A stretch of 64,000 nt of DNA from an uncultured Nitrospirota bacterium. Its GTDB lineage: Bacteria; Nitrospirota; Thermodesulfovibrionia; Thermodesulfovibrionales; JdFR-85. This document shows positions 1 through 64,000 of the stretch, piece after piece. The position numbers and the translations under genes are program-made. The stretch spans positions 11,591 to 75,590 of the forward strand of contig CAZEYP010000006.1 in the NCBI GenBank assembly GCA_964515925.1. Reading direction: 5' to 3'. The notes under the pieces are model-generated. The model was not told the DNA's origin and searched no databases. It saw only the letters and a program-made list of their open reading frames with translations. Position 1 is the stretch's first letter. Every line of letters starts with the position of its first letter.

Positions 1-695
1 TCAAAATAGGTTAGTTTTATTGACCTGTCCATATATGAACGGGCAATCCTTTCCTTTACAGGGCAAACATAATTGCACATGCCACAACCTGTGCAGTAAT
101 CGGGGTCAACATAGGGTCTCACGCCTGTTGCTCCCCTTATAATCTCATTAGGTGGTCTGTCTCGAAGGGCCTTATCTTTTAAAGGACAGTTGTAATAACA
201 TTCACCACATGAGTCATACTGCCATGCAAGACAGATTTTTCTGTTTATCTTTGACACACCTATTTTCAGTTCGTCAGGGAGATTTTCAAGAACCTCTCTG
301 GTATTCAGTATCTTTTTAAGAGCTCCTGTTGGACAGGCCTGTCCACATCGCAGGTATTTGCTTATGGGTCTGTCTATACCATCCTCACCTCTTTTTAAAC
401 AGAGATAACATGGGGTCTCAAGTGGGTTTATATAGGGTGTATAGATTGATGCACCGGCTGTGATGTCAAGAAATTTTATACTGTCATAGGGGCATGCCTC
501 GATACATTTACCGCATCTTATACATTTTTCAAGAAAGTCTGATGTAGCTCCTGGTGGTCTCAAGATTATAAATCTTTTCTGAAGAGGCAAAAGGCTTAAA
601 GCAAAGAATCCCCCCAGTTGTTTAAGGAATTCTCGCCTTGTAGTTTCAAAAGATAAGACTTTAATATCGTTTGATTTCCACAATGGCAACCTCAT
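1..695 (-). CDS. NapG/MauM-type periplasmic ferredoxin with four [4Fe-4S] motifs (partial; C-terminus beyond window edge)
   Basis: Absent from the ORF track because it is open at the window edge. My minus-strand translation from ATG 695 reads MRLPLWKSNDIKVLSFETTRREFLKQLGG (Tat-like signal), then CIRCGKCIEACP, CYLC..CGQACP, C..CGECYYNCP and CTGCGMCNYVCP. It lies directly downstream of napA. The start could instead be TTG 683. Confidence 0.7.
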   Translation of the reverse strand, partial: MRLPLWKSNDIKVLSFETTRREFLKQLGGFFALSLLPLQKRFIILRPPGATSDFLEKCIRCGKCIEACPYDSIKFLDITAGASIYTPYINPLETPCYLCLKRGEDGIDRPISKYLRCGQACPTGALKKILNTREVLENLPDELKIGVSKINRKICLAWQYDSCGECYYNCPLKDKALRDRPPNEIIRGATGVRPYVDPDYCTGCGMCNYVCPVKERIARSYMDRSIKLTYF

Positions 696-1059
696 ATCTT
701 CTGCCTTTAATCTGGTAAGGTGTCTGTACAGCTCCGCGAACCTTAATCTTTTGTCCTTTCGACGGCATCAACCCCCTGGTAATAACCCATATCTGGCCTG
801 TAGAGTCCTTGAGGAGATAGGGCTGTTCGTTTACGAACTCAAAGGCAAGCCCTGGTTCAGCCTGACCCGCTATTGTTACTATTGAGTCTTTGAATTTTGA
901 CGGCTCCTTCAGTATTTCACCAATGCTAACGATTACCTCACTGCCTGTCTTTCCTTTCTGCTTTCCACCAACCTCCTCTTCCTTCTCAACGCATGCTGCA
1001 ACTATTAGAAATAAAGCAATTGATAGCACAAATGCCTTTTTTAAAATGTATGTCATCAT
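661..1059 (-). CDS. small putative lipoprotein of unknown function (possibly OB-fold like)
   Basis: ORF 661..1092. The likely start is MMTYILKK (ATG 1059 or 1056), preceded by GGGAG. It has a hydrophobic signal ending in the lipobox-like LIVAAC. There is no CxxCH, so it is not NapB. It lies between napA and the NapG-like gene. Confidence 0.5.
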   Translation of the reverse strand: MMTYILKKAFVLSIALFLIVAACVEKEEEVGGKQKGKTGSEVIVSIGEILKEPSKFKDSIVTIAGQAEPGLAFEFVNEQPYLLKDSTGQIWVITRGLMPSKGQKIKVRGAVQTPYQIKGRRYEVAIVEIKRY

Positions 1060-1115
1060 CTCCCTGTCTTTATTTTGGGGAAGGAGATACAACGATCTCC
1101 TTCCCGCTGTTTCTT

Positions 1116-3539
1116 TTATACCTTCTCAAGTTTTACAGCACAAACTTTAAAGTCAGGCTCACCTGCACCTGACCAGCTCTTGGGAACATCTACGGTAAGG
1201 AGGTTAATCAGTTTATTTTCGTCAAACCATGGAACGAATACCATACCGGGCCTTGCCCTGTCGGTGACCCATACAGGTAAGACAATCTCACCCCTTCTGG
1301 ATATGATCTTTAGTTTATCTCCACTTTTCAGGTGTAATGATTTTGCATCCTCAGGGGAGACCTCTACATAGGCCCTTGGATTCATCTCCCTTAGAAGCCT
1401 GACCCGCATGGTAAGGGTGCCTGAGTGCCAGTGCTCTATTACACGGCCGGTGTTAAGCACATAGGGATATTCGACATCGGGCATCTCGTAATCAAGCCCT
1501 GCCTTAAGTACTCTTACAATAGCCTTTCCTTCCGAGCCCTTGTGGAATGGGTGATGACCATAGTAGTTAAATGGGCCCTTGTATCCCTTCTGTTCAAGGT
1601 GCTGGTCATATAGGGTGACATAGCCGGTCTTGTATTTTCTGTTTGCCCTGCCGTAGACCTCAAGGGCGTGGGCCTTGCTGATAAACCTCTTTGCAGAACC
1701 ACGGTTTTCGAAGTCCGTACTCGGACATGGCCATTGCACTCCGCCTGCATGTGCCTTGAGCTTTTCATATGTGGCGCCCCAGAGGTCCACATCCTGTCCT
1801 CTGGTGCAGAGCCTGTATTCATTCCATGCCTCCTCTTCGGTCCCAAAACCAAGTCCATAGACCTCTTTAATACTCTTCACTTCACCGGTCATGGGATCGA
1901 TAACCCTGTAATGGGTCATTCTGCCAAGTTTTTTTGCAATTCTCTTTGCCACCTCAAGTATCTGCCAGAAGTCAGCCCTTGCATCACCGGGTGGGTCTAT
2001 TACCTTGGGAATGAACTGTGACCTCCGGTCAGTCTGACCCATTACGCCCTCTTTTTCTACCCATAGTGCTGAAGGCAGTATTACCGATGCAAGCTCTGTT
2101 GTCCTTGTAGGATAGACATCGCTTACCACAGTGAATGCCTTTTTCATGGCCTTACGGTATTTACCGGCATTGGGCAGGCTCTGACCGGGATTAGTGGTAT
2201 TTATCCATATGGCCTTGATCTTGCCCTGACTTAGACGCATAAACATATTTACTGCAGGGCCAGTGGGTTTTTGGGGTAACCATTCCACAGGAACTCCCCA
2301 GATCTCGGCGATTTCTTTACGGTGTTTTGGATTAGCCACGGCTCTGTGGCCTGGCAGTATATGAGTGAGCCCCCCCTGCTCCCTTGTTCCTCCACAGGCA
2401 TTTGGCTGACCAGTGAGTGAAAGGCTGTCACAACCTGGTTTGCCTATCTTGCCGGTTATTAGATGCAGGTTGTGAAGCAGACAGTTAAGATGCACTCCTT
2501 TGGTCCTTTGATTGATTCCCATGGTCCAGATACTGAGTGTGGAGTATCCCTTTCTGCCAAACCACAGGGCAGCTTTTCTGATATCGGATGCCGGAACTCC
2601 TACAAGACCCTCTATTTTCTCTGGCGCATAGTCCTTGAGGAATTCCCTGTAGCTATTGAAGTCTATAAATTTGCCCTTGGTTTTAAGTCCTGTCCTGAAT
2701 GTACAATACTTCAGATGCTCTTCATCAATAAGCCCCTTTTCAACGATTACATAAGCCATTGAGTTAAGAAGATACATATCATAACCTGGACGGAATTTCA
2801 GATGCAGATCTGCATACCGGGCCGTAGGTGTATACCTTGGGTCTGCCACTACGACCTTTACCCTGTCAGGGTAGGCGCTCTTACGGTCAATGACCCTCCT
2901 GAACAGCATTGGATGGTTTTCTGCTGTGTTAGAGCCTATTATGAATATGCAATCTGCTGCATCAAAGTCATCGTAAGTGCCTGCTGGCTCATCAGTGCCA
3001 AAGGTATTCAGATAACCGCCAACAGCAGAGGCCATACAGAGACGAGGATTGCCCTCTACATTGGCTGTGCCAATGATACCTTTGAAGAGTTTGTTGGCTG
3101 CAAAGGCTTCCTGTGTAGTGTTTTGTCCTGAACCATACCAGGCAACCGAATCAACTCCATATTTTTTAATGTAGTGAACAAATCTATCGGCAATCAGGTC
3201 CAGTGCCTCATCCCAGGAAACCTCCTTATAACTTCCATCAGACTGTCTGACCATTGGTTTCGTTAATCTGTCCTTGCCATACATAATATGAGGCAGGGAA
3301 TAACCCTTCATGCAGAGCCTCCCAAAGTTTACAGGACTGTCGGCATCACCCTTAACAGCCACGACCTTACCATTTTTCACACCCACCAGAACCGCACACC
3401 CTGTGCCACAGAACCTGCATTGTGACCTTTCGTACCTGATTGATGAGTCTGCCACAGCATCTGCAGGCAACCCAGCCATGGCAAGAGCCGCTGCTGCTGC
3501 GGAGGCCTTGATAAAATCTCTTCTACTAAGTCCCATCAC
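1116..3539 (-). CDS. napA: periplasmic nitrate reductase catalytic subunit NapA (molybdopterin oxidoreductase)
   Basis: 807 aa with Tat signal SRRDFIKASAAAAALA. The N-terminal Fe-S motif CRFCGTGCAVLVG..C and KGYSLPHIMYGKDRL closely resemble my memory of the E. coli NapA N-terminus. RBS GGGAGG lies upstream. Confidence 0.85.
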   Translation of the reverse strand: MMGLSRRDFIKASAAAAALAMAGLPADAVADSSIRYERSQCRFCGTGCAVLVGVKNGKVVAVKGDADSPVNFGRLCMKGYSLPHIMYGKDRLTKPMVRQSDGSYKEVSWDEALDLIADRFVHYIKKYGVDSVAWYGSGQNTTQEAFAANKLFKGIIGTANVEGNPRLCMASAVGGYLNTFGTDEPAGTYDDFDAADCIFIIGSNTAENHPMLFRRVIDRKSAYPDRVKVVVADPRYTPTARYADLHLKFRPGYDMYLLNSMAYVIVEKGLIDEEHLKYCTFRTGLKTKGKFIDFNSYREFLKDYAPEKIEGLVGVPASDIRKAALWFGRKGYSTLSIWTMGINQRTKGVHLNCLLHNLHLITGKIGKPGCDSLSLTGQPNACGGTREQGGLTHILPGHRAVANPKHRKEIAEIWGVPVEWLPQKPTGPAVNMFMRLSQGKIKAIWINTTNPGQSLPNAGKYRKAMKKAFTVVSDVYPTRTTELASVILPSALWVEKEGVMGQTDRRSQFIPKVIDPPGDARADFWQILEVAKRIAKKLGRMTHYRVIDPMTGEVKSIKEVYGLGFGTEEEAWNEYRLCTRGQDVDLWGATYEKLKAHAGGVQWPCPSTDFENRGSAKRFISKAHALEVYGRANRKYKTGYVTLYDQHLEQKGYKGPFNYYGHHPFHKGSEGKAIVRVLKAGLDYEMPDVEYPYVLNTGRVIEHWHSGTLTMRVRLLREMNPRAYVEVSPEDAKSLHLKSGDKLKIISRRGEIVLPVWVTDRARPGMVFVPWFDENKLINLLTVDVPKSWSGAGEPDFKVCAVKLEKV

Positions 3540-3655
3540 TACACCTCCCTTGTTCTCAGGCCCGGAGGCCCTGTTTTGAAAACTCTATTTTATTTTCTCA
3601 CAGCCCCTTGTAAATTGGTTATCAAATCGTGTAAATTTTTTGTAAATTTAAAAAT

Positions 3656-3755
3656 ACAGGGGGTAGCGTGTAGGGTGTAAAAAAGACAGGGTGTAGGGGG
3701 TAGCGTGTAGGGGGTAGTAAAAGACAGGGGGTAGCGTGTAGGGAGTAGGGTGTAG
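3656..3755 (+). repeat. G-tract heptamer array (three modules of A-tract + ACAGGG(G/T)GTAG(C/G)GTGTAGGG...)
   Basis: Read directly: acagggggtagcgtgtagggtgt / acagggtgtagggggtagcgtgtagggggtagt / acagggggtagcgtgtagggagtagggtgtag. These are period-7 GTAGGGN/GTAGCGT units. Confidence 0.85.
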
Positions 3756-3760
3756 TTAAG

Positions 3761-3809
3761 GAACGCGATGAACTCAATGAACGCAAAGAACGCAATTAAC
3801 GCAATAACC
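3761..3809 (+). repeat. 9-bp tandem array, 5.4 copies, unit (G/T)AAC(G/T)C(A/G)A(T/A)
   Basis: GAACGCGAT GAACTCAAT GAACGCAAA GAACGCAAT TAACGCAAT AACC. The array ends 6 nt before the AGGAGG RBS of the macro-domain gene. Confidence 0.85.
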
Positions 3810-3826
3810 AATCTCAGGAGGTGTTT

Positions 3827-4369
3827 ATGGAGTTAGTAAAAGAGGTAAAGATTGATGGTAAGGTCTTAAGACTTGTTAAGGGTGATATTACCGAAAGGGA
3901 TGTGGATGTTATTGTAAATGCAGCCAACTCTTACCTGAAGCATGGTGGTGGTGTGGCAGGTGCAATCGTTCGTAAGGGTGGGCATATCATACAGGAAGAA
4001 AGTGACAGGATTGGTTTTGTCCCTGTGGGCTCTGCGGCTATCACCACAGCAGGTCGACTACCCTGTAAGGCTGTAATCCATGCAGTTGGTCCAAGGATGG
4101 GCGAAGGTGACGAAGATAATAAACTGAAGAATGCAGTGCTGAGTAGCCTCAGGCTTGCAGCGTCAAAGGGATTCAAGAGTATTTCATTACCTGCAATAAG
4201 CTCCGGGATATTCGGATTTCCAAAGGACCGATGTGCGAAAATACTCGTTGGGGAGTCAAGAAGGTATTTGCTCGAAAACCTCGACTCTTCTGTTGAGATA
4301 GTAGAGTTCTGCATATTTGATGATGAAACGCTTGGACATTTTAAAAGAGAGTTTGATGCCCTCGGGTAG
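3827..4369 (+). CDS. macro domain protein (ADP-ribose binding / O-acetyl-ADP-ribose deacetylase family)
   Basis: MELVKEVKIDGKVLRLVKGDITERDVDVIVNAANSYLKHGGGVAGAI shows the macro-domain signature. The ORF track starts at GTG 3821, but I prefer ATG 3827 with AGGAGG (3816..3821) 5 nt upstream. Confidence 0.85.
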   Translation: MELVKEVKIDGKVLRLVKGDITERDVDVIVNAANSYLKHGGGVAGAIVRKGGHIIQEESDRIGFVPVGSAAITTAGRLPCKAVIHAVGPRMGEGDEDNKLKNAVLSSLRLAASKGFKSISLPAISSGIFGFPKDRCAKILVGESRRYLLENLDSSVEIVEFCIFDDETLGHFKREFDALG

Positions 4370-4372
4370 AAT

Positions 4373-6916
4373 TCATAATTTTACTTTTACTTCAACTACA
4401 GAGCTAAAAAGTAAGAGATTTTTCCTGATCTTAAGGGTTACAGTTTCTCCCTGTGATTTGTCAAGTAAATATATTTTCAGGTCATCAACATCCTTTACCG
4501 GTTGACCATCAATAGATAATATTATTGAGCCAGCTGTAATTCCTGCTCTGTCTGCAGGGCTGTCTTCTGTAACTCTTTCAACCTTTACACCCTCGTCAGT
4601 CCTTTTTATAAAGACCCCAAGGCGGGGAGATCGAGGTGGATCTGCCCAGGCAGTATAGAACACATAGTCAGCCACTCCTCTTCCAAGTCTGTTTTCTCCA
4701 CCTTCCGAGCCATTTACAATAATAGAAAAAGTAACATTCCTTTTACGCTTCACTCTGTCTGGTATGCCCCAGGCATTCCTGATGTGACCATTTCCAGCAA
4801 TTACAATTATCTGTGAATCAGGGAATTTGTCGAGAGCCTTTATTACCGAGTCTGCCATTGTTTCATCCCAGATCAACTGAGAAAAGTAAAAGTTTTCAAA
4901 GGTCCTGCCCTTTCTTCTTCCATGTCGTGAAAATATCCTTTTAAGATACCGCAGGTATTCTCTGTTCTGAAGGTCTATTCCTTTTGGCAGGAGTTTTCTC
5001 TCATCAGGACTGAGGGAGTCGATTCCCTTTGAGGAGACCTTATCCACTATTTCTCTTTTTATATTCAGTGCAATTATTGGTATGCCCTTTGCCCTTGCAA
5101 ACTGAATAATGTCTCTGTAGAGGTTGTAGTCATAGACCCATCTCTTGAAGTATTCTGTTTTCTTAAGCATCTCTGCTTCAGTTATTTTGCCCTCAATAAA
5201 CTGGTCAAGGTACTTCTGAAAGGGACGTTGAAACATCTCCATTCCTATCACCAGATGTTTGTTTATTTCATAGAGCTTTCTTATTATTTCAAATTGTATG
5301 ATATGATGGTTGTAGTTGAGATGGTCCTCTCCTATGTAAACAATAGTTGAATCCTTTATTTGCTGAGCTATATCATCGATACTACCGCCCTCAGCAGGTC
5401 TTACTGCATGAAAGTCGTCACTGAGATTGATTATGATTCCCATGTCTCTATGATCGACTCTTTTTGAGATATTTCTGCCTTCTGAAAATGCAAGTTCAGA
5501 ATAATTGCCATAGTGCCCTATCTTGTGAAATGCCTTGCTTATTGCCTCAGCGTCTGATGCGTCTATCAGCATGATGTATCGAGCCTGGTTCAGAGGATTT
5601 GGAAAGACCCTGATATAAAAATCACCGTTTTCCTCTACATCGCTGTCAAAGGCCATCCTGAATACCCTGTTTTTAGATGAAAGGATTATGAAGGAATGCT
5701 CCTTAAGCTGATTGAATTTGAACTCCTTATCAGAGAAAACCCTGAGACCCCTGTTTTTGTAATACTGTATTATCTCATGATAGAGCGTCTTTTCCTCATC
5801 GCGGTATATAAGGCGGGCACCACTGTCGTCTTTTAGTGCCGAAATAAGAGGAGGGATTTCGTTTTTAGTGGGTATTCTGAAAAGGTCGTACTCAGGGTCT
5901 ATGACTATTTTAAAGGGATTTGCCCTGGTGTATAACTTAATATCTATACTGTCGCTGTCTACCTTTATCCTGTGGTTTTCCACCCCCTGCTCTGTGTAAA
6001 CCCTGATGGGAAGCTCAAAATTGTAGCTTATATCACCGGTTTGTTTGAGTTTCAGGCTGATAACATACCTTGCATTGCGATACAATACAGATATGTAATT
6101 CAGACTGAGTTTAATAGCCCCCTTTTTGTGTACCCAGTAATAAAAGAAGTCCTCCAGTGACCTCTTTGATACCTTTTCAAAGGTCTTTCTTATATCATCC
6201 CATCGAGCCTTCTTCCCGGCAAAATTCTTAATAAAGTCTCGGAGGCCCTGGTAGAAGACCTTATCGCCAAGCTCCACTCTAAGCATATGAAACACCATTG
6301 CTGCCTTTCCGTAACCAACCGCCTTTGTAAGGTTGTCTGTCCTGGTAGTGAATTCTCTTAGAGATATCTCCTCTTTACCTTTCGTATAATTGAGATAATC
6401 CAGCAGAAGTTTTTTTCTGTATACTGCTGCATTACCTTTAAGTTCACTCATTCTGTGGTCTGCAAGATATGTTGTCAATCCCTCAGACCAGTTTCCCTCT
6501 GATGGGTCAACCTCCACCAGAGAGCCAAACCATTGATGAACAATCTCATGGGGAAGGGATGTTTCAGGGATGAAGGGAAGCCTTATCACAGCAGAGCCAA
6601 ACAGTATATATCTTGGAAAGGAGACGCCAATGGGTCTGTCTGTTTCAACTATGTTGAGTTCTTTATATGGAAATGGGCCAAGAAGTGACTGAAAGTCTTT
6701 CAGGTATCCTTTGGTATATTCAAGATATTTCTCTGCAAGCTCAGGGTCGTCTTCCTTAAGATAGACCTTTATCTTTATCTCACCAAGCTGGTCTTTGTAG
6801 ATGTGGACCCCAGAGAGGATGAGTTGAGAGTTGTCTTTTCTACGGGATGCCTCCTTAGCTGATGCATTTATCACAAGCCCAAGCACACACACAAGGATTA
6901 AAAGGACTCTTTTCAT
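4373..6916 (-). CDS. secreted multidomain protein: HExxH gluzincin (M1/peptidase_MA-like) domain + ChaN/Tiki-like domain + C-terminal PDZ
   Basis: The start is moved to MKRVLLILV (ATG 6916, GGAGG upstream), which gives a signal peptide. HEIVHQWFG...E zinc motif at nt 6536..6550. Mid-protein IVYIGEDHLNYNHH...GMEMFQ resembles the ChaN/haem-binding-uptake family. The C-terminal GVKVERVTEDSPADRAGITAGSIILSIDG is PDZ-like. Confidence 0.7.
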   Translation of the reverse strand: MKRVLLILVCVLGLVINASAKEASRRKDNSQLILSGVHIYKDQLGEIKIKVYLKEDDPELAEKYLEYTKGYLKDFQSLLGPFPYKELNIVETDRPIGVSFPRYILFGSAVIRLPFIPETSLPHEIVHQWFGSLVEVDPSEGNWSEGLTTYLADHRMSELKGNAAVYRKKLLLDYLNYTKGKEEISLREFTTRTDNLTKAVGYGKAAMVFHMLRVELGDKVFYQGLRDFIKNFAGKKARWDDIRKTFEKVSKRSLEDFFYYWVHKKGAIKLSLNYISVLYRNARYVISLKLKQTGDISYNFELPIRVYTEQGVENHRIKVDSDSIDIKLYTRANPFKIVIDPEYDLFRIPTKNEIPPLISALKDDSGARLIYRDEEKTLYHEIIQYYKNRGLRVFSDKEFKFNQLKEHSFIILSSKNRVFRMAFDSDVEENGDFYIRVFPNPLNQARYIMLIDASDAEAISKAFHKIGHYGNYSELAFSEGRNISKRVDHRDMGIIINLSDDFHAVRPAEGGSIDDIAQQIKDSTIVYIGEDHLNYNHHIIQFEIIRKLYEINKHLVIGMEMFQRPFQKYLDQFIEGKITEAEMLKKTEYFKRWVYDYNLYRDIIQFARAKGIPIIALNIKREIVDKVSSKGIDSLSPDERKLLPKGIDLQNREYLRYLKRIFSRHGRRKGRTFENFYFSQLIWDETMADSVIKALDKFPDSQIIVIAGNGHIRNAWGIPDRVKRKRNVTFSIIVNGSEGGENRLGRGVADYVFYTAWADPPRSPRLGVFIKRTDEGVKVERVTEDSPADRAGITAGSIILSIDGQPVKDVDDLKIYLLDKSQGETVTLKIRKNLLLFSSVVEVKVKL

Positions 6917-7053
6917 TTGATTCCTCCAGAAAAAATCGTTAAAACTAAAATACACTACACAATGGAGTTTCACCTTGAATGGAAATTTTGACCCAAACTT
7001 TCCATTAATCGTTCAAGCCCAGCGTGTAGGGTATGAGGGCATTATCATACCCT

Positions 7054-8061
7054 TTAGAATATCCTTGTTATCTCATCCCTGTCAAATCTACTGAGTGGTC
7101 TATCCTTTCCCTGGCTAACAATAACATACCTTCCCGGCTCATCAGTAAACTCGCCTATTTCAGATGCACTTATACCAGAAGCGTTGAGTTTTTTTACTAT
7201 TGTTTTTGATAGTTCTTTTCTTACTGCTGCCAGTAGTGCTCCTGATGAAATAACACCCAGTGGATTCAGTCCGAAGTATGCACATATTTTTTTAGTTTCC
7301 TCTGGAATTATTATGTTTTCCTCATACACCCGGATTCCCAGTTTTGCTGGCCTTGCCATCTCACAAAGAGCAGTTGCCAGCCCACCTTCTGTGGGGTCAT
7401 GAAGTGCCTTTACACCCCCTGTCTCACATATAATTTTTGCCTCTTCAAGTACACTTATGCCAGGGTCCTTTATAAAATTATTACATCTTTTTTGAAACTC
7501 ATCGCCAAAGCGATCTCTTATTTCCTCTTCCTTCTCCTGTGCCATAATAGCCGTGGCTTCAATACCAACTCCCTTTGTAAGTATTAGCTTATCACCAGCT
7601 TTTATGTGCTCAGGATTAAGGAGTCGGTCCTTCCTTACAAGACCAAGCATCTGGCCAATAACGATTGGCCTGTCTATACCGTAGGTGACCTCTGTGTGTC
7701 CACCGCAGATTGTAATGTTGAGTTTCTTACATTCCTCAGAAAGGTCAGAAAAGATGTTTTTAATTAGCCCCTCATCTGTCTTTTCCTCTGGAAGAAGCAG
7801 GGTTACAAGAAACCATCTGGGTCTGCCGCCCATACAGGCAATATCGTTTGCATTAATGGTGATTGCGTAAAGACCAATTCTGCTGGTTACAAAGGTGATG
7901 GGATCTGTTTTTGCTATCAGGTAATACTCTGCGCCGATATCGATTACTGCTGCATCCACTCCCACCCTGGCTCCAACTACTACAGAGGGGTCGTCAACAC
8001 CGTGGAACTGGCCTATCAGGCTTTCAAGCAGTTCCAGTGGTAGCTTTCCAGTGGGGAGCAT
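7054..8061 (-). CDS. AIR synthase-related protein (PurM/HypE/ThiL superfamily)
   Basis: 335 aa. MLPTGKLPLELLESLI...GVDAAVIDIG...TDPITF...NDIACMGGRP..GGHTEV is the typical PurM-superfamily N- and C-domain pattern. Confidence 0.65.
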   Translation of the reverse strand: MLPTGKLPLELLESLIGQFHGVDDPSVVVGARVGVDAAVIDIGAEYYLIAKTDPITFVTSRIGLYAITINANDIACMGGRPRWFLVTLLLPEEKTDEGLIKNIFSDLSEECKKLNITICGGHTEVTYGIDRPIVIGQMLGLVRKDRLLNPEHIKAGDKLILTKGVGIEATAIMAQEKEEEIRDRFGDEFQKRCNNFIKDPGISVLEEAKIICETGGVKALHDPTEGGLATALCEMARPAKLGIRVYEENIIIPEETKKICAYFGLNPLGVISSGALLAAVRKELSKTIVKKLNASGISASEIGEFTDEPGRYVIVSQGKDRPLSRFDRDEITRIF

Positions 8062-8064
8062 CTC

Positions 8065-9579
8065 TTAACTTTCCACAAAACTCTTTAGCCATCTTGACCT
8101 TGAAGGATGCTTTAGCTTCCTCAGGGCCTTTACCTCAATCTGCCTTACCCTTTCTCTGGTAACCTTCATATCGCGTCCAACCTCTTCAAGGGTGTGAGGT
8201 GAGCGGCTTTCATCAAGTCCATATCGCTTACGAATGACCTCCGCTTCTTTGGGATTGAGGCTTTCAAGTACTCTGTCGATCTGACGTCTCAGATCCTCCT
8301 GAATAGCCGTATCAAGAGGCGATTCGGAGACATCATCTTCAAGAAAATCCAGAAGATAGCTATCTTCATCTTCTCCCACAGGGGTTTCAAGAGAGATGGT
8401 TTCCTTTGTGGTCTTTAAGATATCCTTTACTTTCTTCTCTGGCAGGCCAGATCGGCGGGCTATTTCCTCTACAGTGGGCTCTCTTCCAAGCTCCTGAAGA
8501 AGCTCCCTCGAGATCTTGGTAATCCTGTTTATGTTTTCTATCATATGAACAGGCAGACGGATGGTTCTTGAGTGGTCTGCAAGTGCCCGTGTAATGGCCT
8601 GACGAATCCACCAGGTGGCATAGGTGCTGAACTTGTAACCTCTTTTATATTCAAACTTATCAACTGCCTTCATAAGGCCGATGTTTCCCTCCTGTATGAG
8701 GTCCTCGAAACTGAGCCCCTTGCCAATGTATTTCTTTGCAATGCTTATAACCAGTCGGAGATTGGCTTCTATTAGTTTAGACTTTGCTTCATGAATAACA
8801 TTTTCTGCTCTGGTAATAGCACCTATAACCTGTCTGAAATCTTCTATCCGCATTCCAAGTGTCTTTTCAATCTTTTTAAGTTCCTCCTCTTTCTCAGCTA
8901 TAAGGTCTACCAGAGTCAGGGTTTCTGAACTGCCTTTTTTTTCTGATGACTTTAGTCGAGCCTTCAGTTTTTTCAATTCCTTCTTTATTTCATTAATCTT
9001 TTCATGCCATCTCCTGAGTTCATCGGCAAGGATGTTTATGGCCGATTCTTTGAGGTTGAGGCTTTTTATTTCTTCCAGTATCTCCTTTCTGTTTTTTCTC
9101 AATGTCTTCGCAAGATCAACCCCGTTGTTGTCTGACTTTTTTTTCAGGAGGTTAATCCTTTTCTGTATGAGTGCCCTGATCTTAAGTGTGGTTTGATAAA
9201 AACTGTTTTTTATATCAAGAATCTCCTCTTCCTGTTCATCACCTTCAATGTTTATTATCTCATCAAGTGGGGCGTCACCCTTTTCTATTAACTCACCCAG
9301 TTCCACAATTTTCCTTAAGATATAGGGGACAGAAAAGATAGCAGCCATGAGCTGCTGTTTGCCCTTTTCTATCTGCATGGCTATCTCAATCTCACCCTGT
9401 TTTGTAAGAAGCGGCACTGCCCCCATCTCCTTCAGATAGGAGCTTATAGCGTCAATCTCTCGTTCCCTTTCAGCCTGTTCGTCTATGACATCTTCAGGTT
9501 CCTCTTCCACCGTGAAAGGCTGGCTTTCGGTTTCATCACCAAATGTCAGTTCCTCAAAAAAGTCAAAGTATTCCTTCAT
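8065..9579 (-). CDS. rpoD: RNA polymerase primary sigma factor (sigma-70)
   Basis: 504 aa. Region 2 reads [61 protein letters not shown]. Region 4 reads [20 protein letters not shown]. It lies downstream of dnaG. Confidence 0.92.
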
Positions 9580-11260
9580 TAACCCCCTCCTTCAGCATTT
9601 CCTGAAGTTTAATCTGCAACTCTGCCAGTAAGACCTGGTCGCCTTCTCTTTCAGCAAGCTTTATCTCCATTTCTATCTCTTTCAGCCGTCTTTTGTATTC
9701 AAGTGATTTTATCTTTTTTACACAGTCAAGTATGTTTTTTTCAATAACTGTTTCGTCAATATCAAATTTTAAAGAAACAGCACCAAAATATGAAAGCTCA
9801 TCCTCAGATAGTATCTCGTGAAAGTTTTTATCCTCTGAATTTATTATTCTGACAAATACATCCCTTAGAGCTGGCTCTCTGATAAATTCAGGTTTTATGC
9901 TTTCTTTTACTATATCGATGTATTCAGGATAGCTTATACAGAGGGCAATCAATAGAGTTTCTGGAGATGGAAGTCCATTAACCCCTCTTTGAGGTACCCC
10001 TTTATCCCTTGCAGCTCTTGAAGGATTTTTAACCTCTTCGTGTATGTAGTTTTCAGGTATGCCTGTTTTTTCAGATAGCTCTCTAATCAATTCTGCTTTC
10101 ATTATGGGATCTGTAATGCCCCTTATTATAGCTGTTAATTCCCTGATTCTGTCTGTCCGTTCTCCTTTTAGAGACAGAAAAAAATCAACGATGTCCTTTA
10201 CCCTTTTAAACTCATCTCTGAAGGAGTCGGCTCCGTGCTCTCTTAAGAATGTATCAGGGTCTGTACCGGGTGGCAGTAGCATTACCTTTGCTGTCATGTT
10301 GTTTGTATATATCAGGGAGAATGCCCTCTTTGAAGCCTTTATACCCGCATCGTCTGCGTCAAATAGTATGAGAATTTTTTTCGTCAAAGGTGATAGTTTT
10401 CTCAGATGCCCCTCTGTAAGCGCAGTGCCAAGTGGTGCAACCACATTCCTGAATCCATATTGATATGTGGTTATAACATCAAGATAACCCTCTGTGATAA
10501 TTACATATCCCTTCTGTGAGATGTGTTTTCTTGCCTGATAAAGGCCAAATAATTCCCTTGATTTGTTGAACAGGGCAGTCTGGGGGGAATTTATGTATTT
10601 GGGTGCAGGGCTTTTTTCATTAATGATTCTTCCACCAAAGGCAATTGGTTCACCCCGCGTATTTATTATAGGGAAGATCAGTCTGTCCCTGAAGGTGTCA
10701 ATGATTTCACCATCAGACTTTTTACAGAGCCCTGAAAGGATTATCTCCTCTTCCTTGAACCCCTCCTTTTTAAGGCGCTCGAGCAGTCCATTTTTACTCC
10801 GAGGGGCATAACCTATCTGGAATATCTCTACCATATCACCCTGGAGACCTCGTTTTTTTAAGTATTCCAATGCAGGGGCATGTTTCTGCAGATGTTCTTT
10901 AAAAAACTCAAGTGCAATCCTGTGCATCTGGACGAGACTGGACCGTTTGGTATTCCACTTTGACGTGCTTTTTTGCTCAACCTTTATCCCGGCTCTGTCA
11001 GCAAGCATCTTTACGGCATCTATGAACTCTACTCCTTCGTATTTCATCACAAAGCTTATGAGGTCTCCACCAACTCCACAACCAAAACAATGGAATATCT
11101 GCTTGGCAGGGCTTACAACAAAGGAAGGGGTCTTTTCTGAATGAAAGGGACAGAGTGCCTTGTAATTTGCTCCAGACTTTTTCAGTTCCAGATGCTCTGA
11201 TATGTAATCAACAATATCTATTCTGTCTCTTATTTCTTCTACTGCCTGAGAGATATTCAT
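9563..11260 (-). CDS. dnaG: DNA primase
   Basis: 565 aa. It has the zinc ribbon [30 protein letters not shown], and the Toprim motifs EGYLDV and LFDADDAG. It overlaps rpoD by 17 nt. Confidence 0.92.
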
Positions 11261-11278
11261 TGGGGAGTCGTTGCTTTT

Positions 11279-12232
11279 TTAATGCCTCTTTATTCTTTTA
11301 AAACCCGAAATCTCAATTACCTCCACAGAGGGCTCCAGAATCTGGTCGAAAAGAAGGTTTAGCCCGAGGTTATCACTTGCAATGTGTCCTGCAATTACCA
11401 CATTGAGATGATTTTTCTCCGCCTCCTTTCTATGCTCCTCACTTAGATGCATTGCAACGATGGTGTTAATACCACTCTGGGTAAGGCTTGAAAATATCTC
11501 CTTTGCCCCTTCTGTGCCACCAGTCATGTCAACAAAGACCTTACCAGCCTTTCTCTTTTCAGAACCGATTAGTACCTTGGGACCTGCGCCCACCTTTTTC
11601 GCTTCTCTGTACTCAGGTATTTCAAGAAGAAGGTCAATCAGGTCTGACACCCTGTAAGGTGCCTTCTCATCAAACAGCCTCTGCAGGTATGAGGCCACCA
11701 TGTTGTCTGCGGGAGTATGAAGGCAGACAAAGGGGAGCCCAAGAACCCTGGCAGCATCTACTGCCCTGTTGTGATTGATGGGCATAAGTCTGCGCTGCAC
11801 TTCCTTAATTCTTCCTTCCATAAGGGATTCTGCTATGTTTATTGGAACACCAAAACGGTGTAGAATGTCTGCCTGTATCTTCATCACATCGTAAAGATTA
11901 GCAAAGGCCATTCCCTCTGGATGATGAGAAACCACAAGGTCTATGGCTCTACCCTTTGACCTGAGGTGATCAACAAGCACTATCTCACCCACCTCAATGT
12001 CAATACCTGCAATCAGGGTCTTAACCTCTTCTTCTCCAGTGCCATTAAGGATGCGTGTATCAGAGTAGGGATTTTGAAGGGACTCAGTGTCGAAAAATTC
12101 CCTTTCCCTTTCTTTAAGCTCTTCAAATCTCTTTCTTGCCTCTTCTATCTCCTTTTGTACTATGTCTTTTCCTCTGGGGTCATTCTGTATTCCTGTTTTG
12201 ACAGCCCTTTCATATATTTCTCTAAGTGTCAT
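11279..12232 (-). CDS. NIF3 (NGG1p-interacting factor 3) family metal-binding protein
   Basis: The start is moved to MTLREIY (ATG 12232, AAGGAGG upstream). DLVVSHHPEG and HTPADN / HIASDN motifs are typical of the Nif3/YbgI family. The position between yqeY and dnaG matches a common operon arrangement. Confidence 0.75.
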   Translation of the reverse strand: MTLREIYERAVKTGIQNDPRGKDIVQKEIEEARKRFEELKEREREFFDTESLQNPYSDTRILNGTGEEEVKTLIAGIDIEVGEIVLVDHLRSKGRAIDLVVSHHPEGMAFANLYDVMKIQADILHRFGVPINIAESLMEGRIKEVQRRLMPINHNRAVDAARVLGLPFVCLHTPADNMVASYLQRLFDEKAPYRVSDLIDLLLEIPEYREAKKVGAGPKVLIGSEKRKAGKVFVDMTGGTEGAKEIFSSLTQSGINTIVAMHLSEEHRKEAEKNHLNVVIAGHIASDNLGLNLLFDQILEPSVEVIEISGFKRIKRH

Positions 12233-12452
12233 AGAAATCCTCCTTTTATGTGCTGGTTTTCCAGAGTCCTGTCCTCTAAGCCCTGACATTAGTATAACAA
12301 AAGCACTGATGCCCTTTGATGACCCTTGGGTTGGGGATACTATAAGAATAGATAATTAAACCTGTCCTCATACATTGGAAGTCTCGTGCTATGGCCATGC
12401 AAATTAATTAAGTATATTGTCACACATTATGTTCTAACAGGATTATTTGTAG

Positions 12453-12896
12453 TTAAGATAGCAGTTCACGAACCATTTGATTTACTATTTTGCCATCTGC
12501 TCTACCCTTTATTCTGGGCATAAGTGCTTTCATCACTCTGCCAATGTCTTTTGGGGAGGATGCACCGGTTTCCTCTATGGTTTCTTTAATTAGCCTTAGC
12601 AGTTCATCTTCGGTGAGTTGTTCAGGCAGATAACGCTGAAGCACAGCAAGCTCTGCCTTTTCCTTACTGGCGAGGTCCTCCCGACCTGCTTTCTCGTACT
12701 CAGCAATGGATTCTCTTATCTGTTTGGCCTGAGATGACAACACCGTCAGTATGTCGTCATCGGTAAGAGCTTTTCCTTTTTGTATCTCTTTGTTCTTTAA
12801 GGCAGACTTCAAGAGTCGTAAGACAGAGACACTCAAACGGTCACCTGATTTGAGTGCCTCCTTGAGATCAGAATCGATTTTTTCTCTAATGGTCAT
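12453..12896 (-). CDS. GatB/YqeY domain protein
   Basis: 147 aa. [38 protein letters not shown]... is a typical YqeY family N-terminus. It directly follows rpsU. Confidence 0.8.
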   Translation of the reverse strand: MTIREKIDSDLKEALKSGDRLSVSVLRLLKSALKNKEIQKGKALTDDDILTVLSSQAKQIRESIAEYEKAGREDLASKEKAELAVLQRYLPEQLTEDELLRLIKETIEETGASSPKDIGRVMKALMPRIKGRADGKIVNQMVRELLS

Positions 12897-13096
12897 TAGC
12901 GACGGGTAGCCATCTTCATTCTCTTTAGTGCCTTCTTGCGTGCAGCCAGCATTTTTTTCTTTCTCTTTACGCTTGGCTTTTCGTAGTGCTCTCTCTTTTT
13001 GATCTCAGAGAGAATACCCTCCTTCTCACACTGCTTCTTGAATCTCTTCAGTGCAAGTTCGAAGGATTCGCTTTCCTTCACACTAACGGTAGGCAT
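12896..13096 (-). CDS. rpsU: 30S ribosomal protein S21
   Basis: 66 aa, basic: [42 protein letters not shown]. Confidence 0.92.
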
Positions 13097-13132
13097 TAAA
13101 TATACACGCTCCTCTCCATAGAGTTATTATTT

Positions 13133-13174
13133 TAAATAATATACCAGTTGATGTAAATAATATACCAGTTGATG
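13133..13174. repeat. perfect 21-bp tandem duplication (TAAATAATATACCAGTTGATG x2)
   Basis: 13133..13153 is identical to 13154..13174. It lies in the divergent rpsU / membrane-protein promoter region. Confidence 0.9.
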
Positions 13175-13225
13175 AGATTATATGTCAAGAAAATATCCTG
13201 TAAATACAGGTTGTTATGGATAAAT

Positions 13226-13258
13226 ACAGGGAGTAGGGTGTAGGGAGTAGGGGGTATG
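13226..13258 (+). repeat. G-tract heptamer array (ACAGGGAGTAGGGTGTAGGGAGTAGGGGGTATGG)
   Basis: Same motif family as 3656..3755. It contains four GGG tracts separated by 4-nt loops (13229..13254). Confidence 0.85.
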
Positions 13259-13304
13259 GCTCAACTTGTTTTTGGCATACTGATAACACACCATTTAAAT
13301 AAGT

Positions 13305-13310
13305 TATAAT
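13305..13310 (+). promoter_or_regulatory. candidate -10 box (TATAAT) 6 nt upstream of ATG 13317; leaderless-type arrangement
   Basis: aagtTATAATcaatggATG. There is no SD between the box and the start, and the -35 is weak. Confidence 0.4.
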
Positions 13311-13316
13311 CAATGG

Positions 13317-14504
13317 ATGATTGACCTTCTAAAGGTAGCCTGTGTTTTTGTTGTAATCCTTCTTCTTTTAAGAAAAAAGATGAAGGTGGGTTATGTGCTG
13401 CTCATAGCCTCTCTGGTGCTTTATCTGTTTTACATGCCAGGGGCTATGGGTGTAAAGAGTATCATAAAAAGAACCCTCCTTTCACACATAACCCTTGTGT
13501 TGTTGATTGCACTTACTGCCATAAGGATGTTTGAGATGATACTCAGAGAAAGGCAGGTGCTTGATGGGATGATGAAAACAATGGAAAGGCTGCTCAGGCA
13601 TAAAAGGCTTGTTGTTGTATCAATGCCTCTTCTAATAGGTATGATGCCATCAGTGGGGGGTGCCTATTTCTCTGCTCCCATGGTTGATAAGGCAACCTCG
13701 GATATGGAGCTAACACCTGAGGAAAAGACCTTTGCCAATTACTGGTACAGGCATCCCTGGGAATTTGTTCTTCCACTATATCCAGGGGTGGTGCTTGCAT
13801 CTGCAATAACCTCTATTGCATTAAGAGTGCTAATTCTACACAATCTACCTTATGCGGTGGTGATGTTTCTGGTTGGATTTTATTTCATAAAGCGAATAAA
13901 GGGTAAAAACATGACAGTAAGCAGAGGGCAGAGAGGATGGGCATATTTCCTGCCGCTTATGATACTGCTTTTTCTGGTTATTGGATTAAATCTGCCTATA
14001 GAATATGCCTTGTTGATTGTTGTTACAGGTTTGTTAGCCTTTTATCGTTATAGTTTAAAGAAGATAATAAGTGTCATTAAGTATGGCCTTTCTCCAGACA
14101 TTATACTTTTGATTCTTGGTGTGGTTTGCTTCAAGGAGACCCTCGAGATAACCGGTGCAGTTCAAAATATAGGTGATTTTTTCAAACAAAACAATATACC
14201 TCTTCTGCCAGTAGTATTTTTTCTGCCATTTATCACCGGTATCCTGACAGGGATAACAGTTGGCTTTGTAAGCAGTACCTTTCCGTTGATACTGAGCCTT
14301 ACAGGTCCTGAGCCTTATCTTTTCTCACTTGCCTTTGCAGCAGGTTACGCAGGGGTACTGCTTTCTCCTGTGCATGTCTGCCTTATACTTACAAGGGAGT
14401 ACTTCTGTGCTGATGTGCTTCCTTCATACCGCAAGATTTTGCCTGCCACATTAATTGTTGTAGCTGTGGCCCTCATCAAGTATTCCCTATGGAAGTTAAT
14501 GTAG
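13317..14504 (+). CDS. polytopic integral membrane protein (resembles the DUF401 family from memory)
   Basis: 395 aa with about 10 or more hydrophobic segments and no recognisable catalytic motif. Confidence 0.5.
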   Translation: MIDLLKVACVFVVILLLLRKKMKVGYVLLIASLVLYLFYMPGAMGVKSIIKRTLLSHITLVLLIALTAIRMFEMILRERQVLDGMMKTMERLLRHKRLVVVSMPLLIGMMPSVGGAYFSAPMVDKATSDMELTPEEKTFANYWYRHPWEFVLPLYPGVVLASAITSIALRVLILHNLPYAVVMFLVGFYFIKRIKGKNMTVSRGQRGWAYFLPLMILLFLVIGLNLPIEYALLIVVTGLLAFYRYSLKKIISVIKYGLSPDIILLILGVVCFKETLEITGAVQNIGDFFKQNNIPLLPVVFFLPFITGILTGITVGFVSSTFPLILSLTGPEPYLFSLAFAAGYAGVLLSPVHVCLILTREYFCADVLPSYRKILPATLIVVAVALIKYSLWKLM

Positions 14505-14599
14505 TTGCCTATTGTGGGATCAAAAAGCGAAGCATCTTGCTCAGTTGCTTTGCCTTTGCTATGCTCAGGCTCAGATAGCTCCTTCTAATTTGATTTTTT

Positions 14600-14631
14600 T
14601 ACTGACCATAGTCTAAAATACTGACCACAGT
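14600..14631 (+). promoter_or_regulatory. direct repeat TACTGACCA(T/C)AGT x2, 19-bp period, upstream of the psr-like operon
   Basis: 14600..14612 tactgaccatagt and 14619..14631 tactgaccacagt (12/13 identical), about 110 bp upstream of ATG 14738 in an A/T-rich spacer. Confidence 0.3.
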
Positions 14632-14737
14632 TTAATAGATAAAAAGATATATAAGATATTATAATATAAGAAATTTTAAATAAACTAAATATTTAATTTT
14701 AAGAATATCCACAAAAAATCCGAAAGGAGCGAGAGAA

Positions 14738-16936
14738 ATGGGAATCAGCAGGCGAGAGTTTATCAAGTATGCTGCACTGGGTCTTGCTGGCTCAGCAGCG
14801 CTAACCACAGAGGTTTTTAAACCTCTTTCGGCAATGGGGCTTGATGATGACCGTGCAGTACTAAAGCATGTTCCCACCGTATGCGAGATGTGCTTCTGGA
14901 TGTGTGGTGCTATAGGGAGGGTGGTAAACGGAAGGCTTGTTAAACTTGAGGGTAACCCCCTTCATCCAAAAAGCCGTGGCCGTCTCTGTGCAAGGGGTAA
15001 TGCCGGAATGGGCCTTCTTTATGACCGCGACAGGCTAAAGGCTCCTCTCATTAGAACAGGTGCCAGAGGAGAAAACAAGTACAAGAAGGCATCCTGGGAT
15101 GAGGCCCTCAATTATGTGGCTGACAGGATGACCAAGATCAAGGAAAAATACGGTCCCGAGGCAATAGCCCTTTTTGCCCATGGCTCCCCGGGCAGTTATT
15201 TCTTTGATCTGCTTCTTGCAATGGGCTCTCCTAATATTACCTTTCCATCGTTTTCACAGTGCCTTGGGGCCAGGAATGTGGGATATGAACTGACCTTTGG
15301 AGAAGACCCTGGCTCAGGCCCTGAGAGGGTGGATATGGCAAACAGCAGGGTTATTGCCATGTTTGCCACTCACCTTGGTGAAAATATGCATAACTCACAG
15401 GTTCAGGATTTCACAGAGGCTGTTGGCAGAGGAGTAAAGCTGATTGTAGTTGACCCAAGATTCTCCACAGCAGCAGGCAAGGCACATTACTGGCTACAGA
15501 TCAAACCCGGCACTGACCTGGCATTGATGCTTGCCTGGCTTCATGTACTTATTTATGAGAAATGGTATGACGAGGATTATATAAGAAAATATACAGAGGG
15601 GTTTGAGGAGCTTAAGAAGGGTGTAAAGGACTACACCCCTGAGTGGGCAGAAAAGGAGACCGATATACCTGCAAGGTTAATCGTTGAGACAGCAAGGGAG
15701 CTCGGACGCTACAGGCCAAATGTGGTTGTTCATCCAGGCAGACATTATTCATGGCATGGTAATGACACCCAGAGGGCAAGGGCAAACGCCCTGCTGAATG
15801 CGGTACTTGGTACCTGGGGTGCAAGGGGTGGCATTTATCTGAAACCCCACGCAAAGCTTCCGTCGCTGAAGGGTAAACCCTTTCCTGAGCCACAGAGAGA
15901 ATCTATAGCTGTACCAGATAAGTATCCCTTTGCAGGTGGTGAGGGACTAACCAATGAGGTAAGAAGAGCCACTATAACGGGTGATCCCTATCCAATAAAG
16001 GCATGGATTGTAGTGGGAACCAATCTGGTGAAGACCCTTCCAAATCAGAAAGAGACACTTCAGGCAATAAAGAATCTTGACCTCTTCGTAAGCGTTGATG
16101 TGATGCCAATGGATACCACCATGCTTGCAGATGTAATACTGCCTGAGACCACATATCTTGAAAGACATGATGAACTAAAAAAGGTCTATGCAAAGTCACT
16201 GGGAATTGCACTGAGGCAGCCAGTGGTAAAGCCACTTTTTGAGGTAAAACCAGCATGGTGGATTGCCAAGCAGCTTGCAAAGAGGCTTGGCCTTGAGGAT
16301 TACTTCCCTTATAATCAGCTTGAAGACAAACTCCGCAAGCAGGCAAAGCTCTGGAATATAGACTACGATGAACTGAAGAGAAAGGGCTATCATGTAATAC
16401 CAAACTCGGCAAGGCCCTATTTTGGTCCTGACAATCCACCGAAATTCAAAACAGAGTCTGGAAAGATAAATCTCTACAGCAAAGAACTCGAGGCCTATGG
16501 CTTTGACCCGATTCCAAAATACACAAGGGTTGAGCAACCTCCCGAGGGTTATATGAGACTTCTGTATGGAAGGGTTCCAATGCACACCTTTACAAGAACG
16601 GTAAATAACAAGTGGCTCTGGGAACTTAAGAAGGAAAACCATGTATGGATAAACACAGAGGTTGCCAAGAGACTCAATATAAAGGATGGTGAGTATGTGG
16701 TGCTTGAAAACCAGGATGGCATACGAAGCAATAAGGTACTTGCAAAGGTAACAGAAAGGATAAGAAAGGATTGCGTCTATCTACCTCATGGTTTTGGTCA
16801 GATGTCAAAGCTTCTAAGCAGGGCCTATATGAGAGGTGCAGATGACCAGGGGCTGATAACAAAGTACAAGGTGGATCCCATATCAGGTGTAACAGGGATG
16901 AGGGTTAACTTTGTAAAGATTATAAAGGAGGCTTAG
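14738..16936 (+). CDS. molybdopterin oxidoreductase catalytic subunit, PsrA/PhsA (polysulfide/thiosulfate reductase-like) family
   Basis: 732 aa with Tat signal SRREFIKYAALGLAGSAAL and N-terminal CEMCFWMCG...C Fe-S motif. It is followed by 4Fe-4S and NrfD-type subunits. Substrate cannot be assigned from sequence. Confidence 0.8.
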   Translation: MGISRREFIKYAALGLAGSAALTTEVFKPLSAMGLDDDRAVLKHVPTVCEMCFWMCGAIGRVVNGRLVKLEGNPLHPKSRGRLCARGNAGMGLLYDRDRLKAPLIRTGARGENKYKKASWDEALNYVADRMTKIKEKYGPEAIALFAHGSPGSYFFDLLLAMGSPNITFPSFSQCLGARNVGYELTFGEDPGSGPERVDMANSRVIAMFATHLGENMHNSQVQDFTEAVGRGVKLIVVDPRFSTAAGKAHYWLQIKPGTDLALMLAWLHVLIYEKWYDEDYIRKYTEGFEELKKGVKDYTPEWAEKETDIPARLIVETARELGRYRPNVVVHPGRHYSWHGNDTQRARANALLNAVLGTWGARGGIYLKPHAKLPSLKGKPFPEPQRESIAVPDKYPFAGGEGLTNEVRRATITGDPYPIKAWIVVGTNLVKTLPNQKETLQAIKNLDLFVSVDVMPMDTTMLADVILPETTYLERHDELKKVYAKSLGIALRQPVVKPLFEVKPAWWIAKQLAKRLGLEDYFPYNQLEDKLRKQAKLWNIDYDELKRKGYHVIPNSARPYFGPDNPPKFKTESGKINLYSKELEAYGFDPIPKYTRVEQPPEGYMRLLYGRVPMHTFTRTVNNKWLWELKKENHVWINTEVAKRLNIKDGEYVVLENQDGIRSNKVLAKVTERIRKDCVYLPHGFGQMSKLLSRAYMRGADDQGLITKYKVDPISGVTGMRVNFVKIIKEA

Positions 16937-16940
16937 AGAG

Positions 16941-17498
16941 ATGCCAAAGTATGCAATGGTTATAGACCAGCGTCGTTGTATCGGTTGTCTTGCATGCATT
17001 GTGGCTTGCAAGCGAGAAAATCATGTTCCAGAGGAGCACTACAGGACAAGGGTAGTGGAGGAAGTAAATGGTAAGGCACCAAAGCTAAGGATGGAGCTCC
17101 GCTCTGAGCTTTGCAATCACTGTGACAATCCCCCCTGCGTGTATAACTGCCCAACCGGAGCATCCTATAAGGATGAAGACGGCACAGTACAGATAGACCG
17201 TAATAAATGCGTTGGTTGTAAGGCATGTATTGCTGCATGCCCTTACGATGCCCGTTACATTGACCCCGAGCATGGCTATGCAGACAAGTGCACCTTCTGT
17301 CAGCACCGGTTGAAGGTTGGAAAGGAGCCTGCCTGTGTTGCAACCTGTATCGGCAAGTCAAGGATCTTTGGTAATCTTGAAGACCCCTACAGCAAGGTGA
17401 GCCAGCTGCTTAAAGAGTACAGTTCCTATGTGAGACTGCCAGAGGCTGGAACCCATCCGAGGGTCTTTTATATCCGTAAACAATCAAAGCCAGAATAA
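16941..17498 (+). CDS. 4Fe-4S ferredoxin-type electron transfer subunit (PsrB/NrfC family)
   Basis: 185 aa with CIGCLACIVACK, CNHCDNPPCVYNCP, CVGCKACIAACP and CTFC...C clusters. Confidence 0.85.
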   Translation: MPKYAMVIDQRRCIGCLACIVACKRENHVPEEHYRTRVVEEVNGKAPKLRMELRSELCNHCDNPPCVYNCPTGASYKDEDGTVQIDRNKCVGCKACIAACPYDARYIDPEHGYADKCTFCQHRLKVGKEPACVATCIGKSRIFGNLEDPYSKVSQLLKEYSSYVRLPEAGTHPRVFYIRKQSKPE

Positions 17499-17511
17499 AA
17501 GGAGGTTTAAG

Positions 17512-18498
17512 ATGGAACTCACTATATACGGAACAAATGCATTGACCTATCCCCACCTGCATATCTGGGACTGGAGGATAGCAAGCTATCTTTTCCTTGG
17601 CGGCCTGACCGGTGGAGCACTGGTCATGTCTGCCATTGCCAACCTCAGAAAGGGGAAGAAAGAGCCCGAAGACAGGGCATGCTGTGTGAAGGTGCCTCTT
17701 ATAGCTCCGTTTATACTGATGCTTGGTATGTTTTTCATATTCCTTGATGTTGAAAGAAAGCTCAATTCTTTTCATTTCTATCTGACCTTTCAGCCTCTTT
17801 CACCCATGTCGTGGGGTGCCTGGGGTGTGGGTGCAGTGGTTCCGCTTAGTTTTCTTTATGGTTTGTCCACGGTGCCTGATGACTTGAAACACTGGCTTGT
17901 TTTTGATTTTCTCAAAAAGTGGTCTAAAAAGCTGAATCCCTACATGCGGGAGCTGGCGGTTATTAACTTTGTAATGGGTATCTTTGTGGGCATATACACT
18001 GGTGTGCTTCTTAGTTCCTTTGTGGCAAGACCACTCTGGAATTCGGCTCTGCTTCCCATACTGTTTCTGAATTCAGCCCTGTCTACAGGAGCAGCGCTGG
18101 TGATAATAATGGCAAGGAAAAACGAGGTGAAGCTCTTCTTCACAAAGGTGGATATATGGCTGATATTTTCAGAGATTACCCTTATTGCCCTGTTCTTCTA
18201 TGGCCATTACACATCCACTGCGTCTCACAGGGAATCAATAATGCCCTTTTTTACCTTCTCCCATGAGTTTTTCCCTTACTGGATCAGTGTCCTCCTTCTG
18301 AGCATCATATTCCCTCTTGCCATTGTGCTTAAATTCCTTGAGGTAAAGGGTGAGCATTCAGAGACACTGACTGGATTTGAGAAGTTCAGGATGAACCTCA
18401 GCGCCATTCTTGTGCTGGTTGGTGGATTCATTATCAGGATGGCACTTATCTATGCAGGTCAGCTTATTAAGATGACAGACAAGATAGCGAAGTTTTAA
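17512..18498 (+). CDS. NrfD/PsrC-type integral membrane quinol-interacting anchor subunit
   Basis: 328 aa with about 8 TM segments. It is the third gene of an A-B-C complex iron-sulfur molybdoenzyme operon. Confidence 0.75.
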   Translation: MELTIYGTNALTYPHLHIWDWRIASYLFLGGLTGGALVMSAIANLRKGKKEPEDRACCVKVPLIAPFILMLGMFFIFLDVERKLNSFHFYLTFQPLSPMSWGAWGVGAVVPLSFLYGLSTVPDDLKHWLVFDFLKKWSKKLNPYMRELAVINFVMGIFVGIYTGVLLSSFVARPLWNSALLPILFLNSALSTGAALVIIMARKNEVKLFFTKVDIWLIFSEITLIALFFYGHYTSTASHRESIMPFFTFSHEFFPYWISVLLLSIIFPLAIVLKFLEVKGEHSETLTGFEKFRMNLSAILVLVGGFIIRMALIYAGQLIKMTDKIAKF

Positions 18499-18527
18499 GG
18501 AAATAAAATAACAACTGTGAGTGTAAG

Positions 18528-18566
18528 AAGAAGGGGTGCTGTGACTTTGTCACAGCACCCCTTCTT
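18528..18566. terminator. bidirectional intrinsic terminator hairpin between psrC-like (+) and lysC (-)
   Basis: The 18-bp perfect stem aagaaggggtgctgtgac / gtcacagcaccccttctt has a ttt loop and T-rich flanks on both strands. Confidence 0.75.
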
Positions 18567-18580
18567 TATCAGAAAACACC

Positions 18581-19801
18581 CTATTTCTGCCCTAACCCAA
18601 AGGCCTCATGTAGTGCCCTGACCGCAAGTTCTGTGTATTTGTCGTTAATCACGCAGGAGACCTTGATCTCCGAGGTGCTTATCATCATAATATTTACTCC
18701 GTGCTCTGCAAGGGTTTCAAACATCTTTGCTGCCACACCTGAGTGGGTCTTCATCCCAACGCCGACAATAGAGACCTTTGCAATACTCTCATCAATGACC
18801 ACTCCCCCTGCACCAAGCTCATCAGAGACCTTCTGTGCAATCTCCATGGCCCGGTCTTTATCAGTTTTGGGCACTGTGAATGAGATATCTGTTGACTTGC
18901 CATCGCTACTTATGTTCTGTACTATCATGTCTACCACGATGTTTGCATCTGCAATCTGTTTGAATAGCCTTGCAGCTATCCCCGGTCGGTCAGGTACCTT
19001 CAGTATGGTAAACTTTACCTGGTTTTTATCGTAGGCCACACCTGAGACCATTACCTTTTCCATCTCTTTATCCTCCTTACAAACATAGGTGCCCGGGGTA
19101 TCATTAAAACTTGACCTTACCACAAGGGGCACATTGTATTTCATGGCAAACTCCACTGACCTTGTCTGAAGCACCTTTGCACCGGAGCTGGCAAGCTCCA
19201 GCATCTCCTCGTAGGATATCCTCTGAAGCTTTCTTGCCTCTGGTACAATATTGGGATCAGTGGTAAATACGCCTTCCACATCAGTGTAGATCTCGCATAG
19301 GTCTGCATTGAGCGCCCATGCTATGGCAACTGCAGTGAGGTCTGAGCCCCCTCTTCCAAGTGTGGTAACATCTTCTCCTTCCTCTGTAACACCCTGAAAA
19401 CCAGCAACCACCACTACATAGCCATCCTCCAGTGACTGAATAGCCCTCTTTCCTGATATCCTTTCAATCTTTGCCTTGGTGTGAACTGAGTCGGTTACAA
19501 TACCCATCTGTCTGCCCGTAAGTGCTATTGCCTTATGTCCCAGTGCCTGGATTGCCATTGCTGTGAGTGCACTTGTTACCCGCTCACCTGAAGACAATAA
19601 AAGGTCCATCTCCCTTTCACCAGGGGAAGGGTTAACCTGATGGGCAAGCTCAATCAGTTTGTCTGTCTCACCTGCCATGGCAGAAACCACAACAACTACC
19701 TGATTTCCCTCTTCTACAGTCTTTGCAACCCGCTGTGCAACAGCCCTGATCCTGTCAATATTTGCAACGCTTGTTCCACCGTATTTCTGCACAATCAGCA
19801 T
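18581..19801 (-). CDS. lysC: aspartate kinase
   Basis: 406 aa. [25 protein letters not shown], followed by C-terminal tandem ACT domains. Confidence 0.92.
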
Positions 19802-19870
19802 CTGATTTGACCTCCTGGATTAAATTGTATACATGGAAAAGGAAGCAAGATAAACAGCACTACTAAAGGA

Positions 19871-21094
19871 TCACAAATCTAAGACCTTCCCCTTTATCAA
19901 AAGGTCCAAGAGCCTGTGGCCTTCCTCTATCTTTATAATATCATCCCTTTTCATGAGTTCTTCACTGTAGGTGATACTGCCGTTTTGCTGTTCATTGCTG
20001 CTGTCGTAGATTACAAAGGGAACGGGCTCAGGTGCATGAGTCCTTATCTCAATTGGTGTGGGATGGTCAGGCATCAGGAGTATCCTGTACTCTTCGAAGG
20101 CAGGCAATCCCCTTAGCACTGTTCCAACTACAAGGGCATCGAAGTCCTCGATGGCCTTTATCTTGTTTTTATAGTTTCCACTGTGGCCTGCCTCATCAGG
20201 TGCCTCAACATGGATATAAACAAAATCATGCCGCTCAAGGGCCTTCAATGAATATTCAGCCTTGCCCATGTAATTCGTATCCAGATAGCCTGTGACACCA
20301 GGTACATTTAGAATCTCAAGCCCTGCGTACTTTCCAAGCCCCTTTGTCAGGTCTACTGCACTTACCAGTGCACCGGTAATACTGTAGCGCTCTTCAAGTG
20401 TGGGAAGGCTCAGTTTCCTGCCCTGTCCCCAGAGCCAGATACTGTTTGCAATGGCCCTGCCCTCAGCCGCTCTCCTTCGATTTATTTCATGTGATTCGAG
20501 TATCTCAACAGACCTCTCCATAAGTGTCCTGATAAAGGTATCACCCTTTCCAAGGGGAAGATAATCTGTGATCTCCTTCCCTATTATGTCGTGTGGGGGA
20601 ACGCATTCGAGCTCTGTGTGCCCTCCATGCCACACCATGAGATGTCGATAGCTGACCCCTGGATAAAATATAATCTCATCCGTAGCGAGTTCACGGTTTA
20701 GTGCCTCAATCAGCTCTGCTGCCTCCTCGGTGCTTATATGGCCTGCACTGTAGTCTTCCATCACAGCCCTGTTACAGTGTTTATCGTATCTCAGTGAGAC
20801 CAGGTTACACCTGAAGGCAACATCATCATCCTTAAGCTCCACGCCCATGCTTGCAGCCTCAAGTGGTGCCCTGCCAGAGTAATACTTACGTGGGTCGTAA
20901 CCAAGTATGCTCATGTTTGCCACATCTGAGCCAGGTGGGAAACCCTCGGGGATGGTATTAACCACACCTATGAGACCCTTTTGTGCAATGTGGTCCATAT
21001 TCGGTGTAAAGGCTGCCTGAAGAGGTGTCTTACCTCCAAGGGCTTCAACAGGTCTGTCTGTCATTCCATCGCCTATTATTACAATGTATTTCAT
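19871..21094 (-). CDS. cofactor-independent phosphoglycerate mutase family protein (archaeal ApgM type); by context a candidate non-orthologous homoserine kinase
   Basis: 407 aa. MKYIVIIGDGMTDRPVEALGGKTPLQAA...PPGSDVANMSILGYDP is the ApgM-family N-terminus. It is wedged between thrC and lysC. Confidence 0.8.
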   Translation of the reverse strand: MKYIVIIGDGMTDRPVEALGGKTPLQAAFTPNMDHIAQKGLIGVVNTIPEGFPPGSDVANMSILGYDPRKYYSGRAPLEAASMGVELKDDDVAFRCNLVSLRYDKHCNRAVMEDYSAGHISTEEAAELIEALNRELATDEIIFYPGVSYRHLMVWHGGHTELECVPPHDIIGKEITDYLPLGKGDTFIRTLMERSVEILESHEINRRRAAEGRAIANSIWLWGQGRKLSLPTLEERYSITGALVSAVDLTKGLGKYAGLEILNVPGVTGYLDTNYMGKAEYSLKALERHDFVYIHVEAPDEAGHSGNYKNKIKAIEDFDALVVGTVLRGLPAFEEYRILLMPDHPTPIEIRTHAPEPVPFVIYDSSNEQQNGSITYSEELMKRDDIIKIEEGHRLLDLLIKGKVLDL

Positions 21095-21096
21095 GA

Positions 21097-22224
21097 TTAT
21101 TTAAATTCTAACACCCCGCTTAAGACATCTTCAACCGATTTAAGTGTGGGTTTTGCCTTCTTTGGCTCAGAGACTACCTTGAACACATTATCCGGGTCCT
21201 TTAAGCCATTTCCTGTAAGCGTGCAGACAACGGTCTCTCCTCCCTTGAAATAGCCCTGTCTGTATAGCTTAATAACTCCTGCAAGAGAAGCAGCAGAGGC
21301 AGGCTCGCAGAATACCCCCTCGGTGGAGGCAATGAGTCTGTATGCCTGGAGTATCTCTTCATCAGTTACTGCATCAATCCTGCCGCCAGACTCATCTCTT
21401 GCCTTTTCTGCCTTATGCCAGCTTGCCGGGTTGCCAATTCTTATAGCCGTGGCAATGGTCTCGGGTTTTTCGACCACCCTGCCAAGTACTATGGGGGCTG
21501 CTCCTTCGGCCTGAAAACCGAGCATTCTGGGCAGAGAGCCTATCCTTTTAGCCTTATAATACTCATTGTATCCCTGCCAGTAGGCACTAATGTTACCAGC
21601 GTTGCCAACGGGAAGGGCGTGAAAATCAGGTGCTGAGCCAAGCTGGTCGCAAACCTCAAAGGCAGCAGACTTCTGCCCCTCAAGCCTGTAAGGGTTAATG
21701 GAATTAACAAGGGTTATGGGGTATTTTTCAACCATCTCTCTTACAATCTGAAGTGCCTGGTCAAAGTTCCCCTCTATCTGTATAACCTCAGCCCCATGAA
21801 TGAGGGCCTGAACCAGCTTCCCAAGCGCAATCTTTCCTTCGGGTATAAGCACAATTGCCTTTATCCCTGCACGGGCTGCGTAGGCTGCTGCTGATGCAGA
21901 GGTGTTGCCAGTGGATGCGCATATTACAGCTCTGGCGCCTTCTTCAACAGCCTTTGATATGGCAAGGGTCATTCCGCGGTCTTTGAAAGAGCCTGTAGGG
22001 TTTGCTCCATCAAACTTGAAGTATAGATTAAGGTCAAGGCCGATCCTGTTTTTAAGATTTACGGCATTAATAAGTGGGGTGTTTCCTTCATAAAGGGTAA
22101 TTACGGGGGTTTTTTCTGTGACCGGCAGGAACTCTCTGTATTCATTGAGAATTCCTCTCCAGCGTCGGGGCATTCGGTCGTCATCAGACGACTGAGTTGA
22201 CAATTGCGTCTCACTCTGTGTCAT
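21097..22224 (-). CDS. thrC: threonine synthase
   Basis: 375 aa with the PLP lysine motif [12 protein letters not shown] and [14 protein letters not shown]. Confidence 0.85.
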
Positions 22225-22245
22225 GATTGAGCATCCTCCTTAAAA

Positions 22246-22482
22246 CTATTCTATGAAGTCTCCTTCGACATGCTCTACCTCAACACCCTGCTGGCGAAGG
22301 GATTCTATACCCTGTTCAAGGTTTTTCTCATCGCCCTCAAGCTCAAGGATCATCTCGCCAACAGTCTCAGTTACACGAGCACGCCTGATATTGGGCATCA
22401 CATCATACTTTTTTGCCATACTAAAGAGCACAGGCTCTTTGATAAGGTGCTGTGGAAAGGTTAGTTTTACCCTTATCTTCAT
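22246..22482 (-). CDS. NIL domain protein (stand-alone MetN C-terminal-like domain)
   Basis: 78 aa. KIRVKLTFPQHLIKEPVLFSMAKKYDV..NIRRARV..GEMILELEGDE..QGIESLRQQGVEVE matches the NIL pattern. Its start overlaps the stop of the carrier gene. Confidence 0.7.
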   Translation of the reverse strand: MKIRVKLTFPQHLIKEPVLFSMAKKYDVMPNIRRARVTETVGEMILELEGDEKNLEQGIESLRQQGVEVEHVEGDFIE

Positions 22483-22763
22483 TAAATCCCCCTTCCCCCT
22501 GCAATAGCAGGTACAATTGAGACCTCATCACCGTCTTTTACCTCGGTGTTTTCAGCATCTTTGAAACGGATGTCTTCTTCATTAACATAGATATTCACAA
22601 ACCGTCTGACCTTTCCGTTTTCGGTAATTCTCTCAGCAAGTCCAGGATACTGGGAATCCAGGTCGTTTATCAGGTCGATGATCTTACCTGGCTTGCCTTC
22701 TACCTCTGCCTTACCCTCGGTAAGCCTCTGAAGTGGTGTTGGTATCAAAACCTTTACTGCCAT
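22482..22763 (-). CDS. ThiS/MoaD-family sulfur carrier protein with C-terminal GG followed by RGI
   Basis: 93 aa with a beta-grasp-like pattern ending ...DGDEVSIVPAIAGG-RGI. Confidence 0.75.
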   Translation of the reverse strand: MAVKVLIPTPLQRLTEGKAEVEGKPGKIIDLINDLDSQYPGLAERITENGKVRRFVNIYVNEEDIRFKDAENTEVKDGDEVSIVPAIAGGRGI

Positions 22764-22800
22764 TTGTTACCCCCTTTCTTTTGTTTAAATTTAAACTTAA

Positions 22801-22873
22801 GGGTGTAGGGTGTAGGGGGTAGCGTGTAGTGATTAATTTTTTTACTACTCCCTACTCCCTACACCCTACTCCC
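22801..22873. repeat. inverted pair of 30-nt heptamer arrays (G-rich 22801..22830, C-rich 22844..22873) forming a long imperfect hairpin
   Basis: gggtgtagggtgtagggggtagcgtgtagt / 13-nt A/T loop / actactccctactccctacaccctactccc. I count 26 of 30 positions as complementary. Confidence 0.85.
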
Positions 22874-22877
22874 TTTT

Positions 22878-24116
22878 TTATTCCCTGTTTATCTCCTTCA
22901 GCACTTCCTCAAAGGCATCAAGAGAGGGTTTGATGAGCTTTGGCTCATCCATCCTTCCATCAAGTGCCTCTTTGGTTTTAAGACCGTTTCCTGTTATGCA
23001 TATAACGGTGGTTTCGTTTTTACCAATCCTGCCCTGCTCAATCAGCTTTTTTGTGACAGCCACGGTAACTCCACCTGCAGTCTCTGCAAAGATTCCTTCG
23101 GTGCGGGCAAGCATCTTAATACCTTCAACTATCTCATCATCTGTTACATCCTCTCCATAGCCACCTGAGTCCTTAACCGCTTTGTAGGCATAGTATCCAT
23201 CAGCAGGATTTCCTATTGCAAGGGATTTTGCAATGGTGTCAGGTTTAACCGGTCTTATTACATCGGTATCATTCTTGATTGCCGTGGCAATGGGATTACA
23301 GCCGAGGGCCTGGGCAGCAAAGACCCTGGTGCTTACATCCTTCAGAAGTCCCACCTCTTTTAGTTCTTTAAAGGCCTTCCATATCTTTGTAAGCAAAGAA
23401 CCGCTTGCACAGGGCACCACCACATTATCGGGTGCCTTCCAGCCAAGCTGCTCAGCTATCTCAAAGCCTATGGTCTTTGAACCCTCAGCATAAAAGGGTC
23501 GGATGTTTATATTAACAAAGGCCCATTTGTATTTATTAGCGATTTCACTGCATAGACGATTAACATCATCATAGTTTCCATCCACTGCTATAAGATTGGG
23601 AACGAAGACCTGTGATGAAACAATTTTACTCTGCTCCAGGGTTGCAGGTATGAAAATAAACCGATTAAAGCCAGCCTTTGCACCCTGGGCTGATACAGAA
23701 TGGGCAAGGTTTCCTGTTGATGCGCAGGCAACAGTGTCAAAACCGAACTCCTTTGCCTTTGTAAGTGCAACTGCCACCACCCTGTCTTTAAATGAGAAAG
23801 TGGGATGTGCCACGGTGTCGTCCTTTATGTATAGTTCTTTAACGCCAAGCTCTTTTGCCAGATTATTGGCCTTGACCAGTGGAGTAAATCCCGAGTACAG
23901 GCCTGCCTGTGGCTCTCCATCTATTGGCAGGAGTTCTTTGTATCGCCAGAGGTTTTCATCTCTATTTTCAATCCTCTTTTTTGTTACAGCCTTTTTTATC
24001 CTCTGGTAGTCATAAACAACCTCTAATGGACCAAAACAGAACTCACATACATATATGGGTTCTATGGCATACTCTCTGCCGCATTCACGGCACTTAAGTC
24101 CGGTAACAAACCCCAT
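22878..24116 (-). CDS. threonine synthase paralog (PLP fold type II) with N-terminal zinc ribbon
   Basis: 412 aa. The N-terminus reads CRECGREY..CEFCFGPLE. The PLP motif is HPTFSFKDRVVA, followed by STGNLAHSVSAQGA. This is the second ThrC-family gene in the cluster. Confidence 0.75.
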   Translation of the reverse strand: MGFVTGLKCRECGREYAIEPIYVCEFCFGPLEVVYDYQRIKKAVTKKRIENRDENLWRYKELLPIDGEPQAGLYSGFTPLVKANNLAKELGVKELYIKDDTVAHPTFSFKDRVVAVALTKAKEFGFDTVACASTGNLAHSVSAQGAKAGFNRFIFIPATLEQSKIVSSQVFVPNLIAVDGNYDDVNRLCSEIANKYKWAFVNINIRPFYAEGSKTIGFEIAEQLGWKAPDNVVVPCASGSLLTKIWKAFKELKEVGLLKDVSTRVFAAQALGCNPIATAIKNDTDVIRPVKPDTIAKSLAIGNPADGYYAYKAVKDSGGYGEDVTDDEIVEGIKMLARTEGIFAETAGGVTVAVTKKLIEQGRIGKNETTVICITGNGLKTKEALDGRMDEPKLIKPSLDAFEEVLKEINRE

Positions 24117-24336
24117 AGTCGCCTCCTTGTATATCAGAAAATGTAGTATGTCAGCAAAGATAGTAATTGATATTTTAACGCAAACTGGCTATAAAAAGGA
24201 ACAGGACTTCCACGAACATTAATATTGTATAAGTATAAGCCGGGGTGTTCTGTGTGAACTTAATTTATCTTAGATACCCTGTCTATGAGTTGTATCAATC
24301 AAATTTTTTAAACTGTGAATGATAGAATAAAGGGGC

Positions 24337-26043
24337 TCAATCCATCAAGGAATCCTTTAGCCCTTCTATTTTCTTGATGACATAATCAACCGCCTCTTCA
24401 ACATCCACCTTTACCCGTTCTTTGGTCTTACGGTCTTTTATCTCCAGCTTGTTTTCCTTAAGGCCACGCTCCCCTACCACTACCTGAAGGGGGATGCCAA
24501 TGAGATCGGCATCCTTGAATTTCACGCCTGCCCGTTCGGAGCGGTCATCAATCAATGTATCAATGCCTTTCTTGCTAAGTTCCGAGTAGAGTTTTTCAGA
24601 TACCTCCTTGGTTTTTTCATGATTCATATTAAGTGGCAGTATAATTACTGAAAAGGGTGCAATGGTGATGGGCCAGATTATTCCGTCTTCGTCGTGGCTC
24701 TGCTCAACTGCTGCTGCAGCCACTCTTGCAGGTCCTATACCGTAACTGCCCATAATTATTGGGTGCTCCTTACCCTGCGCATCAAGGAATGTTGCGCCAA
24801 GTGGTTCTGAGTACTTGGTGCCAAGCTTGAAGATATTTCCAATCTCAATAACACGCTCAATTCTCAGGGGGCTGCCGCATTTGGGACATCCATCACCGTC
24901 TCTGGCAATATGAAGGTCAGCCCATTCAGCATTGAAATGTTTACCTGGCCTTATACCCCTTACATGGTAGTCCTTTTTATTTGCACCACTTATATAAACT
25001 CCATCTTTCAGGAACTCATCGGCAATTATTCTTATTCCTTCATGCCCCTGAGGGCCTATATATCCTGCTTCAACCCCCAGGATTTCTTCTATCTCGTCTT
25101 TATGTGCAGGTCTGAAGGGGCCAATTATCCTTTCAAGTTTTCTCTCCTGAAGGTCCTGATCGCCCCTCAGAAGCACAAGGACAGGTTTCCCGTCTGCTAT
25201 ATAAAGGAGGCTTTTTATAAAATGTGAAGGCTCAACACCTAAGAACTCCGCTACCTCCTGAATGGTTCTTTTCTCTGGTGTATGAACCTCTTCAAATTCC
25301 CAATCATTAAAATTGACCTCTGCTGAGATGCTCTTTGCAAGCTCCACATTGGCTGAGTAGCCGCAGCTGTCACAGAGTGCCACATCATCCTCTCCAGCAG
25401 GGCTTGGTGCCATAAATTCATGGGCAGTGGCACCACCCATCATGCCAGGGTCAGACTCTACCTGATAGAACTTGATACCGCATCGAGTATAGATTCTTCG
25501 GTATGCCTCAATGTGAAGCTGATAGTTCCTCTCAAGTCCTTCCTCATCAGCGTCAAAACTGTATGAGTCTTTCATGATAAACTCACGGGTTCTCATTATG
25601 CCACTTTTTGGTCTTGCCTCGTCACGGAGCTTTGTCTGAATCTGATACCAGACCTGAGGCAGATCACGGTAGGAGCGGATTTCTCTTGAGGCAAGCCAGG
25701 TCATTATCTCCTCGTGGGTCATTCCAAGACACATGTCCCTGCCAGTGCGGTCCTTAAGCCTGAACATCTCATCGCCTATCTCAAACCAGCGGCCTGTTTT
25801 CTGCCATATCTCTGCAGGGTGAAGTACAGTCATAAATATCTCCTGAGCTCCAATACGGTTCATCTCTTCACGGATAATCTGGTTTATCTTCTGCATCACC
25901 CTCCAGCCAAGCGGGAGAAAGATATAAAGACCAGAGGCAAGCTGTCTTATGTAACCTGCCCTTAGCAGCAACTTATGGCTTATTGCCTCTGCATCAGCAG
26001 GGGTTTCTCTTAATGTTGGGATAAAGGCCCTGGAAAACCTCAT
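24337..26043 (-). CDS. proS: prolyl-tRNA synthetase
   Basis: The start is moved to MRFSRAFIPTLRETPADAE (ATG 26043, GGAGG upstream). It has class II motifs and a bacterial-type insertion domain. Confidence 0.92.
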   Translation of the reverse strand: MRFSRAFIPTLRETPADAEAISHKLLLRAGYIRQLASGLYIFLPLGWRVMQKINQIIREEMNRIGAQEIFMTVLHPAEIWQKTGRWFEIGDEMFRLKDRTGRDMCLGMTHEEIMTWLASREIRSYRDLPQVWYQIQTKLRDEARPKSGIMRTREFIMKDSYSFDADEEGLERNYQLHIEAYRRIYTRCGIKFYQVESDPGMMGGATAHEFMAPSPAGEDDVALCDSCGYSANVELAKSISAEVNFNDWEFEEVHTPEKRTIQEVAEFLGVEPSHFIKSLLYIADGKPVLVLLRGDQDLQERKLERIIGPFRPAHKDEIEEILGVEAGYIGPQGHEGIRIIADEFLKDGVYISGANKKDYHVRGIRPGKHFNAEWADLHIARDGDGCPKCGSPLRIERVIEIGNIFKLGTKYSEPLGATFLDAQGKEHPIIMGSYGIGPARVAAAAVEQSHDEDGIIWPITIAPFSVIILPLNMNHEKTKEVSEKLYSELSKKGIDTLIDDRSERAGVKFKDADLIGIPLQVVVGERGLKENKLEIKDRKTKERVKVDVEEAVDYVIKKIEGLKDSLMD

Positions 26044-26114
26044 AGTACCTCCACATCTATTAATCGTTCTGTATTTTAAGTGCTTGCTCAAAGAGCTGTC
26101 AATGTATCATTGAA

Positions 26115-27209
26115 TCAGCTCAAAACCTTCAATAAAACCCCTTCGGTCACCCTGTCTGATATTACCACTTTCCCGATTCTTTCAGGTAGCACAAAACGTA
26201 GCCTGCCTGAAACTGCCTTTTTATCAATCTGCATAGCCCTTATCATCTGCTCTGGATTAAGGGACTCTTCAAGTTTTGAAGTCATGCCGTATGATGAAAT
26301 GAGGCTTCTGAGCCTTTTGACCGCTTCGGTGTCTATCAATTCCATTTCCCTGGCAATCTCTGCCTCATATACCATACCCATTGAAACCGCCTCACCATGC
26401 AGATATCTGGTGTAGCCTGTTAGGGTTTCTATAGCATGCCCCACAGTGTGTCCATAATTGAGTATTGCCCTGAGCCCTGATTCCCTCTCGTCTTTTGAGA
26501 CCACCTCTGCCTTTATCTCACAACACCGTTTAATCATCTGGACAAGCAGGTCCTGTTTCTGTGAGAGTATCCCTTCACGGTTTTCTTCAAGAAAGCTAAA
26601 GAACTCCTCATCCCATATAACACCGTACTTTATAACCTCAGCCATTCCAGCAAGAAACTCTCTTTCAGGCAGCGTCTTAAGGCTCTCTACATCTATCCAG
26701 ACAAGCCGTGGCTGGTAGAAGGTGCCGATCATGTTCTTGCCCAGTGGATGGTTAACACCGGTTTTTCCGCCTACAGAGCTATCAACTTGCGAAAGAAGAG
26801 TGGTTGGTATCTGAACGCAACCTATTCCTCTCATATAAACAGAGGCAACGAAACCTGCAATGTCACCGATTACACCACCGCCAAGTGCAAATATAGCAGA
26901 CTTTCTGTCAAGCCCGAAAGCAAGTAGCCTGCCAAGGATGTAGTAGGCCCATCCAAATTCCTTGTACTCCTCTCCGTCAGGGATTAAGACAACCTGCACA
27001 TCAAGCCCTGAAGAGCGTAAAGAGCCAAGCACCAGATCACCGTAGAGTTTATATACAGTGGGATTACTTATGAGGGCAGCCTTTGTAGAAAAATTAAATT
27101 TTCTTACCTCCTCCCCGAGGCCCTTAAGTATATTATGCCCTATTGTTATGTTGTAACTTCTCTTACCTAAATCAACCTTAAGGGTTTCCATAACAGAAAA
27201 TTCTAACAT
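26115..27209 (-). CDS. aroB: 3-dehydroquinate synthase
   Basis: 364 aa with GGGVIGDIAGFVAS and the metal site HTVGHAIE. The start is ambiguous (ATG 27209 or 27191). Confidence 0.87.
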   Translation of the reverse strand: MLEFSVMETLKVDLGKRSYNITIGHNILKGLGEEVRKFNFSTKAALISNPTVYKLYGDLVLGSLRSSGLDVQVVLIPDGEEYKEFGWAYYILGRLLAFGLDRKSAIFALGGGVIGDIAGFVASVYMRGIGCVQIPTTLLSQVDSSVGGKTGVNHPLGKNMIGTFYQPRLVWIDVESLKTLPEREFLAGMAEVIKYGVIWDEEFFSFLEENREGILSQKQDLLVQMIKRCCEIKAEVVSKDERESGLRAILNYGHTVGHAIETLTGYTRYLHGEAVSMGMVYEAEIAREMELIDTEAVKRLRSLISSYGMTSKLEESLNPEQMIRAMQIDKKAVSGRLRFVLPERIGKVVISDRVTEGVLLKVLS

Positions 27210-27321
27210 TAAAGTATATTTTTTTGCATATCTACTGCTATAATATTAATCCAATTCAGGTATTATTAATTTGAAATCCTGCTGAAGACTGCAGGAAGGT
27301 TATTGCCTAAACATAAGGAAA

Positions 27322-28182
27322 ATGCTTGCTAAACGAATCATACCCTGCCTTGATGTCCGTGATGGCCGGGTGGTCAAGGGTGTTAATTTCGTAAACATCC
27401 GTGATGCCGGCGACCCTGTGGAAAATGCCATATACTATGATGAACAGGGTGCCGATGAGCTTGTATTCCTTGACATTACAGCCTCCCATGAAAAGAGAAA
27501 GATTATCCTTGATGTGGTAGAAAAAACAGCAGTAGATGTGTTTATGCCCCTTACCGTGGGCGGTGGAATAAAGAGCCTGGAGGACATCAGGGACCTTCTT
27601 AATGCAGGTTGCGATAAGGTCTCTATTAACACTACCGCAATTCGGGATCCTGAATTTATCCAGAAGGCTTCTCAGCGTTTTGGCTCCCAGTGTATAGTGG
27701 TTGCCATAGATGCAAAGCGGGTTCATGACTCAAGGTTTGAAATTGATGCTGAAAGAGATGTGCCGGAGTGGCTAAAAGACAACAGAGAACTTCAATACCT
27801 GCTTATACCTGAAGAGGGAAAGCGGGAGGATAAACTCTGGGAGATATTTACACATGGTGGAAGAAGGCCAAGGGGGATAGATGCAGTAAAGTGGGCCCGT
27901 TTCATGGAAGAGCTCGGTGCAGGTGAGATACTCCTTACTTCAATGGACAGGGACGGCACAAAAGATGGTTATGACCTTGAGCTTACAAGGGCTGTTTCAG
28001 AGGCTGTGGGCATACCAGTGATTGCCTCTGGTGGTGCTGGAACGCTTCAGCATCTTTACGAGGCACTGACAGAAGGAAAGGCAGATGCTGCCCTTGCGGC
28101 AAGCATTTTCCACTACCGTGAATATACTATTGAAGAGGCAAAGCGGTTTCTGAAGGAAAGGGGAGTGGAGGTAAGACTTTAA
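27322..28182 (+). CDS. hisF: imidazole glycerol phosphate synthase cyclase subunit, with an extra insertion of about 35 aa
   Basis: [20 protein letters not shown]...[14 protein letters not shown]...ASGGAG. It is 286 aa against about 253 typical. Confidence 0.9.
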
Positions 28183-28183
28183 G

Positions 28184-28225
28184 GATTTCAGATTTCAGAT
28201 TTTTGATTTAAGATTTTGAATTTTA
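28184..28225 (+). repeat. heptamer array GATTTNN x6
   Basis: GATTTCA GATTTCA GATTTTT GATTTAA GATTTTG AATTTTA, immediately after the hisF stop. Confidence 0.85.
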
Positions 28226-28237
28226 TATATAAAATTC
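28218..28237. repeat. perfect 20-bp A/T palindrome GAATTTTATATATAAAATTC
   Basis: Read directly; it is self-complementary over 20 of 20 positions. Confidence 0.9.
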
Positions 28238-28240
28238 AAA

Positions 28241-28284
28241 TAACTCAATAAACGCATGAACTCAATTAACGCAATAAACGCAAA
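28241..28284 (+). repeat. 9-bp tandem array (about 5 copies) of the AAC(G/T)CAAT family upstream of tkt
   Basis: TAACTCAAT AAACGCAT GAACTCAAT TAACGCAAT AAACGCAAA, followed by cagGGAGGctttATG (tkt). Confidence 0.85.
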
Positions 28285-28296
28285 CAGGGAGGCTTT

Positions 28297-30282
28297 ATGA
28301 AGATTGACGAAATCTGTATCAATACCATCAGGTTTCTTGCAGTAGATGCTGTGCAGAAGGCAAATTCAGGACATCCTGGCATGCCAATGGGTGATGCAGC
28401 AATGGCATATGTGCTCTGGCATAAGTTCTTAAAACATAATCCCAGGAATCCCCGGTGGTTTAACCGTGATAGATTCGTGCTTTCAGCAGGCCATGGCTCC
28501 ATGTTGCTTTACAGCCTTTTGTACCTCACAGGTTATCCGCTTACACTCAAGGATATAAAAAACTTCCGTCAGTGGGGCTCTAAGACACCAGGGCATCCTG
28601 AGCACGACCCTGATGTGGGAGTAGAAACCACCACAGGACCCCTTGGGCAGGGTTTTTCCACTGGAGTTGGAATGGCAATAGCCGAGAGGTATCTGAGTGA
28701 GTATTTCAACCGTAGAGGGTTCCCTGTGGTTGATTACAACATATACGCCATCTGTAGTGATGGTGACCTGATGGAGGGAGTGGCTTCAGAGGCTGCCTCG
28801 CTTGCAGGACATCTGGGGCTTGGAAAGATTGTATATCTTTATTCAGACAACAGAATTACCATTGAGGGTTCCACAGACCTTGCGTTTACTGAGGATGTTG
28901 AGAAGAGGTTTCTTGCCTATGGCTGGCATGTCCAGAAGGTTGACGGTAATGACCTCAAGGCAATTGAGAAGGCCATAAGGGCAGCAAAGAAAGAGAAGAA
29001 GAGACCCTCACTTATTATTGCACGCACCCATATTGCCTTTGGAAGCCCCAACAAACAGGACACACCTGAGTCGCACGGTGCACCCCTTGGAGAGGAGGAG
29101 ATAAGGCTTACAAAAAAGAATCTTGGATGGCCGACTCGCAAGTTCTATGTGCCTAAGGATGCCCTCAGACACATGAGGAAGGCAGTTCAGAAGGGAAGGG
29201 TAGAGGAAAAGAAATGGAAGGATTTGATGAAGAGATACAAAAAGACCTATCCTGAACTCCATGAAAGGTTTGTTCAGTTTACAGAGGGTCTGCTTCCAGA
29301 TGGCTGGGATAGGGACCTGCCTGCTTTTTCACCAGAGGATGGCCCATTAGCCACCCGCTCAGCATCGGGCAAGGTGCTTAATGTCCTTGCCGAAAGGGTA
29401 GAAAACCTTATAGGTGGTTCTGCTGACCTTGCGCCTTCTAACAATACATATCTGAAGAAGTATCCTGACTTTGGTGTGAAGAAGGCTGGAAGGAACCTTC
29501 ACTTCGGGGTAAGGGAGCATGCAATGGGTGCTGCCCTTAATGGAATGGCGCTTAATGGTGGAGTGATTCCTTACGGTGGAACATTTCTCATCTTTTCTGA
29601 TTATATGCGTCCATCCATCAGGCTTGCTGCAATGATGCGTCAGCATGTGGTCTATGTGTTTACCCACGATTCAATTGGTCTTGGTGAGGATGGCCCAACT
29701 CATCAGCCGGTTGAGCAACTTTCCTCACTTCGTCTGATTCCCAACTTCACCGAGATACGACCTGCTGATGCCAACGAGGCAAGAGAGGCCTGGAGGATAG
29801 CACTTAAGCACAGGAATGGCCCGGTGGCACTTATTCTTACAAGGCAGAAGGTGCCGGTGATTGATAGAAAAAAATACGCATCTGAAAAGGGCATACACAA
29901 AGGTGCATATATACTGGCTGATACAAAGGGTACACCTGATATTATCCTTATAGCCTCTGGCTCTGAGGTTCACCTTGCCCTTGAAGCCTTCGAGGCTTTA
30001 AAAGCAAAGGGTGTGAATGCAAGGGTGGTGAACATGGCATCCTTCAGACTCTTTGAGGAACAGCCACAGTCTTATAAAAACAGGGTGATTCCTCCACAGG
30101 TAACAAAGAGGCTTGCAATAGAAGCAGGTGCCAGCCTCTGCTGGTATAAGTATGTGGGGGCTCAGGGAGATGTAATAGGTGTTGACCGTTTCGGAGCCTC
30201 TGCGCCATACAGGGTGATATTTGAAAAATACGGCTTTACCGTGGAAAATGTGATAAAGAGGGCATTGAAGTTGCTTGGGTAG
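28297..30282 (+). CDS. tkt: transketolase
   Basis: 661 aa with [10 protein letters not shown] and the ThDP motif GDGDLMEGV. Confidence 0.92.
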
Positions 30283-30285
30283 GCA

Positions 30286-31149
30286 TCAGGCATTAACAAT
30301 CAGCACAAGCCCTGAAAACATGAGCATCGCTCCAAGGAGTCGCTGAAGCACATTTTTCTCTCCAAAAAACAGAAATCCATATAGAGAGCCTATAAGCAGG
30401 CTCGTTCTTTTAAGGGATATCATGTAGGAGACCTTTGCCACCTCGATGGCAAACATATGGGTTACTATCATAAGTCCAAAGAAAACTCCGGGGATGATAA
30501 CCCCCTTGTAGTCTTTGCAGACCGTATCTTTGAGCGAGTGTCGTGTCCTTACATAGACCACAGGGGTGAGCACAAGGGTGACGGCAAAAAAATAGGTGGT
30601 GCCAAAAAAAAGCGGAGATGAGTGCTTGACTCCTATCTTACCAAGTGTTGAGGTGATGCTATAGATGAAGGCCACTACTATCATATAGACCGAGCCCTTT
30701 TCCCTGAATATGGCTCTCAGTGGTTCAAAGAGACCCTTTCTTATGCTTCTGAGATGAAGTGTGTAACTTCCTGCTACGATTAAAAAGATCCCCACTGTTC
30801 CAACAAGACTGACCCTTTCACCAATGAGTATCCTTGATGTGAAAATCAAGAAAAGGGGAGTCAGTGAAAGGAAGGGCAGAGTCAGACTCATTGGAGAAAG
30901 ACGTAATGCCTTAACATAAAGTATAAGGGCTGTTATCTCCAGTGGAATGGCAGATAAGAAGGCTGCCCAGAAGGTGCTGTCTGTTTCAGTGGAACGCACA
31001 AAGGGAAAAAGCACCACAAGCAGCGGAAGACAAAACAGCAGTCTTAACCAGGCAACCACAAGCTCGTTTTCCCTTTTGAGCACCTTTTTTGTCAGTGCAT
31101 CAGAGGTGGCAAGAGAAAAGGCAGAAATTAATGTTAACCATATCCACAT
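30286..31149 (-). CDS. EamA/DMT-superfamily transporter
   Basis: 287 aa with 10 predicted TM segments in two EamA-like halves. Confidence 0.7.
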   Translation of the reverse strand: MWIWLTLISAFSLATSDALTKKVLKRENELVVAWLRLLFCLPLLVVLFPFVRSTETDSTFWAAFLSAIPLEITALILYVKALRLSPMSLTLPFLSLTPLFLIFTSRILIGERVSLVGTVGIFLIVAGSYTLHLRSIRKGLFEPLRAIFREKGSVYMIVVAFIYSITSTLGKIGVKHSSPLFFGTTYFFAVTLVLTPVVYVRTRHSLKDTVCKDYKGVIIPGVFFGLMIVTHMFAIEVAKVSYMISLKRTSLLIGSLYGFLFFGEKNVLQRLLGAMLMFSGLVLIVNA

Positions 31150-31156
31150 GTATTCT

Positions 31157-31184
31157 AAATCCGAAATCTAAAATCCTAAATTTA
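31157..31184 (-). repeat. heptamer array (NNGATTT on the minus strand; AAATCNN x4 on plus) abutting the EamA gene start
   Basis: aaatccg aaatcta aaatcct aaattta on the plus strand, which is the sense orientation for the minus-strand gene starting at 31149. Confidence 0.8.
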
Positions 31185-31390
31185 TCATCTTCCTTTTGCC
31201 AATACACTAATAACCAATATACCAAATATACTAACTCCCTCTAACCCTTTAATATAGAAGTAAACATGCTGATTGTCTTATGTTTTAAATTGCAGATATA
31301 GTAATATGATAGAATAATCTACAAATTATTTATAAGTGAAACTCTCTGACAGCCCAGATAACATGGCAGAACAATACGAAGGAGACGAAT

Positions 31391-32920
31391 ATGGGAAAGG
31401 TCTATTTTATAGGAGCAGGTCCAGGGGACCCTGAGCTTATCACCATCAAAGGACGAAGAATACTTGATGAGGCTCAGGTGGTTATTTACGCTGGAAGCCT
31501 TGTTAACCCTGCGCTGCTTGATGGTCTGAAGGCAGATATATACAACTCTGCCAGCATGAGTCTTGAAGAGATAATTGAGGTAATGAAGAAGGCGGTTAAG
31601 GAAGGTAAGACCGTAGCCCGACTTCATACAGGAGATACCACCTTCTACAGTGCCATAACAGAGCAGATAGATGAGTTGAAAAGACTTGAAATAGATTATG
31701 AGATTGTCCCTGGTGTGACATCAGCCGCCGCAGCCACGGCAGCGCTGGGACAGGAACTCACCATACCAGAGATAAGCCAGACCGTTATATTTACCCGTCA
31801 GGCTGGAAGAACCCCTGTGCCAGAGAGGGAACGATTAAGCTCCCTTGCAACCCATCAGACCTCGATGGTTATATTTCTTAGTGTATCCATGATTGATAAG
31901 GTTGTTGAGGAACTAAGAGAGGGAGGGTATCCAGAAGACATCCCGGTGGCAGTTATCTATAAGGCATCCTGGCCTGAACAAAAGGTTATAAGAGGCACTC
32001 TGGATAATATAGTAACTAAGGTAAAGTCTGAAGGTATAAACAGGACGGCCATCATCCTGGTTGGAGAGGCACTGAGAGCATCTGAAACTGAACTTGGCAA
32101 AAGGTCCAGGCTTTATCACAGCCAATTCCAGCATGGTTGTAGAAGCTCTCATGGCAAAAACAGAAAGGGTAAGCTCTGGATTGTGGGCATTGGGCCTGGT
32201 GCCCTTGAGCATATAACTCCAAAGGCACGTAATGCGCTGCAGAGTGCAGACCTGGTGGTTGGTTATACAAAATACCTTGACCTTATAAGGGAGATGATAA
32301 AGGGAAAAGAGGTTTTTGAAACAGGTATGACCAGGGAGATCGACCGTTGCAGACAGGCCATAGAAGAGACGATAAAAGGAAAGAGTGTTGCCCTCGTCTG
32401 TAGTGGTGACCCGGGTGTGTACGCAATGGCAGGGCTTGTATATGAGATTCTGAAGGCTGAAAACAGGGGGATTGATGTGGAGGTTGTCCCGGGCATACCA
32501 GCGCTTTCTGCCTGTGCCTCTGTGCTTGGTGCTCCACTTATGCATGATTTTGCCTCCATAAGTCTTTCTGACCGTTTGACACCATGGGAGGTAATAGAGC
32601 AGAGACTTCATGCTGCAGCCTCATCCGACTTTGTTATTGTGATTTACAATCCAAGAAGCAGGGGACGGAAAGAGCATCTGAGGCGTGCAGTGCAGATTAT
32701 ATCCTCTTACAGGCATTCAGATACACCTGTTGGTGTGGTAAAGGCGGCTACAAGACAGGGTGAGGAATGGTTCATTACCACCCTTTCAGAGGTGCCCTAT
32801 GAAAAGGTAGATATGAATACCACCCTGATAATTGGTAACAGCAGTACCTATATCTGGCAACACAGAATGATTACTCCCAGGGGTTATGAAGAGAAATACG
32901 ACCTGAAGACATCTAATTAA
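31391..32920 (+). CDS. fused precorrin/cobalt-precorrin-4 C11-methyltransferase (CbiF/CobM) and precorrin-3B C17-methyltransferase (CbiH/CobJ)
   Basis: 509 aa. The N-terminal half starts MGKVYFIGAGPGDPELITIKG. The second half starts KLWIVGIGPGALEHITPKA..VCSGDPGVYAMAG. Both are class III SAM methyltransferase folds. Confidence 0.8.
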   Translation: MGKVYFIGAGPGDPELITIKGRRILDEAQVVIYAGSLVNPALLDGLKADIYNSASMSLEEIIEVMKKAVKEGKTVARLHTGDTTFYSAITEQIDELKRLEIDYEIVPGVTSAAAATAALGQELTIPEISQTVIFTRQAGRTPVPERERLSSLATHQTSMVIFLSVSMIDKVVEELREGGYPEDIPVAVIYKASWPEQKVIRGTLDNIVTKVKSEGINRTAIILVGEALRASETELGKRSRLYHSQFQHGCRSSHGKNRKGKLWIVGIGPGALEHITPKARNALQSADLVVGYTKYLDLIREMIKGKEVFETGMTREIDRCRQAIEETIKGKSVALVCSGDPGVYAMAGLVYEILKAENRGIDVEVVPGIPALSACASVLGAPLMHDFASISLSDRLTPWEVIEQRLHAAASSDFVIVIYNPRSRGRKEHLRRAVQIISSYRHSDTPVGVVKAATRQGEEWFITTLSEVPYEKVDMNTTLIIGNSSTYIWQHRMITPRGYEEKYDLKTSN

Positions 32921-33061
32921 GAGCCTGAAATGCTATCCTGTTTAGCTGAAAAAGGTTCTTTTTTTGATACATTGAAGGTCATCCTTTCCTCAGACTCCAG
33001 ATAATGATTTAAATGATTACAGGAATACCTTGATTGTTAAGGGGGATCTCCCAACTTCCGA

Positions 33062-33163
33062 CGTTAGAAATCGTTAGAAATAGAAATACTCGTTAGAAAT
33101 ACGTTAGAAATAGCCGCGTAAGAAATAGACATTAGAAATAGAAAGTTAGAAAATTATAGAAAA
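33062..33163 (+). repeat. array of about 8 (C)GTTAGAAAT-type units at 10-15 bp spacing
   Basis: cgttagaaat x2 adjacent, then cgttagaaat, cgttagaaat, cgtaagaaat, ttagaaat, gttagaaaa and tagaaaa. Confidence 0.85.
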
Positions 33164-33170
33164 TTAGTGA

Positions 33171-33211
33171 CTGTTGACACCTGTTGACAGTTATGTTGAC
33201 GGTCTGTTGAC
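33171..33211 (+). repeat. four (C/A)TGTTGAC units at 10-13 bp spacing
   Basis: ctgttgac (33171), ctgttgac (33181), atgttgac (33193) and ctgttgac (33204). Confidence 0.85.
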
Positions 33212-33263
33212 GGTAATTTTAAGGGGTTTGGAGAGATAACTTATTGATTTTAAAGAAAACATC

Positions 33264-33341
33264 TGGCGGGGTGGACGGGACTCGAACCCGCGACCTCCGG
33301 CGTGACAGGCCGGCGTTCTAACCGTGCTGAACTACCACCCC
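33264..33341 (-). tRNA. tRNA-Asp (anticodon GTC), CCA encoded
   Basis: The reverse complement GGGGTGGTAGTTCAGCACGGTTAGAACGCCGGCCTGTCACGCCGGAGGTCGCGGGTTCGAGTCCCGTCCACCCCGCCA folds into a cloverleaf with a 7-bp acceptor stem, anticodon loop CTGTCAC and a TTCGAGT T-loop. Confidence 0.93.
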
Positions 33342-33356
33342 AAAAACTGATTTATA

Positions 33357-33386
33357 ATTCTAAAGTTTTAGTGAAGATTCTGTCAA
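33357..33386 (-). promoter_or_regulatory. candidate sigma-70 promoter for tRNA-Asp (TTGACA-18-TAGAAT)
   Basis: On the minus strand, TTGACA (33386..33381) is followed by an 18-nt spacer and TAGAAT (33362..33357), about 15 nt before the tRNA 5' end. Confidence 0.35.
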
Positions 33387-33605
33387 GCCCGCAAGATTAA
33401 AATGACCCTTGCAGAAGGGGCACGACCTTTGGACGGATAACTACACTTGTGTTGGTTAAATTTGAAAAAGTGTCCACTTTTAAAGTTTAAATGACAGGGA
33501 ATGCCGGACATTTGACAACTAACATCGCGTTTTATTAAAATTAACATTCCAGAAGTGTTATTATGACCATTGGTCAACGGAACCTATTTGTCAGGAGGTG
33601 AGTAG

Positions 33606-33842
33606 TTGGTAAAGATACGGTTAACAAGAATGGGTGCTCGAAACAGACCTTTTTACAGGGTAGTGGTAGCAGACTCTAAGGCAAGGAGAGACGGACCATT
33701 TATTGAGATTGTGGGGTACTATGATCCAAAAAAAGAGCCATCCGAGATAAAGATTGATGCCGAAAAGGTAAAATACTGGATAGAGCGCGGAGCACAACCA
33801 ACCGATTCGGTCAAAAGGCTATTACAGAGGGCTGGCCTGTAG
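33606..33842 (+). CDS. rpsP: 30S ribosomal protein S16
   Basis: The TTG start is preceded by AGGAGG. The product reads [24 protein letters not shown]. Confidence 0.92.
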
Positions 33843-33875
33843 GCAGCCGAAATAACCTAATGGAGGTGGTTAAAC

Positions 33876-34106
33876 ATGAAAGAATTGGTGGAGACGATGG
33901 CTAAGGCTCTGGTTGACAGACCAGAAGAGGTGAATGTGAAAGAGGTTGATGGTGAAAGGACTACGGTTTTTGAACTGAGAGTTGCTCCAAGTGACCTCGG
34001 AAAGGTTATCGGTAAGCAGGGTAAAACTGCAAGGGCAATGCGTACTATTTTGTCTGCTGCAGGCACAAAAATCGGTAAACGCTGTGTCCTTGAAATCTTA
34101 GAATAA
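33876..34106 (+). CDS. KH domain RNA-binding protein (YlqC family)
   Basis: 76 aa with the motif [18 protein letters not shown]. It occupies the conserved position between rpsP and rimM. Confidence 0.85.
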
Positions 34107-34124
34107 TAATTTAAAAAGATAAAG

Positions 34125-34173
34125 GCCCGGGGATATGAGATAGCAATATCTATGTTCCCGGGCTTTTTATTTT
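34125..34173 (+). terminator. intrinsic terminator / attenuator hairpin inside the rpsP-rplS gene string
   Basis: The GCCCGGG...CCCGGGC outer stem has an inner GATAT/ATATC stem and is followed by TTTTTATTTT. Confidence 0.65.
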
Positions 34174-34181
34174 AGTGAGAA

Positions 34182-34679
34182 ATGGTAGTAATAGGAAAAA
34201 TACTTTCTTCCTGGGGAGTTAAAGGAGAGGCAAAGGTTTTACCACTTACATATAGTACTAACAGATTTGGAGAGATTGAGCAGGTATATCTCTCTGGAGT
34301 TGAGGGCTACCGAGCGTTAACCATTGAGCACTACAGAGATGCTGGTAGATACATTATCATAAAATTTCGTGAACTCTCCACTCCTGAAGATGTAAAGAAG
34401 ATTCAGGGAAGGGAACTCCTGATTAAAGAAGAACAGTCACCACCTTTGCCTGAAGGTGTATATTACCATTACCAGATAATAGGACTTGATGTTTTTACAG
34501 ACGAGGAAGAGTACATTGGCAGGATAACAGATATAATTGAAACAGGCAGTAACGATGTCTATGTGGTTACAGGTAAAAAGGAGGTGCTTATACCCGCAAT
34601 TGAGGATGTGGTACTCAAAATAGACATTGAAAACAAAAAGATGATCATCCATCCTGTTGAGGGGCTGTTGGATTTATGA
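34182..34679 (+). CDS. rimM: 16S rRNA processing protein RimM
   Basis: 165 aa. [18 protein letters not shown], plus a PRC barrel C-terminus. It lies upstream of trmD. Confidence 0.88.
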
Positions 34680-35422
34680 TGCGCTTTGATGTTCTTACCA
34701 TTTTTCCGGAGATAATCGAGTCCTATATATCGGTTAGTATTATAAAGAGGGCGATACAGAGAGGTGTTATTGAGGTCAGGGTTCATAATATAAGGGATTA
34801 CACTACAGATAAACACAGACAGGTTGACGATTACCCCTATGGTGGAGGCGCTGGTATGGTTTTTAAACCAGAGCCGCTATTCAACGCAATTGAGACTCTG
34901 ATGAAGGATGGAATAAAAAGACACAGGATACTTACCTCACCAGGGGGAAGGGTATTTAATCAGGATGTGGCAAAGGAGTTTGCTAAACAACATAGTGCCA
35001 TAATGATAATTTGTGGAAGGTATGAAGGGGTAGATGAGAGAGTTAAGGTACTGGTAGATGAAGAGGTATCTATAGGTGATTATGTACTGACTGGCGGAGA
35101 ACTGGCCTCTTTGGTTATAATAGATGCTGTTTCCCGTCTGGTGCCCGGTGTGCTTGGTGATGAGTGCTCGGCTGAGGAGGAGTCTTTCATTACAGGATTG
35201 CTTGAGTACCCTCAGTACACGAGGCCATCTGAATTTAAGGGAATGAAGGTGCCAGATGTATTGCTTGCAGGGAATCATCAGGAGATAAAAAGATGGCGGA
35301 GAAAGGAGGCACTGAGGCGTACGCTGAAACAGCGGCCTGATCTGTTAGAAGGTGCAAAACTAACTGATGAAGATAAAATTCTTTTAGAAGAAATCAAGGA
35401 GGAAGAAGGATGGATGCAATAA
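34676..35422 (+). CDS. trmD: tRNA (guanine37-N1)-methyltransferase
   Basis: 248 aa. [11 protein letters not shown]...[11 protein letters not shown]...[10 protein letters not shown]. Confidence 0.92.
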
Positions 35423-35766
35423 GGGCAGTAGAGGAACAATACAAGAGAGAGGTTCCAGATTTCAGGATTGGCGATACTGTGAGGGTGCATGTGAGGGTTG
35501 TTGAAGGTGATAAGGAAAGGATACAGCCCTTCGAAGGTGTGGTTATCGCAAGAAAGGGAAGTGGCATTAAAGAGACCTTTATGGTGAGAAAGGTTTCCTA
35601 TGGTATCGGGGTTGAGAGAATCTTTCCTGTTCACTCACCTGTTATTGAAAAGCTGCAGGTAATAAGACACGGTGATGTGAGACGGGCAAAACTCTATTAT
35701 CTGAGGCACAAAAAGGGTAAGGCTGCCAAAGTCAAAGAAAAAGACATGTTTCAGAAGAAGCAGTAG
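35410..35766 (+). CDS. rplS: 50S ribosomal protein L19
   Basis: 118 aa. [35 protein letters not shown]. Confidence 0.92.
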
Positions 35767-35769
35767 TGC

Positions 35770-36384
35770 ATGTCTGAGGATATATTTGCCTTTGATGAAG
35801 AAATAAGAGGGAAAGAGGGAAGGCTGCTTGCCGGTCTGGATGAGGCTGGCAGGGGGCCTCTGGCTGGTCCTGTTGTTGCTGCAGCAGTTGTATTTCCACA
35901 GGGTGTTTATCTTTCTGGATTAAAGGATTCCAAAAGGCTAACCGCTTTACAACGAGAAAGGCTTTATCAGGAGATTATTGAAAGGGCTACCACAGTTGGT
36001 GTTGGAGTAGTTGCCCCCGATGATATAGACCGATTAAATATTTATCAGGCAACAAGAGAGGCAATGATGAGGGCGATTGAGAAGCTTGAGGTTGAGCCTG
36101 ATGTGCTGGTGATTGATGCCATGAAGCTACCGTTGGATATCAAACAGTATGTGTTTACCAGAGCAGAAGACAGAAGTGCCTCTGTTGCTGCTTCATCGGT
36201 GATTGCTAAGGTGACCAGGGATAGAATAATGCTTCAGTACCACGATAAATACCCGGAGTATGGCTTTGACCGACATAAGGGATATGCTACTAAAGAACAC
36301 TTAGAGGTTCTAAAAAAGCTTGGGCCTTCGCCTATCCATAGACGCAGTTTTTCACCTGTTTCTTCACTGAAGCTACCCTTTTAG
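35770..36384 (+). CDS. rnhB: ribonuclease HII
   Basis: 204 aa. AGLDEAGRGPLAGPVVAAAV...DSKRLT... Confidence 0.9.
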   Translation: MSEDIFAFDEEIRGKEGRLLAGLDEAGRGPLAGPVVAAAVVFPQGVYLSGLKDSKRLTALQRERLYQEIIERATTVGVGVVAPDDIDRLNIYQATREAMMRAIEKLEVEPDVLVIDAMKLPLDIKQYVFTRAEDRSASVAASSVIAKVTRDRIMLQYHDKYPEYGFDRHKGYATKEHLEVLKKLGPSPIHRRSFSPVSSLKLPF

Positions 36385-38432
36385 ACTCTGCCAATAAAGT
36401 CTCTTGGCTTTCCTGCACCCTTTGGTGGCCCAACAAGGCCATCTTCTTCAAGCATCTGCATTATACGGGCTGCCCTGTTATATCCAATCTTAAATCGTCT
36501 CTGGATAGAGGATATAGAGACCTCGCCCATGCTTTCGGCATACTCTATTACCCTCTGGTAAAGCTCATCCCTTTGTTCTGAGGATGTGCCTTTAGAATCC
36601 TTTGATTCAATTTCTATGGATTCAAACAGTGAATAATCTGGTACCCCCTGAAGTTTTATAAATTCTGTAACCCTTCTTATCTCCTCTTCTGATACATAGG
36701 CTCCGTGAAGTCGCGTCAGCCTTGCTCCAGGTCTCATAAGTAGCATATCACCTTTTCCAATCAACTGCTCTGCACCCTGCTGATCAAGGATGGTTCGGGA
36801 GTCAACCTTTGAAGAGACCTGGAAGGCTATACGGGTGGGAAAGTTTGCCTTTATAATTCCGGTAATTACATCCACCGAGGGCCTCTGTGTGGCAAGTATC
36901 AGGTGAATCCCTGATGCCCTTGCCATCTGAGCAAGCCTGACTATGGAGTCTTCAACCTCCTTTGATGCAGTGAACATAAGATCAGCAAGCTCATCTATGA
37001 TTATAACGATGTAAGGGAGTCTCTCTTCCTTTTCAACGCTCTTGTTGAAATTTACTATGTTTCTTGCACCCTGTTCAGCAATAAGTCTATACCGGTTTTC
37101 CATCTCTATCACCATCTTTTTAAGTGCAAGGGTGGCATCTCTTGGGTTGGTTATTACAGGTGCTATAAGGTGAGGGATGCCGTCGTAACGGGAAAGCTCA
37201 AGCAGTTTTGGGTCTATCATAAGTAGCTTAACTTCATCAGGCCGAACCTTATACAGCAGGCTCATGACCATTGAGTTTATAAGCACACTCTTACCAGAGC
37301 CCGTGGTGCCTGCAACAAGAAGATGAGGCATAAGGGTAAGGTCACCAACAATAGGGCGACCATATATATCCTTTCCCAATGCAAGTGTAAGTTTGGAATG
37401 GCTCTTCTGAAAGATCTCAGAGGAGATAATCTCCTTCAGGCCAACCACACCTCTATGCTTGTTTGGAACCTCGATACCCAGAGGGGTTTTCCCTGGTATT
37501 GGCGATATTCTCACACTGAGCCCGCCCAGTGCCCTTCCAAGGTCATCGGCAAGGGCCACTATTTTACTGATTTTTATCCCGGGTGCTGGCTCAAACTCAT
37601 ACATGGTCACCACAGGCCCTGGATGAACCTGTGTTACCTTTCCTGTAATGTTGAAATCAGATAGTTTTTCCTCAAGAAGTGTTGCCCTTTCAATGAGCTC
37701 TTCTCTTGATGGTTTCTGGATTTCATCATAGTTGTTCAGGAGTTTTAAGGATGGTATCTGGTATGTGCTGCTATCAGAAGGAGTTAAGGTGGAGCGGCTC
37801 CTTCCCAGAGATGGTGCAATCTCTTCATGGGCCTGTTGCTCCTCGGTTACAGGAGGGGTTTCTACTACAGGAATGTCTCGTTGTTTTGTCTTTGTAATGT
37901 CCTTTAGTCTGGTTTTCATCATCTGGTTAAATGCCTCATAGGTAGTTATTGGATTCATTATGATAAGGGCAGTGAAAAAGAATGAGAGCGTGAATATATA
38001 GGCTCCTGGCAGGGAAAAAAGCATCTTCATTACCGAGGCTATCTCTTTACCCCAGAGTCCGCCTGGATGGATAGATGTTCTGATATGAAAGGTATCGGAA
38101 ATGAGGCTTGACAACACAGGGACCACCAGTATTAATATAAACAGACCAATAAGGTTCTCCTTTCTTTTTCCCCTTCCAAGAAATCGTTTTATGCCATAAA
38201 TAAAGAACACTACCGGTATAAGATATGAAACTACACCAAGCAGGGTAATAAGAAGATCGGAGAGATAGGACCCCACTAATCCACCATAGTTCCTTACAGG
38301 TCCATCTGTAAAGGTAAAAAAGGAGGGGTCCCACTTTGAGTAACTAATAAGACTTAAAGCAATGTATATACCGGTAAGTGCAAAAAATACACCTGCTATT
38401 TCTTCTTTTATCCTTCTTATCCGTTCAGCCAT
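36381..38432 (-). CDS. ftsK: DNA translocase FtsK
   Basis: 683 aa with N-terminal TM segments, Walker A GTTGSGKS, and a C-terminal gamma winged-helix (ISSIQRRFKIGYNRAARIM). Confidence 0.92.
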   Translation of the reverse strand: MAERIRRIKEEIAGVFFALTGIYIALSLISYSKWDPSFFTFTDGPVRNYGGLVGSYLSDLLITLLGVVSYLIPVVFFIYGIKRFLGRGKRKENLIGLFILILVVPVLSSLISDTFHIRTSIHPGGLWGKEIASVMKMLFSLPGAYIFTLSFFFTALIIMNPITTYEAFNQMMKTRLKDITKTKQRDIPVVETPPVTEEQQAHEEIAPSLGRSRSTLTPSDSSTYQIPSLKLLNNYDEIQKPSREELIERATLLEEKLSDFNITGKVTQVHPGPVVTMYEFEPAPGIKISKIVALADDLGRALGGLSVRISPIPGKTPLGIEVPNKHRGVVGLKEIISSEIFQKSHSKLTLALGKDIYGRPIVGDLTLMPHLLVAGTTGSGKSVLINSMVMSLLYKVRPDEVKLLMIDPKLLELSRYDGIPHLIAPVITNPRDATLALKKMVIEMENRYRLIAEQGARNIVNFNKSVEKEERLPYIVIIIDELADLMFTASKEVEDSIVRLAQMARASGIHLILATQRPSVDVITGIIKANFPTRIAFQVSSKVDSRTILDQQGAEQLIGKGDMLLMRPGARLTRLHGAYVSEEEIRRVTEFIKLQGVPDYSLFESIEIESKDSKGTSSEQRDELYQRVIEYAESMGEVSISSIQRRFKIGYNRAARIMQMLEEDGLVGPPKGAGKPRDFIGRV

Positions 38433-39193
38433 AGGGATAACAATATTATAACAGCTAAGCCAAATCTATAGTAAACAAAGCCTTTAAGACTGAACCTTCT
38501 GAAAAACCATAGCAGAGCCCAGATTACAAAGAAGCCAGAGACAAAGGCAGAGAGAAATCCCGAAAGAAAAATTGAGGGGTTATAGGTAATCGGGCTTTTT
38601 AATATCTTGATTGCCTCAAGCAACAAAGCTCCTCCAATCACAGGGGTTGACATAAGAAAGGAAAACCTTGCTGCTTCAGTCCTTCTGAACCCTCTGAAGA
38701 GCCCCCCTGATATGGTAATACCAGAGCGTGAAACTCCAGGGATGAGTGCTATTGCCTGAAAACAACCAATCAGTATGGCATCAAAAAGGGATGTGTTATC
38801 TATATCTTTTTCCCCTCCATATCTTTCAGCAAGCAGCATTAGGATACCAAAGACAACGAGGCTCAGGGCTATTATCATCGGAGACCTCAATGTAGTTGAA
38901 ACATAATCTTCAAATGCTACTCCCACCAGGCCAGCAGGCACTGTGGCAATTATGAGATAAAAAAGCAGCTTTAACTTGCTTGTAAAAAGCTCAATCCATT
39001 CTTTTCTGAAATAAATAAGGAGAGCCAGAAGGGTGCCTCCATGAAGTGCAATGTCGAACTCCAGTGAGTTCACAATCCCCTTCCATCCAAAAAGTTTAGG
39101 AATAAGTACAAGATGAGCAGTGCTGCTTACAGGGATGAACTCGGTTAACCCCTGTACTATTCCAAGTAATGTGCTTTGAAGTAGCTCAATCAT
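38417..39193 (-). CDS. uppP: undecaprenyl-diphosphate phosphatase
   Basis: 258 aa. The membrane protein carries GLTEFIPVSSTAHL and PGVSRSG motifs. Confidence 0.9.
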   Translation of the reverse strand: MIELLQSTLLGIVQGLTEFIPVSSTAHLVLIPKLFGWKGIVNSLEFDIALHGGTLLALLIYFRKEWIELFTSKLKLLFYLIIATVPAGLVGVAFEDYVSTTLRSPMIIALSLVVFGILMLLAERYGGEKDIDNTSLFDAILIGCFQAIALIPGVSRSGITISGGLFRGFRRTEAARFSFLMSTPVIGGALLLEAIKILKSPITYNPSIFLSGFLSAFVSGFFVIWALLWFFRRFSLKGFVYYRFGLAVIILLSLWLNG

Positions 39194-40055
39194 TTAGTTT
39201 TAGTTCTCCCTCCAGATTATCAACAAACTGCCGTGCTGTGCGGCCTGAATAACTGCCATGTGAGATTGCCCATTGCAGGGCCAGATGTCTTAAATCATCT
39301 TCGGATATATTGTTAATCTTTCGTAATATTATATAATTTCGGACAATGGCAAGGTAAGTGTCAGCGTCAAACTGTCTGAATCCTATCCTCAACCCAAAGC
39401 GATCACTCAGGGAAACCTTTTCTTCCAGACTTTCCGAAGGGTGTAGTTCACCATTTACAGTGTCAAGCAGGTTATCTGAAACAAGCTCTGGCATAAGGTG
39501 CCGTCTGTTTGAAGTGGCGCAGAACATGACATTTTCGGGATGAGCCTCAAGCCCACCATCAAGGGTTGCCTTGAGTTCCCTGAAGGAAGGGTCCTCTTTA
39601 TGAAAGGATAGGTCATCTATAAAGATAATATATCTCTCCTTTCTTTTTTTGAGGACTCTAAGAAGGTCAGAAAGCAAAGGGAGCTCTTTTCTGTGCAGTT
39701 CAACCATTCTCAATCCCATTGCAGAGAATTCATTCAGAAGTGCCCTTATTGATGAAGATTTCCCAACTCCCCTTGGTCCGTATAGTAACACATGATTAAA
39801 GGGTAGCCCTTTTAGAAACTGAAGGGTGTTCCTCTTCAACCTTTCAATTGCATGGTCAATACCCTTTAATTCCTTGAAGGTAATTTGATCGGCTCTGTTT
39901 ATGCCTTCAATAAAGAGCCTGTTGTTTATACTTACTGCCCTGAAGGCGGTGTGTTTTTCAAACACTGATTCATCTACCGAAGGACATACAGCAGCGGCAA
40001 TCCGCTCCAGTGTATTATTTAGTCTTCTTAGTTCCTTAAGCAGCTCATCCATCAT
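39186..40055 (-). CDS. AAA-type ATPase, DUF815 family
   Basis: 289 aa with Walker A LLYGPRGVGKSS and Walker B IIFIDDL. Confidence 0.6.
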   Translation of the reverse strand: MMDELLKELRRLNNTLERIAAAVCPSVDESVFEKHTAFRAVSINNRLFIEGINRADQITFKELKGIDHAIERLKRNTLQFLKGLPFNHVLLYGPRGVGKSSSIRALLNEFSAMGLRMVELHRKELPLLSDLLRVLKKRKERYIIFIDDLSFHKEDPSFRELKATLDGGLEAHPENVMFCATSNRRHLMPELVSDNLLDTVNGELHPSESLEEKVSLSDRFGLRIGFRQFDADTYLAIVRNYIILRKINNISEDDLRHLALQWAISHGSYSGRTARQFVDNLEGELKLND

Positions 40056-40848
40056 TTTTCAGTACCTTTAATGCCCTGTCGTGAATATCGGGATTTGCGC
40101 TACAGAGCATGGGTGGTGTTTTCTTCATGGATAATTTTATTTTTTCGTAACTATTTCCTTCAAGGTCTGATATAGTTCCTCCTGCCTCTCTGAGCAGCAG
40201 AAGCCCTGCAGCATAATCGAAGCTCCTTGTTGGAGCAGGGTTTACATAAAGACTGGCAGCAGAAGATGCAACAAACGCAAGATCAAGAGCGGTTGAGCCA
40301 AGACACCTTGTTCTGTTTGCCAGTGACAGAAGTGGCAGAAGCCTCTTTATGTCTCTTCCAGGCACCTGTGTCTCATAGACTATGACCCTTATGTCTGAGG
40401 AGCTCTGTGAAGAGACCGGGCTACCATTCAGGAAGGCACCCTTTCCCCTTTCTGCCCAGAACTCATCACCACTTATGTAGTTGACAATGTAAGACAGGTA
40501 AAGTCCTGATACTGTATCGTTTCTGGATATAGCAATAGAACTACAAAACAGTGGAATCCCTGTTACTGCGTTTTTACTCCCATCAATAGGGTCAATTATG
40601 AGGTAATCTCCACCACCGTTAATTTCTACCTCTCCAAGCTCCTCAGAGACCACAGTGGCAGAAATCCCCCTTTTTTTGATCAGCTCGATTATAAGGTTTT
40701 CAGCCACCTCATCGATCTCAAAGGTTTTATCCCCTGCCGCTCCTTTTCTCAGGGGCCTATCGGCTGTGGCTGAAAACCTTAAAGGTGGTATAACCTCCTT
40801 TAATTTCCTGCCTATATCTCTTAAAAACTCTATATCAATCTTATCCAT
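40045..40848 (-). CDS. inositol monophosphatase / FBPase family protein
   Basis: 267 aa. IDPIDGSKNA and the metal-binding pattern of the IMPase superfamily. Confidence 0.75.
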   Translation of the reverse strand: MDKIDIEFLRDIGRKLKEVIPPLRFSATADRPLRKGAAGDKTFEIDEVAENLIIELIKKRGISATVVSEELGEVEINGGGDYLIIDPIDGSKNAVTGIPLFCSSIAISRNDTVSGLYLSYIVNYISGDEFWAERGKGAFLNGSPVSSQSSSDIRVIVYETQVPGRDIKRLLPLLSLANRTRCLGSTALDLAFVASSAASLYVNPAPTRSFDYAAGLLLLREAGGTISDLEGNSYEKIKLSMKKTPPMLCSANPDIHDRALKVLKNDG

Positions 40849-40851
40849 TTC

Positions 40852-40879
40852 TTCCCTACACGCTACCCGCTACACCCTA
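40852..40879 (-). repeat. G-tract heptamer element (G-rich on the minus strand) filling the rnpB-IMPase spacer
   Basis: The minus strand reads ttagggtgtagcgggtagcgtgtagggaagaaATG. It belongs to the same family as 3656..3755. Confidence 0.8.
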
Positions 40880-40886
40880 ATTTATT

Positions 40887-41315
40887 GGGCAGGCAATAAG
40901 CCGGGTTCTGTACTGGTGGTCATTTATCTGAGGCAGAGGATTGCTCCCCTGCTCATGCGGCCTACCCGTTCCGTACAATCAGGCGGGCCACCTTCTGGGC
41001 GGAACCTATTTGGCCTTGCTCCGGACAGGGTTTGCCGTGCCTGGAGTGTCGCCACCCCAGCGGTGGGCTCTTACCCCACCTTTTCACCCTTACCCCGCAC
41101 CCAGTTGGTTTTCAGAAGGGTGTCTTTTCCAATCTGGCAATAAAGATTAGTGCTATAACCTTCTTTTTACTCCTGAAACCCAACTGGGTGCGGGGCGGTC
41201 TGTTTTCTGTGGCACTTTCCCTTGGCTTACGCTAGGTGGCTGTTAGCCACTGTCCTGCCCTGCGGAGCCCGGACTTTCCTCTGGAGTATATACTCCAGCG
41301 ACCACCTGCCTGCCC
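40887..41315 (-). ncRNA. rnpB: RNase P RNA (bacterial type A) with extended P12
   Basis: The minus strand contains GAGGAAAGTCCGGGCTCC, GGTAAGGGTGAAAAGGTGGGGTAAGAGCCCACC, GGAGCAAGGCCAAATAGG and ACAGAACCCGGCTTAT. P1 pairs GGGCAGGCA with TGCCTGCCC. The ends are approximate to within a few nt. Confidence 0.9.
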
Positions 41316-41431
41316 TTTATATTTTGTGGTTAAACAAGAACAAATTAATAAGCCTGGGGCTTACCCAGGGAGTTTCATTTATTTTAGCATTTTCCTGTTG
41401 TTTAATATGGGGGAGTAAAAAACAACAATAT

Positions 41432-41459
41432 AAATCACAAATCTAAAATCTTACATCTT
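41432..41459 (-). repeat. heptamer array (AAATCNN x4 on plus) straddling the rnhA stop, upstream of rnpB
   Basis: aaatcac aaatcta aaatctt acatctt. Confidence 0.7.
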
Positions 41460-41888
41460 AGATTTGATAGCTTTTTTAGAAAGCGCATCGGCCTCTTTGT
41501 TCATCTCCCTTGGAACATGATTAATCTCAACGGCACCGAAAGCTTCAAGCAGTTTTTTTACTTTTGCAAACAGGGGCTTAAGCCCCTCATTTTTTACCTT
41601 ATAGATACCTTTTAGTTGCCTTACAATGAGCTCTGAGTCAAGATAAATTTCTACCTCTTCTACACCTTTGTCTTTTACCATCTCAAGTGCCCTTAATAAA
41701 GCAGTATATTCAGCAACATTGTTTGTGGCAATGCCAATAAACTCTGAGATGGTTTTCTTTTTATCATCAATAATTACAACGGCCCCTATACCAGCCGGGC
41801 CAGGATTGCCACTTGATGCGCCATCTGAGTATATAACGGCTTTGGAGGGGACTATTTTCGGTAAAGGAATCTGCCGCATTGAGGACAC
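41451..41888 (-). CDS. ribonuclease HI family protein
   Basis: 145 aa. AVIYSDGASSGNPGPAGIG...NNVAEYTALLRALE...LDSELIVRQL...REMNKEADALSKKA carries the DEDD RNase H fold motifs. Confidence 0.8.
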   Translation of the reverse strand: MSSMRQIPLPKIVPSKAVIYSDGASSGNPGPAGIGAVVIIDDKKKTISEFIGIATNNVAEYTALLRALEMVKDKGVEEVEIYLDSELIVRQLKGIYKVKNEGLKPLFAKVKKLLEAFGAVEINHVPREMNKEADALSKKAIKSKM

Positions 41889-42553
41889 TGTTGAAGCCTA
41901 TCTTCTGTTTTCAGTTCAACATAAAGCTGTGGAGGAATGCTCATGTAACAGCCAAGGCATACTTCATCTTTTGCCTCGACCACTGCAAGACCGTTTGTTT
42001 TTTCAAGTGTTTCCATGTAATTGTTGTAAACATCCTGTGGAATTTTTTCAGCCAGAACCGTTCTTTTTTTCTTTAGTTTTTCCAGTTCCTGTTCTGCTTC
42101 CTTTTTCTTTTTATCAAGCTCTTTTTTAACCTCTTCAAGCCTTTTCTTCTCCTGCTCTATCCTTTGTTCAGCATCTTTAAGTGCCTTTCTTGCCTCTTCT
42201 ATCTCCTCCATAAGGTAGAGCACATCATCTTCTAAGAGATATTTTTCCTTTTCTGTCTTTTCGATCTCTTTAAGATGGGCGTGGTATTCTTTGTTTGTTT
42301 TTATATCTTTGGTACGTTCTTTCAGTTTTTCTATTTTATCCTCTATCTCTTTTACTTCCAATTCCTTTTGCCGTTTTTTCTTCTCCATCTCGTTAAATTT
42401 TTCCTGCTGTTTCTTGAATTCCTTTTCAGCCTTTTCAAGTGGAGTTCTGTGTTTGTTGATTTCTCTGGGGATGTCGTCAATCTGTAATTTTCTTGAGACA
42501 ATGGTGGAATCTATTTCCTGAAGGGCTATCAGTAGTTCAAGGGTCTCTTTCAT
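41852..42553 (-). CDS. coiled-coil protein with C-terminal C4 zinc ribbon (COG1579 family)
   Basis: The start is moved to MKETLELL (ATG 42553, GAGAGG upstream). A long K/E-rich coiled coil is followed by CLGC...CPQCGRFLY. Confidence 0.75.
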   Translation of the reverse strand: MKETLELLIALQEIDSTIVSRKLQIDDIPREINKHRTPLEKAEKEFKKQQEKFNEMEKKKRQKELEVKEIEDKIEKLKERTKDIKTNKEYHAHLKEIEKTEKEKYLLEDDVLYLMEEIEEARKALKDAEQRIEQEKKRLEEVKKELDKKKKEAEQELEKLKKKRTVLAEKIPQDVYNNYMETLEKTNGLAVVEAKDEVCLGCYMSIPPQLYVELKTEDRLQQCPQCGRFLYRK

Positions 42554-42586
42554 AGTACCTCTCTTTCTCGTTATTTTGAGGAACAA

Positions 42587-42663
42587 TGGTGGGCCCACCA
42601 GGACTCGAACCTGGGACCGACCGGTTATGAGCCGGTTGCTCTAGCCAACTGAGCTATGGGCCC
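42587..42663 (-). tRNA. tRNA with CAT anticodon (elongator Met, or Ile2 if lysidine-modified), CCA encoded
   Basis: The reverse complement GGGCCCATAGCTCAGTTGGCTAGAGCAACCGGCTCATAACCGGTCGGTCCCAGGTTCGAGTCCTGGTGGGCCCACCA folds into a cloverleaf. It is not initiator-like, because the anticodon stem lacks the three consecutive G-C pairs. Confidence 0.9.
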
Positions 42664-42680
42664 TGAATGAGGCAAATCTA

Positions 42681-42710
42681 ATTATAAATATCCGAGAGGA
42701 TTTTGGTCAA
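42681..42710 (-). promoter_or_regulatory. candidate sigma-70 promoter for tRNA-Met (TTGACC-18-TATAAT)
   Basis: On the minus strand, TTGACC (42710..42705) and TATAAT (42686..42681) lie 17 nt upstream of the tRNA 5' end. Confidence 0.5.
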
Positions 42711-42747
42711 GTGAACTCTAACAAAATGACACACATACACAAGCTTA

Positions 42748-42776
42748 TTGACTTTTTTGTTGAATATATTTATAAT
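42748..42776 (+). promoter_or_regulatory. near-consensus sigma-70 promoter of the cadC-cadA-like operon (TTGACT-17-TATAAT)
   Basis: TTGACT at 42748..42753, an exact 17-nt spacer, and TATAAT at 42771..42776. Confidence 0.7.
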
Positions 42777-42791
42777 TGAACAGGTGTTCAA
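42776..42791. promoter_or_regulatory. ArsR/SmtB-type operator palindrome TTGAACA-GG-TGTTCAA overlapping -10/+1
   Basis: A perfect 7-2-7 inverted repeat. The TGAACA..TGTTCA core matches remembered ArsR/SmtB-family (cad/smt/czr) operators. Confidence 0.65.
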
Positions 42792-42793
42792 CT

Positions 42794-43156
42794 GTGAAAT
42801 GGAAGGATAGAGACATTTGTGAGGTTGATTACTTCGACCCAAAGAAGGTAGCCTCTGTGAAAAAGAGGTTTAAGCCAGAACGAACTATTCAGCTACTTGC
42901 CGAGACCTTCAGAGTGCTTGGTGATTCTACACGGGTAAAGATACTGTTTGCCCTTTCCAGGGAAGAACTCTGTGTTTGTGATCTTGCAAATCTCCTGGGC
43001 ACATCAAAGTCTAATGTATCACATCAGTTAAGACTGCTCAGAAACATGAGGCTGGTTAAATACAGAAGACAGGGGAAGATGGTCTATTACAGTCTTGACG
43101 ATGACCACATAAGAAACCTCTTTGAAGAGGGACTCAGGCATGTAGAGGAGAGATAG
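42794..43156 (+). CDS. cadC: ArsR/SmtB-family metalloregulator, CadC-like
   Basis: ELCVCDLANLLG (alpha3 CVC site) and HQLRLLRNMRLV (HTH). The N-terminal arm (M)KWKDRDICEVDYFDPKKV aligns with my memory of S. aureus CadC MKKKDTCEIFCYDEEKV. I therefore prefer GTG 42794 over the ORF-track TTG 42776, which lies inside the -10 box. Confidence 0.8.
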   Translation: MKWKDRDICEVDYFDPKKVASVKKRFKPERTIQLLAETFRVLGDSTRVKILFALSREELCVCDLANLLGTSKSNVSHQLRLLRNMRLVKYRRQGKMVYYSLDDDHIRNLFEEGLRHVEER

Positions 43157-45282
43157 TGCAGAAAAGATATGTAATCAAGGGCCTTTCGTGAGCAAATTGT
43201 GCACAAAAGGTGCAGGATGCACTGAACAGGATTCCAGGTGTTAAGGCTGACCTTAACTTTGCTACCGAGACCCTTATGCTTGATGTTAGTGATCTGGATG
43301 CTGAAGACAGGGCAATAAAGAAGATCCTTCAGATGGAGCCACAGGTAAAAGTAATTGATGCTGAAAATGACCCCGAAGGAGACGAGCATCAAAAGGGAAA
43401 GTTCATCCTTAATAAAATCTCTTACGCAGGGTTATTTTTTGTTATAGGCCTGCTTATTGATTACTATTTCTTACCAGGGGCAAGGTCTTCCGGTGTAACA
43501 GAAACTTCATTCTGGTATGTAGCCCTTCCATATATAATTGCTTACCTGATTTCAGGACAGGATGTTTTGAAAAAGGCACTGTTGGGAATCAGAAAGGGTG
43601 ATTTTTTTAGTGAGAACTTTCTTATGAGTATTGCAACTATAGGTGCATTCCTGATAGGGGAGTTTCCTGAGGCTGTTGGTGTAATGCTGTTTTTCAAGGT
43701 GGGTGAGTACTTTGAGGAGAGGGCGGTAGGGCATTCAAGGAAGTCTATAAAGAGCCTGCTTAAGCTCAGGGCTGATTACGCAAATCTCTGGAAAGATGGA
43801 GAAACCATCCAGATAAGCCCTGAAGAGGTAAAGGTGGGTGATATTATTCTGGTAAGACCCGGGGAGAGGGTCCCTCTTGATGGTGTGGTTGTGCAGGGAG
43901 AAACAGCGGTTGATACATCAGCACTTACAGGAGAGCCTGTTCCAAAAGGTCTAAGGCCAGGAGATGATGTGCTTTCCGGGATGGTTAACAAAAACAGTGT
44001 TATTCTTGTTAAGGTAACCAGTCCCTTTGAGCGCTCTACCGTAAGCAGAATACTGCAGCTTGTCGAGAAGGCGGCTACGCAGAAGGCACCAACAGAGAGG
44101 TTCATTACCCGTTTTTCCAGGGTGTATACCCCGGTGGTGGTATCTCTATCAGTGGGCATGGCAGTGCTGCCGCCGCTTTTTTTTCAGCAGGAAACCTATT
44201 CAGAATGGATTTACCGGTCTCTTGTATTTCTTGTAATTTCCTGCCCCTGTGCCCTTGTGCTTTCCATACCAGTTGGTTTCTTTGGTGGTATAGGTGCATC
44301 AGCACGAAAGGGGGTGCTTTTCAAAGGAGCTAACTACCTTGAAGCCTTCAGAAAGGTGCATACAATGGTCTTCGACAAAACAGGCACCCTGACCGAAGGG
44401 GTTTTTAAGGTGGTGGATATAAGGGCATTTAATGGATTCTCTAAAGACGACCTGCTGAGGCTTGCTGCCCTTGCAGAGGCTCATTCAAATCATCCAGTTG
44501 CAAGATCCATAATTGAGGCTTACGACGGAAACATAGACGAGGGAAGCATTGAGAGTTACGAGGAAATACCGTCTCACGGGGTAAAGGTGGTAGCTGATGG
44601 AAGGGAGATTGTTGCAGGAAACGACAGAATATTGCATCTAAATGAAAAGGAGATACAACACGATACCTGTGTGACAGAAGGTACTGTTGTCCATGTTGCT
44701 GTTGATGGCAGATATGCTGGATATATAGTTCTTTCAGATGTAATCAGAGAGGATGCTAAGACAACCATTCAGACCCTTAAAAAGGAAGGCGTTAGGCGTA
44801 TTATAATGCTTACGGGTGATGACAGAGAAGCGGCTGAACAGGTGGCACGGACGCTGCAGATTGATGAATTCCATGCAGAGCTGTTACCAGAGGAGAAGAT
44901 CGAACTGGTCAGGGAGCTTGAGAAGGAGATTGACCGTAAGCATCACAAGATAGCCTTCGTAGGTGATGGTATAAACGATGCCCCTGTCTTGATGGCCTCT
45001 GATATTGGTATTGCTATGGGAGGGCTTGGCTCTGACGCTGCAATTGAATCAGCAGGTGTGGTGTTGATGAAAGACAGGCTTTCTGCCCTGCTGGACGCCT
45101 TATATATTTCAAGAAGGACAAGAAGGATAGTGTTCGGAAATATTGGGATGGTTTTTTTAATTAAAGGGCTATTCCTGGCGCTCGGTGCCTTTGGTATGGC
45201 TACCATGTGGGAGGCGCTTTTTGCTGATGTAGGGGTAGCCGTGCTTGCCGTCCTTAACTCCACAAGAGTTCTGAAGAGCTAA
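43156..45282 (+). CDS. cadA: heavy-metal P1B-type ATPase (CadA/ZntA-like) with an N-terminal HMA domain interrupted by in-frame TGA 43189..43191 (Sec candidate or nonsense)
   Basis: The ORF track gives 43210..45282 (CPC, DKTGTLT, HP and GDGINDAP motifs are all present). The same frame upstream encodes GTG-QKRYVIKGLS-TGA-ANCAQKVQDALNRIPGVKADLNF.., a full HMA fold. GTG 43156 overlaps the cadC stop and has GAGGAG upstream. Confidence 0.65.
43209..43223 (+). promoter_or_regulatory. candidate SECIS-like hairpin GGUGCA-GGA-UGCACU 17 nt downstream of the in-frame UGA
   Basis: The stem is G.U, G-C, U-A, G-C, C-G and A-U with loop GGA. It resembles the apical E. coli fdhF SECIS GGUUGCAGGUCUGCACC (from memory). 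It is short and could be coincidental. Confidence 0.3.
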
Positions 45283-45409
45283 TCTTAAACAGCATACCAT
45301 AGGATTCCTTTTAACCTGTTTTAAGGTAAAGATATTAGTTTTAGATAGATATTCTAATATGTTGTGTCTAAAAAATTAGAGTGGCTTTGAAGTATAGTGG
45401 TCTAATTGG

Positions 45410-45438
45410 TTGAAATTTAAAAAAATATGCTGTATAAT
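45410..45438 (+). promoter_or_regulatory. candidate promoter TTGAAA-17-TATAAT (extended TGn) giving a leaderless nfu mRNA
   Basis: TTGAAA at 45410..45415, a 17-nt spacer, and TATAAT at 45433..45438, with ATG 45446 seven nt downstream. No SD is present. Confidence 0.55.
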
Positions 45439-45445
45439 GTCTTGT

Positions 45446-45670
45446 ATGGATCAGGAGAGGCTTTACAGGGTTATTGAGGAGATCAGGGATGGGCTTAAAA
45501 AGGAGGGTGGTGATCTGGAACTGGTTGATGTAAGGGGAGATATTGTTTATGTCCGTTTAACAGGTCAGTGTGAGAGCTGTATGATGGCAGGTCTCACAAT
45601 GAAGAACTGGGTGGAGAGAAAGCTAAAAGAGGCATTTCCTGAATTAAAAGAGGTAAGGGCTGTTGGATAA
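45446..45670 (+). CDS. NifU C-terminal-domain (Nfu-type) Fe-S cluster scaffold/carrier protein
   Basis: MDQERLYRVIEEIRDGLKKEGGDLELVDVRGDIVYVRLTGQCESC matches the Nfu pattern with CxxC. The ORF-track start TTG 45410 coincides with the -35 box. Confidence 0.8.
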   Translation: MDQERLYRVIEEIRDGLKKEGGDLELVDVRGDIVYVRLTGQCESCMMAGLTMKNWVERKLKEAFPELKEVRAVG

Positions 45671-46807
45671 ATGTACTATGTAAAGAAGATACCCCTAATT
45701 TTTCTTTTTATATTATCCGTTATACTATCAGCTACAGTATTTGCTGAACAGCTCAGGTATATTGAGGATGTAAGGTTTTCTGAGCAAAATGGAAAGTCAA
45801 GAATTGTAATAGAATTTGACGAGATTCCCTCCTTTAAAACAGGGCTTCTTCATAATCCGGAACGGATTTATTTTGACTTTCAGTCAACAGGAATAATAAA
45901 GGACAAAATAAAAAATATAAATGGTTCAGTGGTAAAGGCAGTGCGATTTGGAAGCCCTGTTAAAGGTGTATTGAGGGTAGTTATTGATTTAAAGAGCAGG
46001 GTGCCACACAAGTTTTTCACAATACAATCACCTCCACGACTGGTTATAGACCTTGGCAACGACCGAAATCCCTTTTACAGAGAGAGAAAGATAGTTGTTA
46101 TAGACCCTGGCCATGGAGGGCATGACCCTGGTGCCATTGGTCCCACAGGACTGAGGGAAAAGGATGTTACTTTAAGGATTGCAAAGGAATTAAAAAAGAT
46201 ACTGGAAGAGAAATACAACCTCAGGGTTTATCTGACAAGAACAGACGACAGGTATCTTGAGCTTAAGGAAAGAACAAGAATAGCTAACCGCAAGATGGCA
46301 GACCTTTTTGTCTCTATACATGCAAATGCAAGCCCCAGAAGGTCAACCTCGGGTGTTGAAACCTATCTGCTTAACTGGACAAACGACCGTGAGGCTCTGA
46401 GGGTGGCGGCAAGAGAGAACCAGATCTCAGTTGAAAAGATGAAGGCGCAGCAGAGTGAACTGGGTATGATACTTGCCTCACTGAAACGGGAAAGCAAGAG
46501 AGATGAGTCACTGAAGCTTGCTCATTACATACAGCGATCAATTATTAGCGGCCTGAGAGGTAGTTATGGAGTTAGAAATCTTGGTGTTAAACAGGCCCTT
46601 TTTTATGTGCTTGTAGATGCAGACATGCCCTCGGTGCTTGTTGAGGTAGGCTTTATTAGTAATCCCAGGGAGGAAAGGCTCCTCAGAAGCAGCCGTTTCA
46701 GGAGGAAGACGGCTGATGCAATAGCTGCTGGCATATTCCGATATATCCTATCACTTCCAGATGCTCCAAAGCTTGCAATGAAGACAGGGAATCTGCCAAA
46801 ATTATAA
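45671..46807 (+). CDS. amiC: N-acetylmuramoyl-L-alanine amidase (AMIN + Amidase_3 domains)
   Basis: 378 aa with a signal peptide. It has an AMIN-like N-terminus (RIVIEFDE..RVVIDL) and the catalytic region VVIDPGHGGHDPGA...SIHANA. Confidence 0.85.
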   Translation: MYYVKKIPLIFLFILSVILSATVFAEQLRYIEDVRFSEQNGKSRIVIEFDEIPSFKTGLLHNPERIYFDFQSTGIIKDKIKNINGSVVKAVRFGSPVKGVLRVVIDLKSRVPHKFFTIQSPPRLVIDLGNDRNPFYRERKIVVIDPGHGGHDPGAIGPTGLREKDVTLRIAKELKKILEEKYNLRVYLTRTDDRYLELKERTRIANRKMADLFVSIHANASPRRSTSGVETYLLNWTNDREALRVAARENQISVEKMKAQQSELGMILASLKRESKRDESLKLAHYIQRSIISGLRGSYGVRNLGVKQALFYVLVDADMPSVLVEVGFISNPREERLLRSSRFRRKTADAIAAGIFRYILSLPDAPKLAMKTGNLPKL

Positions 46808-46862
46808 ACAACTATATCGGAGCATTAACCTTTAAAAATTTTCAGCGAAAGGGCAAGCCGCA

Positions 46863-47474
46863 TTGATTTATTTAAGATTATTAGCTTACATAGGTTTCAC
46901 TATCTGTCTTTTTTATTTTAACAGTATAAACATTGCATATGCTGTCCTTGCTTCAGCATTTGTTATTTACTGGCTTTATCCAGACCGTAGAATAAGAAAG
47001 GGAATTGTGCCAATCAGTATTTTTACCCTCAGTGTATTTGTCAGCAATCTTCTCCTTTTCACACCAGGAAAGATAATCATGCAAAATGCCCTGATAACAA
47101 TTACTGACAGTGCAATGGAGCTGGCCATTATAAGGGGGGCAAGGGTGATAGGTCTTGTTTACGGTGCAAAGCTGCTTGTTATCAGCTCTGGCACAGAGGA
47201 GATTGTTTCAGCACTAAAGAGAATATTCAGCCCTCTGAAAAGGGTTGGCCTGTCTATGGATGGTTTTTTTGACACAGTGACTCTTACCCTGAGAATACTG
47301 CCGGTTATAAAAGAAGAGGCATTAAAGCGAGTGGACAGGCAGCGTAGGGAGAGTTCTGATAACCCTTTTTTACGACTGAGGGTGTGGATAAACGTGATGG
47401 TGCCTCTGCTTCTTGATACCATAAGAATGCCAGAGATTTTTCTTAAAAATATCCCTGAGCAAAACAGGAACTGA
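46863..47474 (+). CDS. CbiQ/EcfT-family transmembrane protein (short, no adjacent ATPase)
   Basis: 203 aa with a TTG start. The LTLRILPVIKEEALKRVDRQRR region resembles the conserved EcfT/CbiQ coupling helix. Confidence 0.5.
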   Translation: MIYLRLLAYIGFTICLFYFNSINIAYAVLASAFVIYWLYPDRRIRKGIVPISIFTLSVFVSNLLLFTPGKIIMQNALITITDSAMELAIIRGARVIGLVYGAKLLVISSGTEEIVSALKRIFSPLKRVGLSMDGFFDTVTLTLRILPVIKEEALKRVDRQRRESSDNPFLRLRVWINVMVPLLLDTIRMPEIFLKNIPEQNRN

Positions 47475-47491
47475 CCTGAAAGGGAGGCCCA

Positions 47492-48538
47492 TTGTCAACA
47501 GGTCGATTTTACCTCTTTTCACTAATAATACTTACCCTGTCCCTTTTCTATCTTACCTATCTGGTGATTGCCCCCTTTCTCACCCCGATTGCATGGGCAG
47601 TGGTTATGACCGTGGTCTTTTATCCCTTTTACCATTATCTGCAGCGGTATATAAAGTGGAACTCGGTTGCCTCTCTGATTACCGTGGTGGTTGCTCTCCT
47701 GTTAATTGTTGGCCCCTTTTCGTTTCTTATAGTCAACCTTGTTAATGAGTTAAGAGAGTTTATTAATTATCTGAACACCAAAGGCATCGGCAGCCTTGAT
47801 GAGATACTGCGCACTCAGCAGGCAGTATGGATTCAGGAAAAGATTAAGACCACCTTTAACCTGAAGGAATTCAACCTTGTTGATATCCTTTCAAAAAGCA
47901 TCTCTAATCTTGGCAAGTCTATTCTCTCTAATGTAACAAGAGGTGTAGCAAACATCATGTCCGTAATAGTGAACTTCTTGCTGATGCTTTTTGCCATGTT
48001 CTTTATGGTGAAAGACGGGCCAGATTTCATAATGAAAATCAGAGATTATATGCCCTTTTCCGATACCCAGAAAGACCATCTTGCATCCCAGATAAAAGAC
48101 ATGGTTATCTCAACGATATACGGTGGTGTTGTGGTTGCCCTGATTCAGGGTGCCCTTGGTGGTATTACATTTTTTGCCCTTGGCCTTGGCTCTCCAGTGC
48201 TGCTTGGTACATTTATGGGTTTTATGTCTTTCATACCTGGCCTTGGTGCTGTCTCGGTGTGGGGGCCTGTTGTTGTTTATCTGATCATCAAGAAGCTATA
48301 TATCAAAGCGGTTATTCTTGTGGTTGTTGGAACCTTTGTTATCAGTATGGTTGACAATATATTGAAACCCATAATAATTAGCGGAAGAACCAGGATGCCC
48401 ACAATGGTGATATTTTTCTGTGTGATAGGAGGACTTAAAGTCTTTGGTCTCATTGGTCTTGTTCTGGGGCCACTGGTGGTGGCAATGTTTGTTTCTGTGC
48501 TTGAGATATTCAGGAGCATTGACACGAATAATCAATAA
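47492..48538 (+). CDS. AI-2E family transporter (PerM/UPF0118)
   Basis: 348 aa with a TTG start after AGGGAGG, about 8 TM segments and a typical family layout. Confidence 0.75.
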   Translation: MSTGRFYLFSLIILTLSLFYLTYLVIAPFLTPIAWAVVMTVVFYPFYHYLQRYIKWNSVASLITVVVALLLIVGPFSFLIVNLVNELREFINYLNTKGIGSLDEILRTQQAVWIQEKIKTTFNLKEFNLVDILSKSISNLGKSILSNVTRGVANIMSVIVNFLLMLFAMFFMVKDGPDFIMKIRDYMPFSDTQKDHLASQIKDMVISTIYGGVVVALIQGALGGITFFALGLGSPVLLGTFMGFMSFIPGLGAVSVWGPVVVYLIIKKLYIKAVILVVVGTFVISMVDNILKPIIISGRTRMPTMVIFFCVIGGLKVFGLIGLVLGPLVVAMFVSVLEIFRSIDTNNQ

Positions 48539-48762
48539 ATAAAATTAATAAATACTATCATAAACATTTTGAGAAATATCTATCTGATTGTTTATAATAT
48601 TAATAACTACATAAAAGTATCAAAAGGGCCTCTTATTTGCTCTATGTTGACTCTTGTTGATCGTTAAGTGCGTTAAATCTCAAAGTTGGGATGGTGTGCG
48701 GTCAGTTATGTGTCAGAGTGGGGAGGTTGAGGTGAGGAAAAAAGAAAGGAGGTGTTTGTTAA

Positions 48763-49125
48763 ATGAAAAGGTCAATGGTGTTGGTTTTTATCTCAGCTAT
48801 AATTGCAGTGACTGTGGCGGTGGCATTTGCAGCAGGAAATATCGAAAAAGGTAAGGTTCTGTTTAATGACACATCGCTTGGTACCAATGGGAAATCCTGT
48901 AACACCTGTCATCCTGATGGAAGTGGAATCAATGGGCAGAAGGGCTCTTTCAAGATCATGAATAACAAGCTGTCTACAGTTGAGGATGCAGTAAACTTCT
49001 GTGTTAAGAATGCCCTGAGAGGTAAACCCCTTCCCAAGGATTCCCAGAAGATGAAGGATATAGTTTCTTATATCAAGATACTTGATGGGAAAAAGAAAAA
49101 GAGAAAGATAATTAAGGGGTGTTAA
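48763..49125 (+). CDS. small secreted monohaem c-type cytochrome
   Basis: 120 aa with a signal peptide and a single CNTCH haem-binding motif. Confidence 0.8.
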   Translation: MKRSMVLVFISAIIAVTVAVAFAAGNIEKGKVLFNDTSLGTNGKSCNTCHPDGSGINGQKGSFKIMNNKLSTVEDAVNFCVKNALRGKPLPKDSQKMKDIVSYIKILDGKKKKRKIIKGC

Positions 49126-49144
49126 AAGAGTGCAATTTCTTCAC

Positions 49145-49176
49145 AAGGCCCTCTCTGGCTAACCAGAGAGGGCCTT
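49145..49176. terminator. bidirectional terminator hairpin (14-bp perfect stem) between the cytochrome c gene and the radical SAM gene
   Basis: aaggccctctctgg-ctaa-ccagagagggcctt. Confidence 0.75.
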
Positions 49177-49184
49177 CTGTATTA

Positions 49185-50198
49185 TTATGGCATGTCCACC
49201 CCATCTATAACCTCACCACAAAAAGTGCATCTGCCGTTTTTTATATTTATGCTGGTTAAAGAGAATCCAAGTCTTTCTATTACCACCCTGCCGCAATTAG
49301 GACAATAGGTGTTTTCGCCTCCTTCTCCCGGGACATTTCCCTCGTACACATATTTCAAGCCTGCTTTAATGCCAATTTCACGTGCCCTTCTAAGAGTTGA
49401 TATTGGCGTTCTTCCCCTATCGGTAAGTTTATAAGTTGGATAAAACTGCGTCACATGCCAGGGTATTTCAGGGCTTACTGATACGATAAAATCTGCTACC
49501 CACTTCAGGAAGTCTTCAGAATCATTAAGTCGGGGTATAACAAGAGTGGTTACTTCTACCCATACTCCACGCTCTTTCATATCCTTTATGGTATCAAGCA
49601 CACATTGAAGCCTGGCACCGGTTATCTTTTTGTAGAATTCATCGTCACCCTTAAGGTCTATGTTGTCTGCATCAAGATAGGGTGCAATCTTCTCTATAGC
49701 TTCGGGGGTCATATATCCGTTGCTTACAAAGACATTCTTCACCCCCCTTTCTCTGGCCAATCGTGCACATTCATAGGCAAATTCCATATATATTGTTGGC
49801 TCTGTGTAGGTATAAGAAATACTCCTGCAGTTAAATTTTATTGCCTCGTCCACCACCTCTTCGGGTGTCATCTCTATGCCAGTAATACTTTTGTAAAGCC
49901 TTGGAAATTGAGAGATCTCCCAGTTCTGACAGTGAACACATCTTAGATTACATCCTACGGTAGATATAGAGTATGAACGGGAGGCAGGTTGAAAGTGAAA
50001 GAGGGGTTTCTTCTCAATTGGGTCAACATGCCTTGCCGCCACCTTGCCGTATACAAGGGTGTATAATTTCCCATCTCTATTTTCCCTGACACCACAGATT
50101 CCTCTCTTTCCACTGGATATTCTGCACCGATGACAGCATAGATGGCATTTTACATTGCTGTCGCCAGTGGGCTCGTATAAAAAAGCCTCCTTTTCCAT
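49185..50198 (-). CDS. radical SAM enzyme of the AmmeMemoRadiSam / PFL-activase-like type
   Basis: 337 aa. It has the N-terminal CHLCCHRC cluster, the radical SAM motif CNLRCVHCQNW, and a C-terminal CPNCG..CTFCG ribbon. Confidence 0.75.
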   Translation of the reverse strand: MEKEAFLYEPTGDSNVKCHLCCHRCRISSGKRGICGVRENRDGKLYTLVYGKVAARHVDPIEKKPLFHFQPASRSYSISTVGCNLRCVHCQNWEISQFPRLYKSITGIEMTPEEVVDEAIKFNCRSISYTYTEPTIYMEFAYECARLARERGVKNVFVSNGYMTPEAIEKIAPYLDADNIDLKGDDEFYKKITGARLQCVLDTIKDMKERGVWVEVTTLVIPRLNDSEDFLKWVADFIVSVSPEIPWHVTQFYPTYKLTDRGRTPISTLRRAREIGIKAGLKYVYEGNVPGEGGENTYCPNCGRVVIERLGFSLTSINIKNGRCTFCGEVIDGVDMP

Positions 50199-50274
50199 AA
50201 CTTAAAGATAACAGATTCTCCACTCATAGTCAATAATCCCATTGCACCGAGATATACAAATATACCCTTTCTTT

Positions 50275-50283
50275 TGCTATAAT
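50275..50283 (+). promoter_or_regulatory. candidate extended -10 (TGcTATAAT) 7 nt upstream of ATG 50291; leaderless-type arrangement for nadB
   Basis: tttTGcTATAATgtctgtcATGgaaacc. The ORF-track ATG 50282 lies inside the -10 box. Confidence 0.45.
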
Positions 50284-50290
50284 GTCTGTC

Positions 50291-51868
50291 ATGGAAACCA
50301 TCATTACCGATTTTCTCATTATTGGAAGTGGAGTGGCAGGGCTAAGGGCAGCGGTGGAGCTTGCCCAAGGTGGTGATGTGGTTGTTGTTACAAAGGACGA
50401 GATGGCTGAATCAAGCACTGAATATGCCCAGGGCGGTGTGGCTGTTGCAATGAGTGATGAGGATGAGGTGGGTATACACCTTGAGGACACCCTGAAGGCA
50501 GGTGATGGCCTATGCAGGCAGGAGGCTGTAAGGGTGCTTGTTGAGGAGGGGCCTGAGAGGATTATGGAGTTGATAAAGTGGGGTGCTGAGTTTGATAAAA
50601 GAGGAACCAAACTTGACTTTACACTTGAGGCAGCACATTCAAGAAGGCGGATACTTCATGCCCATGGTGACTCTACAGGAAGGGAGATAGAGAGGGTCCT
50701 TATCAATACAGTTCGGGGCATTGAAAATATAAGAAGGATGCCCTATTCAATGAGTATTGATCTGGTGACAGATGGAAATGCCTGCTTCGGAGCCTTTATA
50801 TTACAAAGAAACAGGCCTGTAAAGGTTCTGGCAAAAGCAACCGTACTGGCTACCGGAGGTGCAGGTCAACTATTTGCAAGAACCACCAACCCCAGGGTGG
50901 CAACCTCTGACGGCATGGCCATGGCAATCAGGGCCGGGGTGTTAATGGAGGATATGGAGTTTGTGCAGTTTCATCCCACCGTGCTTTATGCACCCTCTGC
51001 ACCCCAGTTTTTGCTAAGTGAATCAATGAGGGGAGAAGGTGGTGTCTTGAGGAACATCTACGGTGAGAGGTTTATGAAGAACTATCATCCTGATGGAGAG
51101 CTTGCACCAAGGGATGTGGTTTCAAGGTCTATAATCTCTGAGATGGTAAAGACAAAGAGTACCCATGTATATTTAGACCTGACCCACCTTGATGGTGAAT
51201 TTCTAAAGAGGCGATTCCCCCGAATCTATAGAACCTGTCTTAACTACGACATTGATATAACAAAAGACAGGATACCTGTCTCACCTGCCGCTCATTATGC
51301 GATGGGCGGAATAAAGACCGACACCTCTGGAAGAACCAGCATGGAAGGGCTTTTTGCTGCCGGTGAGGTTGCCTGCACAGGGGTTCACGGTGCAAACAGA
51401 CTTGCCAGTAACAGTCTGCTTGAGGGGCTTGTCTATGGCGCAAGAGCTGGAAAGACAGCCATTGAGGAGGCACTGAATGAAAGAAAACTCCAGACTGCCC
51501 TCACAATAAACCAGACTGTTAGATACAGCTCTATAGAGAGTGTGGAGAATTTGAGGTCTCAGGTTAGAAGGCTTATGTGGGACAGAGTTGGTATTATCAG
51601 ATGTAATGAATCCCTTGGTATTGCTAAAGAAAGGCTTCAGGAACTTTCTGAAAGGGTAAAGGGGCAGTTCATGACCCGACAGGAACTGGAACTTAAAAAC
51701 ATGATTTACACAGCAAGGGTAATAACCGAGGCTGCATACCACAGGTGTTGTAGCATTGGTGCTCATTACAGGTCTGATCACCCTGAAAAGGATGGTTGTG
51801 GTTTTCATTCGATTATAAGACAGTCTCCTGATGGGGAGATTAATATTTCGCGTGAGTTTGTCCGATAA
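50291..51868 (+). CDS. nadB: L-aspartate oxidase
   Basis: METIITDFLIIGSGVAGLRAA is an FAD-binding N-terminus, and the succinate dehydrogenase/fumarate reductase flavoprotein fold runs throughout. The start may instead be 50282. Confidence 0.88.
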   Translation: METIITDFLIIGSGVAGLRAAVELAQGGDVVVVTKDEMAESSTEYAQGGVAVAMSDEDEVGIHLEDTLKAGDGLCRQEAVRVLVEEGPERIMELIKWGAEFDKRGTKLDFTLEAAHSRRRILHAHGDSTGREIERVLINTVRGIENIRRMPYSMSIDLVTDGNACFGAFILQRNRPVKVLAKATVLATGGAGQLFARTTNPRVATSDGMAMAIRAGVLMEDMEFVQFHPTVLYAPSAPQFLLSESMRGEGGVLRNIYGERFMKNYHPDGELAPRDVVSRSIISEMVKTKSTHVYLDLTHLDGEFLKRRFPRIYRTCLNYDIDITKDRIPVSPAAHYAMGGIKTDTSGRTSMEGLFAAGEVACTGVHGANRLASNSLLEGLVYGARAGKTAIEEALNERKLQTALTINQTVRYSSIESVENLRSQVRRLMWDRVGIIRCNESLGIAKERLQELSERVKGQFMTRQELELKNMIYTARVITEAAYHRCCSIGAHYRSDHPEKDGCGFHSIIRQSPDGEINISREFVR

Positions 51869-51917
51869 GATATAAAACCTACTGATAACTAATTTAAACC
51901 AGAAAAGAGAGGGCACA

Positions 51918-53363
51918 ATGAGAGGTTTTACCTTTGCAAAGATAGTCTGCACCATTGGTCCTGCATCAGGCACTGAAAAGGTGCTCAGGGCAATGATTAA
52001 AGAGGGCATGAATGTGGGAAGGCTCAATTTTTCACATGGAAGCCACGAAGACCATGAACTGATGCTTCAGAAAATTAGAAATGTATCATCTGAACTGTAT
52101 CGTCCAGTATGCATCTTGCAGGATCTTCAGGGTATAAAAATAAGGATTACCGATGTAGCAAATGGTGCTGTAAAACTTAGAACAGGACAGAGCATAAAGA
52201 TAAGACAGGGTGAGGCAGTAAGCACTGACAGGGAGATATTTATATCCTATCCAGCTCTTCTGAGGGATGTGAAGAAGGGACAGAGGATATTGATAGACGA
52301 TGGCATAATAGTTCTTAATGTGATAAAAAAGGGCAGAGATTATCTTGATGTAAGAGTGAAAGAGGGTGGCATGCTCAAGAGCCGTAAAGGGGTAAACCTT
52401 CCTGAGTCTCGTATCTCACTGAAACCCTTCACTGATAAAGACAGAGCAGACCTTGAGTTTGGGCTGTCAATTGGTGTCGACTATGTTGCCATGAGCTTCG
52501 TTATGAGAGCGAAAGAAGTAGCAGAAATAAAGGAATGGATGAAAAAACGAGGACACCATGTGCCGCTAATAGCAAAAATAGAAAGACCTGAGGCATTGAA
52601 TGAGATTGACAGGATTATAGCCTTCTCAGATGGGATAATGGTAGCAAGAGGTGACCTTGGAGTGGAGGTGCCCACAGAGGAGGTTCCGATTTTACAGAAG
52701 GAACTTGTAAGAAAGGCAAATGAAGCTGGTAAGGTGGTAATCATTGCCACACAGATGCTTGAGTCAATGAGGGAACACACAAGACCAACAAGGGCAGAAG
52801 CTACAGATGTGGCTAATGCAGTGTTTGATGGTGCTGATGCCCTGATGCTTTCAGCGGAGACATCAACCGGTCTTTATCCAGTACAAACCGTCAGGATGAT
52901 GAAAAGGATTATAAGCACAGCAGAAAAAAGTCTTTTGAAAACAGGTATTGGCTCAAGGCTAAATATACAAAAGGTCAAACAGGAAAGCAGGATAAGCTTT
53001 GCTGTAGCTGATGCAGCGTTAAGGGCTGCTTCTGATCTGGGAGCGCGATGCATAGTTGCCTTCACAAGATCAGGATACACTGCCCTTCTTGCGTCCAAGT
53101 GTAAACCCACCGTGCCCGTGGTTGCATTCACACCTGATGAAAGGGTGATGAGAAAGATGACTATTTACTGGGGAGTAAGACCCTTTCTGCTTGAGAACCT
53201 TGAAAGCACAGAGGAGATGATAAGGAAGGTGGATACCGCACTTGTTGAAAACGCTATAGCCCGTAAAGGAGACATTGTTGTTATCCTCTCAGGTTTTCCT
53301 ATTGTTGGTAAAAAGGGAAAGACCGACCTTATGAAGATACATCGCGTGGGGGAGCAGATTTAG
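51918..53363 (+). CDS. pyk: pyruvate kinase
   Basis: 481 aa. KIVCTIGPAS...GMNVGRLNFSHG...MVARGDLGVE. Confidence 0.92.
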   Translation: MRGFTFAKIVCTIGPASGTEKVLRAMIKEGMNVGRLNFSHGSHEDHELMLQKIRNVSSELYRPVCILQDLQGIKIRITDVANGAVKLRTGQSIKIRQGEAVSTDREIFISYPALLRDVKKGQRILIDDGIIVLNVIKKGRDYLDVRVKEGGMLKSRKGVNLPESRISLKPFTDKDRADLEFGLSIGVDYVAMSFVMRAKEVAEIKEWMKKRGHHVPLIAKIERPEALNEIDRIIAFSDGIMVARGDLGVEVPTEEVPILQKELVRKANEAGKVVIIATQMLESMREHTRPTRAEATDVANAVFDGADALMLSAETSTGLYPVQTVRMMKRIISTAEKSLLKTGIGSRLNIQKVKQESRISFAVADAALRAASDLGARCIVAFTRSGYTALLASKCKPTVPVVAFTPDERVMRKMTIYWGVRPFLLENLESTEEMIRKVDTALVENAIARKGDIVVILSGFPIVGKKGKTDLMKIHRVGEQI

Positions 53364-54373
53364 CTGATACCAACATTAAGCATCTTTTCAAAGACCCTTT
53401 CAGGCAGAAGTTCTCTCATACAACGCAGGTCACCGCAGGTCTTCTTAAAACAGGGCTGACAGGGTAATCCTGCAGTTAAAACAATATGCTGTTGTCCATA
53501 GGGGCCTGTTAACACTGGACTTGTTGGCCCAAAGATTGCAATAACAGGGGTTTTTACCGCTGATGCAATGTGCATTGGGCCTGAATCATTGGTTATTACA
53601 AAGGATGCACCTTTAATTATGGAAACAAGTTCTCTTAAAGTAGTTTTTCCTGCTAAATTAACAGTAATACCTCTTGAGAGTTTTGTTATCTTTTCTGCTA
53701 TCTCCTCATCCTTCCGGTTTCCCACAATTACAGGAGTTAAATCTGAAAGACTAAGTTTCTTTGAGATTATGCAAACAAGCTGGGCATAGTATTCAGCCGG
53801 CCAGATCTTTGTTTGCCATCTTGCCCCCGGAATAATAATGTAGTATCTGCCTTCTACAGGTTTTATCTGCTCTATCGGTGGAAGTGGAAACTCCACCTCC
53901 TCTGCTTTTATCCCCAGTGGTTTAAGTAGCTTGAGATACCTGTCAACAGCATGTATCCCTTCGCCACCCTCTATCTTCAGATTGTAAAAAACCGGAGCTC
54001 CTTCTCGAGCATCACTAAAACCAACTCTCTTTTTCGCACCCGACAGGAGACTTATCAGTCCACTCCTGAAAAGACCCTGGACATCAATGCATGTGCTGTA
54101 ATGCTCTAACCTTAGTTTCCCTCTCAGATTCACTATTTCTTTGATGGTATCAAAGATGCTTGCTGGTTTTTTCCAGTTGTCTTTATCAATGATAAAGAGT
54201 TTCCGAATCATGGGATGCCCCTGAAGTATTCCCTCGAATCCCCGTGCCACCACCCAGTCTATTTCTGTTTGTGGATTACTGTTCTTCAAAATATTTAGAA
54301 GAGGAAGGGTATGTATTATGTCACCAAGTGAACTTGGCTTGACTATGAGTATTCTATCAGCCACTTTTTCCAC
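53360..54373 (-). CDS. glycosyltransferase family 9 (LPS heptosyltransferase-like)
   Basis: 337 aa. ILIVKPSSLGDIIHTLPLL, and C-terminal NDSGPMHIA. Confidence 0.8.
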   Translation of the reverse strand: MEKVADRILIVKPSSLGDIIHTLPLLNILKNSNPQTEIDWVVARGFEGILQGHPMIRKLFIIDKDNWKKPASIFDTIKEIVNLRGKLRLEHYSTCIDVQGLFRSGLISLLSGAKKRVGFSDAREGAPVFYNLKIEGGEGIHAVDRYLKLLKPLGIKAEEVEFPLPPIEQIKPVEGRYYIIIPGARWQTKIWPAEYYAQLVCIISKKLSLSDLTPVIVGNRKDEEIAEKITKLSRGITVNLAGKTTLRELVSIIKGASFVITNDSGPMHIASAVKTPVIAIFGPTSPVLTGPYGQQHIVLTAGLPCQPCFKKTCGDLRCMRELLPERVFEKMLNVGIS

Positions 54374-55211
54374 CTGAAAGGGTTAGGTTTTTGCGTTTTT
54401 CTTTCCATAATGCCTCTTTTGTCTTTTGCCACTCGGTAGAGGTCTTTTTCTGTACTATACCAGAGTTGATTATTCGTCTGATTATTATATCGAAGGCCTC
54501 TGGCTTTCTAAAAAACATGGGATGAAGTTCATCCATCACCTTGTCTAATAGTGCGTTAGAAAGGCTTGTGCCAATCGCACTGCAGAGGTCTTCGAGGACG
54601 ATTTTTTCAAGTATACTACGAAAATCATCCCTGTATTTGTAGTTAACATATGGGGGCTTATCATGTTTGAACCATGTTTTTGCTAAGTTCTTGAAATCCT
54701 CCTTTGAACACCTGTTGCTGATTCTTTTATATACAATTGAACAGACCGAGAGAAAACGGTCCTTATCTGTTTTGCCATTTACTGTAGAGAGCTCCTTTTC
54801 AATGTATCCTAACTCTTCCTCGCTGAGATTGATCCCGAGATTGTCTGAAAGGGAGGGTATTATTACATCCTTAAGCATCCTGATTAGTTCGCTGTTATCA
54901 CCGGACGATGGAGTCTGTTGTTTTTTATCTTTCTTAAGGCGCTGGAAATACTCCTTGATGCGTTTGTCGTAATTTCCATTTAGAAGATTTTGCTTTACCC
55001 GTTCATGCAGTTCGTTCTTGATAGACCTGATTTTTTCGCTGATATCACCAGAGGTAACAATCTCTGAATAATCCCTTCTTTCCTCAAGTATGATCATACC
55101 TTTGTAGAAAAGTGTGCTTACCACTACTGGCCTTGAAGAACCTCTGTCTTCTGTCTGGATGTGGAAGACAACTCCCTTGTAGGTAACATTTTCGTTAAGC
55201 CCGATTATCAT
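54357..55211 (-). CDS. hypothetical protein
   Basis: 284 aa. The N-terminal YKGVVFHIQTEDRG beta-rich segment is followed by a helical region. It overlaps the GT9 gene by 17 nt. I cannot name a family with confidence. Confidence 0.5.
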   Translation of the reverse strand: MIIGLNENVTYKGVVFHIQTEDRGSSRPVVVSTLFYKGMIILEERRDYSEIVTSGDISEKIRSIKNELHERVKQNLLNGNYDKRIKEYFQRLKKDKKQQTPSSGDNSELIRMLKDVIIPSLSDNLGINLSEEELGYIEKELSTVNGKTDKDRFLSVCSIVYKRISNRCSKEDFKNLAKTWFKHDKPPYVNYKYRDDFRSILEKIVLEDLCSAIGTSLSNALLDKVMDELHPMFFRKPEAFDIIIRRIINSGIVQKKTSTEWQKTKEALWKEKRKNLTLSGGKSG

Positions 55212-55412
55212 GGTTTCTTCTATTTTATCAAAGTATTAAAGATATTTTGGGTGTTTCTATCTTTTTTCAAATTGACAAATAATACCATATATTTTTAAAT
55301 TAAAAGATAGAAATATTCTCTGTCCAGGGCAATAGCCCTGATACATAACTAAGGTTTAGCGCTGTATTTCAACATAAGGCTATAATTTTATTATATAAAC
55401 TCAGGAGGACTA

Positions 55413-56681
55413 ATGCAGAAGACAGTAGAAGACATCAATCCAACCAAGAAACGTTTTATCATTGAAGTTCCCGCTGATGTGCTGGAAAAAAGAATAACCG
55501 ATGCCTTAAGAAATATCGGAAGGAATGTTAAGATTCCGGGCTTCAGACCTGGAAAGGCACCACTTTCACTTCTTGACAAGAGATTTGGTAGAGAAGTGGA
55601 GACTGATGTGCTTGAAAAGATTATACCCGAATATTATATGAAGGCAATTAAAGAGGAAAATGTAACACCTGTTTCTCCACCTGTTTTTGAGAATTACGAC
55701 TTCAAGAGGCGTGAGCCCTTAAAGATGACCTTTACTGTGGAGATAAGGCCAGAGATAAAGGACATTAAGTATGATGCAATAGAGGTTACCGATGAAGACA
55801 TAGTGGTTACAGAGGAGGATGTTGAAGAAACCATTGAGAGGATAAAGCTTGAAAAGTCAACCTATGAGCAGGTGAAGGAACAAATACAGGATGATGATCT
55901 TGTAATGGTTGATTACGAGGTGGTAGAAGAGGAAAAGAAGGTTGAAAATCAGTTTATAAAGATAGGAAGTGAGGTGCTGCCAGAGGCAATATCAGATGCC
56001 CTGAGGGGAAAGAAAAAAGGAGATGCCTTTGAGGTAACAACAGAGTTTCCAGAGGACTTTGCAAATAAAAACTTTGCAGGCAAAACGCTAACCCTGAAAG
56101 GAACAATAAAGGAGGTAAAGAGACTAAAATTAGCAACCCTTGATGATGAATTTGCAAAAGACCTTGGTTATGAAAATACCGAAAAGCTTCGTGAGGCAGT
56201 AAAAGAGAGTATTGAAAAAGCCAAGAGGGAACTACTGGAGAACAAACAAAAGGGAGAGATTATAGATAAACTACTTCAGATGCACGAGATTGAAGTGCCT
56301 GAAGGACTATTTCAGGAAGAGCTTAACATGCTCATCAATGGTGAAAAACAGAATAAACCTGATGTGGATGAGGAGAAACTGAGAGAGGAGCTGAAGGAAA
56401 AGGCAGAGCGTAATGTGAAGCTAAACCTGTTATTAGACACCATAGCTGAGAAGGAAGGTATTGATATCACCATGGATGAGATAAAACAGAGGATTGCTGA
56501 GCTTTCAAGCAGCATGTATATTACGCCTGATCACTTCATGAAACTCTATCTGCCCAATGAAGAGGCACAGTATATGTTCAGACAGAACCTCGCGCGTGAA
56601 AAGACCCTTGACTTTATCTTCAGCAAATCAGTAAAGGTTAAAAAGACAGAAACAGAGGAAGGAGAAAACAAAGATGAGTAG
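55413..56681 (+). CDS. tig: trigger factor
   Basis: 422 aa. The N-terminal ribosome-binding domain has GFRPGKAP, and the gene lies upstream of clpP-clpX. Confidence 0.9.
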
Positions 56682-57285
56682 TATTATTCCAATTGTTATA
56701 GAGCAAACAGGTAGAAGTGAAAGGGCCTATGACATATACTCCAGGCTCCTTAAAGACAGGATCATCTTTATTGGAACCCCTATTGATGATCATGTTGCCA
56801 ACACCGTGATAGCACAGCTTCTGTTCTTACAGACCGAAGACCCTGAAAAGGACATCCATGTATATATCAACTCACCTGGTGGTATAGTCTCCTCAGGGCT
56901 TGCTATCTATGACACCATGCAGTATGTAAAACCTGATATTGCCACCTATTGTCTTGGACAGGCAGCAAGTATGGGTGCACTTCTTTTAGCTGCTGGAACC
57001 AGGGGAAAACGCTTTGCCCTGCCCCATTCACGGATAATGATTCACCAGCCAATGGGTGGTTTTCAAGGGCAGGCAACAGACATCGAGATACATGCACGGG
57101 AGATCCTGAAACTGAAGGAAACTCTCAATAAAATACTATCAAATCACACAGGACAGAGTTTTGAGAAGATACAGGCTGATACTGAAAGGGACTTTTTCAT
57201 GTCAGCAGAGGAGGCAAAGCAGTATGGTATTGTGGATGATGTTATATACAGCATAAAGAAATCCGGAGACGGAGGAAAGGATTAA
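56674..57285 (+). CDS. clpP: ATP-dependent Clp protease proteolytic subunit
   Basis: 203 aa. [26 protein letters not shown]...GQAASMGA...HQP. Confidence 0.93.
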
Positions 57286-58523
57286 TGGCAAAGAGGACTG
57301 ACAATAAACTGAATTGCTCATTCTGTGGGAAGACACAGGATGAGGTAAATAAATTGATTGCAGGCCCATCAGTTTATATTTGTAACGAATGTGTAGAACT
57401 CTGCAATGAGATACTGATGGAAGAGGAGGCAGCAGAAGCCAGAGAAGGAAAGGGGATTCCAGAGCTTCCAACACCTCAGGAGATACATGCTGCCCTCAAT
57501 GAATATGTAATAGGACAGGAAAGGGCAAAAAAGATACTCTCGGTTGCGGTTCATAATCATTACAAAAGGATATACAGCTCCCTGAAATCAGATGTGGAGC
57601 TACAAAAGAGCAATATCCTTCTAATAGGACCTACAGGAACAGGAAAAACCCTTCTTGCACAGACCCTTGCAAGGGTGCTTGATGTGCCTTTCTGTATTGC
57701 AGATGCTACCACCCTTACAGAGGCTGGATATGTTGGAGAGGATGTTGAAAACATAATACTGAAGCTGCTTCAGGCAGCCAACTTTGATGTTGAAAAGGCA
57801 CAGAGGGGAATTATTTATATTGACGAGATTGATAAGATCAGCAGGAAAACAGATAGTCCATCTATTACCCGTGATGTTTCGGGTGAAGGAGTGCAGCAGG
57901 CACTGTTGAAGATTATCGAGGGAACTGTGGCAAATGTGCCTCCACAGGGTGGAAGAAAGCATCCTCAGCAGGAGTATATCCAGATAGATACCAAGGATAT
58001 CCTGTTTATCTGTGGGGGTGCATTTGTTGGACTTGAAGAAATTATAAAGCGTCGCACCGGTAAACGGGTAGTGGGTTTTGGTGCTGATGTAACATCCAAA
58101 AATAACATCGGAAATGTTTTAAGTCTCGTTGAGCCCGAGGACCTCATTAAGTATGGCATGATTCCCGAGTTTGTTGGCAGACTCCCTGTGGTTGCAACAC
58201 TTGATGAGTTAACAGAGGACCAGCTTGTAAAGATACTGGTTGAGCCAAAAAATGCCCTTACCAAACAGTATGAAAAACTGCTTGCCCTTGATGATGTGAA
58301 GCTTAGATTTACGGAAGGTGCCCTGAGGGCAATAGCGCGTAAGGCAATTGAGCGTAAAACCGGTGCAAGAGGACTCAGGGCAATCATGGAAGAGGTGATG
58401 CTTGAGATCATGTATGAAGTTCCCTCCAGAAAGAATGTCCGTGAGTGCATTATCAACGAAGAGGTTCTTACGAGAAAGGAAAGGCCCATTTTGATATTTG
58501 AAAAGAGTGTTGAATCAGCGTAA
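57285..58523 (+). CDS. clpX: ATP-dependent Clp protease ATP-binding subunit ClpX
   Basis: 412 aa with the zinc finger CSFCGK..CNEC and Walker A GPTGTGKT. Confidence 0.93.
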
Positions 58524-58527
58524 CACC

Positions 58528-58962
58528 CTACAGACTGTTTTTCATTGATTTTTTTATAGTAGATTCAAGTGTCTGTCTTAATTCAGGGTCTTTGATCTTT
58601 TCGGTAAGGCTCTGTTTTAGCTCTTCAGGAAGGGATGGTAAGGGATGTTCGCTGTCATTTTGAGGAGGGGTGATTTTTTTAGTTCTGGGTATCCTTCCAA
58701 GGCGAAATCTGATGGATTTTACTTTGTAATCTTTGAGTCTGTTTAATATCCGTTGTTCGTTGAGCTTTAATTCAAAGAGCCATTCATTGGAATCTACTAC
58801 GAGGGTTAGCACTCCCTTTTTTAAAACAGCAGGATAAATGTGCTCTGACAATGGTGCTTTAAAAAGACTTTTCAAATCCCTCCGAAGCCTGTATAGCCTT
58901 AACTCTTCTGTCAGACCAAGTTCGTTAAGCAGGTCCTCCAGGTCTGACCGAAGGGATTTCAT
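58528..58962 (-). CDS. DUF721/DciA-like protein
   Basis: 144 aa. The GVLTLVVDSNEWLFELKLNEQRILNRL pattern is typical of DUF721. Confidence 0.55.
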   Translation of the reverse strand: MKSLRSDLEDLLNELGLTEELRLYRLRRDLKSLFKAPLSEHIYPAVLKKGVLTLVVDSNEWLFELKLNEQRILNRLKDYKVKSIRFRLGRIPRTKKITPPQNDSEHPLPSLPEELKQSLTEKIKDPELRQTLESTIKKSMKNSL

Positions 58963-59147
58963 ATTGCCTTTTTAACTGCTCCTGAGCGAATACAACGGGT
59001 ACATACATATTTGCGTCTCGGGCCCTTTTCCGTCTGAACCCTGATTCGCTGAAGGTTTGGTTTGAAGACCCTCTTGGTCTTTTTGTGTGAGTGACTCACA
59101 TTATTGCCTGATACCTTCTTTTTTCCACAAACATAACACTCTGCCAT
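58959..59147 (-). CDS. rpmB: 50S ribosomal protein L28
   Basis: Only the last 62 codons of ORF 58959..59603 are real: MAECYVCGKKKVSGNNVSHSHKKTKRVFKPNLQ... AGGAGG lies upstream of ATG 59147. Confidence 0.88.
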   Translation of the reverse strand: MAECYVCGKKKVSGNNVSHSHKKTKRVFKPNLQRIRVQTEKGPRRKYVCTRCIRSGAVKKAI

Positions 59148-59256
59148 TTTAATTCCTCCTAACACAAATTCCCTTGTTTGAACAAATTCGGCTAAATATG
59201 ATAACATTTTAAGACAAACAAGACAAGACCCAGAGATTAAAGGAGAATACTTTAAT

Positions 59257-61545
59257 ATGCAAAAAATTAGAATCCGTGAATTTTCAAAACAAATCGGTGT
59301 TACCAATAAAGAGGTTATCAATGAGCTTGAGAAGATGGGTATCACCGGTAAAAAACCTGCCTCAAATATAGAAGGTGATGTCATAGATAAATTAAGAGCG
59401 ATATTTAAAAAGAGCTCTGCCGAAAAATCAGAAACGAAAAAAGACAAGGCCAGGGAGCTTACTGAAAAAGCAGAAAGAGAAAAGCAGAAGGAAATCCCCA
59501 AGATACCTGAAAAACCTGTTGAAGAGGCAAAGAAGAAGGCAGAGGAGTTTATTAAGACAGATGAGGTTGACGAGGAAGATATAACACTTCCCGACCGTTT
59601 CAAAAAAGATGTGTCAGGGCAGAAGGTTGAAAAACTTAAATCAAAGAGCCTCCAGAGGGCCTTTCAGAGCATCCGAAAGATAGAGCCTAAAAAGGTAAAT
59701 TTCAAGACCCATAAAAAGAAGGGTAAGGGAAAAAAGGAGGATAAAAAACAGGAGCCCAAGCACGTCTCGACTGCTGTTCCGAGAAAAAAGGCTGTCAAGA
59801 TTTCAGAAGGGACAACGGTCAAGGAGTTTGCTGAACTCATTGGTATAAAGGCCACAGATGTTATAAAAAAATTCATGGAACTTGGGGCCCTTGTAAATAT
59901 TAACCAGCCTGTTGATATGGATGCAGCGGTGCTTGTTGCAGATGGTTTTGGGATTAAGGTGGAGCCTGCTGTTAAGGAAGAAGATACCCTTGAAATACCA
60001 GAGCCAGAGGATAGACCTGAAGACCTGAAACCAAGGGCACCAGTGGTAACGGTGATGGGGCATGTTGACCATGGTAAAACATCACTGCTTGATGCAATCA
60101 GACAGACAAAGGTTATAGAAACAGAGGCCGGAGGTATTACCCAGCATATAGGTGCCTATAAGGTAAAACTCAAAGGTAAGGAGATAGTGTTTCTTGACAC
60201 CCCAGGACACGAGGCATTCACCACAATGAGGGCAAGAGGCGCTCAGGTTACTGACATCGTTGTACTTGTGGTTGCAGCAGACGATGGAGTGATGCCTCAG
60301 ACCGTGGAGGCCATCAATCATGCAAAGGCAGCAGGCGTTCCTATTATTGTTGCTGTAAACAAGATAGATAAACCAGAGGCAAACCCTCAAAAGGTTAGAA
60401 ACGAACTTGCAGAGCAGGATATTATTCCTGAGGAGTGGGGTGGAAAGAACATTTTTGTGGATATCTCAGCAAAGAAGAAGATAGGAATAGATGACCTGCT
60501 GGAGATGATCATCCTTCAGTCAGAGATAATGGAGTTAAAGGCCAATCCTAACAGACCAGCCAGGGGTGTAATCATTGAGTCAAGATTAGACAGAGGCCGC
60601 GGACCAGTGGCCACTGTGTTGATACAGAACGGAACCCTGAGAGTTGGCGACCCCTTTGTCACAGAGCTTACCCATGGTAAGGTGCGAGCCCTTATAGACG
60701 AACATGGCCGAAGGGTAAAAGAGGCTCTGCCTTCTACTCCGATTGAGGTTATTGGCTTTGAGGAGGTACCACAGGCAGGAGACCACTTTATGGTTGTAGA
60801 AAACGAAAGAAGGGCAAAGGAGATAGCCAATGCAAGACAACATAAGGCCCGACTTGCAGATCTGGCACGTCAGAAAAAGGTGAAGCTGGACGACATCTAC
60901 AAGCAGATTCAGGAAGGCGAAATAAAGATGCTCAATGTAATAATCAAGGCAGATGTGCAGGGCTCAGTGGAGGCATTAAAGGGTGCCCTTGAGAAGATTA
61001 AACACCCCGAGGTGCAGGTAAAGGTAATACATACAGGTGTTGGTGGAATAAATGAATCAGATGTAATGCTTGCTGCAGCATCAAATGCCATAATAATAGG
61101 TTTTAATGTAAGACCCGAACCAAAGGCCTCTCAGGCTGCTGAACGAGAGGGCATTGATATAAGACTCTACAGGGTCATTTACGAGGCTATTGAGGATGTG
61201 AAAAAGGCTCTTGAGGGTCTGCTGGAACCAGAATTAAAAGAAAAGGTTATAGGAAGGGCAGAGGTAAGGGCCACCTTTACTGTATCAAGACTTGGGACCA
61301 TTGCTGGTTGTTATGTGCTTGATGGTGTGATTCAGAGGGCAAGCGATGGTATAAGGATTATCAGAGACAACATAGTTATTTATGAGGGTAAGATTGCCTC
61401 ATTGAAGAGGTTTAAAGAGGATGTCCGTGAGGTTCAGGCTGGTTATGAGTGCGGTATACTTATTGAGAATTTCAATGATATAAAGGTTGGTGACATACTG
61501 GAAAACTTTGTTGTAGAGAAGGTTGCCCAGAAGCTTGGCATATAA
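59257..61545 (+). CDS. infB: translation initiation factor IF-2
   Basis: 762 aa with the GTPase motifs [19 protein letters not shown] and NKID. Confidence 0.93.
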
Positions 61546-61630
61546 TCTTTACCTGTATTAAGTTTTTTTGGTTATTGTCAGGGTTGAATGCTCTGAGCAA
61601 ACCTGGAGAAAATAAGGCTATAAAAAACCG

Positions 61631-61906
61631 ATGATAGTGGGGCTACTGACAATTGAGCTATTTCTGCCCGAGGCCAACTCCCTTAAGACAAAGAGATACG
61701 CTATCCGCTCGATAAAGGATAAATTAAAGAAGTTCAATGTCTCAGTTGGTGAACAGCCCAATAACCTCTGGCAGAGGACAACCCTGGCTATCGCATGTGT
61801 TACAACAGACACTCCACATCTTTATAGCACCTTTGAAAAGGTAAAACAGGTAATAACATCTAACAGCTCGGTAGAGCTTTTGAGAGCTGATATTGATATC
61901 CTTTAG
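61631..61906 (+). CDS. DUF503 (YlxP-like) protein
   Basis: 91 aa. MIVGLLTIELFLPEANSLKTKR. It occupies the conserved position between infB and rbfA. Confidence 0.75.
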   Translation: MIVGLLTIELFLPEANSLKTKRYAIRSIKDKLKKFNVSVGEQPNNLWQRTTLAIACVTTDTPHLYSTFEKVKQVITSNSSVELLRADIDIL

Positions 61907-61915
61907 GAGAAAAAC

Positions 61916-62269
61916 ATGCATCCCTATAAAAGGTCTAAAAGGGTAGGAGACCTGTTCAGAGAGGAGATTGCCGAGATAATAATGAACAGGGTTAAGGACC
62001 CAAGGGTCGGGTTTGTTACCGTTACATCGGTTAAGGTCTCTGACGACCTGAGCTATGCAAGGGTTTTTATTAGTGTATTGAAGAAAGAGGATACAGAGGA
62101 GACGCTAAGTGTGCTTAACTCGGCAAGCGGTTTTATACGAAGCGAAATAGGTAAGAGGGTCAGGATAAAAAAACTCCCGAGGTTCGAGTTTTTTGAAGAC
62201 GAAACCCTGGAGTATGGTGCCCGCATAGATAGTCTTCTTAAAAAGCTAAAACAAGAGGAAGGGTCTTGA
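61916..62269 (+). CDS. rbfA: ribosome-binding factor A
   Basis: 117 aa. RSKRVGDLFREEIAEII...DPRVGFVTVTSVKVSDDLSYARVF. Confidence 0.9.
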   Translation: MHPYKRSKRVGDLFREEIAEIIMNRVKDPRVGFVTVTSVKVSDDLSYARVFISVLKKEDTEETLSVLNSASGFIRSEIGKRVRIKKLPRFEFFEDETLEYGARIDSLLKKLKQEEGS

Positions 62270-63225
62270 TAGTACCTGAAGATATTATCAGGTTAATACA
62301 AAAAGAGAATCGTTTTCTTATTGCTTCCCATCTTAACCCCGAAGGTGATGCCATTGGTACAACCCTGGCACTTTATCTTGCACTTAAAGACAGGGGAAAG
62401 GATGTGATTGCATACAATGTAGATGGCGTTCCCTATTTATACGAATTCCTTCCACACTCAGGGGCTTTGATTAAAGACCTTGATAGTGTAACTACCGAAG
62501 AATACATACTTATGCTCGTTGATTGTAATGAACCTGAGAGGGCATCGGTTGAAGAAAAGAGATTTAAAAGTATCGTGGTTATAGATCACCATCTCACGCA
62601 GAAGGAGTTTGGCGATATCAGGTGGATAGAGTCTCGAGCACCTGCTACAGGTATAATGGCATATCATTTGATTAAAGCTCTTGGTATTGAAATCAGCAGG
62701 GACATGGCTGTAAATCTTTACACTGCAATATCCATTGACACTGGTACATTCCGTTACGACAATACCACATCTGAAACCCTGAGGGTGGCTGCAGAACTGA
62801 TAGACAGAGGGGCTGACCCTGCAGAGATTGCAATAAGACTTTACGAATCCTGGACACACAACAGGTTTCAGCTTCTTGTCAGGATGCTTCAAACCCTTGA
62901 GATAATAGATGCTGGACAGTGTAAGATAGCGATTACATACATAACATTGGATATGTTTAGACAGACAGGCACAACAGAGGCAGATACTGAAAACTTTTCA
63001 AATTTTGCCCGTATGATTGACGATGTTGATGTCTCGGTGATGTTCAGAGAGACAGAGCCTAAGAAATGGAAGGCAAGTATGAGGGGGAAAGGCAGGGTAA
63101 ATCTTGCCCGGGTAGCATCTGAACTTGGAGGGGGTGGACATAGAAATGCAGCCGGTTTCAGGGCTGATGGAAGCCTTGAGACTCTGAAGAGGATGTTAAT
63201 TGAGACAATGAGGCAGGGAGTATAG
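62266..63225 (+). CDS. nrnA: DHH/DHHA1 phosphoesterase (NrnA-type oligoribonuclease / pAp phosphatase)
   Basis: 319 aa with the DHH motif VIDHH and the DHHA1 motif GGGGHRNAAG. Confidence 0.8.
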   Translation: MIVPEDIIRLIQKENRFLIASHLNPEGDAIGTTLALYLALKDRGKDVIAYNVDGVPYLYEFLPHSGALIKDLDSVTTEEYILMLVDCNEPERASVEEKRFKSIVVIDHHLTQKEFGDIRWIESRAPATGIMAYHLIKALGIEISRDMAVNLYTAISIDTGTFRYDNTTSETLRVAAELIDRGADPAEIAIRLYESWTHNRFQLLVRMLQTLEIIDAGQCKIAITYITLDMFRQTGTTEADTENFSNFARMIDDVDVSVMFRETEPKKWKASMRGKGRVNLARVASELGGGGHRNAAGFRADGSLETLKRMLIETMRQGV

Positions 63226-63230
63226 AATTA

Positions 63231-63296
63231 GGGAGTAGGTGGTAAAAAAGACAGGGTGTAGGGTGTAGCGGGTAGCGTGTAGGGAGTAGGGTGTAG
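63231..63296 (+). repeat. G-tract heptamer array (second full copy of the composite element)
   Basis: gggagtaggtggtaaaaaagacagggtgtagggtgtagcgggtagcgtgtagggagtagggtgtag. Confidence 0.85.
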
Positions 63297-63301
63297 TTAA
63301 G

Positions 63302-63370
63302 GAACGCGATGAACTCAATGAACGCAATTAACGCAAAGAACTCAAATAACGCAAATAACGCAATTAACGG
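63302..63370 (+). repeat. 9-bp tandem array, 7.6 copies
   Basis: GAACGCGAT GAACTCAAT GAACGCAAT TAACGCAAA GAACTCAAA TAACGCAAA TAACGCAAT TAACGG. Confidence 0.85.
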
Positions 63371-64000
63371 AGTTATAAATCTATACAAGCCCCCGGATAT
63401 CACATCCCATAAGGCTGTTAAGAAGGTACAGGGCATTCTTGGGGCAAAAAAGGCAGGCCATGCGGGCACCCTTGATCCCTTTGCCGAAGGGGTGTTGCTT
63501 GTCTGCATAAACAGTGCTACCCGCATTGTAGAGTTTCTCATTGACCTAAAAAAGGAATACATTGTAGAGATACAGCTTGGAATAGAAACCGATACCTTTG
63601 ATATCACAGGTAATACAGTCAACGAAAAGGATCCCTCGCATGTTACTGAAGAGCAACTAATAGATGTTTTCAGTAATTTCAGAGGTGAAATATTACAGAC
63701 ACCACCAGTGTATTCGGCTATAAAAAAAGGAGGTGTTCCTCTTTATAAACTTGCAAGAAAGGGTATTACTGTAGAACCTGAACCAAGGCGTGTGTATATT
63801 GAAGAGCTAAAACTCTTAAATTTTAATACACCTTATGTTATAATTTCAGTCAAATGTTCAAAGGGAACCTATGTGAGGTCCTTAGTGAATGATATAGGGA
63901 GACAGTTAGAGGTGGGAGCAGTTGTGAAGTCATTAAAGAGAACTGCTGTGGGTAACTTTAGGGCTGAAGAATCTGTAAGCCTTAGTGAGCTTGAAGCAGG
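63309..64000 (+). CDS. truB: tRNA pseudouridine-55 synthase TruB (partial; runs off window end); start codon lies inside the 9-mer array
   Basis: Not in the ORF track because it is open at the window edge. My translation reads [65 protein letters not shown] (catalytic Asp motif GTLDP). The only in-frame ATGs upstream of NGVINLYKP are 63309 (AAGGA 5 nt upstream) and 63318. Confidence 0.85.
   Translation, partial: [230 protein letters not shown]

Follow-up and report, generated by a model that had tools for sequence, protein, structure and literature searches.

Bacterial "long" simple sequence repeats (SSRs; units of 5-11 nt) are abundant in scattered lineages and their function is still open. 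Cyanobacterial STRR heptamers constitute several intergenic tandem families dispersed around one genome, as described for Calothrix, and the BIMEs of E. coli as well as the pneumococcal BOX elements (boxA-(boxB)n-boxC) are modular, palindromic intergenic elements that fold stably. Rehm et al. (2015) reported G-rich heptamers, i.e. GGGAATC and GGGGA(C/T)T, in Xanthomonas and Nostoc (PMC4692102). Intergenic TAACTGA direct repeats occur in marine Beggiatoaceae, cyanobacteria and Bacteroidetes, and a role in translation was proposed for these (MacGregor 2015; PMC4679880). Tandem repeats creating new disordered protein segments have been described, e.g. in Borg elements (PMC9879509).

Here, we provide an analysis of a 64-kb stretch of DNA from an uncultured Nitrospirota bacterium (the window), in which a 58-mer occurs twice. 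The sequence base comprised these 64 kb of genome and about 20 kb of probable same-genome sequence, contig L139 probably deriving from the same genome as the window (tetranucleotide r = 0.985, same sample as L002 and L131). The element containing the 58-mer belongs, as one copy, to a modular repeat family dispersed over intergenic regions, which is a new version of the known bacterial long-SSR and mosaic repeats, and the 58-base junction is common to both loci because both belong to a dispersed array family that exchanges sequence. We assign a probability of roughly 0.6 to the whole explanation, according to which a dispersed mosaic family, having undergone recent ectopic conversion, acts at the RNA level as a leader setting translation initiation of the downstream gene. 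Three features of this family render the question of function more tractable, namely the ordered, modular build of its element with junction subtypes that can be told apart, so that copy events between loci can be traced (58-nt and 65-nt pairs), the position-specific conservation and the predicted use of one copy as the translation start of truB.

With the repeats of Rehm et al. (PMC4692102) the Nitrospirota heptads share the tandem 7-nt units with one G-tract each (runs of at least three G; GGG in 46 of 61 units, G-C-G instead in 15), the preference for four units (11 of 16 modules, orthologous modules among these not being independent), the dispersed and non-coding location mostly between co-directional genes (in the window, each of the six heptad sites and each of the three nonamer arrays is intergenic, and L139 contains two additional heptad sites), the sense-strand orientation within about 50 bp after stop codons, the wide between-species variation at orthologous spacers, the housekeeping neighbours and the unknown function. 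They differ in the unit, G[G/C]GNGTA, in the ordered units behind an A-rich spacer, in the coupling to nonamers via conserved junction cores and, upstream of genes, in lying on the sense strand whereas the Rehm repeats are antisense there (PMC4692102). The recurrent GCG unit breaks the G-tract, so that most Nitrospirota arrays are not strict quadruplex motifs. Several intergenic tandem heptamer families dispersed in one genome are also what characterises the STRR repeats, which have other sequences and belong to another phylum, and for which we know of no description of a nonamer partner or a junction core. BIME and BOX elements resemble the Nitrospirota composite, i.e. heptads joined to nonamers, in that short motifs follow one another in a set order, internal modules vary in number and the copies are scattered over transcribed intergenic regions, but they are built from palindromic stems, whereas folds of the two composite RNAs revealed no Watson-Crick structure compared to shuffles (z = +0.91 and +0.11) and a hairpin is present only at 22800-22874.

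The nonamers are similar to the TAACTGA repeats (PMC4679880) in being placed in forward orientation a few nucleotides upstream of starts, overlapping or abutting the ribosome-binding site (RBS), with the exception of one composite in a related genome (L007) and the two copies in L139, and furthermore in having unrelated, often essential neighbours and a patchy cross-phylum spread. The likeness is positional only, the units being AACGCAAWN and G[G/C]GNGTA, and unlike TAACTGA (PMC4679880) the Nitrospirota nonamer consists of a 7-nt core plus two free positions. The Nitrospirota arrays carry in-frame ATGs and always one open frame, resulting in upstream ORFs or N-terminal extensions. With the Borg repeats (PMC9879509), a unit length that is a multiple of three and a low-complexity peptide extending ORFs are features in common, whereas the Nitrospirota repeat is chiefly intergenic with the fusion to truB as one captured case.

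Results

Read on one strand, the full element is composed of the A-rich spacer AAAAAGACA, a heptad module, a short junction and a nonamer array (Table 1), and the order of heptads followed by nonamers as well as the polarity are fixed in six independent loci. The heptad logo derived from 61 units is G[G/C]G[T/G/A]GTA (G[G/C]GNGTA), with GGGTGTA GGGGGTA GCGTGTA GGGRGTA as a frequent fixed order. In the nonamer consensus AACGCAAWN (A-A-C-g-C-a-A-w-N), positions 1, 2, 3, 5 and 7 are near-invariant and position 9 contains 0.08 bit, the constraint acting position by position and not being codon-like. This position-specific conservation across loci and species points to constraint or strong homogenisation and not to simple slippage.

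Table 1. Coordinates of the repeat elements and associated features in the window.
Feature	Position	Strand	Basis or remark
Three spacer-plus-heptad modules	3650..3755 (3650-3679, 3680-3717, 3718-3755)	+	
Core, first copy	3729..3786	+	exact-match search
Nonamers, five units plus degenerate unit ACCAATCTC	3762..3815	+	
22-codon upstream ORF (MNSMNAKNAINAITNLRRCLWS*)	3768..3836	+	opens at the ATG of the core
Heptad-only module GGGAGTA GGGTGTA GGGAGTA GGGGGTA	13228..13259	+	strict G-quadruplex motif
Inverted pair of four-unit heptad modules, long hairpin	22800..22874	.	fold
Third nonamer array	28242..28283	+	abuts AGGGAGG Shine-Dalgarno of transketolase (tkt)
Heptad module GGGTGTA GCGGGTA GCGTGTA GGG	40854..40880	-	
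Heptad stub GGGAGTA GGTGGTA	63231..63244	+	sequence read
A-rich spacer AAAAAGACA ahead of heptad module	63245..63253	+	same spacer at 3680-3688
G-rich heptad module	63254..63296	+	TRF period 7, 6.3 copies
Core, second copy	63270..63327	+	last heptads, junction TTAAGG, first 2.8 nonamers
Shine-Dalgarno-like AAGGA, 5-nt gap, ATG (predicted truB start)	63299..63311	+	
Nonamer array, 8 units	63303..63374	+	TRF 7.6 copies, unit list, translation
truB (tRNA pseudouridine-55 synthase), 5' part	63309..64000, runs off window	+	TruB_N, TruB_C_2 domains

An earlier note on this DNA had described a second copy of a composite element, identical to the first over 58 of 58 nt in the same orientation 59 kb away and flanked by arrays of unequal length, and our searches agree with this description. 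The 58-mer GGGTAGCGTGTAGGGAGTAGGGTGTAGTTAAGGAACGCGATGAACTCAATGAACGCAA is matched exactly at both positions on the plus strand, these being the two copies in the window, and no third match is present in the 64 kb with up to three mismatches allowed. It was matched in none of 100 dinucleotide-preserving shuffles (0 expected by chance), and the longest exact matches among non-paired family members are 8-31 nt compared to the 58 nt of the core. Heptads, junction and nonamers are present again at the second locus, that of truB. The flanking arrays differ, with 5.0 nonamers by TRF at the first locus (3761-3805) versus 7.6 at the second (63302-63369), and with three heptad modules at 3661-3756 (TRF super-period of 38 nt, 2.6 copies) versus a 6.3-unit run plus a 2-unit stub at 63231-63296. 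The truB locus is reproduced base for base in three JGI assemblies (samples 3300009408, 3300023503 and 3300023507), as is the first locus, which lies upstream of a macro-domain gene, apart from one SNP in one sample; both loci are on separate contigs in these assemblies.

At the truB locus, the heptad stub starts 6 nt past the TAG (63223-63225) of a DHH/NrnA-like gene (62266-63225; DHH/DHHA1 domains), and the module following the spacer reads GGGTGTA GGGTGTA GCGGGTA GCGTGTA GGGAGTA GGGTGTA G. The AAGGA followed by ATG within the core, which the earlier note had pointed out, is present (AAGGA at 63299-63303, ATG at 63309) and was understated, since this ATG is the annotated truB start, the gene callers placing it at position 11394 of L001, i.e. 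window 63309. Full-length TruB has 308 aa in L001 (P0001; 100% identity), and the next in-frame canonical start is found only downstream of the catalytic GTLDP motif. Judged from gene order and the absence of an alternative start codon, the ATG of the core is the only plausible truB start, so that TruB is predicted to begin with MNSMNAINAKNSNNANNAIN. The nonamers, which read AACGCGATG AACTCAATG AACGCAATT AACGCAAAG AACTCAAAT AACGCAAAT AACGCAATT AACGGAGTT, are in frame with truB and encode (M)NSMNAINAKNSNNANNAING; from this start the repeat supplies the Shine-Dalgarno sequence, the AUG and the first 20, Asn/Ala-rich codons. This represents one clear case of a repeat turned into the translation start of a conserved housekeeping gene, and the array-encoded N-terminal Asn/Ala extension differs in length among three species (20 residues in the window, 14 and 10 in the others).

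At the macro-domain gene locus, a block upstream of the modules (3607-3646) is conserved in five species, and variants of the spacer AAAAAGACA are present at 3650-3658 and 3718-3726. The nonamers end directly at the AGGAGG Shine-Dalgarno sequence (3816-3821) of the gene (ATG at 3827; Macro domain match), the start of which is overlapped by 10 nt by the upstream ORF. A homologous ORF of 35 aa was predicted by the gene finder in the related contig L137.

Concerning the other repeat sites in the window, GATTTCA-type heptads (28184-28224) precede the nonamer array of tkt, and the 14-codon upstream ORF of this array (28256-28300) ends in a TGA overlapping the tkt ATG (28297). A candidate oriC at the cumulative GC-skew minimum near 28 kb gained no support from a DnaA-box scan. 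The module at 13228-13259 is located between divergent genes, 57 nt ahead of a DUF401 gene, and a TATAAT 6 nt before the ATG of this gene lies downstream of the module, which therefore may not be transcribed. The hairpin at 22800-22874, placed between the stop of a PLP-enzyme gene (22878) and the start of a ThiS-like gene (22763), folds with -47.5 kcal/mol (z = -7.25). The module at 40854-40880 fills the gap between the 3' end of the RNase P RNA (40881) and the ATG of an inositol-monophosphatase-family gene (40848). Searching Rfam 15 at gathering score yielded no match at the composites, the matches in the window being the RNase P RNA and two tRNAs only, and scanning the surroundings of the two copies for sigma-70 promoters and terminators revealed nothing above shuffle expectation relevant to the element.

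In related genomes, a scan of genome contigs for the composite returned only one Nitrospirota MAG, CAZIIE01 (L006-L008). Composites with the same order and polarity are present in CAZIIE01, in L136 (DNA about 91% identical) and twice in L139, and the spacer AAAAAGACA also precedes modules in L136, L008 and L139. The truB orthologues compared (L133 and L134; 76% and 72% protein identity) have in-frame nonamers without heptads and without the AAGGA junction, and at the macro locus of L136 and L008 heptads and nonamers precede the gene, joined by a different junction, AAAAA. The junction TGTAGTTAAGGAACGCGATGAACTCAATG is absent from these orthologous truB and macro loci. Array length differs strongly between species, and at the orthologous macro spacer of five related species the array content is nearly fully replaced, the flanking proteins being 89-96% identical. 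A Shine-Dalgarno sequence ahead of the array ATG is found in the junction of the window only, L134 and L137 being without it. The two composites of L139, both located between convergent genes, have a common exact core of 65 nt with a different junction type and contain 9 versus about 21 nonamers. In the cultured relative Dissulfurispira thermophila, the macro protein is 77% identical, and its locus shows neither synteny nor any of these arrays within 20 kb. These 20 kb contain only other short repeats, e.g. CTTAAC.

Scanning metagenome contigs for the composite pattern gave no match, this collection evidently being without this lineage. More than 120 loci matched a search pattern of three nonamers in a row, and about one third of these represent coding Gln/Thr/Asn repeats or are unrelated; GTAGGGN heptads or orthologues of window genes were found at none of these >120 loci. 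The nonamer core is also found in arrays of an Omnitrophota MAG and of other low-GC contigs from uncultured organisms, and one of these arrays contains the same 16-mer AACGCGATGAACTCAA. Searching proteins with the array peptide returned only nine weak small ORFs, one of which (P0244) led to L139.

Discussion

Our data suggest a model in which the block serves as a translation-initiation leader. The element lies on the sense strand in all five informative spacers (truB, tkt, RNase P/suhB-like, L006 and L007), a count covering co-directional spacers of Nitrospirota loci only. The nonamers end 0-10 nt from the Shine-Dalgarno sequence at the macro gene (window, L136 and L137), tkt and L006, and contain the truB start in three species. 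A sense-strand, unstructured and C-poor RNA abutting the downstream RBS suggests a translation-initiation leader, i.e. at the RNA level the block may provide an unstructured leader or ribosome standby region that would set translation initiation of the downstream gene. The heptads resemble Shine-Dalgarno sites and could form G-quadruplexes, and concerted evolution between copies may keep the motif intact. Judged from gene order, the block is probably transcribed, and it may affect translation. Several copies speak against this model: the two L139 composites have no downstream gene to serve, the L007 composite is placed about 115 nt upstream of the next start and ahead of the promoter-like TGGTATAAT, the module at 13228 lies upstream of its TATAAT, the Omnitrophota nonamer array is antisense to both flanking genes, and the restriction of the Shine-Dalgarno sequence before the array ATG to the junction of the window points in the same direction. 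Concerted evolution alone could moreover preserve the motif without function.

This last point leads to the strong rival, which we consider rather unlikely yet well ahead of the other alternatives, that the arrays are neutral or selfish sequences homogenised by gene conversion ("molecular drive") and exert no cis-function. The use of the core AUG by truB would then be an accident, the array having grown over the original start. The presence of composites in every spacer type including those between convergent genes, the near-complete turnover of the arrays at the orthologous macro spacer, the unrelated housekeeping functions of the adjoining genes and the published heptamer families being without demonstrated function as well (PMC4692102) are all in accordance with this. 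Against it stand the preference for modules of four heptads and the position-specific conservation across loci and species with synonymous sites long saturated, of which conversion could explain the latter. The fixed order and polarity in six loci and the sense-strand bias are less easily accounted for by conversion.

We regard it as improbable that the heptad modules are G-quadruplex elements of the GGGNATC type of Xanthomonas and Nostoc, with the nonamers as no more than an unstructured tail. Placed just after stop codons, such DNA or RNA folds of the four G-tracts in a module would protect 3' ends or modulate transcription and translation. Each unit has a G3 tract and four-unit modules are preferred as in the GGGNATC repeats, which are likewise located within 50 bp after stops on the sense strand (PMC4692102), and six heptad arrays begin at most 7 nt past the 3' end of a co-oriented gene (63231, 22874, 40880, L139a, L139b and L007). 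G4Hunter maxima of the window heptad arrays amount to 1.2-1.96, and ViennaRNA with G-quadruplex folding forms a quadruplex at 13229 and at 22873 (minus strand). However, GCG units recur and break up the tracts, only two of the six arrays in the window satisfy the strict motif (loops of at most 7 nt), loops of up to 12 nt have to be allowed for the 58-mer loci, for which the quadruplex-aware fold predicts no quadruplex, and the nonamers and conserved junction cores are left unexplained. An example of a heptad-module oligonucleotide as candidate quadruplex is GGGTGTAGGGGGTAGCGTGTAGGGAGTA.

A little less probable again is a reading in which the block serves in cis for a strand-specific post-transcriptional system not described so far, with a dedicated trans-acting factor and a cross-phylum motif. 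The putative factor, either an RNA-binding protein or some ribosome-associated component, would read the nonamer core A-A-C-x-C-x-A, the G-heptads or both and would set translation initiation of many housekeeping genes, and different phyla would have the motif in common or have acquired it by horizontal spread, in view of the arrays in the low-GC contigs and the Omnitrophota MAG. In a variant of this, the arrays would be written by a dedicated templated repeat-addition activity and not by ordinary slippage.

Proteins of the ribbon-helix-helix (RHH) type bind tandem 7-9-bp repeats, examples being the omega repressor with its heptads (pSM19035) and MetJ with its 8-bp metboxes. It is thus conceivable, though doubtful and slightly behind the trans-factor system, that the arrays are DNA-level cooperative binding sites, i.e. 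operator- or centromere-like iterons for an RHH-type or nucleoid protein. The strict 7- and 9-bp phasing with invariant core positions and free spacer positions would fit, as would the arrays upstream of promoter-like sequences (L007; 13228) and the recurrence of the nonamer core in unrelated metagenome contigs and the Omnitrophota MAG, as expected with a shared factor. The sense-strand bias in co-directional spacers is in turn unexpected of double-stranded sites, many copies are remote from promoters, being placed within operons or flanked by convergent genes, and none of the loci is linked to a candidate binding protein.

The perfect junction is the result of recent sequence transfer and not of chance. 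The earlier note had attributed it to recent duplication or gene conversion; the recent transfer holds, and conversion fits better than duplication or transposition, as the arrays pre-exist, the orthologues compared lack the junction, and terminal inverted repeats or target duplications common to both copies were not found. The orthologous loci already have arrays but lack this junction, which argues for a recent ectopic copy and not for transposition. We infer gene conversion as the copying process: the core would be the footprint of a recent non-reciprocal copy, by ectopic gene conversion or templated repair, passed between two loci already bearing arrays, the homology being provided by the heptads and nonamers that flank the junction on either side. 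The unequal array lengths would be older locus-specific differences and not fresh slippage. Such a copy event recurs in the 65-nt pair of L139, which has a different junction type. As a cue to the direction of transfer, the heptads within the core are similar to the ancestral module of the macro locus, but the entire family has this module, and the junction half aligns only ambiguously with the L133 truB start.

Slippage with VNTR-like behaviour, which the earlier note had added as a recent process, is not supported by the comparison of assemblies and units. Copy numbers are the same in four assemblies from three samples, the nonamers are imperfect repeats, and the variable dinucleotide is the same in neighbouring units in 7 of 68 cases versus 8.5 expected by chance. 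With constant copy numbers and neighbours no more alike than chance, the unequal lengths are better read as those of two older arrays of independent origin that received a common core. The same data render it very improbable that the element is a phase-variable contingency locus, with truB or the macro gene switched on and off as the arrays gain or lose units: lengths do vary between loci and species, as exemplified by the TruB extensions, but they are invariant at both loci in the window and the three JGI assemblies (a comparison of assemblies, not reads), 9-nt units cannot change the reading frame, and the associated genes are housekeeping and not surface genes. Equally improbable, and largely refuted, is a small non-autonomous mobile element (MITE-like) with the second copy arising by transposition. 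The dispersal of the element in several copies, the well-defined core in which two of them are identical and a transposase gene (Transposase_mut) about 8 kb past the window end would suit this; however, the identity ends inside the arrays and not at element ends, and the arrays at both loci in related species predate the core. The inverted-repeat search of the flanks gave only locus-specific chance pairs of 9-11 nt, different at each copy and situated in the conserved promoter block and in coding sequence.

An assembly artefact by a chimeric join or collapsed repeat, the condition under which the earlier note would have given up the identity, has a negligible probability and is excluded by the recovery of both loci in three independent metagenome assemblies from three samples with unique flanks on either side and by the uninterrupted truB reading frame, the short-read Logan contigs ending at or within the core being expected of a genuinely multi-copy sequence. 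Such blocks account for the fragmentation of short-read assemblies at intergenic spacers in these organisms. As a direct identity of 58 bp is sufficient for homologous recombination, the two copies could furthermore act as breakpoints at which the 59.5 kb between them are deleted or duplicated.

Two composites share an exact junction core

Our data suggest that the two copies of the 58-mer arose by recent conversion within a dispersed mosaic repeat family, one member of which has been captured as the start of truB; we assign these descriptive elements jointly a probability of about 0.8. The 58-mer matches exactly at two plus-strand sites, and neither a third match with up to three mismatches in the window nor any match in 100 dinucleotide-preserving shuffles was found, which bears out the 58/58 identity in the same orientation described in an earlier note. 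Its observation of unequal flanking arrays holds as well: we count three modules and five nonamers upstream of the macro-domain gene versus a two-unit stub, a six-unit module and eight nonamers at the truB start. As it also states, AAGGA in the core is followed by ATG, which lies 5 nt further on.

An assembly artefact is ruled out by three JGI metagenome assemblies (3300009408, 3300023503, 3300023507), detected by the window's rbfA and macro-domain proteins, which carry both loci on separate contigs. The truB locus is identical base for base in all three, and the macro locus is reproduced with a T-to-C change at a variable nonamer position in one sample as the sole difference. The same search matched two Logan assemblies, whose short-read contigs end at or within the 58-nt core, as expected of a true repeat.

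Coordinates of repeats and associated features (window positions unless a contig locus is named)
Feature	Position	Strand
Conserved block upstream of macro gene	3607-3646	
Three modules (A-rich spacer + G-rich heptads), first composite	3650-3755	+
Heptads, first composite	3659-3755	+
58-nt core, first copy	3729-3786	+
AACGCAANN nonamers, first composite	3762-3815	
ORF opened by core; macro-gene ATG	3768-3836; 3827	
Tandem 21-mer duplication	13133-13174	
Heptads only	13228-13259	+
TATAAT region; DUF401 gene ATG	13305-13319; 13317	
Heptads, one arm of inverted pair	22800-22831	+
Heptads, other arm of inverted pair	22845-22874	-
PLP-enzyme gene	22878-24116	-
AT-rich heptamer/octamer families	28184-28224, 31155-31236, 41439-41469; L139 82-161	
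AACGCAANN nonamers, third array	28242-28283	
Arrays in spacer by tRNA gene	33060-33215	
Heptads only	40854-40880	-
RNase P RNA (Rfam 314 bits)	40881-41317	
Heptads, second composite (two-unit stub + six-unit module)	63231-63296	+
58-nt core, second copy	63270-63327	+
AAGGA; truB ATG	63299-63303; 63309	
AACGCAANN nonamers, second composite (eight units)	63303-63374	+
Full composites	L139 9940-10094	+
	L139 17687-17907	-
Region with N run, macro locus of MAG CAZIIE01	L008 4292-4509	
Nonamer array, Omnitrophota-labelled MAG	L141 3130-3240	
Transposase_mut gene	L001 19132-20354	

A mosaic family of intergenic repeats

All heptad and nonamer arrays of the window are intergenic, and other spacers are filled by short-period arrays of GATTTCA, CTAAATC, CCAATATA, CGTTAGAAAT or TGTTGACRG. 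The heptad logo (61 units) reads G[G/C]G[T/G/A]GTA. Four variants dominate, and heptads recur as the ordered module GGGTGTA GGGGGTA GCGTGTA GGGRGTA with AAAAAGACA ahead; a module size of four units is seen in 11 of 16 cases. The nonamer logo (79 units, 11 loci) is A-A-C-g-C-a-A-w-N, positions 1, 2, 3, 5 and 7 being nearly invariant and position 9 carrying 0.08 bit.

The family falls among the bacterial long-SSR or mosaic intergenic repeats. BIME and BOX elements combine a modular build with palindromic structure; the composites resemble them in the former without having the latter, and tests for membership among contingency loci, MITEs, REPs and Rfam families were negative. The heptads are similar to the Xanthomonas and Nostoc GGGNATC repeats in being G-tract heptamers with a four-unit preference, in being located, for several arrays, just behind a stop codon and sense-strand where ORFs are aligned, in turning over quickly at orthologous spacers and in having housekeeping neighbours (PMC4692102). 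They differ from these by their own sequence, a tract-breaking GCG unit, ordered modules and a sense-strand position upstream of genes. The nonamers recall the TAACTGA direct repeats of marine Beggiatoaceae, cyanobacteria and Bacteroidetes (PMC4679880), which likewise stand in forward orientation shortly before start codons, at or next to the ribosome-binding site, neighbour unrelated genes and have been proposed to act in translation. The nonamers differ from these in their unit length of 9 nt, in the one frame that is always open and in carrying ATGs. None of the literature searched describes repeats of this kind in Nitrospirota. We see the points of interest in the traceable junction subtypes, the position-specific conservation and the capture as truB start.

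Full composites also occur at three places in the related Nitrospirota MAG CAZIIE01 (L006-L008), in the related species' macro locus L136 and twice in contig L139, always on a single strand in the order heptads, junction, nonamers. L139 probably belongs to the window's genome, as it stems from the sample of L002 and L131 and shows a tetranucleotide correlation of 0.985 with the window. Its two composites are inverted relative to each other and separated by 7.7 kb; they have in common an exact core of 65 nt that belongs to another junction type (GTAGGGTGGTAGCCTTAAACACAAT...), and carry 9 versus about 21 nonamers. The combination of an identical core with arrays of unequal length thus recurs in the family; the longest exact matches among non-paired members are 8-31 nt. 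At L008, an N run in the locus as stored has the same nonamer sequence on either side, and the array may be longer or duplicated beyond the readable part.

History of the two loci

Orthologous macro and truB loci
Locus	Content
Macro, window	three heptad modules + five nonamers
Macro, L136 (about 91% DNA identity)	one module + eight nonamers
Macro, L008	two modules + six or more nonamers
Macro, L137	one-unit heptad remnant + inverted CTAAAT-type array + ten nonamers
Macro, L138	one module + CTAAGTA/CTAAATA heptads, without nonamers
TruB N-terminus, window (P0001, 100% identity)	MNSMNAINAKNSNNANNAINGVINLYKPP
TruB N-terminus, L133 (P0002, 76%)	MSMNANNEINGVINLYKPP
TruB N-terminus, L134 (P0003, 72%)	MNATNAINAINAINGVINLYKPP
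TruB N-terminus, more distant orthologues (<=62%)	MTKSGVINLYKPP or MDGVINLYKP

The arrays that follow the conserved promoter-like block of the macro locus vary greatly among five species, with CTAAAT-type arrays in place of the G-heptads in L137 and L138. The heptad-nonamer joint of L136 and L008 is GGGAGTAGG(G)AAAAA(A)CGCAACG; the window has TGTAGTTAAGGAACGCGATGAACTCAATG instead. The three closest TruB orthologues, the window's included, have Asn/Ala-rich N-terminal extensions of unequal lengths, and more distant ones start at the usual position. In frame with truB, L134 has a 7.6-unit nonamer array and L133 a degenerate one of about three units; neither locus has heptads or the AAGGA junction. 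Judged from these comparisons, the arrays at both loci long predate the 58-nt identity and the window's junction is ancestral at neither, so that the identity reflects recent copying from one existing array to the other, or from a third copy to both. This copying took place after the divergence from L136, which amounts to roughly 9%, and most likely proceeded by ectopic gene conversion or templated repair.

Transposition is rejected as its origin: the two copies have neither terminal inverted repeats nor target duplications in common, the short inverted repeats detected are not the same at the two loci and fall within the conserved promoter block and the truB coding sequence, and arrays pre-exist at both sites. 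Array lengths do not differ among four assemblies (the window and the three from JGI), and adjacent nonamers have their variable dinucleotide in common in 7/68 cases at a chance expectation of 8.5; being no more alike than chance, they are unlike products of recent single-unit slippage. The earlier proposal of recent duplication or gene conversion plus slippage is therefore supported in part: sequence was transferred recently, with conversion as the most likely route, and the slippage or VNTR-like part is not supported.

The conserved block upstream of the macro gene (CTTGTAAATTGGTTATCAAATCGTGTAAATTTTTTGTAAA) contains three TGTAAA repeats, separates the molybdopterin oxidoreductase gene from the macro gene in five species and is probably a divergent promoter or operator region; all sequence downstream of it turns over among these species.

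Capture of the repeat as truB start

Upstream of the conserved GVINLYKPP, the truB frame offers only two canonical starts, ATG 63309 and ATG 63318, both in the core; the next in-frame start lies past the catalytic GTLDP motif. As there is no usable start outside the core and gene callers choose 63309, the repeat supplies the Shine-Dalgarno site, AUG and 20 codons of truB, and the operon order infB-DUF503-rbfA-nrnA-truB implies that this copy would be transcribed. At the macro gene, the core opens a 22-codon ORF overlapping the macro-gene ATG by 10 nt, a homologous 35-aa ORF is called by the gene finder in L137, and the TGA of the 14-codon ORF in the third nonamer array overlaps the transketolase ATG. 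Since no stop codon is possible in AAC-GCA-ANN, the open frame is intrinsic to the nonamer unit. Conservation extends to the wobble positions of AAC and GCA, so nonamer variation is not codon-like and peptide coding does not explain the motif.

A tentative role at the RNA level

In the five informative co-directional Nitrospirota spacers (truB, tkt, RNase P RNA/suhB-like, L006, L007) the element is sense-strand, six heptad arrays start <=7 nt after the 3' end of the co-oriented upstream gene, and at the macro gene, tkt and L006 only 0-10 nt separate the end of the nonamers from the Shine-Dalgarno site of the gene that follows. The RNA of the sense strand is C-poor, lacks Watson-Crick structure (z = +0.9 and +0.1) and includes Shine-Dalgarno-like GGGAG and GGGUG in the heptads. 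We favour a model according to which the block would be an unstructured leader or ribosome standby region setting translation initiation of the downstream gene and maintained by concerted evolution, although we rate its functional part as somewhat less likely than not. The L007 arrays are upstream of promoter-like TGGTATAAT, the 13228 module is upstream of a TATAAT itself 6 nt before the ATG, the L139 composites both lie between convergent genes, one supplying the TAG stop of a tadA-like deaminase gene, and the nonamer array of the Omnitrophota MAG is antisense to its neighbours. These sites make neutral 'molecular drive' a serious rival. Protein binding at the DNA level is possible, as is a pure G-quadruplex role, for which the potential is moderate and inconsistent, with the strict motif in 2/6 arrays only.

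Further observations

The inverted four-unit modules at 22800-22874 form a predicted hairpin with 29-bp arms (-47.5 kcal/mol, z = -7.25). Beginning 4 nt past the stop of the PLP-enzyme gene and having A/T runs on either side, it has the look of a terminator, or of a hairpin that stabilises RNA, made from members of the repeat family. The 40854-40880 heptads fill exactly the 32-nt gap from the RNase P RNA 3' end to the ATG of an inositol-monophosphatase-family gene, whose Shine-Dalgarno site may be the last unit, GGGAAG. The consensus TATAAT 6 nt before the DUF401 ATG, without a Shine-Dalgarno site, suggests that the mRNA is leaderless, in which case the heptad module would lie at about -58 to -90; the same divergent spacer holds the perfect tandem duplication of a 21-mer (TAAATAATATACCAGTTGATG). 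The 346-nt spacer by the tRNA gene is crowded with arrays (CGTTAGAAAT x4, TAGAAAAT, TGTTGACRG x4), the last giving four repeats of a -35-like TTGAC. The AT-rich families comprise GATTTCA/GATTTAA, CTAAATC and CCAATATA, the GATTTCA family being present in L139 too.

Array orientation tracks gene strand, not GC skew. The window's cumulative GC skew passes from negative to positive at a minimum near 28 kb, which may be mere gene-strand bias, as no DnaA-box cluster was found.

The L141 array (GCA_043823785.1, labelled Candidatus Omnitrophota) has 11 nonamer units with the same core, antisense to both flanking genes, and includes the 16-mer AACGCGATGAACTCAA, also part of the window's 58-nt core (estimated chance probability about 0.03). 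Five metagenome contigs of low-GC organisms (L015, L128, L109, L114, L060; GC 33-36%) carry AACGCWATN nonamer arrays in spacers between small toxin-antitoxin-like gene pairs, together with other modules, among them hairpins of inverted CGTAAAG heptads and small units with TTCCAG stem-loops in series, a layout reminiscent of cassette arrays.

The window comes from an uncultured member of the Nitrospirota. Homologues of its TruB and macro proteins carry the labels Nitrospirae, Nitrospirota or Thermodesulfovibrionales, and among cultured organisms the closest relative found was Dissulfurispira thermophila. About 8 kb past the window end, L001 contains a Transposase_mut (IS256-family) gene where L002/L003 have a different long ORF, an insertion that differs between strains close to the pil operon.
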